A model generated the notes under the pieces. It had not been told where the DNA came from. It did no database searches and worked only from the letters and a program-made list of their open reading frames with translations. From assembly GCA_963924565.1 (NCBI GenBank), contig OZ004609.1:16740001-16804000 (forward strand): a stretch of 64,000 nucleotides of DNA, read 5' to 3'. Source of the stretch: Ascidiella aspersa (lineage: Eukaryota). The position numbers were made by a program, and so were the translations under genes. Shown piece by piece: positions 1 through 64,000 of this stretch. Each line of letters starts with the position of its first letter. Within the stretch, counting starts at the first letter, position 1.

Positions 1-65
1 AAATTATAACCATTTTTAGGGTTTTTCCCTAAATAAATATCCTCCCATAGTAAGCCAAGCCAAAT

Positions 66-81
66 GGTTTGAGAAACATTG
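66..81. mobile_element. Right terminal inverted repeat of a hAT MITE truncated by the window edge (inside an SLC28 intron)
   Basis: GGTTTGAGAAACATTG resembles the reverse complement of a hAT/Charlie CAGTGTTTCTCAAAC end. It is followed by GTCTATTG, an nnnTAnnn TSD pattern. The left end is not in the window. Confidence 0.45.
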
Positions 82-112
82 GTCTATTGTTGACATTGTT
101 TGTCATTTTAAG

Positions 113-644
113 GAGTTTTGATGCCAACCAGAAAAGAAGAATTGGCGGACATGGCATTACGCGCTTTGATCGGAGGAATGCTTACATGCTGTATGACTGC
201 ATCTATTGCAGGTGCGTAACTGTGGATTTTAATTTATTTGTATAATATTTCATTTTTAACCTAACGATAGTCTTGGCCCGTTGCTTTATACCACACAACT
301 TTAGTCACTTACGAAGCGTAATAAAGAAACGAGTTATTGTATTAATTGGCAAAAAAGCCCTGCGGATGACATTTTCGTTCAAGAAAACCGAAAACAAGTT
401 GAGACTAATTTAAAAATACAAATGCGTCTGACGAATTTAAAACCGTTTGAGATATATTATGGTCATGATTAACTAAATTGTCATTTACGTTTTTTCATTG
501 GAACCCGTTGTTTATCTTAATTACCAAATCGTTTTCAAAGGGCTGCTATTTATGGAGACACCATTGGAGACAACTACTTTGTTTACGAATTCAACAGCTC
601 TCCCATCAATTGCAACTACACTTCTTAATTCAACAAGACTTTAA
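113..644 (+). CDS. SLC28A3: SLC28-family concentrative Na+/nucleoside cotransporter (CNT), last two coding exons (113-211, 541-644); 5' part outside the window
   Basis: The spliced translation is (G)VLMPTRKEELADMALRALIGGMLTCCMTASIA|GLLFMETPLETTTLFTNSTALPSIATTLLNSTRL*. It matches the CNT C-terminal motif P.RK.....A.RAL..G...C.MTA.IAG.L and has a tail with two N-S-T sequons. Splice sites are AG|113, 211|GT and AG|541 (phase 1), with TAA at 642-644. The symbol is family-level only. Confidence 0.85.
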
Positions 645-956
645 GTTGTTGTTTTGTATTGTTTAGGAAGCAAGCGAAATCTGTTTTTCTAACCTGTAAA
701 AAAGTTGATTGTATTGCAAGAGACATTCTCAACACCCCACAATCACTCATTAAAATCCTCGATTTGCCTTCATCTTTCCACAGGAATTACCTTTGTCGTA
801 TCACGTTGTTGCCTATATTCAGAAAATTATTTTTATACAAACTGTTGATGAAGGCCTCTAAATCATCGTCCTCTAAATCATCTTTCCTACAAGCAAATGT
901 TTCTCTTTTGCTAGTTACTGGTTGGCCAAACCTATTTTTGTTTTAAATGTTTAGAT

Positions 957-1640
957 CAGTGGTTCTTAACCGGGGGCGTGCTCCTCTAGGGGGGTGCTAA
1001 CCAATTCTCAGGGGGGTCGTGGCTCTACTCCATTAGGCTATTTAACTTTCATAATCATTTTATTTGTTCCATGTTGCGTTTGTTTGTTGATTCTGCTTTA
1101 ATGCTGTCGTATGCTTTAATTCAGAGTTACACATGTGTAGATAAGTTACTTAAGAAAAACGGTTTATGATTTTGCGATTTGCGAACTTTTTTCTATTATG
1201 TTTTAGCAGGTTCTCGTTTATTGGACAATATTTGCTACCTATTACGGTCGATTCATGCTGTGTTTAGTTAGTCAGAACAGTATGATTTGTTTGAAGAGAT
1301 GTAAGTTTTGTCACAATTGGTTAGCGCCGGGGAATCAAGACTTTTTTGCGCGAAGTTTTAATGTTATTTCCAGTATAGCTATTGCATTGTGTTTCATCAC
1401 GCCTTTTGAAACCCGATTTATGCAATGTTTAATATTTGCGCTCCGGGCGACATTTTTACGTGGTTTCTGTGCAGCCTCTCAAAACGTTTGTAAAAATCAT
1501 CTCGATGAAAATTATTATGTTGCGCATTAAGAGTCAACTTTTGTATTTTCATGTTTTCCTACTATTATGTAATCTAAAAATACCGAATTGTTTTTGGTAT
1601 CTAAGGGGGGCGCGGTAGCAAACAAGGTTAAGAACCACTG
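957..1640. mobile_element. Non-autonomous hAT (Buster/Charlie-type) MITE, 684 bp
   Basis: Perfect 15-bp TIRs CAGTGGTTCTTAACC / GGTTAAGAACCACTG. Identical 8-bp TSD GTTTAGAT at 949-956 and 1641-1648 (nnnTAnnn). No transposase ORF. Confidence 0.93.
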
Positions 1641-3391
1641 GTTTAGATGCTGTGTAAGTTTTCTTTAATGTATATAAACGTATTTTTAAACGTCTGTGAC
1701 ACGCAGGATTATACACAACACTTTGTTCCATTTCTTTTTTACTTTTCGGTCATTTTTTAAAACTTTTCAACTCCTTTTTGTTAACGTATGTGCCTTGCAT
1801 TAAATTGATTCTTCATAACAATATAAAATGTGCCATTACATACTCTAACTTTTTATTTCACAAGTGTATTGGGATGTTCTATACTAGAATGGTATCTGTT
1901 CTGATCCGCAACAAATTATGTGTAAATTACAACACAACCCAACGTTAAAGGGAAATCTCTACAAAACTAGTAAATAATCAGTATAGGCTACAGCTTTTCG
2001 GACAAATCGTGGTCTAACAACTTTAATCACAATTATCCTGCCTTAACCTAAAAACACAATTGCACTTTTAAGTTGCATTGCACAGTTTTATGGGTTGTCA
2101 CAGGCAAATAAAAAATATTAAACTCTAATGTTGTCAACTTGACATACGCAAGCCTAGCGACATGGGCTTCTCTTGATATGTTGTCTCATAGATCTAGTGA
2201 AAACACCAAAATCTCTCTTAAGGTAGCTTGATCTTTTAGTTTTAGTGGTTCGTAATTTTTGTCGGTCGGTCAAAATATTTTCTTTATGTGCAGATGGGAA
2301 ACTGTTTTTTATTTTTAACTTTTACTACGCAAATGCAAAACTTTTCGCGTTATCGCGAATTTGATTTGCTATTTTAGTATGTTAAAGCTACTTTGGGAGA
2401 GTGTGTTCGACACTAAATCCAGCTAGAATTTTATGGCACTTGCGCTCTAAATTAGAATTTATGTCAACTTACAATGGTACAACTTGAGTGTTCAGTATTT
2501 GTTATGTTACGGTAAAACTATTCTTTTGTTTGTCTGTTTGAATTCTATAGCCTATAGTAAGTAGTAACGTTTCCAGATTACGTATAACCCTGGTGTGTTT
2601 GAAACTGATCGAATAAATACAGGCCTTTAGCGCGGTGGCTAAGCACATCACGCATACAATCAAAAATTGTTTTTTTCTTTGTACGTGATAAACCTCCATA
2701 TTTCTACTACATTTAAGCAAGCGAACGCTCGCTATTACACGCGATAAATCAAATTTTCTCCCTGTTAGTTTCTTGCCACTTGCGAACATAGGGACCAACC
2801 GGCAAAAATAAGTATGGACGATATAGGACTAATTTCGACTTAAACATATTAATAAGGGTTTGGGTATTATTCCGTTGTGAATATTGTTGCTTTATTGTTC
2901 TAATTATGTTTTCGTTTTGGTGTCGTATTACATTTTCGAGTTTGTGTAGCCTATCATGACATTTGCTAACAAGAGGGAAATGAGCGTCGGCCGAGTCGTG
3001 ATGGCTGCCCTCTTGTGCAGCAAGTGACAAGCAAATACACTTGTCGACATTCGCGCCTTAACCGAAAAGTCCTTAAACCGCCACACGAGTGTTTACTTTT
3101 GATAAGTAAATGCACTTGCGTTCTCTTACAAGCAACTGTCACCAAAACTACATTGCCTAGCTTTGTTAATGTATGTATGGCTTATAGATCCCATTAAACT
3201 TTTAATCACTTACAGAATTAAATGAAAATCCTAGGTCTTACCGTCCTATTTTATTTTCGGCGCCAGTTGCAAAACTTTTAAGAGATACAATTTCATAAGC
3301 ATATACTTCTACAACATTTAAACACGCTTCATTGACCACAAGTGTATTGTACAGCATGCTCACAACAAGTTGTTTCCGACTTGCCCTAAGC

Positions 3392-3709
3392 CAGCGGTTC
3401 TCAACTGGTGGGCCATAAGAACATTTAGGTGGGCCACAGACCAATTTAAATTTGGCTTCTTTTGTGTCACTATATTTAATTTTACAGGAATAACGGCTTG
3501 GGGAGGAATAAAAAAGGAATATAAATTAATGTTCAGCCTCTATCACACTAATGCACGGTTAAATAAATGATCTGTTTTGAAATATGTTTCTCCTGTGTTT
3601 TGTTCTAAACCTTTTTATTTTTGTTTTTTTTCTTTCATAAAACTATTGGGCCACAAAATTTTTTTGCAACGTAAATGGGCCACGAAAGAAATAAGGTTGA
3701 GAACCACTG
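3392..3709. mobile_element. Non-autonomous hAT MITE, 318 bp
   Basis: TIRs CAGCGGTTCTCAAC / GTTGAGAACCACTG, with repeated subterminal TGGGCCA motifs. TSDs CCCTAAGC (3384-3391) and TCCTAAGC (3710-3717) differ by 1 mismatch. Confidence 0.9.
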
Positions 3710-5061
3710 TCCTAAGCGAACAACTCACTTTTACCCACTTGGCTCATATATTGCAAGGCCTCACTGGACCTAAAATCTTGGCGCATCAGTTTAGCAATGA
3801 CACAATCTTTGTCATGCTTATCGCACTAAATTCTATCATTCATTCGTCAAACAAGCGACGGATCGTATGATAGAAACAGTTTGTGCAACAACAAATCGTT
3901 GTCAACGCATTTACCGGCGTTTGCGGCTGGCCGCTTGGGTGCGCGCCATCGGAAGGCTATTTGTGGAACGTGACGGATCTTGCATTTTGCCGCTCAACTC
4001 TATTTGTCCAACCCTTGTCGGCTCGAGATAAAATCAAGCACCTCATCATGTCATCCTAGTCCATACTTAAGTTTGGAATACGCCCGATAAGATGTGATTC
4101 CTCTCCTGTGGCGTTCGAAAATGGCGTCCTTTACAAACGGACAAGCGCAAGCAAACGTTGCTGACGGTTAACTACTCCAGGGAATGTCAAACTACTGTTG
4201 TTTATTTGAATTTAAACAATTTATTTTCGACTAACTTTTATGTAAAAAACAAGAAATATAATGAGCTTCAGTTCCAAAAAATTTAAATTAATCTGTTGCT
4301 ATTCCTTAAAACTTTAACATTTTGTTTGCTCGTCTGCATGAAAACATAGGCTATTTCAATCATTTTTAAATCAAATTGCACTTATTGTTTATCCTAATTA
4401 AGACGTATTTTCGCCCTAAACTTAACAACGAACAACAAACAAGTTTGTTTTAAGTAAGGCAAAAAAAGATCATACCGGTACTTTAAATAAGAAGCCGCCT
4501 ATCCACTCACGCGTTTTGTCAACAAAAATAAATAAATGATGTTCCCTGCACGAGGATATTTCCGCCAATGTTGTAAAGACAAGTCAGACCTCCTGGCAAA
4601 GTGGTAAGAAACAAAAGTCGAGCAAGTTTGTGGCGCTAATCTTCTCCTTGCATCGACACCGAGCTACATGAAGCCCTCAATCTGACGTTAAATTATTCAT
4701 AAATAAATCTTATCGCCGTTCTTTTCACATGGTGCCGAATTTGCTTGAAACATGATTATCAACTAGAAGCTTTAAAAATTGATAACCCCCTCTAAATGTC
4801 ACTGATCTGGATCTAAGACGCCCCATCTTAAAAATATCTTACAAAAACATAAACCAGGAGGGCAGTACAAAAGGCTAAAGGTTTAAGAACATAAACAAAA
4901 AATAGGTAAAATATCAAAGTTTGCTGATCGAATTCTATACGATTTAAGAATATGTCGTTTTATACAAATACGACTTCAATTTAAATCGGGGCTTCTGCAC
5001 CTTGTTCTATAGAAAAAAGTTTTCATTTAAAATTTAAAAAACTGTATATGTGGTTGGACTG

Positions 5062-5112
5062 CATTAAAACCCTAAATTTTAGGCACTTCATTAAAACCCT
5101 AAATTTTAGGCA
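5062..5112. repeat. Tandem duplication, 27-bp period (CATTAAAACCCTAAATTTTAGGCA x2)
   Basis: Exact 24-nt repeat starting at 5062 and 5089. Each copy contains the CCTAAA-T-TTTAGG palindrome. Confidence 0.85.
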
Positions 5113-5184
5113 TTCTTATTGAACAATCTAGGTAATACATTGGAGGAAACTTTGTGCACAGGGCGCTGATAACAGTTAACTTGG

Positions 5185-5248
5185 TATTCAAAAATAATTT
5201 AAAATATTCAAAAATATTCAAAAATAATTTAAAATTTAAAATTTAAAA
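5185..5248. repeat. AT-rich low-complexity tandem repeat (TATTCAAAAA / AATTTAAA units)
   Basis: Directly visible short degenerate repeats. Confidence 0.6.
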
Positions 5249-8200
5249 CTAGAAAGGTAATTTCGAACTCTCAATTTATTTTCCAACTGCTCATCATTCC
5301 TCATCGCTTTCATTCTTTTAGTTAACATTGGTCTTTAGCGTCGAACAAACTAAAATAACAACAACGTCGTCTTTGAGTGTGTTTCTAGTGTTTGCTGCGT
5401 CGGGCCAAGCGACAGGTGAGTAAGTCAATATTGACCAACAACGTTTGCGGGAGCCTGGGTCGGCGTCAACGAATCGACTCATGGGACGATACGCATGTAC
5501 AAGTCTGTTTGGAAATGCAACAACATATGCCCCGGTGGTTGGACTAATAACGTTTGATAAGAAATGTGGAGCATGGCCCGTAACAAAGTTTAAGAACAGC
5601 GCCTTTGGTCAGCAAAAGCGAACTTTGAACCGGTTGCATCTCGACCAGTTGGCAAATTTGCCATCCACTTATCCCATGTGACAGGCATACATACACACGT
5701 CGCATGAGGCGGCAACGTACTCCCGCTTACGCCAATAAAACTTATAGATATGAATCCACTTGTGTTGCATTTATTTATTAAGTTGACCTTGTTATTTTGG
5801 AAAAAAACGCCTTACAAAGACGTACAACAGAAAATACTACTTACATCAAAGCTTGTAGATTCGCAAATATTTCCGAACCGTTACAAAAAATAAATAACGC
5901 TAATATGAGATACAATGATAATACCGCACATGTTAACCGCACTCGCTATTAGCAAGCTTTGTTTATATAGGCGATATTTGCTATCTAAGTTATTCAACGT
6001 ACATTGATAGACCGTAGTACTATATATGGAAACGAAATTGGACAACTAGATAATTATAGCCTATTATCCTACGGATAACAGCGATATGCTGCTAAATTCT
6101 AATTCGAATCAAAATTTTGACATGTTTGTGTGTTATAGTTTTAGTTTAAATCTAATTTCCGATTTTGCCGAAAATGCTACTTTGTTCTATCTATAGTTTT
6201 TTATTAGTCGAAACAAGTATTCAGACATGTTATAGTTAACTATACAGTTTTAAAAGTGACAACGCATTTTTGCAATTTGCACTCTTATAAGAACAAAAGT
6301 TTATTTTTAATTTAGCTTTATCCAAATAATTGTGAATTTAATTAAACTAATTCCAGTTCAGATTTTACCTTAGTGTAGCGTTTTCGTGGATTCGATTGTT
6401 CTAATTCTAATCTACTTTGAAAAATCTGTAAAAGTTCTAATTCTCCAGGTCTGGATATAGGACTGCGTCTTTTCAGGAACAAGCTAAATACAGGAAGCGA
6501 AGTTCGACAGCCAACTATACAGGGTCGTAGTGCAACATGGCATTTTGTGCACCTAAATATTTCATTATGCATTGTCAGGTAGTGGCATGCCAGCACAAAC
6601 TATGATGCTTATCCGTTGACAACAGACGCTTGCGTGCGGTTTAATGCTGTCCATCACTGTTTCTGTAGGTTTGGTATTATTTCATCCAACCCAATGTAGG
6701 GTCGGAGTGGCCTTGTCGTGTAGTACAATGCCACCCCTCTCAATTAATTATTGATCTGTTCTTGTAGCGATCAACACGCCTGCCTAAATGTGACATAAAT
6801 AGACAACGATATTGGTGAAATGATGTATAGTCGCTTAATGAATATTCTGATCGCTGTTTGTCGCTCTTGCTGACGGTCGCACAGCTTAGCTGGAGTATAC
6901 AGCATATTTTTCCGGGGTTTACAGGAGAAGATCTTCGTTCCTTGATAAATAAACAGTTTTTATAAACAAAACATAAATTGGTATTAAATAAAAATAACAA
7001 ATAAAGTAAACCAGTATAGTTAAAAACGAATCAAACTCTAAAATCCTAACATTCTCGCAAATTCTATTAAAGATTGTTTATGAAAAAAAAAACTATTTAA
7101 AAAAGGCAAGTATGTCGTTTGCATTTTAGAGTAAAAAGTATTGAGAACTTTTTAATATTCTTAACAAATGTGCGTTTTTAATATCTAAAACGATTCAAAA
7201 CAAAAACAAAAAGGTCAATCATAAATAGAACTATGAAATTAATTGTACAACCTGAAAAAATATTTTGCTTATGCTAAACTATTTATCAATTTAAGATAGC
7301 CACAACATGTTTTCAGCAATTACGACACGGCAGAATGCTTCGAGACGAAGGATTCTTGGCAAAGGTTACAGACAGACGGCGTAACTCGGCACAGCGGACG
7401 CAGCAGTCGATGATTAGTCATATTAGAGTTGCGTGGCATCAGACTTTAATCCTGTTAACGCTCGAGTTGCAAGTTGTGAGTTTAACCAGAGTTCAACGGC
7501 GGCGAAGCGGACACGACCGCTGCTGTTACTTCGCTTGCATACGTGCAACTTTCTCGGGCCTCGCGTATGCGCGTACAAAGCCTTCAAAGCACACGTGAGG
7601 CGAGAGCCGCGGCGGAAATGTAGCGGCCACTTACCGCACTCATTAGCCTTCAGAAGGATTTACCCGTGTTATATTTAGCGCGACGCCAAGCTCTGCTCTG
7701 TCACCAACCAGTTGTCATGCACGTCACACGGTTCACGCGCACGAGTCCTACTCGATACTGGCAAATCTGATCAAGCAACTCTGACAGGAACATGTAAACA
7801 TACTAACCATGTAATAAAGAGAAAACTCTGCGCATTTCTTTTGCGCAAAACAATAACTTGTTCGACGTGTTCCTGCGAGGCCCATGAGGCTTAATAAATC
7901 TTGTGGCTCGTTTATAAGCCGGTGGAACGTAATATGTTAGAGTTCATATGTTCGAACCCCGGTTACCAAAATCAGTTAAAATAACAATAAGTTTTTGTGA
8001 AATTATCACCTGATACCATGTCACTGGTAGATATGGTCCATTTCATGACGGGCCATGAATCATCAGGATTGGGGTTGGAAAATCCAAATTATATAACGTA
8101 ACTCACGCGAAAGTACTGGTTGGTCAATTTTTAAAGCGTTTATTATGTTGATCAACAAGTTTTTTTGCGTTTTACAGTCGGTCATTCTATGCAAATTGCG

Positions 8201-10549
8201 ATTTAATTACTATTTTCGGATATATAGTACGAAAATTTTAATCTAAATATAACAGAAATTTATTGGTTGGATATATTTTATTAGTACAATGATATACCCA
8301 ATGAACCACTTAAATGTTTCTTATAGTAATGACCCACAATAAAAAATAAGCTGGGAACTAAATTAACTTAACAAAAGCCCTGAGAAAACTTGAATGTACG
8401 CATCTGTTGTTCCCAGGGGGTGATCGCTGTGTACAACCAGCGTTTGCGAGGTGGTTCGTCTTTGAGAGGTGTTTCACGGCCAGAAACGAGGCCTTTAACG
8501 CCCAGAGTCAATGCTGACGTTATCTGACCGCGATTTCCATTAACAAGCGGCGTCCGCAATTGCGCGCCATTGTCTTAGTTTGCGCAACATCGCTCGTTAC
8601 TGTAACATGGTAGCGAATTTTTGCGACCAATTGTCTTTCAGTTGGTCCGAACAATAGGGCTGGATGGAAGCAGCAATTATATGATAACACGCGATGGCTA
8701 ACAATTTGTGAGCGCCTTGTTTATAATCTGGCAATACAATGCACTTCGATCAAAACAGCTTGTCCAAACTTACTTTACTATTACTTGTTGGAATCCATTA
8801 CATATTCAAAAAAAGTTATAATTGATTGACTAATAAATATTAACAATCCATATAAAAATGTTGCCCAATTGACAATAATGAAGAAACTAAAGCAACCTTA
8901 ACAATTATAGAAATCATCCTATTTTTCACACTTTCCGCATTTCCTTTCAAATCTCGTTAAAACGATCTGTGTAAACTAATTAGTGCCAACTTTACGTATC
9001 GTCGTTCTGTGGTATTACGGATATAGCACTTTTAAACGTGTTCACACAGAGGTGTAGATATCCGATCGCACGTAAACTCTTAGCCTACTCGTCTGACAAC
9101 AACACTTTCTTGTATAGGATTTTACAATTTCACAGTTCGATCAGTTTGAAGAATTTTGGCTGTTAAACGTTTTACCAACCTTGTCGTTGGTACTTTACTT
9201 AACATTAAAAACTGTTTTTTTTTATTAGAACAGCGCAACATCAATTAAACCAATATGGGCTTCACAGTGTAACGCCCACATATTAACAAAATTTTGTTTG
9301 TTATATTCTATGATTGCAAACGTTAAAATATTAACCTTAAGTTTATTATTTAGAGATTGAACATGTCCATTGTTATTGACTGTTGTCAAATTATGCAGCT
9401 AATCATTGCGCGAGACAAGCAAGTAATCAAGGCGCTTTTCAAGTAACCCCTTATTTTCTGAACGCCCCGAGACACGCCTTCTTGATCACTCCGACTCGCG
9501 TGACAATGGAAACTATCGACCGCTACTTGCAACATGTAAACAAGTACTTTGTAACTGCATGGACTTTAATTGACGAGCGAAAACAACAAGCTCAAACAAG
9601 CCAAGTGGGTACGCAAACAAACCTTTGAACAACATCTGTACTTGACGACGAAGCTATAGGCCGTTTAAAATAGGTTCAATTGTAAATTAATTGTTGAGAT
9701 TGTTTTGCCAAGTTTGCCAGTCAGTATTATAAGCCCAGTACGTCCAAACTTACTTTTCATTTTGTTTGTTAATTACTATACTGTAACTTTAAATCTAACT
9801 CGTCATTAATAAAAACGGTTGATTGCTAGAAACTGTGTTGTATGTCGTGGACAAATGCAGTTTTTTGGTAAATCAACGGTGTAGGTGTTAAAACGTTTGA
9901 AACAAAACAATCCTAATCCTTTCCTGTACATGCGGACCAGCAGCAGACGAATCGTTGCGGGAGAGCCTGTCTGTACACAGTTCATTGTTGTCGGTCTTCT
10001 CAAGTTGGCTGTTTGTCTGTGTACCGACCCTTTGCCGTTCGCTTTGACACCCCTTGTCTGCACACTTTTCCTTGCGATAATCTGGCAGTCTGCCGCTGGG
10101 CCGTCAAAAGACAGCGGTCCAAAAAAGTTTGCCTGATTGTATAACTAACGGGCACACGACATATCAAGCAACAAATCGTATATCAGTGGGCAATTGACAC
10201 TCGCAGTAGAGCATTTACGACATTACAGGAAATCTATAATTTAAAGGAGATGGAAGACACAAGGAAAATTGCAAATTACAGTGAGTAAGGAAGACGATAG
10301 GTAGTTTTTTTCAGAAACTAAAAATTAAGCAATGCAGAATTATTAATGCGTTAATTCAGTCATATTACTAGAGCTGTTCTTAAAAAGCAAACTAGCCAAT
10401 GTTTACTATGGTAACTAAAAGAAGTAATCACCCCAGCAGTTCAAGAAAACAATTTCTAATTACACCGGCATTTAATTTTCGAATGGTGGGGCTAGAGAGC
10501 ACAGCACTAGCATATATGGTTACTTTGGCAAATTGAAAGCGAGGAAGAA

Positions 10550-10972
10550 AAAAACGCGGGCGATGTCGCTGACGCTGAAAACATTTGTCGAGAAAGGAAA
10601 TGCGGGGCGAGAGAGGGCGACGGCGCATCCCAACGATTTACTCACCTCGAAAAAAATGCCAGTGCGCGACTCTCGACAGCGTAAGACAGATTCGTAAAAA
10701 AATGCTCTGGCTTTCCGCTGTCGACGCGCGACATCGTCAGATTACTTTTGAATTAAGCACAGTCCAGTCAGCGATCCGCAACAGGAAATACATTAGCGTT
10801 AGGAAAGTTTTAGTGATCTCTGTTCGAATATAATTCGGTAAATCAATGTTCTTGTCGTTAACAGATCTATCAGTGTTTAAAACAAAAAACTGAAACAATA
10901 ACGACGAACATTTTTTGGATATATTTTTCGACGTACTGATTAAGATTCAACTTCATAATCTTTTAAATAAAG
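10550..10972 (+). promoter_or_regulatory. Probable Irx-1 promoter (CpG-rich block) and non-coding first exon ending at donor 10972
   Basis: A CpG-rich block at 10550-10750 is followed by a strong AAG|GTAAGT donor at 10972/10973, which pairs with the TTTTTCAG acceptor at 11152. An in-frame TAA at 10964-10966 makes the exon non-coding. The TSS is not determinable. Confidence 0.5.
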
Positions 10973-11197
10973 GTAAGTGAAAATAAAGGTATACAACGAT
11001 TAAAATAAAGGCAAAGTTGGTAAATTTCCTTACTATGTAGTGGCGTTTACTCTAGTTAAAGAATAAACCGTGTTGTAAGTAATTTCACTACTGTTTTACT
11101 GAGCTTGCCTAAAAAGAGACTGTTTGTTAAATAGTTTTTTTTACTTTTTCAGGCCTTATATCGCTTTGTCTCGATTATAACGCAAGAGATAGTTTCG

Positions 11198-14100
11198 ATG
11201 GACGCCCGACTAGTGGCTGCTCGGCTCCCGGGACTTGCAATGTACGGATCCCCGTACGCCTCGCCGTCCTTTCCGGGCTATCTTCCGTACGGACCAGCCG
11301 CCGCTGCTGTTGCTGCTGCCGTCGACCATTCCGCATTGTACCCGCATATGGTAGGATTTCTACAAATTGTGTTACATATTTGTCAGATTTTTCATACATT
11401 TGCGGTTTGTAAGTCAACTTTTGACTTGTCAAAATGTTTGTCGAATCAAAATGGCGAATATCATCTAACTCGATAAGCGATGTTCGTCACTATTTGTTTT
11501 GAACTTGTGACCAACCGATACTATTGTTACTGTTGGTTAATCAGTCAACATATTTGATTTGTACTAGTAATTCTCTTAATTTCGCCATTACAGGACAAGT
11601 GTATCTTGTTCTACTAATTAGCAATGTTTTTGTTGCCGCCAGTCTGATCCCATGCTGGTCTTTGATCAATCTACAAGACATAAAATGTAATTTCGACGTG
11701 AATTCAAATTACTTTTTAAACTTTTCTGAATTTTTTGTAAGCTTTTTTAAATTCAGTCTTATTACTTACAGAACCCCGGTGAGAATTCGGAAGCTTGGCG
11801 GGCCGGACTTACCCAAGCTGCCGCGGCCGCCTACTATGACCCAGCGGTAGCAGCCCATTATGGATACGGGTATGCGAGAAATGTTTTTTGTACTAAACGT
11901 ACTTGACTTTTTATTAAGGTTAATATGATTTATTCCATTTTTGAGAAATCTGTTATATCCACATATAATAATATTTATTGGAGTTTTATTAAGCTTATTT
12001 TATATATATTAGATACGGTCCAATGGGTCTTACCGACGGAGCAAGGAGAAAGAATGCAACCCGAGAAACTACCTCAACTCTGAAGGCTTGGTTAAATGAA
12101 CACAGAAAAAATCCCTATCCAACCAAAGGCGAAAAGATTATGCTTGCCATTATCACCAAAATGACGCTTACTCAGGTTTTTACTCATTTTTCAATATTAG
12201 CGTGAATAGACAATAAAACATATCAACTAATGTCGTTTTAATTATGTAAACGATATTATCAGTTGTTTGCATTGATGTTAAGATTAATGGCCAAAATATA
12301 TTAATGCTATAATAATATTAAGCACAAATTGTTGTTAAACACAAGGAATGTTTTTTCATTTAATCTCGAACTACGCTCCAATGATCATTATCCTTATAAA
12401 CTAATATTTTGCTCAAAATATCTTCTAACGAATATTTAAAATAAATAACACTTATCATTTATTTCAAAAGGTATCGACCTGGTTTGCCAACGCCCGCCGT
12501 CGCCTGAAAAAGGAAAACAAGATGACGTGGTCGCCGCGCAACCGTTGCGGTGAAGATGACGATGAAGATGACCTCGACGATGGTAACCACAGCAATGCTA
12601 ATAATATCAGCCGATCCTCATCACCTCTGCTTGGTACTGATGGAGAGCAACCTCAGCCCCAACCTGGTATCCTCACGATTGGTGAAGCCGAAAGAAGAAA
12701 AGCAGCCAACGTACCAACTAGCGGCCACAGCAGTGGAGGCGAGAGCTTGTCCGATGAGGGTACCGTTTTTTCTGATCAGCGATTGAATTCGATACGGCCT
12801 CAAAGTAGCAAACGAGCGGAAGATACAAATGTCGACAGCAGTGAATTCCGAAGTGATTTTTCCAAAGAAAATGAAACTTCAAACTCGGGTAAGTTGGGTT
12901 CGCATTCAAAATGGCGCGCGATATGAATCGTGCAAACGTATCCAGTAAAAATATGACTACTGCTGTAAAATATGTTTATTAACTACTAATTGTTATCAAT
13001 ATTTTCCTACTAACATTTTCTTTATTATTAAAGTAGTTACTGGGGCATGAAATAACATATCTGTGAATAAATTGACAGTCTGTCATTAGGTAGCACTTAA
13101 ACCCTTTGCTGATGACAGTATGCGAACCAACAGCCCTAGCATTGCTAATTAGTTATAGTTGTGTAATAGTTCTCTGACCAGGATGTGAACTCTCGAACCT
13201 CGGGCATTGGGGTCGCGATTCGGTCAGATACCAAAAGTGTGAACAAACGATCACAGTCAGCTTACAAACGTATGGGGCCTATCTAGAAGTCATGATAACT
13301 ACAACAGACCTCTAATTGGTTTCCAAAATACCTTTCAGCAGCAGTTCAGCCTGACACGACCGACCTTTGCTTGAACTTGGACGCGCTCTTCCTACACTCC
13401 TAATATGTCTCGACGTTACATTTAAGCTTTGAACGAACAGTTGTTAAACGGGCTACAATTCATGCAACTACAAGACTTTGTTTAGTGCATAAATTGTAAT
13501 CGACTCCTACGCGCGTGGGCGATTGATGTTAATTTTAAAGTCTTGAGGAATGCATAATGTATTTTTAGTGAATTAGCCTTTTTTGCTACAGGTTTTTCCC
13601 GTCCTTCAAGCAACGATGGGACACGACTTCCGCAATTACCTTCACATTTCACTCGCCACGCTATACATCCTTACGCCAGTCAGCGCAGCTCCCCATCCGT
13701 CCTTCCAACCAATATCGCCCCAACAGTTGGAAACTCCAGTGGTCCGCGAGCCGGCGTTCCGTGCCATCTCCCCCCTTCCCAAGGACCTCACCGCATGTTT
13801 CATCCTGGGCAGGGTCTTCCTGGACAGTTCAACCCAGCTGCTGCGGCGTCACTGTTGGCTGCATCCAGAGGCCACAGTTTACCGCCGCACGTAATAATGG
13901 CTCTCAACGAGCAAGCCCAGATGCACCAACAATACCAACAAGCGCTGCAGAACCTCCCCCTCCATTCCATGATGGCTGCTCAGCAGTTAGATGGACAGAA
14001 TTCGTCCGGAAATGAGAGCCCTACCTCGAACGCTTCCCACAGTATTTCCAAATCACCTACTACGCCGTCAACGGCAGCTTCAAACGTCCCAACACCTTCT

Positions 14101-14956
14101 CCTAGCAAGCCGAAAATCTGGTCGCTGGCTGACGTGGCGACTAGTAATACTCCTTCCAAAGCGCACAGGGACACACAGAATTCACCATCCTCGCAATCTA
14201 CGAGTCTGCATTCACCGGATCTACCAGCGGGCGACGCGCGTACAATGCACAACTGGATGGACAGCGTGTTGCATCAGAGACTTTCCGGAATACAAGCAGG
14301 CAAGAACCCCTCCGCATTGCCAAACGCGATGCAAATGACGCCACAACAACTTCAACAGTTTGCTGCCAGCCTGGGTTCTTCTTCCCAGCACCCAGCCAAT
14401 GTATTTCATCCTCAATTTATGAATGGAAGCGTTCGCACAGGCCAAAACTCAATTCCAGGCCTGGTCGATCTGAAGGTGGTTCATGAACAGGCCAGCGCCC
14501 AACTGAGAGAAATTAACCGCGCTCAACTCAACAAAAGGAATCTAGAGCAAAGAGGTTAATATTTTATCCGCATTTTCTTTGTTAGCTTAAACATTGTATA
14601 GAATAACTTTGGTTGTGTTTTTTGATTGAATTTATAACATTCGTAAATTTCAACAAAATTTATATTTGTAGATCAAAGTGACGATGCTGAATCGATACAT
14701 TCAATCGAAAGTCGCGACAATTCCGAAAGTGAAAAAGCCCATCATCACAGGTAAATTTTTATATATTCCTTTGTCACAGGCCTTTGAATTTCTTAAAATG
14801 AAACTGTTTTTTAACTTTTTAATAATTATTTTTTATTATCTATTTAATATCAGTGTTCTTTTTCATTGAAATTATTTTATGCTTACTATATAAATCCTAT
14901 TATTTAATATTTGATTTGTTGTTTACAGAATAAACGCTTCTATCATTTTGCAATGA
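11198..14956 (+). CDS. Irx: Iroquois-class TALE homeobox transcription factor (Irx-1 of the pair), about 633 aa
   Basis: Exons are 11198-11350, 11772-11869, 12013-12175, 12471-12888, 13592-14554, 14672-14750 and 14929-14956. All are GT-AG and phase-compatible, totalling 1902 nt. The homeodomain is [44 protein letters not shown]|[20 protein letters not shown] (PYP loop, WFANA). It is followed by an acidic tract [10 protein letters not shown] and the IRO box [12 protein letters not shown]. The last two small exons are less certain; unspliced read-through stops at 14559. Confidence 0.95.
12041..12530 (+). other. Irx-1 homeobox, split by a phase-0 intron (12176-12470) between ...TQ and VSTWF
   Basis: Translation of the two exon halves gives a canonical Irx homeodomain. 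Confidence 0.95.
14107..14142 (+). other. IRO box of Irx-1 ([12 protein letters not shown])
   Basis: Matches the [10 protein letters not shown] Iroquois signature. Confidence 0.92.
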
Positions 14957-17900
14957 TCCTGACAGACTGGTGCGATCCACCAAGCAATATACACAGGCCG
15001 CATTCTTTGAGCGACACTTCGAGAAGGGTTTATGTTGTTCGAAAGAAGGAATAGAATGGACCCATTGGCAACTGTTTATAGCGCTATTACAGTGCCACCG
15101 CAAATGGTACGCAGTGGAGGCGTAAAGTGGCGTTGCTGCGCAGACGTCGTTTTTGTTTGCCGCTTGCTTTTGTCCCGCCACTCCTGGCATTAAAAAGCAA
15201 AAACGTCAGGCGAAATCGAGTTGTTGCTGGACGGAAACCAGGCATCAACACAGGTTTACAAGGAATTACGAGCTACTTCACATGTAACACTCGCTGCTCG
15301 GGCACGATAATAAACCCGCCGTCGACGGCTTTTATGGCACTCAGCCACGGATGAAATTAGCTCACAAACCGCTGCGAAACGACAAAACAGCTCTTTTGAA
15401 CTAGACGAAAATGAACAACCCACTCGTTAAAAAGTGTACCTTCTATAGTACCGATACATTATGTGACATTAAAGATGACAGTCTGATTGCCTAATCCTGC
15501 ACCACTTATTGCTTTGCTGTGAGTTGACGCTGACTTTGTTTGCGTTTTCCGTCGAAATAGATCAGCGTGTTTTTTTCTCAACTATTATCGCCAAGTATTA
15601 TCGTGATATGTATCCGCCCGTTCTTGAATGTTATATTTTGTCAAAGTTCACGTTATTTCTGTTGTTTTACGCACAGCAAAACACAATAAAACTAAACCAA
15701 AAAATGTTTGCTTTTCCTGTTTAATCTCAACAGGTTACCGTTTGAAAACCAGTACGAAGCATTATGATAAACGCAGGTTATGTACAGTTGTACACCCAAC
15801 CTAAACAATTATAACAAATAAATCAACAGGTTTATATCGGTCTAATAAATTTGTTACCCGTAGATGTCTGATAAAGTTTCGGGGTTATTTTATTATTTTG
15901 ACTAGCCGGCGAACAAAGGAATGTTAGCAGTTCCTGTAAAGTGATTTCCACTGTTGGTATATCTTGTAATCGTTAACAGTATGGTAAACGATTGGCATCC
16001 GCCCACCAGGGTTAGCACAATCGACATCAGTTGCGTGATGAAACGATGGGATTTCAAGTAAAATAGGTTAACCCTATTGTTAAACAAAACAGTCCAGCTT
16101 GACGCTTTTAAGATTTAATTGATATTTGGGACAAACCTGGTATCTTACTAAATGCAACACACCAATTCACGAATGAAAAAAAAACATAGAATAAATGTAT
16201 CGTGGGTAAAATTCTGTTGATGGATGATTTCTTCATGTTCGCCCGCCATTTTGGATTATACTTTCGTCTTTCCAGCCAGTGAGTTGTGTCAATCGTGACA
16301 AGGCTGCGTGAGCGAAACCATTAGTTGTACTTTCTCCACGTGTCTGCTGCAAAAATAATTGACAATCGGTTTCATCCCAAAGCCCTTGCTCCTAATCAAT
16401 AATATCAATTTCCATAAACTAGTTTACTATCTGATTGTCATTGATTTAGGTGAGCCATAGGGCCATGAGCGTATTGACGGCACAGGCGAAGCGACGACGA
16501 CGTCCCACCGACACCCATGCGATCGTGTCGATCAATTCTCGCCCCTGCGCCCGCTACGCGGCCTGCACTTAAACTGCTGTTTAATATCCTAAAGTGGGAA
16601 ATTTTAACGGCGATTTTTCTATTAATTATGCATAGTCGCTATCGTCTCTGCCGTGGATGATGGCTGGGTGGTGCGAGACGCTTGCTGGTGTCGGGGGATT
16701 TGTTAACTCGAGCGAAGGCGGCGGACCTCTGAAGTCGGGAGGCGCCTTACAAACCTGCCGACCGTTTGTCATAGAATTTAACGGGATTAAGAGTTCATAA
16801 ATATTTTTAAAGAAAAAATATTTATTAAGGGGCCGTGAAAATCAATTTAACCGAAACCTCGGTTTGTTACAAATTATTAACAAATTACCCAATGATCTGG
16901 GTGATTATAGTATTTTCGACAAGAGATATACAACGTATGTAGTAAGTTTGTTTGATTTAAAGCAGACACCGGCGGTACACAATATTCATGTTTTTAACGT
17001 TCCAAATAAAATACCAGGCACCTTTTAAGATATAGTTAAATGAGTGTTAGTTACATACGCCTGCCCTTTCTCTTTTTTTCCGCGTTCTCTCTCCCTTCGC
17101 TTTAACTCGCCCCGCTATATATTATTCTCTTTGCTCTCTTCTCCATTGGCTTTACCCAGGGAATGTTAATGACGGTTCGTGCGATACGAATATTGAATTA
17201 CTCCAAATACTCGTCTCGAACGACATTATACGCATCTCCTCGGAGCCCAATCGTTCCTTACACAACAACTTTCAATGGGCGGCAAATACGCATTACCGGA
17301 TAGGGTGATGATTTTCGGATTTTGGTCAAAGCCCAGGACGAAATAAAATCATACTGTTAAGGAAGCGCGAAAGCCGTGATTTCAATTCTATCGGGGACGA
17401 ATTAAATTAGCCCCGGGCACCTGCAAATCTCCCTTTGACGGAGATTTTGTCGCAGGTTGTTATTGTAGCAGAAATTGCTGTTCATTTGTTCCGCTACACC
17501 ACCGCGCCGTGTAGTTTACAAGGAAAAAACGTCTCCCATTAGAACAATAAGGAAAAATAAAATTTCTCTTCTTAAAGAGGCCACAAGCTATAAAATGAAT
17601 TTTGGATATCTTTAAGGTCAAAAATTTATAGGGTTGACGCAAGGTATATACAATTATACATGTTATGACAACTATTTTTTTTTACTTTTCGTAGAGAATT
17701 ATGAAAAAAATGTGTCATGTTGCGCCACTTATGTCAACTCCAATTTGCGAGCGTACCAATTTGAAGTTAAAAAACAGTTTGCGGGGATCGCAAGCGATTA
17801 TCGTTCCTTGTTTTTAATTGATGCGCCAATTGGTGACTGTGCCAAATGTTGTGATGAAAAGAAAGTCGGGTGGATCGGATATAAAGGGCATTATCTGGCC

Positions 17901-18215
17901 CATATATCAGCGCGCGAAATCCGCAACTCAAACAACTTGCATTTACATTTCATTCAGTGGCTGTTCCTAAGCGGATGTTGACCAATCACATATTAGCGCT
18001 TGCGTCTTTAAAATTAATTCACCAATTTAATTACGCCATGCCCAAAGCATTTTAAAGGCATATCACTTCCCTAAACTTAACTTGAGAATAGTCATATTTT
18101 GTAAAACTTTTCGATTTTTATTGCATTGTCGCTTTATGCATAATGGTATTATGCCAATTTCTTGCAATTGGTTTTCTGGCGTAATTTTGTGATATCCTGT
18201 CTCCACCTTTTCTTA

Positions 18216-18312
18216 TATATTTGTAGATCAAAGTGACCATGATTTTGTCCATCGTCACTTCGATCTACAAATAAAAAATTGTCCATCGTCACTTTGATCT
18301 ACAAATATAAAT
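18216..18312. repeat. Three copies (1 forward, 2 inverted and tandem) of the Irx-1 intron/exon junction 14658-14686
   Basis: 18216-18241 is forward (25/26 identical). 18250-18273 is inverted (23/24). 18284-18312 is inverted (29/29). Confidence 0.92.
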
Positions 18313-21300
18313 ACAATTTACCCCACTAAGAACACTTTTTTTCAAATGGTTGTTTAAAAATGGACAATTTATCCGTTTTAAAAGGCAGATTTACATGATG
18401 CAAAGATATTATTCATGGCTGTGTTATTTATAGATAAGTAAAAATCTATTCTAATATAATGTTTTTCAGGAAAGATGCGGACCACTTAATAAACCAGAAT
18501 GCAGTTATTTAGCACAGTCTACACATCCGTCACTATAAGTTTACCACCCTAAGTAATTCAACTTGAAATGTTACAACATTGACTAAATATTAGGCCATTA
18601 AGGATAAAAAAAAATATTTTTTACTTACTATTTGGAAAGAAACTATAATATTGCAGTTTAAATCAGACACTGGTAGTGTTCTTATACATGGTACTATTAC
18701 AGCAAACTAAAACATAACGCAGATTTTTTAATACAGAATATTGAAATAATATTGCTCTGAAAAAAATTGTTCTTATTCTTTAAACTGGACGTCAAATTGT
18801 TTCAAAAAGAACTATTATATTAGTTCGTTACTATTCTTATAACTCGAGACACCGCACATATCTTTAAAGTTAAAGTTTCCTTTTTAATACCCTATCCATT
18901 GAAACAAAGCGGCAGCTTACAATTTAGATGGTGAAATATTTCCATCACAGTGTTTGAGTCTTAGCAACCCGTAAAACAGCGCATGTTCAGAAGTTTTGTA
19001 ATTTTGTCCAAAGCACTTGACACCTTGTCTGACACTTGTTTGTTTGTGTCTTGCGTGTCACTTGCGGGAAATTGATGGCGGTCTCCATTACAAGGCAACA
19101 CCTGTTTACCAGCGTCATTAACGCCGTGTTTATATACAAGGCAATATCGCAATAAGTGCCAGCTAATCGCTTGCCATATCTTCTCCGCACTATTTTTGTT
19201 AGAACCTGCGTGTTGCAATTTGATTAGGTGATGAGTTAATCTTAGTTTTGCTGTATAACACAACATAAAGCAACCAAAAGGATATTTCATGTCTAACTTT
19301 TACAGAAAATATAATAACAAAGTATAAACTCTTTTTTATAATGTTTAAATTGTGATAATAAAACTTGATTTTGCAACGTTATAAAAAATTCACTTCAAGT
19401 CAGCCAAAACTGAGGCTATTGACGTGATACGAAGAAGTTTAAATATGTTATATAAATATACTACTAACCATTAAATAAGTGTGGTCCAACATAACGTTTA
19501 ATTTTATTATATTGTAATGCTATAAATTTATGTTCATTTATAGTTAGACGTTTACTAAAAAGCAGCCCTACCTTTAAGACATTACTATAAAACAAATATA
19601 TCAAAGAGATCAATGGTTAGAAGTTTTTACCAACTAGTTTAACAATTTCGAGAATTTTGTACCTGTACAATTTCACAAACCCAATTTTACGATAGCCTCA
19701 CACCTAAGCAAGGTCATAATCATAAGTGTAGGCAAGTTCGAGCTACGACAGAAGCAGCAGGGAATGTGTATTGTGCGGTCGGGAGAGCATCCGCGTTGTA
19801 ATCGTGACGCATATGGGGGCATCGTTTCGTTTCCATTTCGCATGTACTGCATGATACACTGTCTGGTGAGGCGCGACCCGCGTTTATTGGAGGCGTGAAA
19901 TTGCGTTATAAACCCGCTCGAATCGCGTAAACAAGCAAAGGAAAAGGCGCAGATTAAAGAAGATTAACCCCGATAGGTGCTTCTCGGAGGTAACCTCGGG
20001 TGACGGTCGCAATATGTCGATTGGCCTCGTCCTGACCTCGCTGCTGTCGAAACTCTATTTTACCCGTGGATACACGATCCTAAACTAATTTTAGATCCCA
20101 AGACATTAGATGGTTAGGGTGCGAAGCAAGCTAACGAACCAGCTAACTTTATTTTAGTTGGCCAAGTTGCTTTGTATGAATTCAAGTAGATTCTTTAGGA
20201 GTTTTTGTAACAACTTTTAGACATTAACAACTTAAAAACAAGTTTCGTCCATTATGGTTGCATGTATTCAACAATTGCTAACAGTGTCTCGAGACATTCA
20301 TTTGTTTGGATCAGTGGATTAGCGTAATCCTTTGAACACAAACACTTCGTGTAAGACCTTTACATGAAATTTAACGATTGTCGCATTCGTTTTCAAAGAT
20401 TTGACACGATTTTTAAACTTTTGTTTTTATCGAAACACGGCTTTCTTGATAAGAAGGTCGAAAGCTCTATAAATCACGATTTGAGCAGTATCGACGAAAC
20501 GTAGTTCGGATGTTCTGAAAAGTTTACTATGGAGTCAAAAATCGTTAAAAAGACAAATAAATTGTCAATGTTGAAGTTAGATAGCACTGGTCCTCGGCTT
20601 ATTCTTGATTTGCTTTGGGATGTTGTTGACATGCTTCGCTTTTCTGACAGTCGTTGCATCCAAGTGCATGTTGTTAACTTCATTTTGTGGAATGGCTTTT
20701 AGTTTACGACGCTGCTGTCCGATATGAAGTTTGTTATTAGCGGATGTTCAGGTGTTGCGGTGCAGAGACTTAAAACCAAACCATGTCGAATATTGCTCTA
20801 CAGGTTGGAAATGCAAGATCTTGTCTTGATAGCGATTAGCATCAAGATTACCAATTTTCAAGTAATCTTGAAGAAAAATTTCACAATGCACGTTAACAAC
20901 AAATTCATCGATGGATAAACCTTCCCATTAAGAGTAAATAATGTTTTTGGTTTTTAAAAGATAAATATCTTAACACAGAATATTAACATTTATTTATTAC
21001 TTAAAAAACTATTTTATACAATAAATGAACACTAAAATGATACATTGTGCAGCTCTATTTCAGTTAATTTAATTGGACGCTCTCTTTAGCGACACAAAAC
21101 GTACTGGAGAAAATAAACGAATGAGCAATAGAAAAGCCTCTCAGTGCAGAGAAGATTAAGCTGTTTTGGAAAGAGCGCGAGTCATTTTGGCTTTCGGTGG
21201 ATTTAATGTAAATATTTAGGTGTAGGAGATCGGACGACAGGTGCTGGCCCAAGTAGTCACATGGTTTGTCGTCAGCCTAATTTGTTCCACTGACACAAGA

Positions 21301-24300
21301 CTAGCTTAACACCTGAGAACATATATATATATATTATACAAATACATTTCCACAAGTTTAAAAAATTAAACCAATCAAACATTTATATTTCTCGAAAACG
21401 TAATATCGATTCTTTGTTTGCATTTTCCTAATAAAAGACATCCTATAGAAACAAAATCGTTTTCAAAATACGGGCACTATTTGTATCTAAACGTTTAAAC
21501 AGTCATTTTATGAGCTGAGGGTTATAATAATACAATACGTCGTTTATTGGTTGGTATTTTGAAAACTGATAAAAACATTTTTATTTTTAGTATTTTAATA
21601 CTTACTGGGAATTTAAAATCCATCGTGTTAAAGTTGGTATAATAGTATCTTAATTGTGTCAAAAGTGTACAAAAATCTGAATGTTTTGTTTAGTGAATGA
21701 CTAACCCTTGGTGGGTAGGTAAAAACATCAGTTTGCAGTATAGAAGGGTAATGAAATACAAGTAACTTCATTCTTGCACCCTCTTTTCTCTCTCTTTTTA
21801 ATTCTCCGCAAATTTCTTGTCAGTCAAAGAACAACCGACGCGATTTTAACACGTACAGAAGATTATCTCTAAACAAAATTATCCGCGCTCTGTTTCGGGC
21901 CATCTGCGAAATTGATTGGTTCCAGGGTGACATCGTATCAGATCCCGGGCGTCCCCAGAATCGCATCTTTTCGCCAAGTCCATCGTGACACCGATCTAAT
22001 TAGTAAACAATGGCGTTATCGTCGGCTTTATCCATATCAAATAGATGAATTCAACTGCTGTACAAACGACTACGTTCCTATAGCACGATTACTGTTTTAT
22101 GAAGAGAGTGCAGTGAAAATGTAACCGGAATCAAAACTCGAAAACGTTGTTCATGTTGTAAAACGTAATACTCCACTTTGTTGACAAACATGCAAATAGT
22201 TTTAGTATATTTTATACTGGAAATGAACCTAACCAAAAAATTCGCGCTGAAATTCATAATAGTGTTGCCGTAAATGTTTTGTCGTAAACATCTACCGGTA
22301 ACTTTCTTTTGAAAAAATTGCAACCACCGTAAACGACTAGTAACAAAAAGGAAACAAGCAGACCGAAACAACACTTTGCAACTAATGACAGCGTCGAATC
22401 GGGAACAATGTAAATGTCCAATTAGCCGATCGCTCAGGGCCTTGAAATGACTGATTTGCAATGCGAGCAATTGCCGTTGAGGGCTCGCCACTTATACAGC
22501 GGTCGTTTTGCGAGCTGTATTGCACAAATAAGTGTATTGCAGGCCGCTGTTTGTTTTATGACACCGTTTTGTTCCCAAACTAGGGGTTTTGTTGTGCCAA
22601 GTCAACTTGTAAAACTAAGTGTTGCCGATATGTCACTGACTTAAAACTATTAATGTAACGCCTGTAACAGGCATTGTCCAGAGCGCTGAATTGTTGTTGG
22701 CCCATTGAACTGCATTGTGTGAAAAAATTTACTGTATTTTGATATAAGAGTATCTTGTAATCTTGAATTGCAAATGAACTTAAAGTTTGTGCTTTGCTCT
22801 CTTTTAATAATGGGCGGAATTTGTTTCACCAATTTACGTAAGATAGAGTTTTGCGCTAATATTTCCGAGCTAACTTTTTTTCGCAAATAGACTTGTGTTA
22901 ACAAATGTTATCAGCCAGATGGGAGGTCACACATAACAGGCAATACAACAAGCGGGAGAATTTCACCGAACCGTATTGAAGTTGGTAAGATCACATGGCT
23001 TTAACGTCAAAACATAAGAAACACGCAGCATCATTATTTCAAGTATTTGCACAAGTTCCGGTAAAACAATAAACATAAAACGCGAGTAGTGCCGTTCCAC
23101 ATGTAGCAGGTTCGCTTATGCGCGACCGTGTCTGAATAAGGAATGCCTGTTAACAGATGTTTTTATTGCGCCCCGATAACGACATGATTACAAGCACTAA
23201 ACCGAATAACGGTCATCCGTTAGAGGGGAGGGGGGTAAGATCAACAAATCAAGGTATATTTACTCTTGGTGTGACATCGTTAGAAGAACTGACCGTCTTT
23301 ATACGGGGAAGTTTAAGATTTATCTTTCTACATAGGGTGAGCTGAAAATTGATCATTGAATGTGTTCCATAGTTACACGTCTTAAATATGCTGCTCGTTT
23401 GGTTAAAATCATTTGCCTTGAGTTAATGCAAACCTTAGCCTACTATTTCTTTCTTCATAAGGACCATATCAGATATAAAGTTCATAATATATTTTTAACG
23501 ATCTGTAAGACTTACAATAATCGAGACAACGTGGGCATACACAGACATTTCTTTATGATTCGAAATATGAAGGATCGGCATTGGCCTCACAAACAACAAA
23601 AACACCAAACAAAACCATATTGAAGACAAAAAATGTAATAGCCTGTTAAATTTGTTATGTCTCATAGAATATTGTAATACGAAGCCGTTATTTTTGCAAT
23701 TTCATCATTTCCAGAGTATACCTATAGTTAAACACACGCCTATTTTTAGTTTAAATATTACCAATTAGCAATTAAATAGGTGGGCAAGTTAGACCAATTT
23801 TCTAAGGACAACTCATGCATCATACAGTTCAAAATATATGCTTATAGGCAGCTTATGGTTTTTTTTTTCCAAGCTTACAAATCAACCTGCAGCAAGTTGC
23901 TGAAGGAACCGAAAAATTATAAGCCATGTTAGTATCACATTTGGTCTGGTGTTTGGTTCGTTTATTTTCATACGAGTCGTTATAAAAAGAAGAGCGGTCT
24001 AATCGCTTGATACAGAGCACCAGGATCATAGCCATCAATGCGGTGGCAGGCCAGGGCGTCAACTCTTTGGCGTGTTATTGTAACATGAAATTGTGTTTAT
24101 CTCAGGGAGCGATTATGACAGATGACGTGTTGGCGTGTTTTCGTTGCGCCTCTGATCGCGTGGTTTTGGACTTGGTGCACACGCAGAGGATACCACTTTG
24201 CAGTTAGAACAGCAGGACGGATAAAAAATAAATATTGTGGCCACAACTAAATAACAAAAATAAATGCTGATAAAGAAATATTTTAAGCGTCTTTGGAGTG

Positions 24301-27300
24301 ATATACTTTTCGAAAACTTTGTAAGAATAAACGGAATAAGTCTGTTTTAAAAAAAATTGTGAGATCGATATTTTGGATAACGTAGCATATGACGGAACCC
24401 AATCCCAGTCGAAAACAAAAGCTTCTCAGAAAATTGACTTCTTCCCCCAAAAATGTGGGCATAAACATGTCATGGTCAACGTGTCAGATTAGTCATGCAC
24501 GATGAGGCGGGTGCCGCGGCGATCACAGCATCAGCAATGAGCCGAATTCTTCTCGTTTCGGCCTTCGCTTCCTTGTAAATTCGCTGCCGATCAAAAGGTG
24601 ATCGACGACGGCTGCAGATGATTTTATCAGCGGCTTCGTATCGTAAGGGCGAGACCTCACAACAACCCGTGCACTCATGGCTCTGCCCGATGTCTTGTTG
24701 CGTCACAGAAACCAGTTCTGTTGCGAATCGCGCGTTAAAAGTGATTTGCGCCTAATAACCTGGTTCCGCTTTTTCGGACGGCGTTTATTTTGACAAGATT
24801 CTGTTCGTCCGCCCATTTTGCCGAATAATAGGCGTACATGCGCTATAAGGGAAACCGTGTTAAACTATCGACTGACACTTGCTTGTCACATCGCTGATTT
24901 ACTATTTTTTCCAATTGTTAAAAAAAATCAGTAATCGGAAATTGTTGGTTATGACCATGGCTGACAATATCACTAAATTTGTTTTAATTTTGCATACCCT
25001 ATGTCTATCTCCGTTGTTATTTTCTGAACTTGATGCATGAAATAAATATGCCTTGAATACCAACGGTTATGTTTGTTTGCGACAGTCTACTGTTCAGTCT
25101 TTCCACTTTCTACACTTTACATACAGGTATAAGATCGTGCGCCAACTTTCCTGTCTTGTCCCACATGTCTGGTTAAATAGGGGCGATGCCCGGAACGATA
25201 AGAAATAGGCGACGATCTAAAATATTAATGAGAGCATCGTTTATCAAGGATTATCGCACAAACGCCTCATGTATCCGGGTAAATACTGTCAAAACACGCG
25301 CCAATCGTCTAAGCGGCCGTTTAATTATGCGTGTGGTTTAACTGATGGGATTCTTCAAAGTATGTCTATGAATTATTATTGGTTACTTTCAATTTAGGTC
25401 CCGGTCATAAACTACCTTTTATAGGATTTAAAAATGAAATTAGGTGGATAGTAGAAACAATTTATTTAATCGCTTTTCTGTTTCGGCAATTAGATTGTTA
25501 GCAGTGTCAATCCTGTCTTATACGCCAAACCGATATTCATTCTACTAAATTAAAGACCCGCGCAATTATTGTGTTTTATATGCTAACAAGTGTTAAAGAT
25601 GTTTGCTTCTTGTTAACCATGTTTTGACAACGTTAACATGGAGCATTAACTATAAAATGTTTGCGAATGTATAATAATGTTCTTACCGGAACGATAATAA
25701 TTTACAGAGATGACCTCACAAAGTTACGTCATAAAGCGACACCTAAAACAAGTAACTTTAGAAAGCTTTATCTTATTTTACCGAAGCGCCGTTCCGGACC
25801 TTTCCGGCTTACTTTCACCACTGTTGCAATATCAGCAAATTGATACATAATGGAAAACTGACAATTTTAAGAGTATTAATGGTAACAGTGCCCCTCCTAC
25901 CCACTTGAACGTGTTCATTGTATACAAAATGGAAACAAACGTTGCCGTTCGTTAATGAAAGGATGTAAGCAATTATGGAATAACCAGAGCACGACGTCAC
26001 CCTATTTTCGTTGCTTGACTGTATTGTGACAAACGATAGTCAAACAGCGCGTACGCAAACTATACGGCCGTTCGAGCGCTCGTGCTTACTTCATATTTGG
26101 AACGGCCATCAACGAAGCGAGAAATTCGTGCACACTGTGACATCGGGAGGCGTTATTCGGTGTCAATTGTGGCATCCGCCTCCCGCTTGGAATGCGGCGT
26201 CCAGCATTTAATTATTACGACTCGCCTCGCCGCTCCAGTGTCCACGCCCGGGAGCGCAAGCCGCGCAATATCCTCACGCGACCTTTTGACCTGGCCGGCT
26301 GATGTCCGTAGAGTCGAAACACAATCCCTCGACTGGCACTTGGTACCATTGGGCCGCTACTACGACATCCCGCTGTGGTCCCCACCCGGGCACGGCCACG
26401 CAACTTAATTATAATCATATACCGCTCTGATTTTACAGCTCTGATTATTATCCAGTCGATTGTCCCATTCAACGGCAGAAAAATTACAATCATGATTTGC
26501 GAATCATAACGCGATGACACAAAAACGCTCTTTATCCCTGGTTGGAATAGGAAATCAATTGACAATCTGTTGATCGCTTTATTTATGATTTAACGCGACA
26601 CGTTCTCTATTTTAATCACATACAACTAAGAACTTGTGAGAAATAGTCCATTTTGTAAATAAATATATAGGATAGAAAAGCGTAAGTTACACAATTTTAG
26701 GAGCGGAGACAAATATTATACTCTTAACTTTTTGTTTGTTCTTGAAAATAAATTTTCACTGTTTTTTTAGATCGCTAGGTAATTTATAATTAGAAGAAAA
26801 ACAGCTTGTTTCCGTCGATTTCTCTAGCAATTATTTGTCGACTGTAACAAACACAACTGAAAGAACTCGAATATCCAAGGGTTCATGTCCAAAAAGGAGT
26901 TGTAGCGAAGCAAGAACTGATTGCATTTGACTGTTTCGAACGCCCTGCAACGTCATTAGTCCAATATTTAATTAACACCTACTTAGCGGCGACCCAGGCC
27001 AGCCCAGGGACCAGTGTAATAGTATTATTCGCTCGGCGCATATGTTCGAAGTCGTGACTCTTATGTGACAAGGAACGGAAGGACAATCAGATTTCACTGT
27101 AAATTAGGTTGTAGCACAGACAAAACCTTGCAAGAAGAGCACAGTTTACACAAAATAGTACACCTGAATTCATTTTTAGAAAACGGAACGCGTCCGACCC
27201 AAACAACTTGAGGAAATACTATTTCCGATGCCACCCAACGAAATAGACAAAACAATCCAGAAATGTTTATATATTTGATTTTTAATACTTTTACAACACT

Positions 27301-28454
27301 ATAGGTACTATTGGATATTTAGTTTTTATTAGCTAAGCAACCAACCGTATAACAAACTAATTGAAATGGTCGAACAATCTTTAGAAATCACCCTTTAACA
27401 TGACCTTTCCTTTAGCGCACAGAAAGTATTATCGTAAGACAGCGAACTTATAAAAGAATGTGTAGGGTAGGGTAGGGCGATAACACAGCCTTCTAAGTTC
27501 TTACCACATGTCGCCAACACCAAACAACACTCGGTGCCTGTACAACACGCGATCGGGCCTGCCTGATGTTACAGACAACTATGTGTGTAAGCGACCTTGT
27601 AATGCAGACCCACACTGAGCTTATTAATAGACGACATGCGTGTTTACAAGATGTAGCTTGCCCCGTGCTGTCGTTCATACGACAACACACCAAGTAAAGC
27701 GAAAGATCTTTTGGGAAAGCGTTCCCAGTCAGTCTGGCCATGCCCGTTCGACGAAACACGCTCCAGTTTGCACTAGGCTTGGTATGTGGAGCCCGCTATA
27801 CCGCTTGGCGTTACAGGCTTTTATTTCCGAAGTATACGTAAATAAGACATACTTTTTTTGTTAAAGTTATGCATTTTATTTTCTATTGATGCTAATTTCA
27901 CCATTCAAAAAATCGTATTCATTTTCAAATAATTCAAAAGAACGTCTTATTTTATCAGCTTATTTCGCACCTTTTAATTTTTCATAAGTTCGTACAATAT
28001 TAGTTTAGTTTAAGTCAAGGTCTTACAAAACCACAAAGGTCGTTGACGTGTGATATGATAATATTATGAGTTACTCCTGGTTTCAGAAATAAAGTTCTCC
28101 CCGATGCGAGGATTCCTACATTGCAGTCTTATATGTGTCAGTTTGCCGTGGAGCAAGAAAGCGACGATGCCCCTACGCGCCAGGCGCAACAGCAACAGCT
28201 CTTTGAAGTTGACTTCTTTGTTTATGTTGAACGACACCAGAAAGCACCTCCCGTGTGACTTGCGCCGGTTAAGTCTATACTTACTTGTGAGTTGTGACCC
28301 GGTCAGTGGTTCCCGGGAGATCTTGGTGAATAACACTGCCATTGGAAGCGATACGAAACACGCGATCAACAGCAACAAGGATATTACGAGTAAGGCACCT
28401 TTTCGACCATGCTACGACAATCATGGCTGAATGAAGGTTAGCGAAAACACAATG

Positions 28455-28750
28455 CAATGGTTCCCAAACTTTGTAAGCCTACGTCAACCCACATAAAATA
28501 TATACAGTTCGCGGACACTATAGGTAACACTAAGTGGTTTACTATAATGTAATAATAAACCTAATAAAACAACACACATCAACTGTGCGCAATGTAGGAA
28601 AAAATTTTTCATTTGTTGCACGCCAAACGTACACAGAAAATATGTCAAGAAGCTTATCAAAATAAAAAATGGTAATCCAGAAGAAAATTAATTAGTTATC
28701 TCTTGCCACACTTGAGCGTTTAAAAGGGCATCCCAGTAGGGAGTCTTTAT
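28455..28750. mobile_element. Degraded hAT MITE remnant
   Basis: The left end CAATGGTTCCCAAACT is hAT-TIR-like. The right end is only a decayed CCCAGTAGGGAGTC and no clean TSD is seen. Confidence 0.35.
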
Positions 28751-31700
28751 GGATAGTTAAATCATTTTAGCACAGGATCATCAGCGTAAGATATGAACGA
28801 TTCGACAATTTATTATGACGCATTTTTGTTATCTTCTTTGCATCGCTGCGCGGCGCGCGCCTTTCTAGCAAACTTCATAATTTTTCTCCGTGTAATTTAT
28901 TTAAGGGCTCGGTTAAGTAGATGGGCCTCCGTATTGGCACGAGCCGGCGATCACACAATTGATCCCCGAGTTAAAAGCGTCCAATTAAAAAGTGCAAGCG
29001 AGTCACATCGATCAGAGATTCTCCGACTTATGTTCCAGGAGCGTGTCGCGCGCAGCCCGCGCTAAATTTTTGTCTCGTCCTTTTCAGTCTCAGCGACCGC
29101 GCGACATCAATAGGTAAATGTAGCGTCTCGAAATTAAGGTACCGGTCAATTAGAAGTACGGCAAAAGGTGAATATGTCCTAATTAATACAGACTTCTCTC
29201 GCTCACGTAAACGAGAGAATAAAAGTATTGCACCACATTTATGATTTGCGTACACAATGCTAACAACAACTTGAATAAAAGGGGGTATAATACATGACAC
29301 AGATTTAATGGCGAATAAAACTTGTGATTATCCAAAAAAAAAAAAAAAAAACTGCAGACCTTTGTTTTTTAATGCATAGCACAACTTTTCTTATTCTTAA
29401 CTCTAAGAGAGTTGTGGAGGTTTTTGTTAATAAAGATGTTAGAATTGTACTCCGGCAAGGTGACCCTTCATCAATAAGTTATGGGCTGGCTTCACCGTCA
29501 GGATGCGATAACGGAAAAAGCATGTCAGGGATACACTAAAAACATTTTTAACTCGCCAAAAAAATACGTGTTTTATCCTTTTTCGCTTTTTAAGTTAATA
29601 AATTAAACAGCAAAGCTTTCTCGGCGCCACCAAAGTTTCCACAGAAACTTACGCTCTTATATGTATGTTAGGAACTGGATTTTCTTCAACCTAATGTCCC
29701 CCGGGTTGTGCGCCTTCTAATTCCTTCATCGATAAACGTGTTAGATCCTGTTAGCGGGGCTTGCACCAACTGTTGTTATAACACCCGAGCCGAGGCAATA
29801 TAACGATTTTGATGATGGAAAATTCGTGTTCCTGTCGCGCTGCTCAATTTTTCTGTGATTTTTTCTCCCTCTATTTAAATCACGCTCGCCCTACGCGGCA
29901 TGCTACGGTAAGAGCATCAACTAAATTTCGCTGACACACGAAGCAGACTGCTAAGGTCAGTCCGGTCTTGTGACTTACTGCACAAATCTTTAAATGCTGA
30001 AACTCATTGCGGTGACACAAAATGCAGCATTCGTTTAAAAATGGAAATACTTATTTACCGACAAGCAATGTTTATTGCTAAGTTGTGTAAGGCTATGGGT
30101 TAAACGTTTCACAATCCTCCAATGAGGCCAAAGCTGAAGGGTTTTTCTTTAGCTACTAAACAAACTACGAACTGAATCACAAAACGTGGAATCGACAAAA
30201 CTTGTCTAATTAATTTTGATATCAAGAATCGTCCGAAATCGACAGAGAAGCAGGATCGCCTGTTTTTGTTTGATCACGTGGAAGAGTGAAGAGCCGGAAG
30301 AAGCGATAGTGACTTGTGTGTTTTTCGTGATATAGGGCTTGGTCGCACCCTGCGAAAGTATACAGGCCATAGCGACATACACGAAACATGTTGTTTGTGA
30401 GTCACATATAAACCACCAGTCCTGTGCTGTTTGATCGACGGGCAAATATTTAATGCAAAGGGCGCGTTAACAGCGCTGGTCGCAAGGGGATTGTTCAGGC
30501 ACTTACTCTGCACATTTCCTTAAATCGATCACAAGTTTGTTATCTACATCGAGAAAACTAAAACTAAAAATTGTTTTTGTCACACAAGTTTTTATTTGAT
30601 TTCGTAAAGATGCTGTATACGCATTGTGTCAGTGGATTTAATATACAGGTCCTAAATCTTTTTAAAGAAAACAACAATTGCACTTAGCATAAACCAGTAG
30701 AGTTTGTTGCATAAATACCTCTCTTAACTCAGTAAATTTTACAATAAATAAGCAAAACTTTCGGCCATACTAACAATGGCAAGTCATATTTACAATTGCA
30801 TTTTAGTAACTTTGTCCTGTTTGAGTAAATAAAACATGAGAAGCAACCACGCGATCTTTAGACCACAAACCTATCACCGAGCAAAGGTCCTTTTTGGTGT
30901 CCTGCCGACAATATGAGACCAATGCAAACAGGCTTTAGTAAATATATTCATTTTGGTATCACATTAACCTTTACACCTTACCGGAAGTAGTATTTAATCA
31001 AAGCTCGGAAACCAATTAAGGCATAAATACAATGTAACAGTTCTACAAAGAATAACTTGAATAACACATATAAAATATCCCAATGTAACCATAGTCGTAA
31101 CATTACATTGTTGCTTATAGAAACCATACCAAAAAGACTGTATGAGTCGGCCACTCATGTTCAAACACTTCAGGTGAGCGCAATACTAATTATACAGGCA
31201 AGTCGATTGACTGGGAAAGTTCGTCCAGAAAAAATGTTTGGTAAACGATAACCTACAAGGCGCTGGTTGCAACAAAAAACAAAAAAAAAATCAATATAAT
31301 GTTTTTCAAACTTGTTTTTAAAGTGATTATAAAGAAACTTGGTCGCTACAAAATAAATTATTACGAGATTTATAAATAGGTAAAGATTATTATTTTGGTT
31401 AATAGAAACTACTGACCAGATTGGTGTTAGCAATGAAATATGTCTAGCATGGCTGTAGACTTGCGTGAAGCGTTATAAATAGATATCTTCAAATGCGCTG
31501 CACACAGCCGCATATTCCATGAAATGTTTCTAAAGATCACGGCCCCACGCCATATTGACCTTACCGGCGCTTGACTGATATTGCCACCAGTTCGAAATTG
31601 TGGCCGACGGGTGTCAATGCGCAGTGGCGCAGTGGCGAGGACATGCTTTGTGTGACACTTGCATAACCAATCCTTCAATTCACTTGGGATGGGTAGAATC

Positions 31701-34700
31701 AGGAAGCCAAGCGCTTTGTTGGAAGTTATTACTACGATAAAATTTCTCGAAGCGAAACATTGCAATCCACTTATTCGCATAATGCATATTTTCTGGTAAA
31801 CAGTTTTATTTGAAATTCCGCTTGGCGAAGCGAATGCTTATCTTAGAGAATCATACGTTGTTGGTTTTACAGGCAAAAATTTAAACCACTACTGTCACAT
31901 TTGGCAAAAAAGTTTAGCTGTAGTACTATTTTGTAAGATGTATGGAAATTGCACTTTCTTTAAAATATGTTATAAACGTAATATACATGTCTTTGTTTCG
32001 TTGTAGTATAGCGGTTATATTTTTTACTGTCTAAAATAGTTTTGTTTAATGTTACACTTTTTAATATGTTAGCTATGTGTATAATAACTTTTACTTTATA
32101 CTATCCGAAGATAATAATTCAGAAAGCAATTAAAATATATTTTTCACATAAAGCCATTTCGACAGCAATAAGTCTAATGAATCCCTCCACAAAGCAAAAT
32201 GCAACAGTCACATCAAAAGTAAATTTTGGCTTAGTCAATTGACGTATCAATCACGTTAGATATATCACAACAGTATCCCCACATGCTGTGCGCTCAACTA
32301 ACCTTTGGCTGAACGCTATAAGACACAGTTTTCAGTGCTATGTCCAAATGGCATATGCTCCGCTTGTATAGCCTACCGTTGGACTCAGCCAGGTTTGCGC
32401 AAAACGATATAACTGAAAATATATCAACACATTTCTTTCTATTATTTTGCAATATTTAAAGCCAAAACTAAACTAATTACGATACGTAATAGTTTAGTTT
32501 TATTCAGTTTTAAAAATATTTTTTAGCTTAACTCGGCTTAAAAGTCGTCTTGTTACCGTTTTTCTTTTACCATGCATGTGATTATTTTTGGTAAATTTGT
32601 CTTAGGTTACTTTTATCATTAGTGCAAAGTATAGACCAATGACATAGTTACTGGAATAATAATACCTGTTCTATCAAAATTTATTTCTTAATTTAAAATA
32701 TTTATCTAATAAGTTGCATTTCCACACTATGTTGAATTAATCAAGTTTAAAGTATAATTTACTTTAGCACAATATAAATAAAACGTTAATAAAGCTTGGA
32801 TAAAAATAGTTGAAAACGAATAACGATATCCAACTTTAATGTCAAAAACAAAATGGCTGAAGTTTGGCATGGTTATTGGACTGGATATTTCGTTTTAGGT
32901 AACGAGCTCACATGTTGACAAATCAAAATATCCAAAATTTCTCAGATTGAATTAAAGCATGTTTTAAAAGGGTTTTGCCGATCGGCAATTCAATTATTTT
33001 CATGACGTTTCTTGGACCATACACTCGATTTTGAATAGTACATAGAGAACAAGTTAACCATTTGTTGACGGCTTGACGTAGTTTTATGTCAGAAAGCAGG
33101 GCACTGCTACATACGTGTATTATCATCTGTTATGCTAGTTGCTAAATATTATGACAAGTAAATCAAATTCATAATAAAATTTTAGGAAAAAAGACCCATG
33201 CTTTATCCGAATGTCGACAAGGTAGCAAATCCTGAAATTAGTGGTCTACATTATCATATCGTGTTCCTGGCACATATCTTATGCATGAGACTTAAACTTC
33301 ATCTAAAAACGCCTAAAATTGCTTTGTGTGAAAAAGAACGATAATTCAAAGGGTGACAAACTTAAGAATTTTCAATTGGGCTATCCAAATTTCGCACGTC
33401 GACCATGAAAAATTGATGGCATTGTGCTATAAATTTTCACTACAGCTGTATCCTAAAGCCATAAGGAGAACAAGTTTTTGTTTATTATAAAAGAGGTCAA
33501 ATCGACAAATGTTTCTTAGCTGGGAAGATATGTCGCATATCTGAGCCTGGCGTGGCGGCAAAATACATGCGGCGCCAGATTGGCGATTTTAGGCCATTTA
33601 ATTATTGATGCCGCCGAAACCATGTGAATTGTTTTCGCAGCGTCCAGTTACCGGAATAAAGTGGCCAAGGTCGTTTTGAGGAGATTCCCACAGAATGGCA
33701 AAGACGGTTTAAGATTAAACCCTTAATGTACTCGGCGTATTCTAGATTACAGACAACGCAACGTGAGTTTCGATAAAAGGAAGTCCAGCAGATCTGTTTA
33801 CATTTCGGTGCTGGTTGCATTTGCGACATTTGGTGGGACCCCTGTCTATTTTGATTTCCGCCGCGGGCAGACAAAAGTCGCGATGAGCGGATAAACAAAC
33901 ACGATGCACGTCGTCGTTTATCGCTTTTATAACCCCTTAACTGGCGGCCAATTTGCCCCTGCGGTTTTGAAGTGTGTGCGATAACGTGGGTCCACTTTCC
34001 CAGGGGGTCAAGTTCGCATGGACCCACGAAGATTCGCTTGGGCTGCGCGCGAATGCAAACAGTTGCCTTTGTGAGCCGCTGTGTCTGCCGAAACCTAATC
34101 CAGCGTAATGGACACGACCGCGCCGAAACACTGAGATTTGATGATGGGCCCACTTAGCGCAAACGTGGTGTTATTAAAGCGAATGGTTGAGATGCCGTCG
34201 AGACCGCGATAACCCAGTGCACTTGTCTATACGAGCCCCGCGCGCCTTGCTGGCTTGTTTCGCTGATTTTGCCCTTGTTATGGGTGATTAGGAGTCACGG
34301 CTAGATCTCAATAAACAGGTGTTTACAAGCGATTCGCAAGCTTTCCACGCGAACCGTGACCGAAAATAAATAAAGATTGTCGTGCCGTTCGGTTTGAGAC
34401 GATTTTGGGTTTCCTGTCAGCAAGTGCCGGCTACTAATTTAAAGCAAAACAAATCTCTAAAAATAGCTTTAACGCCGTTGCGGTCTTCGTCGCACGATAC
34501 TGAACTTGGTGTAACTTGTAAAAATGAGATATATTGTATACTTTGTTAAACGTCGCTCATATTCCAGCCTCAAACATTTAACAAATTGTTATCACACGCA
34601 GTGGTAATATGTTGCCTCTGTGTTGCGGTAGGTTTTTGACGTTTACCTAAATCATTCAGCCATACAAACCAACCCCAGCATATATCTTCAACACATTCCC

Positions 34701-37700
34701 GGGCAAAACCTGTGGTTTTCTACAATCATTCGTTACAAGGCACCGCTCGTCCTTTCCCCCACCGCAAGCCGCCAAACCACCAGGGGGATAATATATTTCA
34801 CTCCCCGGTGCGAAGAAAAACTTAGCAAATGTACAGGAAGTAGCTCGAGAGCAGCGCTCGACAGAGAAGCATACATTTTTAAAGCGTTTTGCTAATTGAC
34901 CCAAGGGCATTGCGTTCTCGCCATTTACGACACGTCCGGTCGAGCGTTTGTTGTCCAGCTTCACGGCCTCTGTGGACATCGTCTTAGCTGGCGAAACTAA
35001 TTGACCGATACCCAACTGGTTAGTTAGCGCAATGATGACGCCGCTGTTATCCGTTCTGTAAATTGCGCGATTGAAGAAAGCAATGTATAGCAGAGGATGA
35101 CACATTGACACAATGCCCTGGTGTAAATGCCACATCCTTGCCATGTACCTCTAATGGTCTCCCCTCCCGTGCTACCAATGTGGCGTCTGGTTGAGCTGTA
35201 AAAGCATTTACACGTGCGATGCTGCTACAAATCAGCGAACACTTACTGATTTATGTGTGATCGACCTCGGAAATTTCCCCTATCCTTCTGTTTTCGCCAT
35301 CAGCAGTTCGAGGCAAATTAATGCGTTTAAATGCAAAGGCGGACGCAGGGCGCATTAAAAACCTAATTAATATTATACCGAGATGGCGTGTTTAATTGAT
35401 GCGCTGCCTATCTTGCGTTTGTTACTTGTACTAAAAATAAGACCACCAAGCCCTAATGCGACTAATTAATTACAGGTGGCGTGTCATATGGCTATGATTT
35501 GTGTATAATGTATACATCCTTCTGTCCTGTGAGTTAGTTTTAGTGAATATTTTCGATTTATTTCATTATGGGACTTTCAGCAGGATGTCGATATATCTCT
35601 GCCTAATGGTTTTCTTACGATCATCGAGTTTTTGACAACAAGGTATTAGAAGATCAGCATCTGGTAAAATGACTTGTCGACAGATTTTCTGTTTTACTTT
35701 CAGTATTTTAATATGATTTTAGGTATCCAGAAGTTGCCAGAATAGTAAATGCTGTTAATTATATCGCGCGGTCGGTTTTAAAATTTATAACTAAAACAAT
35801 AGTTTCAAGCAAGGATATTCTTCACCTCAACTGCAACAAACACACCTCTTAACGTGTTTACAGTCGCGCTGAAAATGACTTGTTTTGCAATCGTGGGATT
35901 GTAGGATCTCTTACAACTGTGTTCATAAAACTACCTACCGGAAAGGGGGGATCCGAGAATTGTTTTTAACCCAAGTGCCACTTAATTACAAAGCCAAAGT
36001 AAATGGGCTGCCTAAGTCGACCCTGTAATGAGCATCAGTAAATCGATTAGACGGCCGTTTGCGGAAGGCTTTTTGCAAGTCGATATGGTCAGGTTTTGTT
36101 GATGCAAACTTTGTTTAAGATATATACGATGGATGTCGATGCTTAGTCCATTACACGTTATTGAGAATTATTGAAGAAAAGATAAACAAGATAAATTGTA
36201 GAACATTACAAACTTTTCAAGATGTAAAGAGATGAAGCGTTTGTAAATATCTATAGCAGATTTGTTAAACGATTGTGCGTGCGTACATTTGCCAATTCGA
36301 CTATTGCAGTGGTAAGTTTTAAGATTACTTATATAAATTAGTTCTTTAGGTAACAAGATTTTTGCACATTTAATTTGCATGCACTTATTAATTATGAAAT
36401 CATACATTAATAGCCATACACTTTCGAAGAAATTTTTATACTTCAGCAGTTTTTGAAGAAGGTTGATGCATTAAAACAGGGTAAAAACACTTTTAGGTAG
36501 GATACCACTTGTATTTGTTGAATATTTTTGTTCAAATTTGTTTTTGGTTAGTAATTTTTTACACCAACCCTTCCTTAAGTAATTTCAATTTAATATGCGA
36601 TAATGCAGTCTGCATGCTGTGATGAGTGCCCAAACAAGATTTGCATCTACACTGAAAACAGGTTCTAAACCACACGATTGCAAAGAGCACATCAAAGTAG
36701 TAACCCTAATTATGCCAACAGCGAAAATAGCACCGGTTGAGTCATAATAGTTTCTGGGGTAAAAACGAGAGTTAAGAAGCTAATTGTATATGCCGAAGGA
36801 ATTGGGGTGTTCGGGATCACTAAATGAATGTGCACATGTGCCCCGGACTTCCTTGTCCACTTGTTAATTCGTCGACGATCGATGTTTGACAAAGTCCTAA
36901 TTCGATCACGTCGCCCATCCGTGGAAGGCTGGCGTGGGTGCGATATGACCCAACCGGGTCATGTCCGCTCACCTGTGACGCTAAACGCTCACGGTCGGTC
37001 GGGCCTTGGCACTGCAACACTCTCTTAAGGCGGTAATCTAATAACATAGTCAAACAATCAAACAACGATGATAATTCACGAGCCACCCCTGCGGTTCGTC
37101 TCTCGCTGATGGCTTGAATTAGGAGTGAGGGAAACAGGAAGAGGCAGTCAGGATTTATCGGGATCTGAGAGGTTTGTGGGGCGTGTGTTTGACTGTTAAA
37201 CAACAATTACATTACAAGTGCCCATCACGCCAAACAACCGACATACTGTGGCGGTACAGCATTTGATTTGATTTGGCAATACTATATAACGAATACATGT
37301 TCATAGCATAAAATTGGCATTAACTTAATTACGACTAATTTATATGAATAATGCCATTGTTGTTGTTCTGCGTAACTAAACTAGATGTGTAATTTGATCG
37401 CCTACATTAAGTGCGTCCGTTAAAAAAAGCTTTAGTTTAGATAAATGTAGTTTCAATAGTTAGAATTATGCAAACTGAGTGTAGAAAATATTTTTGTTCT
37501 AGTTAATGTACAAGATATCACATTCATAACAAGGTAAAATTATTTATCCTTTTCCGCAACTAGAAGGTGTTGTAGTAAACAAGCCCCAAATCCCACCGGT
37601 GTGAGCTCTGAGCGACGACCCGCGACTAATTTCGAGCGCAAACAAATGCTTAAGACACATGCGTTCGAATGTGCTCAGTTTGAAGGCAGACGACTTCAAA

Positions 37701-40700
37701 GCGGGAAGTTACAGCTTGAAGTCGCCCACGGTATTCTCGCACCTCCTGCGGGTGCCAGAATAACGAAAATGACACCCTAGCAGGGATTGCATGTTGCAAA
37801 GCATTCCTCGGAGTGAGAAACGGGTATCCTCTGCCAGTGATGATGTTTACCGTTAGCGCTTACTCAGGGCAGCGTTTCAAGTCTCGCACCTGGGTTCCCG
37901 TCGCATGTGAGGCGTTCACTTACAGATAACAGACACATAGACCGTCAGGTGATTTAACGACTGCTGCCGATGACGGCCTTGTCTACATTCGCTACACGCG
38001 ATTTTACGCGGGAATCGACTCTTTTATCACGCTGTTTTAAAGGCGTCGACACTCGTCACCCGTAATATTATACTAGCGTAAACACGAAAATAATTTAGAA
38101 CATTATTTTCTTAAATTAAAGAATATAAAATGGAATTAATTCTCTTAATTTGTACAAAAGTTTTTTTACACATTGACCGCTAAAACTCATTGTTTGTTCA
38201 CAACTCTTATGTTTTCATGATGTCGTTCTCTTAAGACTGACTTCTCACGAAAGTGCACATCAGTGTCCCCGTTGGTTTACAAACTGCTTACAGCGATCAA
38301 CGAAACAGTTTTTTCGATAGCGGCGGATGAGAGGCATGCCAAACACTTCCTCCCTCCGGGTGCTACCAACGCCATAACCAGCCGCAGCAATTCAGCATCA
38401 ACAACGACTTGGCGTTCGTCTAACGGCGCACTTCAAGCCCCATCTATCAGCGCCCAGTACAACGTGCGGGGACTCTCATTAGCGCACTCGGAAACCAAAC
38501 GTGGGCTGATTCTTGCCACAGTTCCTGCCTTACGCACACATCAGGGATCTGCCAGAGCCTCGCAAGTTTCTTTTTGGGCCCATTTGCTTGTAAAACAAGC
38601 TGGGTGGCAGACCATTAGCAGATGGTGATAAATGATACACGAGAATTATTTTCGGCTTTTGTTTCTGAAGCCGTTTTTGCCCGGCGCCTTCTGCCGGGCT
38701 CTTGAAACCGTCTGCTTCGGAAAACTTTTGTTTTTTGTCTGTTCTGTGGGTGCGATTTACCTGATTTACTTTATTGTGTTGACGTAATGTAGCAGTAATG
38801 CCTTCCTATGAAAAACTTTTTACAGGTTCAGAGTGAATGCAAACGAATGGCAGATTGTTTCTTTAAATATTTTTATATAATTTTTGTCTAAAAACACTCG
38901 TAAAGAAATAGAGTAAACAAAATTAGGTGTCTAATGTCAAGTTGTGAGTTAAAAAGTCAATTCAAATTGTGTGTACGGAAATTATATAAAAAAAACAAAA
39001 AAACACTACGAATTAAAACGGAATAACTGCGAAACTTAAAAAGCCAAAATATAAAAATGCTATAATGTATATCTGATTTGTCCTTTCTATAAAAAAGTGT
39101 CATTTACGATAGCCACAAAAAATTGATGTCTTACAGAAAACAGGAATAAAACCCAATGTGGTATTATTTGTTCTGTACAAGAGGGTGCCCAAGAAAAAGA
39201 TTCAACGTCTAACTGAAAGCCCTTGTCTGATTTTTACGCTTACTGAATCCTGCACCTGTACTATCGTAGTCGATGTTTGCTGGCGTCTGTAATGTCACCA
39301 CTCGAGACGACACAATAAAAGTGGGTAAACTTAGTTTTATTTGATTTTAACAGCTTGAAATTTTTTGGAGGAGAAATATAATGAGTTTTATTTATGACTA
39401 TTTATCCAAACGCAAACATTTCGAAACTGTTTTGGTTAAACTATAGTCATTTTTATATGCCTTTTTGGCGTGAAATATACACAAATAAATGCATTCATCT
39501 TTTCCGAGCAAATAATAATATATTTTGCATGTTTAATAAACAAATATAATGCGATAGTTTTGGTTCTTTTTTTCAGATTTCACTACCGAAACTGGGTGCA
39601 ATTTTACAAATATTATACGTTATTTTTATTCACATGGGTCATGGGTGTATTGTTAAATGATCGTTCACGTCGATAAGGGAATTGATCGAAATGACCGTCA
39701 ATTAAAATTTTCAATTGTATTTTCCATCTTCGTTTCGGCGAGAAGTTTATGCGTGTAAGGGGTATCGCCAGCTTTTACCGGCAACTGTATCCGACCGATG
39801 GTTCCCTGGGATCCATAATATCGATGCCCCTGTCACAACTAATTGTCAATGAAAACAAACTTGGGTCGGTGAGATTGATTCGGAACGTACAGCAGCAGCT
39901 AACAGATACCGATATCAGCGGTGAACTAAAATGGAAAATACGTAGCTGTCACAGTAGCAACGATGTGGGAAGGCGTCATCTGAAATAAATATGCGCACAG
40001 AGCAGTTTTTGTTATCAAATGCTTCTTGACACATATCTGCAAACTTTCACAGGGGGCTTGGATTCCAAAAAGCCGCGACGGCACAAAGAAACTTAATCTC
40101 AAACTGCTGTGCTGAGGATAGGATCCTAAAAGCTGCGCTATTTTCCTTAATAAATCATTTTTTAATAAAAGCGGTTTAATTTAGTTTGGTAACGCTGCAA
40201 TATGGTGTCATGTCAGCTCGCATCGGTCGGGGGTCTAACTTAAGTCGCGAGAGATAAGAGGATATTCTGTCATTCAGGCCTTATATCCCTGTCGCGGTCG
40301 CGCCTTTGTTTTTCAATCGTGGGCGATAGTGTCAGCAAAGTCATGTTTGATCTTTTGTTTGTCGCCATATCGAAACCGACGTACACAATCGCTCGTCGCG
40401 CGACTATATGGAAAACGAGAAATCATCTCCCTCCTTGTTTAATGGAGGCATGGGAAACGCAACGGGACACTGCGCAGGCCTGCATGACGGCTCCTGTATC
40501 GCGACAAAGCATTGGCACCCGACACAAAAACAAGAAATAGCTTTTGGGCTTTGTGCTTTGAAGTTGTTCTAAAAAGTTGCCGCGCTGTGCTGCAGTGCGC
40601 TACCACCTGCTCTCTCTTTCATTAAGCGCCTAGCTAGATCTTTCAGATGATTAACAACACCGACTTGTGCTTACAGGGGCGCTTGAAAAACACGGAAACG

Positions 40701-42117
40701 ATTTCAAATGACATTCCGGAGATTTGCTACGCGACAAGCAAACAACGTGGTTTAAATGGCGTAGAAATTGATAAATAACTGCGTGTAAATGGTTTGTTGT
40801 ATACGTAGGATTATTACGAAGGCAGTTTTTTGGTAAACATTTTCGAATAAAACTATATTAAAATCCTGTCCCTCTATCGCTTTAATATTGTTGTTTTAAT
40901 ATTATTTACAATTTGCCGACTGGTTGCTTCAGGGATTGTTGTGATCTAAAGGCAAGTTCAGGGCCTATGTTAGTTTAATTTGCAATTAGCGTCGTCATCG
41001 TTTCACCGCGGATTTTTGTTTAGGGTATTCAACATGACGTTACAAATTGTTCTGTCGAGCTTCGATCATATGCTGTCTAAGATAAGGGTCTCAAATAGTG
41101 TCGGTTTAGCTGCAATCAAGCCCTACATCCTATTCCCGTATCTGGTGCCACTTAGCAGCATGACAGGCGAACTAGAAAAGGTTTTGTTGGCGATAGACAA
41201 AGCCCTTGTAAGACACGAGCTACCCTTTTGAATAGTCACCGAATGGAGATAAAGAGTTTGCCCAGTCATTGTACTTCACTTGAAGGTATTTGCACGGATA
41301 CGACATAAACAATTTGTTTAAAAGCAGGCCCAACGAAAACACGTTATGACAGATTACTTTATAAAAACGATTGTAAATGCAAGTTTGAGCTAATAACAAG
41401 ATATTTCAGTTAACAAAAAAATAATTTCAAATTTTGTCATACCTACCCTTGCTGATAAATATTACAAAGACGTTTTTTGTTATCTTTGTTTTAAAATTTG
41501 GTAAAACAATTTAAATATCTTGGCGCTATACAGCGGATCTCGGGCCAATAGATGACTTTCAATGGTTCAACATTATATTTTTTAATTGTTTATACGAAAC
41601 AGAAAACTGTTTACCCACTATTAAACTCTTTCTTTGTATAAAAAGTCTTGATTTTGTTTAACGCTAATTATATAAATAATCTGAAAGCCTCTAGGCATAG
41701 GTAGTGGGTAAGGCGAGAACCGATTATAGAATTACTTTGAGCGCCTTATGATTAAAACAAGTTCAAGTACTTTTCTGTTCATACCCTACCCAGCAAAGTA
41801 ATGTATTCCCCCACCGATTTTAGGTGATTATAATATTATGACTTTTTTGTCATGTCCGATTTAAGTTGAGTTGATTATTCGCTGAACGTGTGATGTAAAT
41901 TAAAGGAAAATAAGTCTGGCTGCTTCCATTCGTCATCGATTAAAGGAATTGAAATTGATATCCGGTAAACAACAATAAGCTGTTTGCTTAAAGTCACGAT
42001 GCCAAATACGCATTTGCTTTTCGTGCAGTTGCTGTAGCCTGAAATGTTTTTGCGATATTTCAGATCTCAATATTTTTAATAATATTTATGCGATTTTATC
42101 TATTGTTAAAAGTTGTG

Positions 42118-42148
42118 TTGTTGACGCCTGTGTCTTGTTGACGCCTGT
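42118..42148. repeat. Short direct repeat TTGTTGACGCCTGT x2
   Basis: Directly visible. Confidence 0.7.
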
Positions 42149-45100
42149 TAAAAGTCGTTTAAATAGTATACAACCAAGTTAAAAAATCGAGAGCGGATGT
42201 TCGGCTTGTAGCGGCGATGCAAGCTGTTGTGAAGTATAACAGCCATTGGCACGTGAACTTAAACTGGATATAGTTAGAGTACTATGAGGGTTTTCTGAAA
42301 GCTGTAAGCGAGCGTTTGAGTAGGCCTACTACGCAAGCAACTTAATCAAGCGGTATATTATGTAGCATTATTTCAAATTAAACAAGTAAGCTGTTTCACA
42401 CCAGTTTAATTACATAACAGTGTTTAGTTCTATTGTAATTTTATGTTTGAGGTATTTTCCCTGTATAGCATATATCGTCACATGGCAAAGCAGCAACAGC
42501 CTGTTTCTTGTTAAAAGAAACAAAGTGATTTGTGTCACTGATGTGATAGCCCCAGTGCTGTGGGAATAAATATTTGGTTGCTGTTACAAAAACGTCGTCG
42601 CGCTTGTAAGCTCGCCGGGTACATGGGCGGAACAATGGCAATCTGGGAGTCTGTAGGTGCAAGGCCTTTGTCTTAATCGTGTCGAGCATGTATCGTCCGC
42701 TTTCAAGGCCCTGTTAATGGAGTGTCGTGTGACCAGAAGCCGCTATAGCCCGGGCGACCTGAAACATGCGCTCGCTTCTGGCAACAAATACGAAGCGCCA
42801 TTCATCCTATTGTCCGTTGATGGCCCGCCACATCCGAACATGTATCTACTTTCTGACTGTGATTAGAGCCTCCCGTTCACAGAACGTCATAGGTAGTCAA
42901 TCCGACGCTGCTGTGTGGAGTTTGCTTGTTATTAACCTCGTCTCTGCTCGTCTTATGTTAAACGCCAAACAGCTAACGCCCATTGATGGGTTGTTCTGGA
43001 ACACAGAAAACGCCTGTTTCGCCCGCCATCAAAACACCGTCACAAAGACCCCCGCGTAAGTGGAGATTGGTCAGATGCCATCTACAGCGTCATACAAGAA
43101 ATCGGTTAAGTTACCTCTACTCACATACATGTGGTGAAAACTTCTTTCTCTTCAGGCGGAATAAATGCCAGATCCCATGTTAATCAGCGATTCCGTTTGT
43201 AATTAGAAACGCACTAAACAACGCACTACAAGAATTTTGTAAAATTAACGCGAGAGAGTTGTTGATTAGGCGGTCTATACCTGCCAACTTACATGCTATA
43301 TAAAGTGGTTTGATTTGGCAAAACCCGCATATCGTAAAATAGAAATGCACTTTTGCAGTGTATTAAAACCCCGAAATGAAAATATATTTGCAAAACCATT
43401 GTATTTTTATGGCAAAGCTATTCAATGGTTTATATATTTGAGGTTTTAAGACAATATTTTTGTTAATTTATTTTACAACGGCAATAGATTGCGCTTAATA
43501 AATAACATAAGCACGGTCTAACATTGTGAGACAAATCGTCGTGGGTGTACAACCAACCATACGTGGCAGGGCCAGTGTTCTGTTTTACGCGAAATCCGAC
43601 TCGCGTCGCAACGAGATCCTCCTCCCACTGAACCCCTGTTCCCGACATGTTTACAACACATGACAATATAGCAACGCAAGTCAAAGAATACCAATGTTGA
43701 CGTCCAAGCGAAGCGCACGTGCTGAACAAAAAACTGAGACCAACTTGAGGAGATTCCAATGCTTGTCAAGATATTTAAAACGCCGTAACCTAGAAATGAA
43801 CCTACTATTGCAAAAAAGTCTTTACTGACATTGTATAACGAACAATTTTAGTGTTGGCTACCAGCGCCATTTTCATTGTTTGAAAGTCTGTGCTAAACAG
43901 TTAAACAAGCCTTTATTAGTTTGATAATAATGCGATACGTTTCTAACCATCGCAAAGTTTTGGTTGGATGGCACATCAGCACTACAAGGCATATGCTGAT
44001 TTGACTTCGTTTTCACAGCTCCCCTAAGGTGGAGAGACGCTACTTGGGCAATTCGGATGTGGCTTGCATGGCTTTGGCTATAAAGTAAAGCGAAAAAGGG
44101 TTGGGGTCTGGCAAATTCGAAGTAAACCTGCCGTCGTCGCGTAGACTATTTGGAATGTAAACGGTTGCTTCAACTAAGTCTTTCTATCGTTAGAACCACA
44201 GAATCACAGCGACGTTTCGCCGTAAAAAGGCTACAGTTTGCATTTGCAACGATTTCCGCAAAATTTTGCGCTGATACTAAATACAAAGTGTCAGGTTAAC
44301 TACAAAACGCAATACAGACAAAACTGCAGGAATGATAAAGTTGTGGTTTAGTTTACGTGAACAAAGCTGGCACATGGATAGCCAAAACGAAACTTGAATT
44401 ATTTTATCACTGTTCAATCTATGTACACCAAGCTTAGTTTAGCTTACATGAAACTTTTATAGTAACCCAAAAGAACCTTATATTTGTGGTAATTAATTGT
44501 GATTGATATAAAGGCTTAGTTTAGCATGTACTGTACACTGATAATGAAAAAATTGTACCACCATTTGTCCTTATAGCATCGATTGACTTACTAAGTGATA
44601 CCAGTGGCTTTATGTGTCGATCATATGAGCTTTGGAGCGGTTCACTAAGCGCAGGAGTGAAATACAAGGAGCTAAGAGCAGCAAAGTAAGCAACAGCAGC
44701 TGATGAGACTTCGTTGCGCGGTTGACGACGATTTAACTTTGTTTAAAACTTGTTGAACGACCTCGAAGGCTTAAAACAACAATTTGCTAAGTTTGCAACC
44801 GAACGCTTTCAGTTGTCAGGGATAAACGACAAAACCATTGCTGAATCATGTTTTCACGAGGAAAATGATATAATCAACAGCGGGGATGTAACATTTTTTA
44901 TTTAATAACTGTCAGTTATACGTCCGAGTGGAACAGTTTAAAGCATTTTTTAAGCAGAAACGTATCGTCTACTCGGTAACTGACCCTTTTGAATTTTTTT
45001 GCATTTGGAGAACGATTACTATTTGGTCTATAAATATTTCTGAGTTCATATCGGCCAAAAGCAATTACCTGAAATCCTTGCCGTGAAGTTTTGCCAAAGA

Positions 45101-46771
45101 GCTAGATTTTTGACGACAGACGCGTGCTTTTCATATATAAATGCTCTCTTCCCATCATTCACGCAAGGAACGCTATGCCGGTGTTGGGTAGTTCGTTATC
45201 TCAGACAGGCAGAGGTCTGCAGCGGCGTAGCCTGCTCGAGTTAAATGGGCCGCGACAGAAATGGCTTGGATTACGGTGCAGGTCACTGCTGAAACATACT
45301 ACTCAAAATTTTCAGCTTTGCTTGTTCGCGTGTTTAACGCCCATTCGGGGCTTCCGTGTCAGTAATGGGCTATTTTGGCAATTTTGTTGACTTTCTAAGG
45401 CTTGTCTGCTAAATCTGCCTTCTGTGTGTAAGGATTTAAGCATGTCGCTTTCCCGGATTGCCCACGGTTATTTAGACTGTATTGTGTGAAGCGGCGTCGA
45501 CTATTTACTGAAAAACAATATCTTCTTACGGCATGTTTTACCGGTATGATAAATGTCACCGGAGTAGTATGCCCTCTTTGCTAATACCGCCTTTAGCGAC
45601 TCACTTGCGACATGTCGTGGTAATTTTTTAACATTCTGGTTGGTGCCTGTGAGTAATCATCCTACAGAAATGATACATGATTTAGAACAAGACACACGGA
45701 TATGTGAGTTGCGAATATATATTTTTTACCTTGAAATTCTCACAAAACCCAGGGAATATTAACCAGTCGGTGACGTTCTTGTGAAGCGACTAGCCGCTGA
45801 TTTTAATAAAAACAAAGCATCGTACTCTTGATACATAGATCGGTCGAAACATGACAAACGAGGAACGGATTAGGAAGTGTAAGCGCACAAGGGAAGTTGT
45901 GTATTAGACAGTACAAGGCTTGCGGATGAACGTGCTCCTCGTCTAGCTCCTTAACCGAGTGTATTATGTCCTGTGCGGAGAAAAAAGTCGCATACGTTCG
46001 TTGCGAAGTTGCTGCTGCCTGCAGTGCTAATATTTTGCTGTTAGATGGCTAGAAATTTTGAAGAAAGTGGCACACGTTTATTGTCGAAGATTAATGGTCA
46101 CTAATGGCTGTCGATACGTTAAATGAAGTATTTCCCCACCGACAAAGATTTACAATGCTATTCGAAAACACCAAGAAAAGTGTTAAATGGCTATTGCTTT
46201 ATTTCACGATTTTGTTTATTAGTTTGTGCCACCCGTGACTAAAATTTTCGTGCAAGAAATAACACCGCGTTTTGCCGAATTAATCAGTGAAAACAGATAC
46301 ACTAAGAACAACGAAAGACGTGATTGTGTATGATCAAGCATGCGGCTGCATGCTGTCCCGTAGTTCCTTTGTGTTTGCCTGTGATGTATTGTAACTCGTT
46401 TAAGCTTTCTCCTCCCCTCCTACCAACAGCCAGAGCAACATGGAAATGTCGACAACGTGCGTTGTAAGTCTTCTGTGTTTATGTTTTCGTTGTATACTCA
46501 TACCGCGCCCGCACGCTTCCGCATGCACTTGCGCCCTGTTAACAGCACGCCGTAACCGGCTTTATGTATCCAGCTTACTCTTCTTCCTTGTTGTTTTTTT
46601 TTTCACACCGACTTGGATTAAAACTCTCCGACCTTACAAATTACGTAATTTAAAACACATAAGATCTAGTAGTGTATGCCAACAATATATTCATTTGTTA
46701 ATATAACGTTTTCTGTCCAGCAAAACCTATAATAAGATACTGATAACCGCAGCAAAACCTAACAACTGGAT

Positions 46772-47189
46772 CAGTTGTTCTTAACCAGGGTTCGATCAAA
46801 CCCCTAGAGTTCGACGGTGGCTGTTTTAAGAGTTCTAAAGAAACCTCAATTGAATCATTAGCGCACGGCCTACTTAAAGCTATTTTTTAGCGTTAGTGTT
46901 AAAAAAATTAAAGTTAATGACAAATAAAATATGTGATAAACTCTGTAAAATGCAATTTTTACTAAATGACACTATAAATGTCGTAATTTCGAGCAATATA
47001 TGTGCCAAGGCTGTTTTTTGTTCACGAGTTTGCTAGAGAAACAACAGGTGTTTTTTTAATTAATCGATTTGTAACGTCACGTTCGATGTAACTTTGGGAC
47101 GTCATACCTGGGAACTTTCTTTTGGGGTTCAACAACCGTTTGCAGGATAACTTAAGTGTTCAGCAGTTTGGGAAAGGTTATAACCACTG
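46772..47189. mobile_element. Older hAT MITE, 418 bp, ~1.6 kb upstream of the Irx-2 start codon
   Basis: TIRs CAGTTGTTCTTAACC / GGTTATAACCACTG (same TIR family as 957-1640), with subterminal GGGTTCG-like motifs. TSDs AACTGGAT / AACTAAAT differ by 2 mismatches. Confidence 0.75.
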
Positions 47190-48471
47190 AACTAAATGAT
47201 GTTGACTTCTCTAGATAAAGTAAAACGACTGCACAAATAGCATAAAACTTCTTAGGCTTCGCATCGCAATCACGTATTATGTCTAAAGCTGTTTTCATTC
47301 CGTTTCGACAGACAAATGCAAGAGCAACAGTATGGTGTTTCAAGCGACCGACGAAAAGCAAGCGCGAACAGCCGAACATGCCCTGTGCCGTAATTTCCGG
47401 CAATATTTCGGATCAAGCGATCAGTTGTAATACTGTCGCGCTGCTTGAAACATTGTATATTTTAAACCAAGAGTGGTGGGCTGGTGTGTTTACATGCAAG
47501 GCGATTAACCATAATAATATTCCACAGTCAAACGTGTGGGGACAATAGGGTGTCTAGACGAACTAATAGTCAGATGCTAAGGAAGTTTAGTATTGTCAAT
47601 TCTATGAGCCCGAGGTTAAAAACAATGGTTGTTAAATGACGACATCAGCAAGTTTTGATCACCCACAGTTGCTTTGCTATTATAACAAGCGAAAAGAAGA
47701 ACATACATTTGAAATGCAAAATTTGAGAAAATGTTTATTTGGCAGTTGGTGACAAGCAGGTCCAAATTAGCTTAAATTTTTGCCTATTCTGTCACCTCCT
47801 GTCAAAAGTGTTGCTTTGTTGCCATTCAGTTGCAGTTATTAATTCTAAGTAATTGTGTTTAGTTTACACCTGATCATGGCAAGGATCGTATATGTAATTT
47901 ATCGCACAAAGTGTCGCTATATTTGTTTCGCAATCGACCTACACTATAGCCTATAAAGAAGTTATCAACAAACAATTTAAATTGAGCGCCCATGGATACC
48001 ATGCCCTTATAGTTGAGAATAAAAAATGCAAAAAATAGTTCCATCCTGAATGTTCATTATTGTAAGCATCAGAGGTTGTCCGCAGAAAAAAAAGCCGCAA
48101 AGGCTCCACTAAGCATGGGGCGGGCTGTCAGGGCTCGAAGAAACTCCGCTATTTCGATGCCAGACATTAACAAGCTGATCGCGACGTGCCATACCGCCAC
48201 GTTTAGCTGTTCAGATTGTAGCGACTTTGTATAGATGAAACTGCGGAAGCACATAGTGGCATATTGAGGCCCGTTGTACAATCGACATTGTTATTTACTC
48301 ATACGAGTGAAAACAGATGGGCGAAAACAAGTTGAGTGATTTTTTAGCTTCAGAGAAGTAAAACATTTATTTTGTAAAAGCACTTAGTGGTTGTTCTAAC
48401 GTAGTTTTCAGACAGGTTTTTACTCGGTTCTATGCTTTATTATGCGTGAAACTTTAAATGGCGCCAGGTCG

Positions 48472-48479
48472 TATAAAAG
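48472..48479 (+). promoter_or_regulatory. Candidate TATA box upstream of Irx-2
   Basis: GTATAAAAGGG preceded by GGCGCC, ~290 bp upstream of ATG 48764. Motif evidence only. Confidence 0.3.
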
Positions 48480-48763
48480 GGTTTCTTTTTTGACATTTTT
48501 GACTTTGTTTTTTTTTTTCTGGTAAATAACTATTAATACTACCTGCAACGAAATGTAGCGCAGTCTAGTGCTTACAATCTTCCATCTAGAACGAAAATAT
48601 GCACATTACTTATGGTATTGTCGGAGAAAGTGCCCTTAATAGGATAAATAAACGATTAACACTGTTGTCTTTTTTTTCTTTTAGATATATAAGAGTTAAT
48701 AAAAACTGAAATCGACTGTTTATTTCATATCGAAGCTGGAGGTTTCGCAGAACTGTGTCAGAA

Positions 48764-51700
48764 ATGTCTTTTCTACCGCATCCGCCTGCTTTATCAGCAC
48801 CTCCGACTGTTGGGGGGCATCGGCATCAGGTGAGAAAGCAGTCTGTCAAGTTATTAAATTAACAAATGTTAAAAACCGACTTTATCTTTATCATGTTTTG
48901 TTAACAAAACAACAAAACAATATCTACACAGTGTACACACAATTCAGCAAACCAAATTTTGTCAATCAGGTCGCAGCATCGGGATCCGAGAATAGCGCAC
49001 GACCGAGCGTGTCAATGGCACCCGGGCCGGCATCTGTATTTCCATTCCCCGCAGACGCGCGTGCGTTTTCGGCACGCATTCCTGACCTTGCTTCGGCGCT
49101 TTACGGCCTACCGTACACCAACCCTCAATCCGTATACCCGGGTTTTGCAAGCATCGACCCAGCCATATTTCAATCCAACCTGGTAAGTTATGCAACAGTT
49201 TTCTTTGAGAATTCGTTTTTCTTTCGCCAGTGCTAATTGTTCTGCGCTGCCGTGATCAAATTAATATGGCGATAGCTCAGACCTGGGTTGACCATAAGTT
49301 TTGTATTTTATATTTCTAATAAAGTGATATGATGTGTGTTTACAATTAGGAAAATCCTAGAAAATTAAACAAAACCTATTACTTCAAAATTGGGTTGCGA
49401 AAGTTTTCGGGTAAAACTGGCTTATTTCGTTCGATTTTTTACGTAATGTCTGTACCAGAAAATAGGAGCAATCAAGTTTGACACTTGAAACTCCAAAAAA
49501 TCGGTTCAAACGTGTTTTCGTCGAAGGGCCAACTAAGTGCTAAGCGCTGCGCCCTTTTGTTTTCGACACGCACCGCTCGTGACCTTTGCTTCAACCATGT
49601 TATAAATGGTAAGAGGATGTGGCCTTGTTATCGTTATTGCTTTGCGACAACTGTTCGCTAACTTGCAGAGGCGTGTAGAAGAATACTTATAACAACCACT
49701 TAGTAACAAGCCTTCCTTGCCATGTATTTAGCCGTACACATAGAATGTGAACTAATAAAGCCCCTTTTTCACGGAGTTCTCAAATCACAAACCTATTTTT
49801 TTTTATGCGTCAACTCACGTAAGAGTCCAATAAAAACTGTGGGCAAACATATATAATAAAATGATGTTAAAAAGTCATGTTTATAGTTATTGAAACATTT
49901 ACAAGTATCTGTACCTGTGTAAAAAATGATGGATTTTAATCAAATGTTTCTTACTTTTTACGAAACACATTTGCGACCTGTTTTTAAAATAAACTTATTT
50001 CGCGTTGCTCACGTCATTCCTTGTGCAATAAATACCCTATTTAAAAAAACTTGTGACACTCAGTTGAACACCCGCACGTAAGCAATTTCTTCTAATTAAG
50101 GCGACTTACGGAATAAGGTGATTAAGAACTTTGGACGTTGATGCATGTCAGCATTGTCGGGACTAATCTAAGAGCGATGTTTTTCTTCTCGTGGAAAACA
50201 CGGTGCCGTGATGTGATCATGCTATTAACAATACGCGACTCACAGTGCGTAACAGGTTTTCCCGTTATCTATCACTGCCAACATAGGTTACAGACTGTGT
50301 GCGCTCACTAGATGCAAGATACTCTTTTGGTTTCGTATGTGACAACGACCAGGGGTCACTCGGTGTCAAAATAGTTCGAAATCACAAAACGTGACTTGGA
50401 TGGTGGCTAATAAAAACGCAAGCGCCGCACTTTAGTCGACTTGCGATAATGTTTACAACAAGGGAAGGTGTGCATACCGATACGTCATAGATATAGGACA
50501 TGTCGTTTATATTCAGCTCGAAAACAACCACCACTGGGAAAGGGTAAATTAGGTTGCTGGTCTGTTTTCAATATAAATATGGGTGATAATTTTTTTGTTT
50601 TAGTTTTTTTGAAAATTGTTTATAAAAACGTTTAAGACAGCAGATGAGTTTAAATAAGTTATACTTGTGTCGCAGAACCGAATCAATCACAAAGAGATCC
50701 CAAGCCACTGGCGACCGCAAGTACCACAGAGTCCGCTCCTGCAGCATTGTGATCCCAACCTCGCAAGTCTGATGTACCAGGGAGGGTGAGTAAAGCAACA
50801 CTTAGAGCTTTTTTGTAAATTTTTTTCACGCTTTTTCTAATCGTTTTGTTTGTGATAGGAGCTTACATTGTCCGTATTGTAAATGAAAGTGCTTTCCAGC
50901 TATATTATGGATTACCCATCATTAAGACGTTTCACTATTATTCTTGTTTTTAAATAACACAAGTCATTCCTTAAATTTTATTAGTTTGATGTTGAAAATG
51001 AATAAAGAGTTATTCGAAACGTCCAAAATGATACCTACTTCTGTATGGGCTTTGATATTCTTATTACGTCTTATTAGTTTCAATAGTAAAGAAATAAAAT
51101 AATACCCTTCCACATGCTTTTTTATTGGCCGAATTTCGTACAAAATTAACTAAAATTTGACATGAAATACAAACTTAAAAAATAAAAAATAAACCTGTTT
51201 CTGTCAAGATAATTATAATAAGTACCGGTAGAAATTTGTAAGGTACGAAAATTGTCCTACAATTGTAGAAATAGCGCATCGTTCTGAACATTACGTTTCA
51301 ATGCGTAATAAATACGCGAAACAGGCCAGAATTAACAAAAACAGCGGTAAACAATTTTCTCCAGCCCATTTTCTTTATTTTGAAGACACGTTAGTATAGC
51401 GAAAAAACTCCAAAAGGCGAATGACTTCGCCTTAATTTTACCACGTCAGTTGCTGCATAGTGAGCCCACTGTTTGCGTTCTATCGCCTGTCCCTCCTAAT
51501 TGCGACGCCTCTCCTCGAACATTACAGCCAAATTATCCTTAACTTCCAGCGAGAAAAGGGGTATAAGAAAGGGTGGCAAGCTTATAAATACACAAAACAT
51601 TGCCACCGAAGTTAACAACCTATGTTCAGTGAAACATAAAATGCGTGAAAGAATCATTTTCAACAATTTAAAAACGTTAAAGTAAGGTTGTTGTGTTTTT

Positions 51701-54700
51701 AATTCAAGATATAACCCACATCGATAAGTCAACATTTTCAGTGTCCCCTTGTTCGCAATAAAGCTAAAGTCAAAATACTACACAAGAATGGCGACATGTT
51801 GCACATTGCAACAGAAAAATGGACTCAGTTCGGTGTAAAACGACTGACAGGAAACGCCGTTACACTGTTTCGCTGCTCACAATATTAATTGGTTTGGGTC
51901 GCAATGTGTGGAGACGCAGCCCTACAAGGGAATTTGTCTTTATTATAGTTTTCGGCTGACGATTTTCCAATAAGTTGTCCAAACGTATATAATGGAAACG
52001 GCTTGTCGCAGTAGCGCGGAAGTAATTAACACAGCCTGTCGTTGTTTTTGGCGCTAAACATGCTCGTATTTCCCTTGCGCGTCTCTTCTGTGTAAGTTCT
52101 TGTTTGGGGGGCTATGGTATAACGAGCATACGGTATTGCGCCGGCTGCTATTCTTACAAGAATAAATCATGATTCCTTGGTTTGGCTTCTTCTCTGTCGT
52201 ATTGTACTATGTGACACATACTGCAGTCATAAAGAGGTGAAAGGATAACAGAAATACCTCCCAGGTAAAATTAGTGTCGCCTGAACATCTGCCCTACTAT
52301 TATTTAAGCACACTAAGATAGTTTAAAAATATTTAGCATAAAATAAGTTTGATAGTGCTGCAACAACTTCTTTTTTGCAGGTTACATGGGTCCGTTTAGC
52401 TTGATGATAAAAACACGCAATTAACGCTTTGTTGCTTATCGACCCACTAATGCGCAGGCAGAAGTAAAAATGGTTTCCATTTTTCCAACCCACTAGCAGT
52501 GGCCCACCTTTCCACTTTAAACACGATTTTAAGTGTCGGAAAATTTGTTGTCACTTCTCTTAGTAATTTCCATACAGCAGACAAGCTCTGCACCGTTTTG
52601 ATTTCCCCAGCTACAGCTAAACTAATTTGTAGTAGTCAGCACATGCACAACATGAATTAAACAACAAAACGGCAGCTAATGTAATGTCAGTGCAACCATT
52701 TCGCCGTAACCAACCGGCTTGCATTGTGTAAGTCGCTGTATACGACGGGAGAAGCCCGACGGCGACCGGGGTGCATTAAATGTTGAAAACATAAATTTGA
52801 GCCAATTTACCTCACATTGGATGCAAAAGTATGTATTTTACCCACTTCTTGAATTGTCTTAGTTGTTTGGCAAAGTTAATATACCAGTCCATTTCATTGG
52901 GTGTATATTTACTGTTTTAGGTACGGGTCTTTGGCGCTAAACGACGGAGGCCGGCGCAAAAATGCCACCAGAGAAACAACAGCTACCCTTAAAGCTTGGC
53001 TTAATGAGCACAGGAAAAACCCATACCCTACCAAGGGGGAGAAGATCATGTTGGCCATTGTTTCCAAGATGACACTGACTCAGGTGGTGTACCTACTTCC
53101 TTGATTGATCTTAGTTGAACAACCAGGCAGCCCTAACGCGCTATTAATATAGCATTGTTCTTCGTATACGCATCAGTCATTGCCTTACTTGCATCGCTGA
53201 CGCCTGGCAAATTTAACCCGTAACAACAAAGTGCCATTGGCCATAAATCACCTGCTAACAGGAAGCTAGTTGTATCATTCACAACCAAGAAACCATAATA
53301 TTACGAAGTTATGTTGTCCATCAATACCAATATTCAAGTGCATCATGTTTTAGTTATGTATTTACGGAGCACTAACGCCCGACATTCTGCTCGCAATTTC
53401 CATCTAAATGTCGCATACAATCAAAACTAAGCAACATAAATGTGAAAACGGCGTTTTTTCTGTTACACCAATATGCTGTGGAAAAACACCTGTAACCAAT
53501 TTATGGGCATCAACTACAGGGAATCGGTTTATAAGGCTTTTTTTAAATACCGCAGGTGTCGACCTGGTTTGCCAATGCACGACGTCGCTTGAAGAAGGAA
53601 AATCGCATGACGTGGTCGCCTCGCAACAGATGCGGGGACGAGAGAATGAGCGACGAAGAAGACTTTGAGGCCGACGGACCCGGCAAAAACATAAGCGCTG
53701 GTAAGTGGTGTGCTTTTTGTTAGTCCTTGTAAATAGTTTTGCCAACATTTTATTATATAATATATTAAAATCAGTTGTGTAGTGTACATAATGTATATTA
53801 TACTACATCCTGAAATATCGTTCAATTTTTACGTTCCTTTAAAAAAATATGACTATACTATAAAAAATCATAAGGTGAAGCATGTAAATTAAATGTACTC
53901 AGACCATAATAGTTACGCCGCCCGCCAAAGCCGCAACATTATTTATAAATTTTAAATTTTTTTCAAGCATCTTTTCGTGAGTAAACCGTTTCTGTAGTAT
54001 GTGCCGAAACTGGCGCTTTTTTATGTGGCAATAAAATTTACGCGAAAAACAATTTATGTTTGCGGTGAATTGTTATTACAGGAAATAAATTGCAAAAAAA
54101 AACAGTTTTGTTGACAATAGGTTTGTTGGTTTTAGTTATGTGGACAAGCGATTTGCTAGTTAAAGACAAAAATAATAAAATGAATTTAAAGCGAGTAACT
54201 TTTGTTTTAAAATTAAGCAAGTGTTATTCTTTATGCTAGCATACTTTTCCCGTTTTTTTATTATTTTAGTATAGTTACAACAAAATATACCAAAAAATAT
54301 CTAAAAAATTTTCCGGATGCGTTTATTGTCAAAGGCCATCGATATAATGGACAGCAATCAAGTATTCAAGATTCATTTAAATAAAAAAAAGCTTATCGGC
54401 GTCGTTTGTCAAAATTTCCATTGATGTCCGCGATTATAAAAATCGTTTGTGGTAAACATGCAGATTTCCTCACATAAATGGTTCAAAATGTTGGATTGCA
54501 TTTATCGCCAACGAGTGTTTTTGTAAGCGACCCAAACAAATATAGTTTCATCGATAACACGTGTAAATTTTAACATGGAAAGTATGTTAAACTTTACTCC
54601 GATTGAATTACACACAACACACACTAAAATTCTCACTATCTAAAATATGAAAATCCATCGCCACAAATTTTTTATTATTTTAAAATTCTCACACTCACGT

Positions 54701-57700
54701 ACGAGCACAATCATACTTAATAAACCGTCGTACTGGCCATTGGACACAATCGAGCGATTAGTGACAAGTAATGCCGCCTGGCAAGCAGCGCACATCAGAG
54801 TCGGAAGGAGTTACAACCAATCGCGTATAGCTGCCATTGCGTGACAGAGGAGCCGCCAAACGCCCAGTCCGGGCAACAGGCCAGTGGCCTTTCGTGTCAA
54901 GGACTTGTAAATGCGTCTGCGAACGCGATGTTATAACAATATCCACGGGAAGGCATTGGAAAGCCGAATGCGTCACGGGTGTTGCAAGTCCGATTATATC
55001 GCATTGATTCGCTGTGAACAAGCTCGTTGTGGTGGCAAATATGGGCAGGGGATGCGAATGTGCCGCACAGCTGTCTGCCCAGCAACTAAGGGCAACGCCG
55101 CCCCAATACATGACGACTCGATGCAACTTGGACCGGTTGAATAGGCACTTGTTTAAATAGGTTATGACGAAAAAAACATTCCAGTGTGGGTAAACTATGT
55201 TACTAATTTGGATAAATTATAAATGCAAGAAACTATTGCGTAGGTTGTGGAACATTTTCAAACCATTTTACGGCAGTTGTAATGTTTTTTTGCCGGTCCG
55301 CAATAAGTTATACTGGTTCACCAAAAGTTTTCTTTATTTGTGCAATTAGAAAGTATTTTTTTTTCCAACGTTAACTGCGTATATATGTATAACATTTCAG
55401 CGCTTAGCGCCAATTTTACCTTCAACTTTTGTATGTTAAGCCCCTTTTGGGAGTCTGTATATTAGTTGTCTCAGTAAATATCGTGCCATCGAAATTCTGG
55501 TACCGGTCCGTGAACGAACTTTTTGTATTTTTACCGGTTCGCAAGTGTCAAAAGGTTAAAAATGATTGAATTCGATTATATAAGCTTTGACTTTTGAGTG
55601 TCACCACCAATTTTAAATAAGAACAAATCGGCGATAAGTACATTTATGTTTTTTTACCAAATACTAAGTACCAAATTACACATCGCTAATTGTTCATTGA
55701 AGTTTGTCAGACGCATAGTCTGGATGGGCGCTAAATTTGGCAAATAAACATTTGCGCAGCTAATTATTATCGCAGGCCGCTGAAAACCAATCAGGGTTCC
55801 CACGTTCGTCAGAGCGCTTGTCCACTTATTGGCGGGCAATCGGAGTGCTGCATCCTCTTGGAAACAAACCGCGGTTACGCGACACCCCAGAACCAGGATC
55901 GCTCAACTCAACCTTACTAACCTAAACGGCAGTGGGGGCTTGTACGCTAAAATATATATTTCTCTTTCACTCGCTTTGTCTGCTTCCAGCATGGTTAAAA
56001 TGGAGGAATGTGACTTGACTCGAAGCCGTATTAGTTCTCCACATCACCGATAAATTCTCTTTTTCTCTAAATTTCGTCAGTTGGGTTGCCGTTGTGTTTG
56101 AACTACGAGGCTAATTTACAAAAGTAATAGTCTTAGCCCTAAATTCTATTGAAGCAATGAAAAATATATTTCACGTGTCAGTGCGATAGAAACGTTACAT
56201 GTGTACGCTAGAGAAGGATATACCAAACAACACACAGTTAATGTAAGCAGCTGCTTTGTCAGTCAGTCGTTCAATAAACACATCAATTGAATCTTCCAAG
56301 CTACAAAGTATTCAGCATACGCTCCTAAATAGGAAATCATTTGCTTATCACGCTTGTTTTAAGGCCTCTATTCAGTTCCAGGGTCAGACAATTGAAGAAA
56401 CGTATAGCAAATACTTGCCCCGACTTTGCATACATGAATCAATATAGCGCGATCTATTTCCTTCCATTAAATAAGCCATTATATTGTGCAAAATGAAAGA
56501 GTCTCCAATTTACTTTGATTAATCAAGAAGCTCACAGAGCTATAGTTCAAAATGCCCTGTTTTGACTAGTAAAATTGAGGCTTTGTTTGGATTTTGGATA
56601 TTGATAGACTTTAGCGTTGTTTTTGTATGGATGTTTATTGACATAATCAATAATTCAAAAAATTTTACAGCTTACAAAATTCACATAGTTTTTTTTAAGT
56701 CACAAAAATGTTTCCATGAAAATTTTCCATTACTTTTAAATTAAAATAATGTTATAATTTGAATTACCAAATTTAATAAAAGCTAATCGGTGATATTTAA
56801 TTATATTCGGTGGTATTTAATTATATAAGTGATATTTAATTATATTCTCTACAGCTTTTTAAGTCGTTGGTAAAATTATCAGAGCCACCTGTATTTAAAT
56901 AATACAAAAGGTAAGTTGATTGATCGACGTATTTGGTGTGGTGATGGTATTTGGCAAAGTGGAGCAATACGTGATTTTCAGTCCAAAAGAGGCGAGGGTT
57001 GTCACAGTGTGTGGGATGTGAAGGGATGCCATCTAAGAATGCAGATTGGTGCTACTGCCTTCTTGGCATCCAATTACTCTTTTACGCCTACTTCCTATTA
57101 TCGCACAACCGAAGTAAAAAACTAACCTTACTTGGAAAACTGAACTATGTTTATCAGGAGTTCGCTATATTGTCCCAGGGATGACATCGGGGTTTGATAA
57201 TCTGCCCTATTCAATGAAGTATCGTATTGACCGGACTCGGCTATAGTCGCGCGAGGTTATTTTCGGTGCACTGCGAACGGGTCTATTTTTGTCTAGATTA
57301 TAACAATCGTCGAATCAACCAAAAACACCAGCATGCTAAAGATTAACATCGCGTGTCAATTGCATGCAAATTTTCCTGTTGCAAATCATTGTTGCAGAAA
57401 CTCTTGGATAATCAATTTATCCATTGTTTCACTGTATGTTGAATGCGATATTTATGAAATTCTTTCTTTTCATGAGCACTTTTAAAATTTGTTTTTAATC
57501 TATATTTTGTTTACAGGAAAACCAAATATAGGCTGCCACTCGGAGATGGACAGCCACATGGACGAAGTGAATAGAGATATCCCAGGTCACTCGCATAAAC
57601 TGAAGAGCGAAGAGGGGGAGTTGGAGGAGGAAGCGGATTCTGTTACGAACGACAAACTTCCCAGTAATTTGTCCTATACCAACATTCACACTCAGCTCTT

Positions 57701-59977
57701 TCTCCGCCACTTAGCCTCTTTGCCTCCACATCTTCGCCCAAGCGATCCAATTAAGTACTTCCAGCAACAGATCCAGCAGCACGCGGCTACAAATCGCAGA
57801 GCAGTTAGTGTTCCTGACATGCCTGCGACCACTGTCGGGCGTGCCGGGGCGGAGCAATACAGGGAGAAGGTGCGACAGTTTTCGATGGACGCTCATGACA
57901 ACTACAAAGTTTTTCGCAAGACTGTCGCGCGTTGCAGTAGCGAGAGCTCGCCGAACTCTTCCCTGAACAGATCTCCATCACCTCAGGCGAACCGTTTCTT
58001 TAATCGTGATCCACCAGCCTTGGAACGAGGATCGTCGTATCGTATGCACAGCAATCATGAATTCTCCATGCACCCGGTACGAAATAACCCTGGTAGAACA
58101 CCATCTTACGAAAAACACGCAATGCCATCCATCATAAACGAATCTGACGATCAAGCAGTGCAAGAAAAAAAGAAATATAAAATATGGTCTCCCGTCAACA
58201 TATCAGAATTGCAATCCAAAAGTCCTATCCTTTCGAACAATTCGGATTCCGAGATAAATCAACGCCAAGTTATTAATTCCGCAAGACGCAATTCGGTGTT
58301 TACGTACGACGAATCGTTCATGAACGACAGCCGCTTCTCGCCAGAGACCCACAAGCAGGGAATCTCTGCCTCTCCGGCAGCCAGCTCGTCGTCGGAAAAA
58401 ACAACCTCTGGTTCACCTGATAATGTCGGTAAAAACATCATCGAAGAATATCAAAGGCAGCTGGCGTATCGCAACCTCACCGCGAAGACGCAACACGCTC
58501 TTGCCGCTACCTTGGCAGGATTGGCAGAAAACAGGCGGAACGGATTTCAAAGAAACGCTTTTCCTAACCCGGACGCTCTAGCATTGTTGCAACAACAGCA
58601 GCGCGCTCACCACAACTTCGTGCTCTCCGACATTTTCCATTCTAACGCTTACAAACTCTCAAAAGAAGATCGAAACCCGAGCGCCAACGAAGAAGATGAA
58701 GAAGCCGTGTTTTCCGATGTTGAAAGCAATGCCCGTAAGTAGAATGTTACTTCTTTTTATTAAAATGTGATAAAAAATTAGTTGATTATTATTGGAGTTT
58801 AAAAATGTCACACAAACTTCAATATATTCCCCTTATTTTGCAAAATTGGAACAAAACAAATTAAACCCGGTGCATTTTGTCCATCCCACGCATTGACGGG
58901 CATAAAAAGGTCGCAAACACTTATCTGCGACATCAGCACCATATTGTTATTGGCAACGGGCGTCTAAAAATGTGTGGCGTCCACCGCGCTGCATGGCGTC
59001 GCGCGTCGCCACGTCTTCGCTGGCTCGATTTCTTGCCAGCAGCGAGAAGACAATCGGCGGGAAGTGCGCGGGATTTCCCTCCGCACTTTCGAAGCGAGCG
59101 CGGCGCCGCTATTATCTCTGTGACGCGACGAGCGACAATGGCAGGATAAACGTTGCACACAACGGGAAACGGGCCTGTCGCGCAACCACAAGAAATTGCA
59201 AGAGCGGGAAAAGCGCTCGAATAGGAGTCTGGGATCCTCCTGACGATTCCCGACAAAACTCCGCAGTCGGGAATTTAAATGAGCGTAGGCAACGAGAAAC
59301 AATTTCAAAATATATACAGCCGCATTCCTAACGCGGTTGTTGTTCGACCAGCGCCTTTGCTGTTCTGTAACATTTCGCATGGAATTATAATTGCACCCAA
59401 TCAAGGAAGGAAAGGTTTCATATGAGCAGCTGGTTGTTTTGCAACATCGCATAAAAACTAAGCTAAGTCGAGACATTTGCATAGGAAGCGCCATGTAGCG
59501 AGGATCGCAATAATATTGACTCGGCTGGTATAAATTAATGAATATATTATAAACACACAACACGTTTCGGCGTTTCGCGCAGATACAAATCCAATGCGCA
59601 AATGCATTTCATACGTTTTTTTGTCAGGAATCGAAATTATCATCAGACAAAACGCTGCTTGGTGGTCAAGCTACCTAAATTAATATTTAGGACTATCAAA
59701 CCGAATGATTCTTTTTTTTAAATTATGTAATTTAAGCCCGAATTATTATTTACTACCCCAATTTGAAAGTTGTTAATCCGTATACCAAACTGAAACCTGA
59801 AAAATATGTTATTTTTGTTTATTGCTTGATACGTCTTTAAACAGACCCTTGTTGTCTTACGCAGCGATAAATCTGACAAAGAGCAAGAGTCCGACTCCGC
59901 GCAGGGAAGAGCGACCTACCTTTAAACTTGATGAAGAGGATCAAAAGCGGATAATACCTTCGATTGTCGCCAATTAA
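48764..59977 (+). CDS. Irx: Iroquois-class TALE homeobox transcription factor (Irx-2 of the pair, more divergent), about 675 aa
   Basis: Exons are 48764-48829 (MSFLPHPP...), 48970-49182, 50676-50785, 52921-53083, 53556-53700, 57517-58734 and 59865-59977. All are GT-AG and phase-compatible, totalling 2028 nt. The homeodomain is [44 protein letters not shown]|[20 protein letters not shown]. The IRO box is degenerate ([11 protein letters not shown]). There is exon-by-exon similarity to Irx-1. Unspliced read-through of exon 6 stops at 58742. Confidence 0.92.
52949..53615 (+). other. Irx-2 homeobox, split by a phase-0 intron (53084-53555) at the same position as in Irx-1
   Basis: Translation of the two exon halves. 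The first homeobox exon is 163 nt in both genes. Confidence 0.95.
56787..56846. repeat. ~20-bp tandem repeat x3 (CGGTGATATTTAATTATATT) in an Irx-2 intron
   Basis: Three near-identical units, each containing TAATTA. Confidence 0.85.
58173..58205 (+). other. Degenerate IRO box of Irx-2 ([11 protein letters not shown])
   Basis: The K.KIWS core is retained; LA..AT is replaced. Confidence 0.7.
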
Positions 59978-62586
59978 ATTTCAAGGTAGATGCCGCGTGT
60001 ACATAGTAATTTTCTAGTTAGTGCAACAGTTAAAAATCCTAGTTCAGATTTTCAACTGTATAAAGGATCTGAATAATTTGTAGCCATACAAAACATCAGT
60101 ATGCTTTAACTCTAGACGCTCTCACAACCTATATTTTTAAATCGCAATATTGAGCCTTTTTTATTAGTATATGATTCTAACTTACGCATCATTCAAGTCA
60201 TTTTCCACTTTTCAACACAACTGGTTTTACTATGTTTGGATCTTAGCTTTTTGGGTGTGCCGATAAATCCCGGTTTACAAGTCTCAACAAAACGAAAATA
60301 TTGATATGCGTCGAAGGGAGCTAGGATAGAGCAAGTCACGGTCACTGCTTCCCCGTGTCAGTCGTGATCTCGTTTCGACCTTTGTCCGCTCGTCTTAGAT
60401 AAATAAACTGGAGCAAAGTGTGTTGCCCGTCTCTTGGCATACATTATAGCAATTGTCAAGAATATAAGAATTAATGCCTTACCGCATCAATAAAATCACA
60501 CTGAATTTATGATGTTTTGAATTTAATTTAACTTGTAAATAGAGTGATGGAAAAAGACTAGTGTTTGAATTGTTACATCAGTGACCCACTATACATCAAC
60601 TGTTTCATTAAATATAACCTATTGTGAACGTGATCTATCAAAAATGTTAGTCAACCCTGTTTCAAAACTTGATTAACTAATATTGTCATTCAATTATTTG
60701 ATAGATTCTACGCCTGCGACAAAAACATTTGAAAAAATTCGCCCATAATCACAATGTTGTCCCGGCAACTTGCCGGTAGCAACCGCGAGGTGTCTGTTGG
60801 TTCCTAAAATAGACGCGATATTGACTTCTTGCACTGGTCGGTAGAGCAGCGATGATAGAGTTGATTTGTTCAGCGCGAATAATGCACCCACGCTTCGCGA
60901 CAGATGAAAGCCGACAGGGTGGTCCACGGAATTCCGGCGGCAGTTTCCTACTTGCGCTGACACCGGGAACAAACTCGCCTCTTTCTCCAGCATTTCATAG
61001 CACCGAAATACAATGCTTGTTTTGAACATTCGCAAGCCGTCGCGCAACAACGAAAATTAGTCATTCCGCCTCAACGGAATAAATCGAGTCCAGCTTGTCA
61101 ATGAGTTAGCTTTAAAACTCATTAAATTTGTTGGGGTAAGTCGTTGCGCATCCGCCTGTCTAAAGGCAACTTCTAATCTAAAGCCTTAATTAAAACGTGT
61201 AAGCAGTGTGCCATTTATTGGACAATCGGCGCGAGAAATGTTATTATTAATATATGTCGACGTTATTGCCCTATTGAGCCTTGGGTTGTCTCTGTTTGTT
61301 TATTGACATTCGCATTCTCGCTGAAGCGTCGCAAACGACACGAGTTCGGCCACGTGTATCCCTGTACTTGATTCCTAGTATCCGCTCGCGCCTTTACATA
61401 AAGACAAGAATACGTTGCCATTCGTGTTTGTTTTCTCCAAGTGCTGTTTAAAGGATCCCGACCTAATTATTATGTCGAAATTTATCTAGTTATCTCTGCG
61501 GTATGGCTGTAGAATACTGTTAACGCCAACCACTTGAACTATGACATACAGATATTTATACGCCCATCAACCAACCGAAATATTTCGGAAATCATTTAAT
61601 TTATTATAAATGCTGTATATCGTTTAACTTGTATTTTGTCTCACGATTCTCGAGCCACGGTAGAAATCAATTTAAATCCGTGCTATAGTAAATAATGGCA
61701 CCACTTAGGATTTAGTATCTAAAATAACAAACGTGTTGTCTTTTTTTTTTTTGCAAAAATGATATGTTGATGAAATGTAGTAGAATGTGGTGATTTATTT
61801 CCCTTCCCTTGATCAATCGCGCTGGCCCAGTTTCGCTTCGCAGTTAACGCCTTTATAATGTTGTTTCTTGTTTCAAAATGTTTTCCCCACTGTTGTCTGC
61901 TACGCATAAATATTTTTAAGTGTCTTTGGCTCTTTTAACTCGTTGCTCGCTACTATATATTTGTTTGTGTGCTGTGGAGTTGCAAATAATTGCTCTGGTT
62001 GCAAAGAAATAGAGCTGAGTTCACCAAAGTATCCCCATTCGTCGTGTTCCCTATACCTTATTTTGTCCTTTGTGCGTGTTTGCATCCCGTACTATTCACA
62101 TCCCTTCGTCATTGCTGCATTTTACTAGTTCTTCGCCACTTATAGTTGTATCAGATACAGAAATTAATAAACCACGCCTGGACTGTCTAAACTTGTGTTG
62201 CCTACTTTGCCGACAAGTTGACCATCAGCATTATTGTAACGACAAATAAAAAAATTAACGACAACAAATCTTAGTACAACTCGTTAAAACTTAACTTATT
62301 ACCAGTCTTTAATGTAGCTTGTGTAAGTCAGTCCCAGCCACCAGCCGTCAATCACAGCCACCATAACGGCTTCAGCCTACATTGTAGTGTGGTTGCTAAT
62401 TAACGCACGTTTCGTTGTGCGCTTGTATCTTTAAATACCATTTCACTGTCTCTTTGTTATAGTCAAAAAATATTTCCTTTTATTGCCTACAAGATTGAAA
62501 GGATGTTTCCCACTTTTCCCACCTCCAGACTAACTCGTAACATAAATAATGTGCAATAAACACGAGGTGGCGTGGTAATGACGAGA

Positions 62587-62636
62587 ACGGTTGCAGTAAA
62601 TCATTTTCTATGTTGTAAATAAATTACTGCAACCGT
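62587..62636. repeat. Inverted repeat / hairpin with a 13-bp perfect stem
   Basis: ACGGTTGCAGTAA (62587-62599) and TTACTGCAACCGT (62624-62636). Confidence 0.8.
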
Positions 62637-64000
62637 ATGATGTACACATGTGTACTACACATTTAGTTTTTTATGTTCAACATTTACAAAACAAAACTAG
62701 AAACTGGACAATTTCTTTTTATACAAAGTGCCCAACCTTTCTAAGTTTTATTTGAAAAGATATTTGCAAATATTAGCTTTTTTCAAAAAAAAATTAAACA
62801 TATAAATCGATTTTATAGAAAAATAAGGGACAACAATAAACCAGAGTTTTGGCTTCACAGGTTTGTTAAAAAAATAACACTAATGTTAAAAAATGTGATC
62901 GCTTGGTAATTCAAACTACATTTCCGCGTATTAAGCTTATTATTTTTCAACATTGGTGTAGCACTAGTTCTAAAGACTCTTGTCATTTTTAAACAAAAAT
63001 CACTTATATTTAAGGTATTCAGGCGAATACGTGGATGCCCATAATGATAAAGCGACTACACGTTAGGAATATGCAAATCACGTATATGCACGAGAGTTAA
63101 TAAGGCGCGATATTGAATGCGTGCTAAGCCAAAGATTAACAAGTAAGAAACAGAAAGAATTGTATAGTGTCGATCTCAGTTATCTGTATAATGGGTACGT
63201 GCATATAAGCGCGTGTATGGTGATAACAAGACAAAGACAATTGCTTGCGCCTCAGCGTTCTCCATTTCGGATCAGCTCGTTGTAGCTCTGGAGGCTATTC
63301 ATGTGTCCCGCGCATGACACAACCCGGCATCCGGCGTCGGCGCTTTCGAGCTGTCATCCAACAAAGCCTTTGGACTCTGAAACGCCCGTCGTCGGCGACA
63401 ACGGAAACTTATCGCATGTCATATGCTGCGTCAACAGCTCGAAACATCGCTTGCTTGTGGTGTGGTATGTTTGTGCACTTCGTCGCTGAGCCTTGCATGA
63501 AGAGCGACGGCGCTCGTGGTGCTTTATGTATGACAGGAAACTCCTTTGACGAGAAAGAAAAAACGAACCTTCAGTATAACTCTATCTCGGTTTCGGTGGA
63601 AACAATCAAAATGCGTTCCACTGTACGATGCTATACTAAATTAAACCAAGGAAAAAAACTGCCTAAAGCAGCACAATGTAGTAACGTTAGTATGCGTATG
63701 TTCAAGAATGGTGGGAAAACTTAAACGAAGTGTCTAGCAATAAAAAGCAACCAAAATAATTAAACGCCAGTAACAAATTAAGATTTTAAAGTACAACTCT
63801 AATAAAAATAAATAAATCTTTTTCTGAACAAAGTTGTTTGCTGATGAAAAACAATTCTTTGAATCTAATTAAATACCCGAAAAAACTTGTAGCCATCTTG
63901 GATATTGGCAATGTGTTTCCATCTGAAAAGAAGCACGAGGTGAACAATTTTTTTCAGTTCAAGTCAAATAACTAATGAAAATAAATCCATTTAGCAGAAC

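What the first reader, a model, noticed from the sequence alone, without database searches (positions are those of the whole stretch)
18216..18370. Sense and antisense copies of an Irx-1 splice acceptor captured 3.6 kb downstream
Seen: the junction ATTTATATTTGTAG|ATCAAAGTGACGATG (14658-14686, acceptor of the penultimate coding exon) reappears three times. One copy is forward (18216-18241, 1 mismatch) and two are inverted in tandem (18250-18273, 1 mismatch; 18284-18312, perfect 29/29). The linker AAATTGTCCAT (18276-18286) is itself the reverse complement of nearby 18360-18370 and overlaps the copied segment by CAT. Known: such multi-template, microhomology-joined patches are typical of template-switching or polymerase-theta repair scars. 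Inference: the scar implies physical contact between this site and the Irx-1 3' end. In a read-through transcript the inverted copies could base-pair over the real acceptor, or be sequestered in a local hairpin with the forward copy. That would form a potential RNA switch for the splice that adds the Irx-1 tail.
Basis: partly seen in the sequence, partly recalled or inferred. Interest (0 to 1): 0.8.

Follow-up and report, generated by a model that had tools for sequence, protein, structure and literature searches.

The report
Templated repair scar copying an Irx junction
A 29-base stretch from the 3' end of a sea-squirt Irx homeobox gene was copied three times into unique DNA 3.6 kb downstream, most likely as a harmless DNA-repair or replication scar, and nothing yet shows that it controls splicing.

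Summary
The 29-mer at 14658-14686 recurs at 18213-18312: one forward copy (25/26), one inverted copy at 29/29 and one inverted copy at 28/31. Shuffles expect no such match. These four places are the only ones in the 308.6-Mb genome, and the flanks are single-copy.

All copies stop at the same source base (14686), and identity falls to chance level beyond the core. The two inverted copies are 34-nt tandem units. Their linker matches an 11-mer 85 nt away.

This anatomy fits one short-patch capture followed by local template switching or duplication. That is the known kind made by Pol-theta end joining or MMBIR/FoSTeS.

The gene is a tunicate Irx (closest: Ciona). The one orthologous locus I could fetch shares flanking conserved non-coding blocks but has no patch and no analogous complementarity.

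The RNA-switch idea is thermodynamically possible: a hypothetical 3.9-kb RNA pairs source with R2 and F with R1. No other evidence supports it. No RNA or DNA reads could be obtained. Twelve poly(A) hexamers lie between gene and patch. The "acceptor" exon is not confirmed by homology.

Verdict: a real but ordinary scar; function unproven.

The parts
14658..14686 (+). Source segment S: the last 14 nt of the putative 119-nt intron 5 plus the first 15 nt of putative exon 6 of the + strand Irx gene
   Evidence: Sequence read; it is the exact or near-exact template of all three copies.
14672..14750 (+). Putative exon 6 of the Irx gene. Its frame is open in the phase left by the exon-5 donor. It is not confirmed by homology and may be the last coding exon, because reading through its own donor gives an immediate stop
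   Evidence: Searches give the frames and splice signals. Searches find no BLASTP alignment to the Ciona Irx proteins.
18213..18241 (+). F: forward copy of S (core 18216-18241, 25/26, private G>C change at 18238)
18242..18249 (.). 8-nt spacer between F and R1; it forms the loop of the F/R1 hairpin, and its last 5 nt are the linker shared by both tandem units
18250..18280 (-). R1: inverted copy of S (23/24 in the core, 28/31 extended). One private change creates an AATAAA hexamer at 18270
18284..18312 (-). R2: inverted copy of S, 29/29 identical
18245..18312 (+). Two 34-nt tandem units (18245-18278 and 18279-18312), each made of the 5-nt linker plus an inverted S copy; 94% identical to each other
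   Evidence: family D1; the linker plus copy start occurs exactly twice.
18360..18370 (+). 11-mer that is the reverse complement of the R1/R2 linker (18276-18286). It is a candidate second, local template, joined to the S copy through a 3-nt ATG overlap
   Evidence: only these two occurrences in 64 kb, expected 0.08.

Best explanation
The patch at 18213-18312 is a lineage-specific templated-insertion scar in intergenic DNA downstream of a tunicate Irx gene. A short stretch of about 26-31 nt at 14656-14686 was copied once by a DNA polymerase that switched templates during break repair or stalled replication. This is the kind of event made by Pol-theta end joining, or by MMBIR/FoSTeS-type switching. 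Further local switches or a 34-nt tandem duplication then multiplied the copy and inverted it, using a second template near 18360-18370. The copies later picked up a few private substitutions, or carry errors from low-fidelity synthesis. Shown here: the copying itself, its sharp limits, the shared end point, the chimeric linker, genome-wide uniqueness, and absence from one distant orthologous locus. Inferred: the enzyme or pathway, the order of events, and the absence of function.
For: The copies are real and far beyond chance (local alignment scores 47-58 against a shuffled maximum of 34). Only four places in 308.6 Mb carry the core, all at this locus. The flanks are single-copy, so this is not a transposon or dispersed repeat. 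Boundaries are sharp: cores are 26-29/29 identical while the 25-nt flanks are 5-8/25, and all three copies end at source base 14686. This argues for one short-patch capture and against a decayed long duplication or three independent captures. Both tandem units carry the same non-source linker, and that linker matches an 11-mer 85 nt away in inverted orientation. Per-segment length and a template kilobases away fall within what is reported for POLQ templated insertions: 2-35 bp, with templates adjacent to the break or many kb distant, in nearby, snapback and direct-repeat classes (PMC7454005). The private differences between copies (R1 against R2: 3 over the 34-nt units, 2 over the 33 nt that one search aligned; F: 1 in 26) show an aged sequence rather than an assembly duplicate. 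In 264 kb of contiguous sequence, the other local repeats of 20 nt or more were tandem arrays, collinear multi-block duplications or short isolated matches (inverted ones 168-478 nt apart looked like transposon ends; most not checked genome-wide). No other multi-copy patch copied from a kilobases-distant site was seen. The orthologous locus L027 shares collinear conserved non-coding blocks on both sides of the patch (window 17471-17498 and 19952-20038). It has neither the patch nor any above-chance repeat of its own junction region downstream: best scores 23 and 26, null mean 27, null maximum 34.
Against: No reads were available, so presence in the organism, polymorphism and the empty allele are untested. 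R2 is still 29/29 identical to S while its tandem partner R1 has changed at three positions. That pattern could hint at constraint, though P is about 0.125 under neutrality. Four copies arranged so that S pairs with R2 and F pairs with R1 in a global fold is a tidy design for a scar. The only relative available is very distant (exon DNA 75-80% identical, exon-5 protein about 40-47%), so its lack of the patch says nothing about conservation among congeners. Junction microhomologies cannot be scored properly without the pre-insertion sequence.
Confidence: 0.7

Rival explanations
1. A cis-acting RNA switch. In a read-through pre-mRNA the inverted copies pair with the polypyrimidine tract, the 3' splice site and the first 15 nt of exon 6. 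This blocks removal of the 119-nt intron, and retention puts a stop codon right after exon 5. The forward copy F competes as a local decoy.
For: Predicted duplex energies are S:R2 -43.1, S:R1 -34.7, F:R2 -34.8 and F:R1 -28.2 kcal/mol. The minimum-energy fold of a hypothetical RNA 14500-18400 pairs S with R2 over all 29 nt and F with R1. Intron retention would end the protein at the codon starting on the donor. Long-range pairing that masks splice sites is an established mechanism (PMC2724269, PMC8052449).
Against: The complementarity exists by construction, so the energies are not evidence of function. Twelve AATAAA/ATTAAA hexamers lie on the + strand between the stop region and the patch. The patch sits among short conserved blocks with GATTAA and CACCTG motifs that look like intergenic enhancers, not a UTR. 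A 119-nt intron is likely to be spliced co-transcriptionally before the polymerase has travelled another 3.6 kb (general knowledge). F is transcribed first and lies 8-42 nt from the inverted copies, so it would capture one of them at once. There is no analogous complementarity in the orthologous locus. Use of exon 6 is itself unconfirmed.
Confidence: 0.08
2. A young hairpin small-RNA locus made by inverted duplication of its target. The F/R1 or F/R2 hairpin would be diced into small RNAs antisense to the Irx pre-mRNA. If the protein really ends at the exon-5 stop, they would instead be antisense to a 29-nt site in its 3' UTR.
For: The 126-nt region folds at -37.3 kcal/mol (+ strand, z -9.3) and -40.5 kcal/mol (- strand, z -7.1). 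The only Rfam matches there are miRNA-precursor models. Template switching is documented as a source of de novo miRNA hairpins (bioRxiv 10.1101/2023.04.19.537475, also PMC10710096).
Against: The Rfam scores are far below threshold: 27 bits against a gathering score of 80, and 26 against 101. No family reaches its gathering score anywhere in the window. At 24-29 bp with an 8-nt loop, the stem is shorter than a typical animal pri-miRNA stem (general knowledge). There is no evidence of transcription and no small-RNA data.
Confidence: 0.05
3. F is the acceptor of a duplicated, alternative terminal mini-exon. The copied 3' splice site at 18226/18227 would be followed by a short open frame and by the AATAAA at 18270.
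For: F keeps the full acceptor and the first 15 exon bases with one change. A private change in R1 creates an AATAAA hexamer about 45 nt downstream.
Against: Only 11 nt of the polypyrimidine tract were copied, and no branch-point region. The resulting frame resembles nothing known. There is no RNA evidence, and L027 has no counterpart.
Confidence: 0.03
4. An assembly artefact: a small false palindrome or duplication introduced during consensus building.
For: No raw reads could be examined.
Against: The copies differ from one another by substitutions. They sit inside unique sequence on a 39-Mb contig. An artefact would not copy a site 3.6 kb away in both orientations.
Confidence: 0.03
5. A miniature inverted-repeat transposon whose terminal repeats happen to match the Irx junction.
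For: F and R2 form 26-bp terminal inverted repeats around a 42-bp core. A TA dinucleotide on each side can be read as a target-site duplication.
Against: There are no other copies in 308.6 Mb. The TA ends are simply part of the palindrome. S stands alone without a partner arm.
Confidence: 0.01

Closest known systems
[quoted passage not shown]
   Same: Short templated stretches in direct and inverted (snapback) orientation. Several rounds of copying are joined at very short overlaps. Segment length lies within the reported 2-35 bp. Reported templates are either next to the break or many kb away (PMC7454005; PMC7165422).
   Different: Three copies of the same distant template is more elaborate than the usual single insert. 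Enzyme dependence, the break site and the accompanying deletion cannot be seen without the ancestral allele.
MMBIR / FoSTeS replication template switching
   Same: Microhomology-primed switches between templates kilobases apart in cis give complex patches with inverted and direct segments (PMC8421209).
   Different: Those events usually accompany larger copy-number changes or rearrangements. Here the only net result is an insert of about 100 bp.
Short template-switch mutations that create hairpins and de novo miRNAs
   Same: A near-perfect inverted repeat (F/R1, 8-nt loop) could arise in one step by copying the opposite strand nearby (10.1101/2023.04.19.537475).
   Different: The arms themselves were imported from 3.6 kb away, and there is no evidence that the hairpin is transcribed or processed.
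Conserved long-range RNA structures that modulate splicing (Drosophila intronic boxes, Dscam1 docking and selector sites, human PCCRs)
   Same: Complementary boxes, one of which covers a splice site, with a competing box nearby (PMC2724269, PMC12962786, PMC8052449).
   Different: The known cases lie inside the pre-mRNA and are recognised by conservation or compensatory change. Here the boxes lie beyond the predicted gene end, are perfect because they are young copies, and are absent from the one relative examined.

Membership tests
Templated-insertion repair scar (TMEJ / MMBIR class) | The inserted sequence is identical or nearly identical to a template elsewhere on the same molecule, in direct or inverted orientation | tested here: met
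   29/29, 25/26 and 28/31 identity to 14656-14686.
Templated-insertion repair scar (TMEJ / MMBIR class) | Short templated segments with sharp ends (reported 2-35 bp for POLQ) | tested here: met
   Cores are 26-31 nt; flanks are 5-8/25 identical. The size range comes from PMC7454005.
Templated-insertion repair scar (TMEJ / MMBIR class) | Microhomology at the switch points | tested here: inconclusive
   There is a 3-nt ATG overlap between the S copy and the 18360-18370 template. The outer junctions cannot be scored without the pre-insertion allele.
Templated-insertion repair scar (TMEJ / MMBIR class) | A derived state: an ancestral or alternative allele lacks the insert | tested here: inconclusive
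   The patch is absent from orthologous locus L027 between shared conserved blocks. That species is too distant to align the site base by base.
Templated-insertion repair scar (TMEJ / MMBIR class) | Dependence on Pol theta or on break-induced replication | not testable with these tools
   This needs genetics.
Long-range RNA structure regulating splicing | Both complementary boxes lie in one primary transcript | not testable with these tools
Indirectly, 12 poly(A) hexamers lie between the boxes.
Long-range RNA structure regulating splicing | Conservation or compensatory change of the pairing in relatives | tested here: not met
   L027 has no above-chance complementarity to its own junction region: score 26 against a null mean of 27, and the repeat finder found none. 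Only one distant relative was available.
Long-range RNA structure regulating splicing | A stable duplex covering a splice signal | tested here: met
   S:R2 is -43.1 kcal/mol and is present in the global fold. This holds by construction.
miRNA / hairpin-RNA precursor | A hairpin markedly more stable than shuffled sequence | tested here: met
   z = -9.3 and -7.1.
miRNA / hairpin-RNA precursor | Membership of a described family | tested here: not met
   The best Rfam score is 27.3 bits against a gathering score of 80. Nothing in the window reaches a gathering score.
miRNA / hairpin-RNA precursor | Small RNAs mapped to the arms | not testable with these tools
   No read data.
MITE / foldback transposon | Multiple dispersed copies in the genome | tested here: not met
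   Only this locus carries the sequence.
Iroquois (Irx) homeobox gene (identity of the source gene) | A TALE homeodomain with the [13 protein letters not shown] motif, plus the IRO-box region, collinear with known Irx proteins | tested here: met
   tblastn of Ciona H2Y2Q4 and H2YT01 maps five collinear exons at 11198-14403, with 93% identity in the first homeobox exon.

The most novel reading that the evidence does not exclude
The patch is a recently born regulatory RNA element created in one burst of template switching. It would work in one of two ways: as a cis long-range clamp in which R2 or R1 masks the 3' splice site of the last Irx intron while F acts as a decoy, or as a hairpin giving small RNAs perfectly antisense to a 29-nt site in the Irx pre-mRNA or 3' UTR. 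Either would be an animal example of a regulator born by inverted duplication of its own target.
Probability: 0.1. Interest if true: 0.7.

Novelty: new member of a known kind. Interest (0 to 1): 0.27.

Why it matters
As a scar, it is a clean natural example of multi-round template switching. It uses one template 3.6 kb away and one about 85 nt away, and it shows how a single repair event can create a ready-made hairpin together with complementarity to a gene's splice junction. Such events are a plausible raw material for new RNA structures and small-RNA genes. If RNA data showed that this one is used, it would catch that process at an early stage, next to a key developmental gene. On present evidence it is a curiosity with no demonstrated effect on Irx.

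Tried and rejected
Assembly support, polymorphism and expression therefore remain untested.

Closer relatives: the word search on exon 5 and the full HMMER search found nothing closer than a JGI metagenome contig at about 40-47% protein identity. The Ciona protein is not on record in the contig index.

Spliced model: I searched exon by exon, by reference.

Rejected readings:
- Dispersed repeat or MITE.
- Decayed long duplication: sharp boundaries and no gapped extension.
- Hidden gene between 15 and 20 kb: Pfam hits on six ORFs are all sub-threshold.
- One of this genome's hammerhead elements with inverted arms: no hammerhead or core motif near the patch.

Arguments dropped:
- An apparent by-eye similarity of exon 6 to the Ciona C-terminus is not supported by BLASTP.
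- I first thought that T at donor position +3 argued against intron 5. The homology-confirmed homeobox intron of the same gene also has a GTT donor, so I dropped this.

Other: earlier-findings look-ups near the locus returned nothing.

Full report
**Observation.**
- The source S is 14658-14686: 14 intron bases ending in TAG, followed by the first 15 bases of an open frame.
- F is 18216-18241, forward, 25/26.
- R1 is 18250-18273, inverted, 23/24 (28/31 if extended to 18280).
- R2 is 18284-18312, inverted, 29/29.

With up to three mismatches the 29-mer hits exactly these four places, where shuffles gave a mean of 0.00. Local alignment scores are 47-58 against a maximum of 34 for shuffled targets. 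R1 and R2 are two units of a 34-nt tandem repeat (18245-18278 and 18279-18312, 94% identical). Each unit begins with the same 5-nt linker that is not in S. The 11-mer spanning the R1/R2 joint is the reverse complement of 18360-18370. These are its only two occurrences in the window (expected 0.08). Allowing for the choice of 11-mer, this is modestly significant.

**It is not a repeat family.** The window lies at G000:C3:16740001-16804000 of a 308.6-Mb, 75-contig assembly. A 24-nt core with up to two mismatches occurs only at these four places in the whole genome. The 1.2 kb around the patch matches only itself. In 264 kb of contiguous sequence (200 kb upstream plus the window), the other local repeats of 20 nt or more were tandem arrays, collinear multi-block duplications, or short isolated matches. 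The inverted ones 168-478 nt apart looked like transposon ends, and most were not checked genome-wide. None is a multi-copy patch copied from a site kilobases away.

**Gene context.** Exon-by-exon searches by reference show that the gene is an Iroquois-class homeobox gene. Its nearest named relatives are the Ciona intestinalis and C. savignyi Irx proteins, so the genome is a tunicate's. Five collinear exons map at 11198-11350, 11775-11873, 12014-12175, 12468 onward and 13594-14552. A second Irx paralogue lies at about 49-58 kb.

Its peptide has no detectable match in the Ciona proteins. The exon-5 frame stops on the codon that begins at the donor, both here and in the orthologue (GGT TAA here, GGT TAG there). 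Exon 6 read through its own donor also stops at once. So S may be a used acceptor of the last or the penultimate exon, or simply sequence about 100 nt beyond the stop. Only RNA can tell.

**Anatomy of the copying.** Identity is 26-29/29 inside the cores and 5-8/25 in the 25 nt on either side. Gapped alignment does not extend the match. All three copies end at the same source base, 14686. The simplest history is one short-patch capture of S followed by local multiplication and inversion. The multiplication could be a 34-nt tandem duplication plus a snapback copy. It could also be repeated switching between S and the local 18360-18370 template through the ATG overlap; this second version explains the 11-mer better. 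The copies carry private changes: one in F, and three in R1 over the 29-nt core. That argues for a real, somewhat aged sequence, or for low-fidelity synthesis, and against an assembly duplicate.

Segment length, both orientations and a template kilobases away in cis all fall within what is described for POLQ templated insertions. Those are 2-35 bp, with templates adjacent to the break or many kb distant, in nearby, snapback and direct-repeat classes (PMC7454005). The same features fit MMBIR-type switching (PMC8421209).

**Comparison with a relative.** The full HMMER search found nothing closer than P0001. Its 67-kb JGI metagenome contig (L027) carries the orthologous Irx locus, with exons 75-80% identical in DNA. 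Downstream, three short collinear conserved blocks are shared:
- window 17182-17201 with L027 15447-15466
- window 17471-17498 with L027 15667-15694
- window 19952-20038 with L027 17790-17875

These blocks contain GATTAA and CACCTG motifs and look like enhancer pieces. The patch lies between the second and third block and has no counterpart. L027 has no repeat of its own junction region in the 9.6 kb downstream (best scores 23 and 26; null mean 27, null maximum 34). The species are far apart, so this shows that the patch is not ancient. It says nothing about congeners.

**The RNA-switch idea.** Predicted duplexes are strong: S:R2 -43.1, S:R1 -34.7, F:R2 -34.8 and F:R1 -28.2 kcal/mol. The local 126-nt region folds at -37.3 kcal/mol (z -9.3). 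The minimum-energy fold of a hypothetical RNA 14500-18400 pairs S with R2 and F with R1. All of this follows from the copying and is not independent evidence.

Several things count against the idea:
- Twelve AATAAA/ATTAAA hexamers lie on the + strand between 14929 and 17556.
- The setting looks intergenic and enhancer-like.
- F is transcribed just before the inverted copies and would capture one of them.
- A 119-nt intron should usually be removed before the polymerase has gone another 3.6 kb (general knowledge).
- There is no analogous pairing in L027.

A hairpin small-RNA reading is also possible. Its only support is sub-threshold Rfam miRNA hits (27 bits against 80), and no family passes its threshold anywhere in the window.

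**Verdict.** The splicing-switch part is an untested possibility (about 0.1 together with the small-RNA variant). This is a new example of a known kind of mutation, with modest interest unless RNA or population data show use or constraint.

Noticed in passing
window 49054-58205 (+): A second Irx paralogue lies in the same orientation about 38 kb downstream. Its homeobox exons are at 52904-53086 and 53553-53690 (80% and 72% identical to Ciona Irx), so the window holds a tandem Irx cluster.
   Followed up: partly
window 17182-17201, 17471-17498, 19952-20038; L027 15447-15466, 15667-15694, 17790-17875: Collinear conserved non-coding blocks lie downstream of Irx and are shared with a distant tunicate contig. 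They contain GATTAA and CACCTG motifs and are likely enhancer fragments of the Irx landscape.
   Followed up: partly
window 14551-14559; L027 10843-10848: In both species the exon-5 reading frame ends in Gly plus a stop codon exactly on the putative donor (GGT TAA here, GGT TAG there). Retention of the next intron would therefore give a defined shorter C-terminus. This is either a conserved stop or a conserved GTTA donor.
   Followed up: partly
window 12170-12180: The homology-confirmed homeobox intron (between TLTQ and VSTWF) uses a GTTTTT donor, with T at +3, so non-consensus GTT donors are in use in this genome.
   Followed up: no
L027 (JGI metagenome 3300001913, contig of 67375 bases): A metagenome contig carries a complete tunicate Irx locus, so it is host DNA in a metagenome sample. 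It was the only usable relative for this genome in the collections.
   Followed up: partly
window 5062-5112: A 24-nt segment is repeated at 27-nt spacing; apart from the finding and a 19-nt pair at 56790/56829, it is the only exact local repeat of 18 nt or more in the window.
   Followed up: no
G000:C3:16723975-16724335 (about 16 kb upstream of the window): Two adjoining 9-nt microsatellite arrays (units ACTTACGAT and CGATACTCG), about 360 nt in all.
   Followed up: no
window 18270-18275: A private T>A change in R1 turns the copied tract into a canonical AATAAA hexamer about 45 nt downstream of the copied acceptor in F.
   Followed up: no
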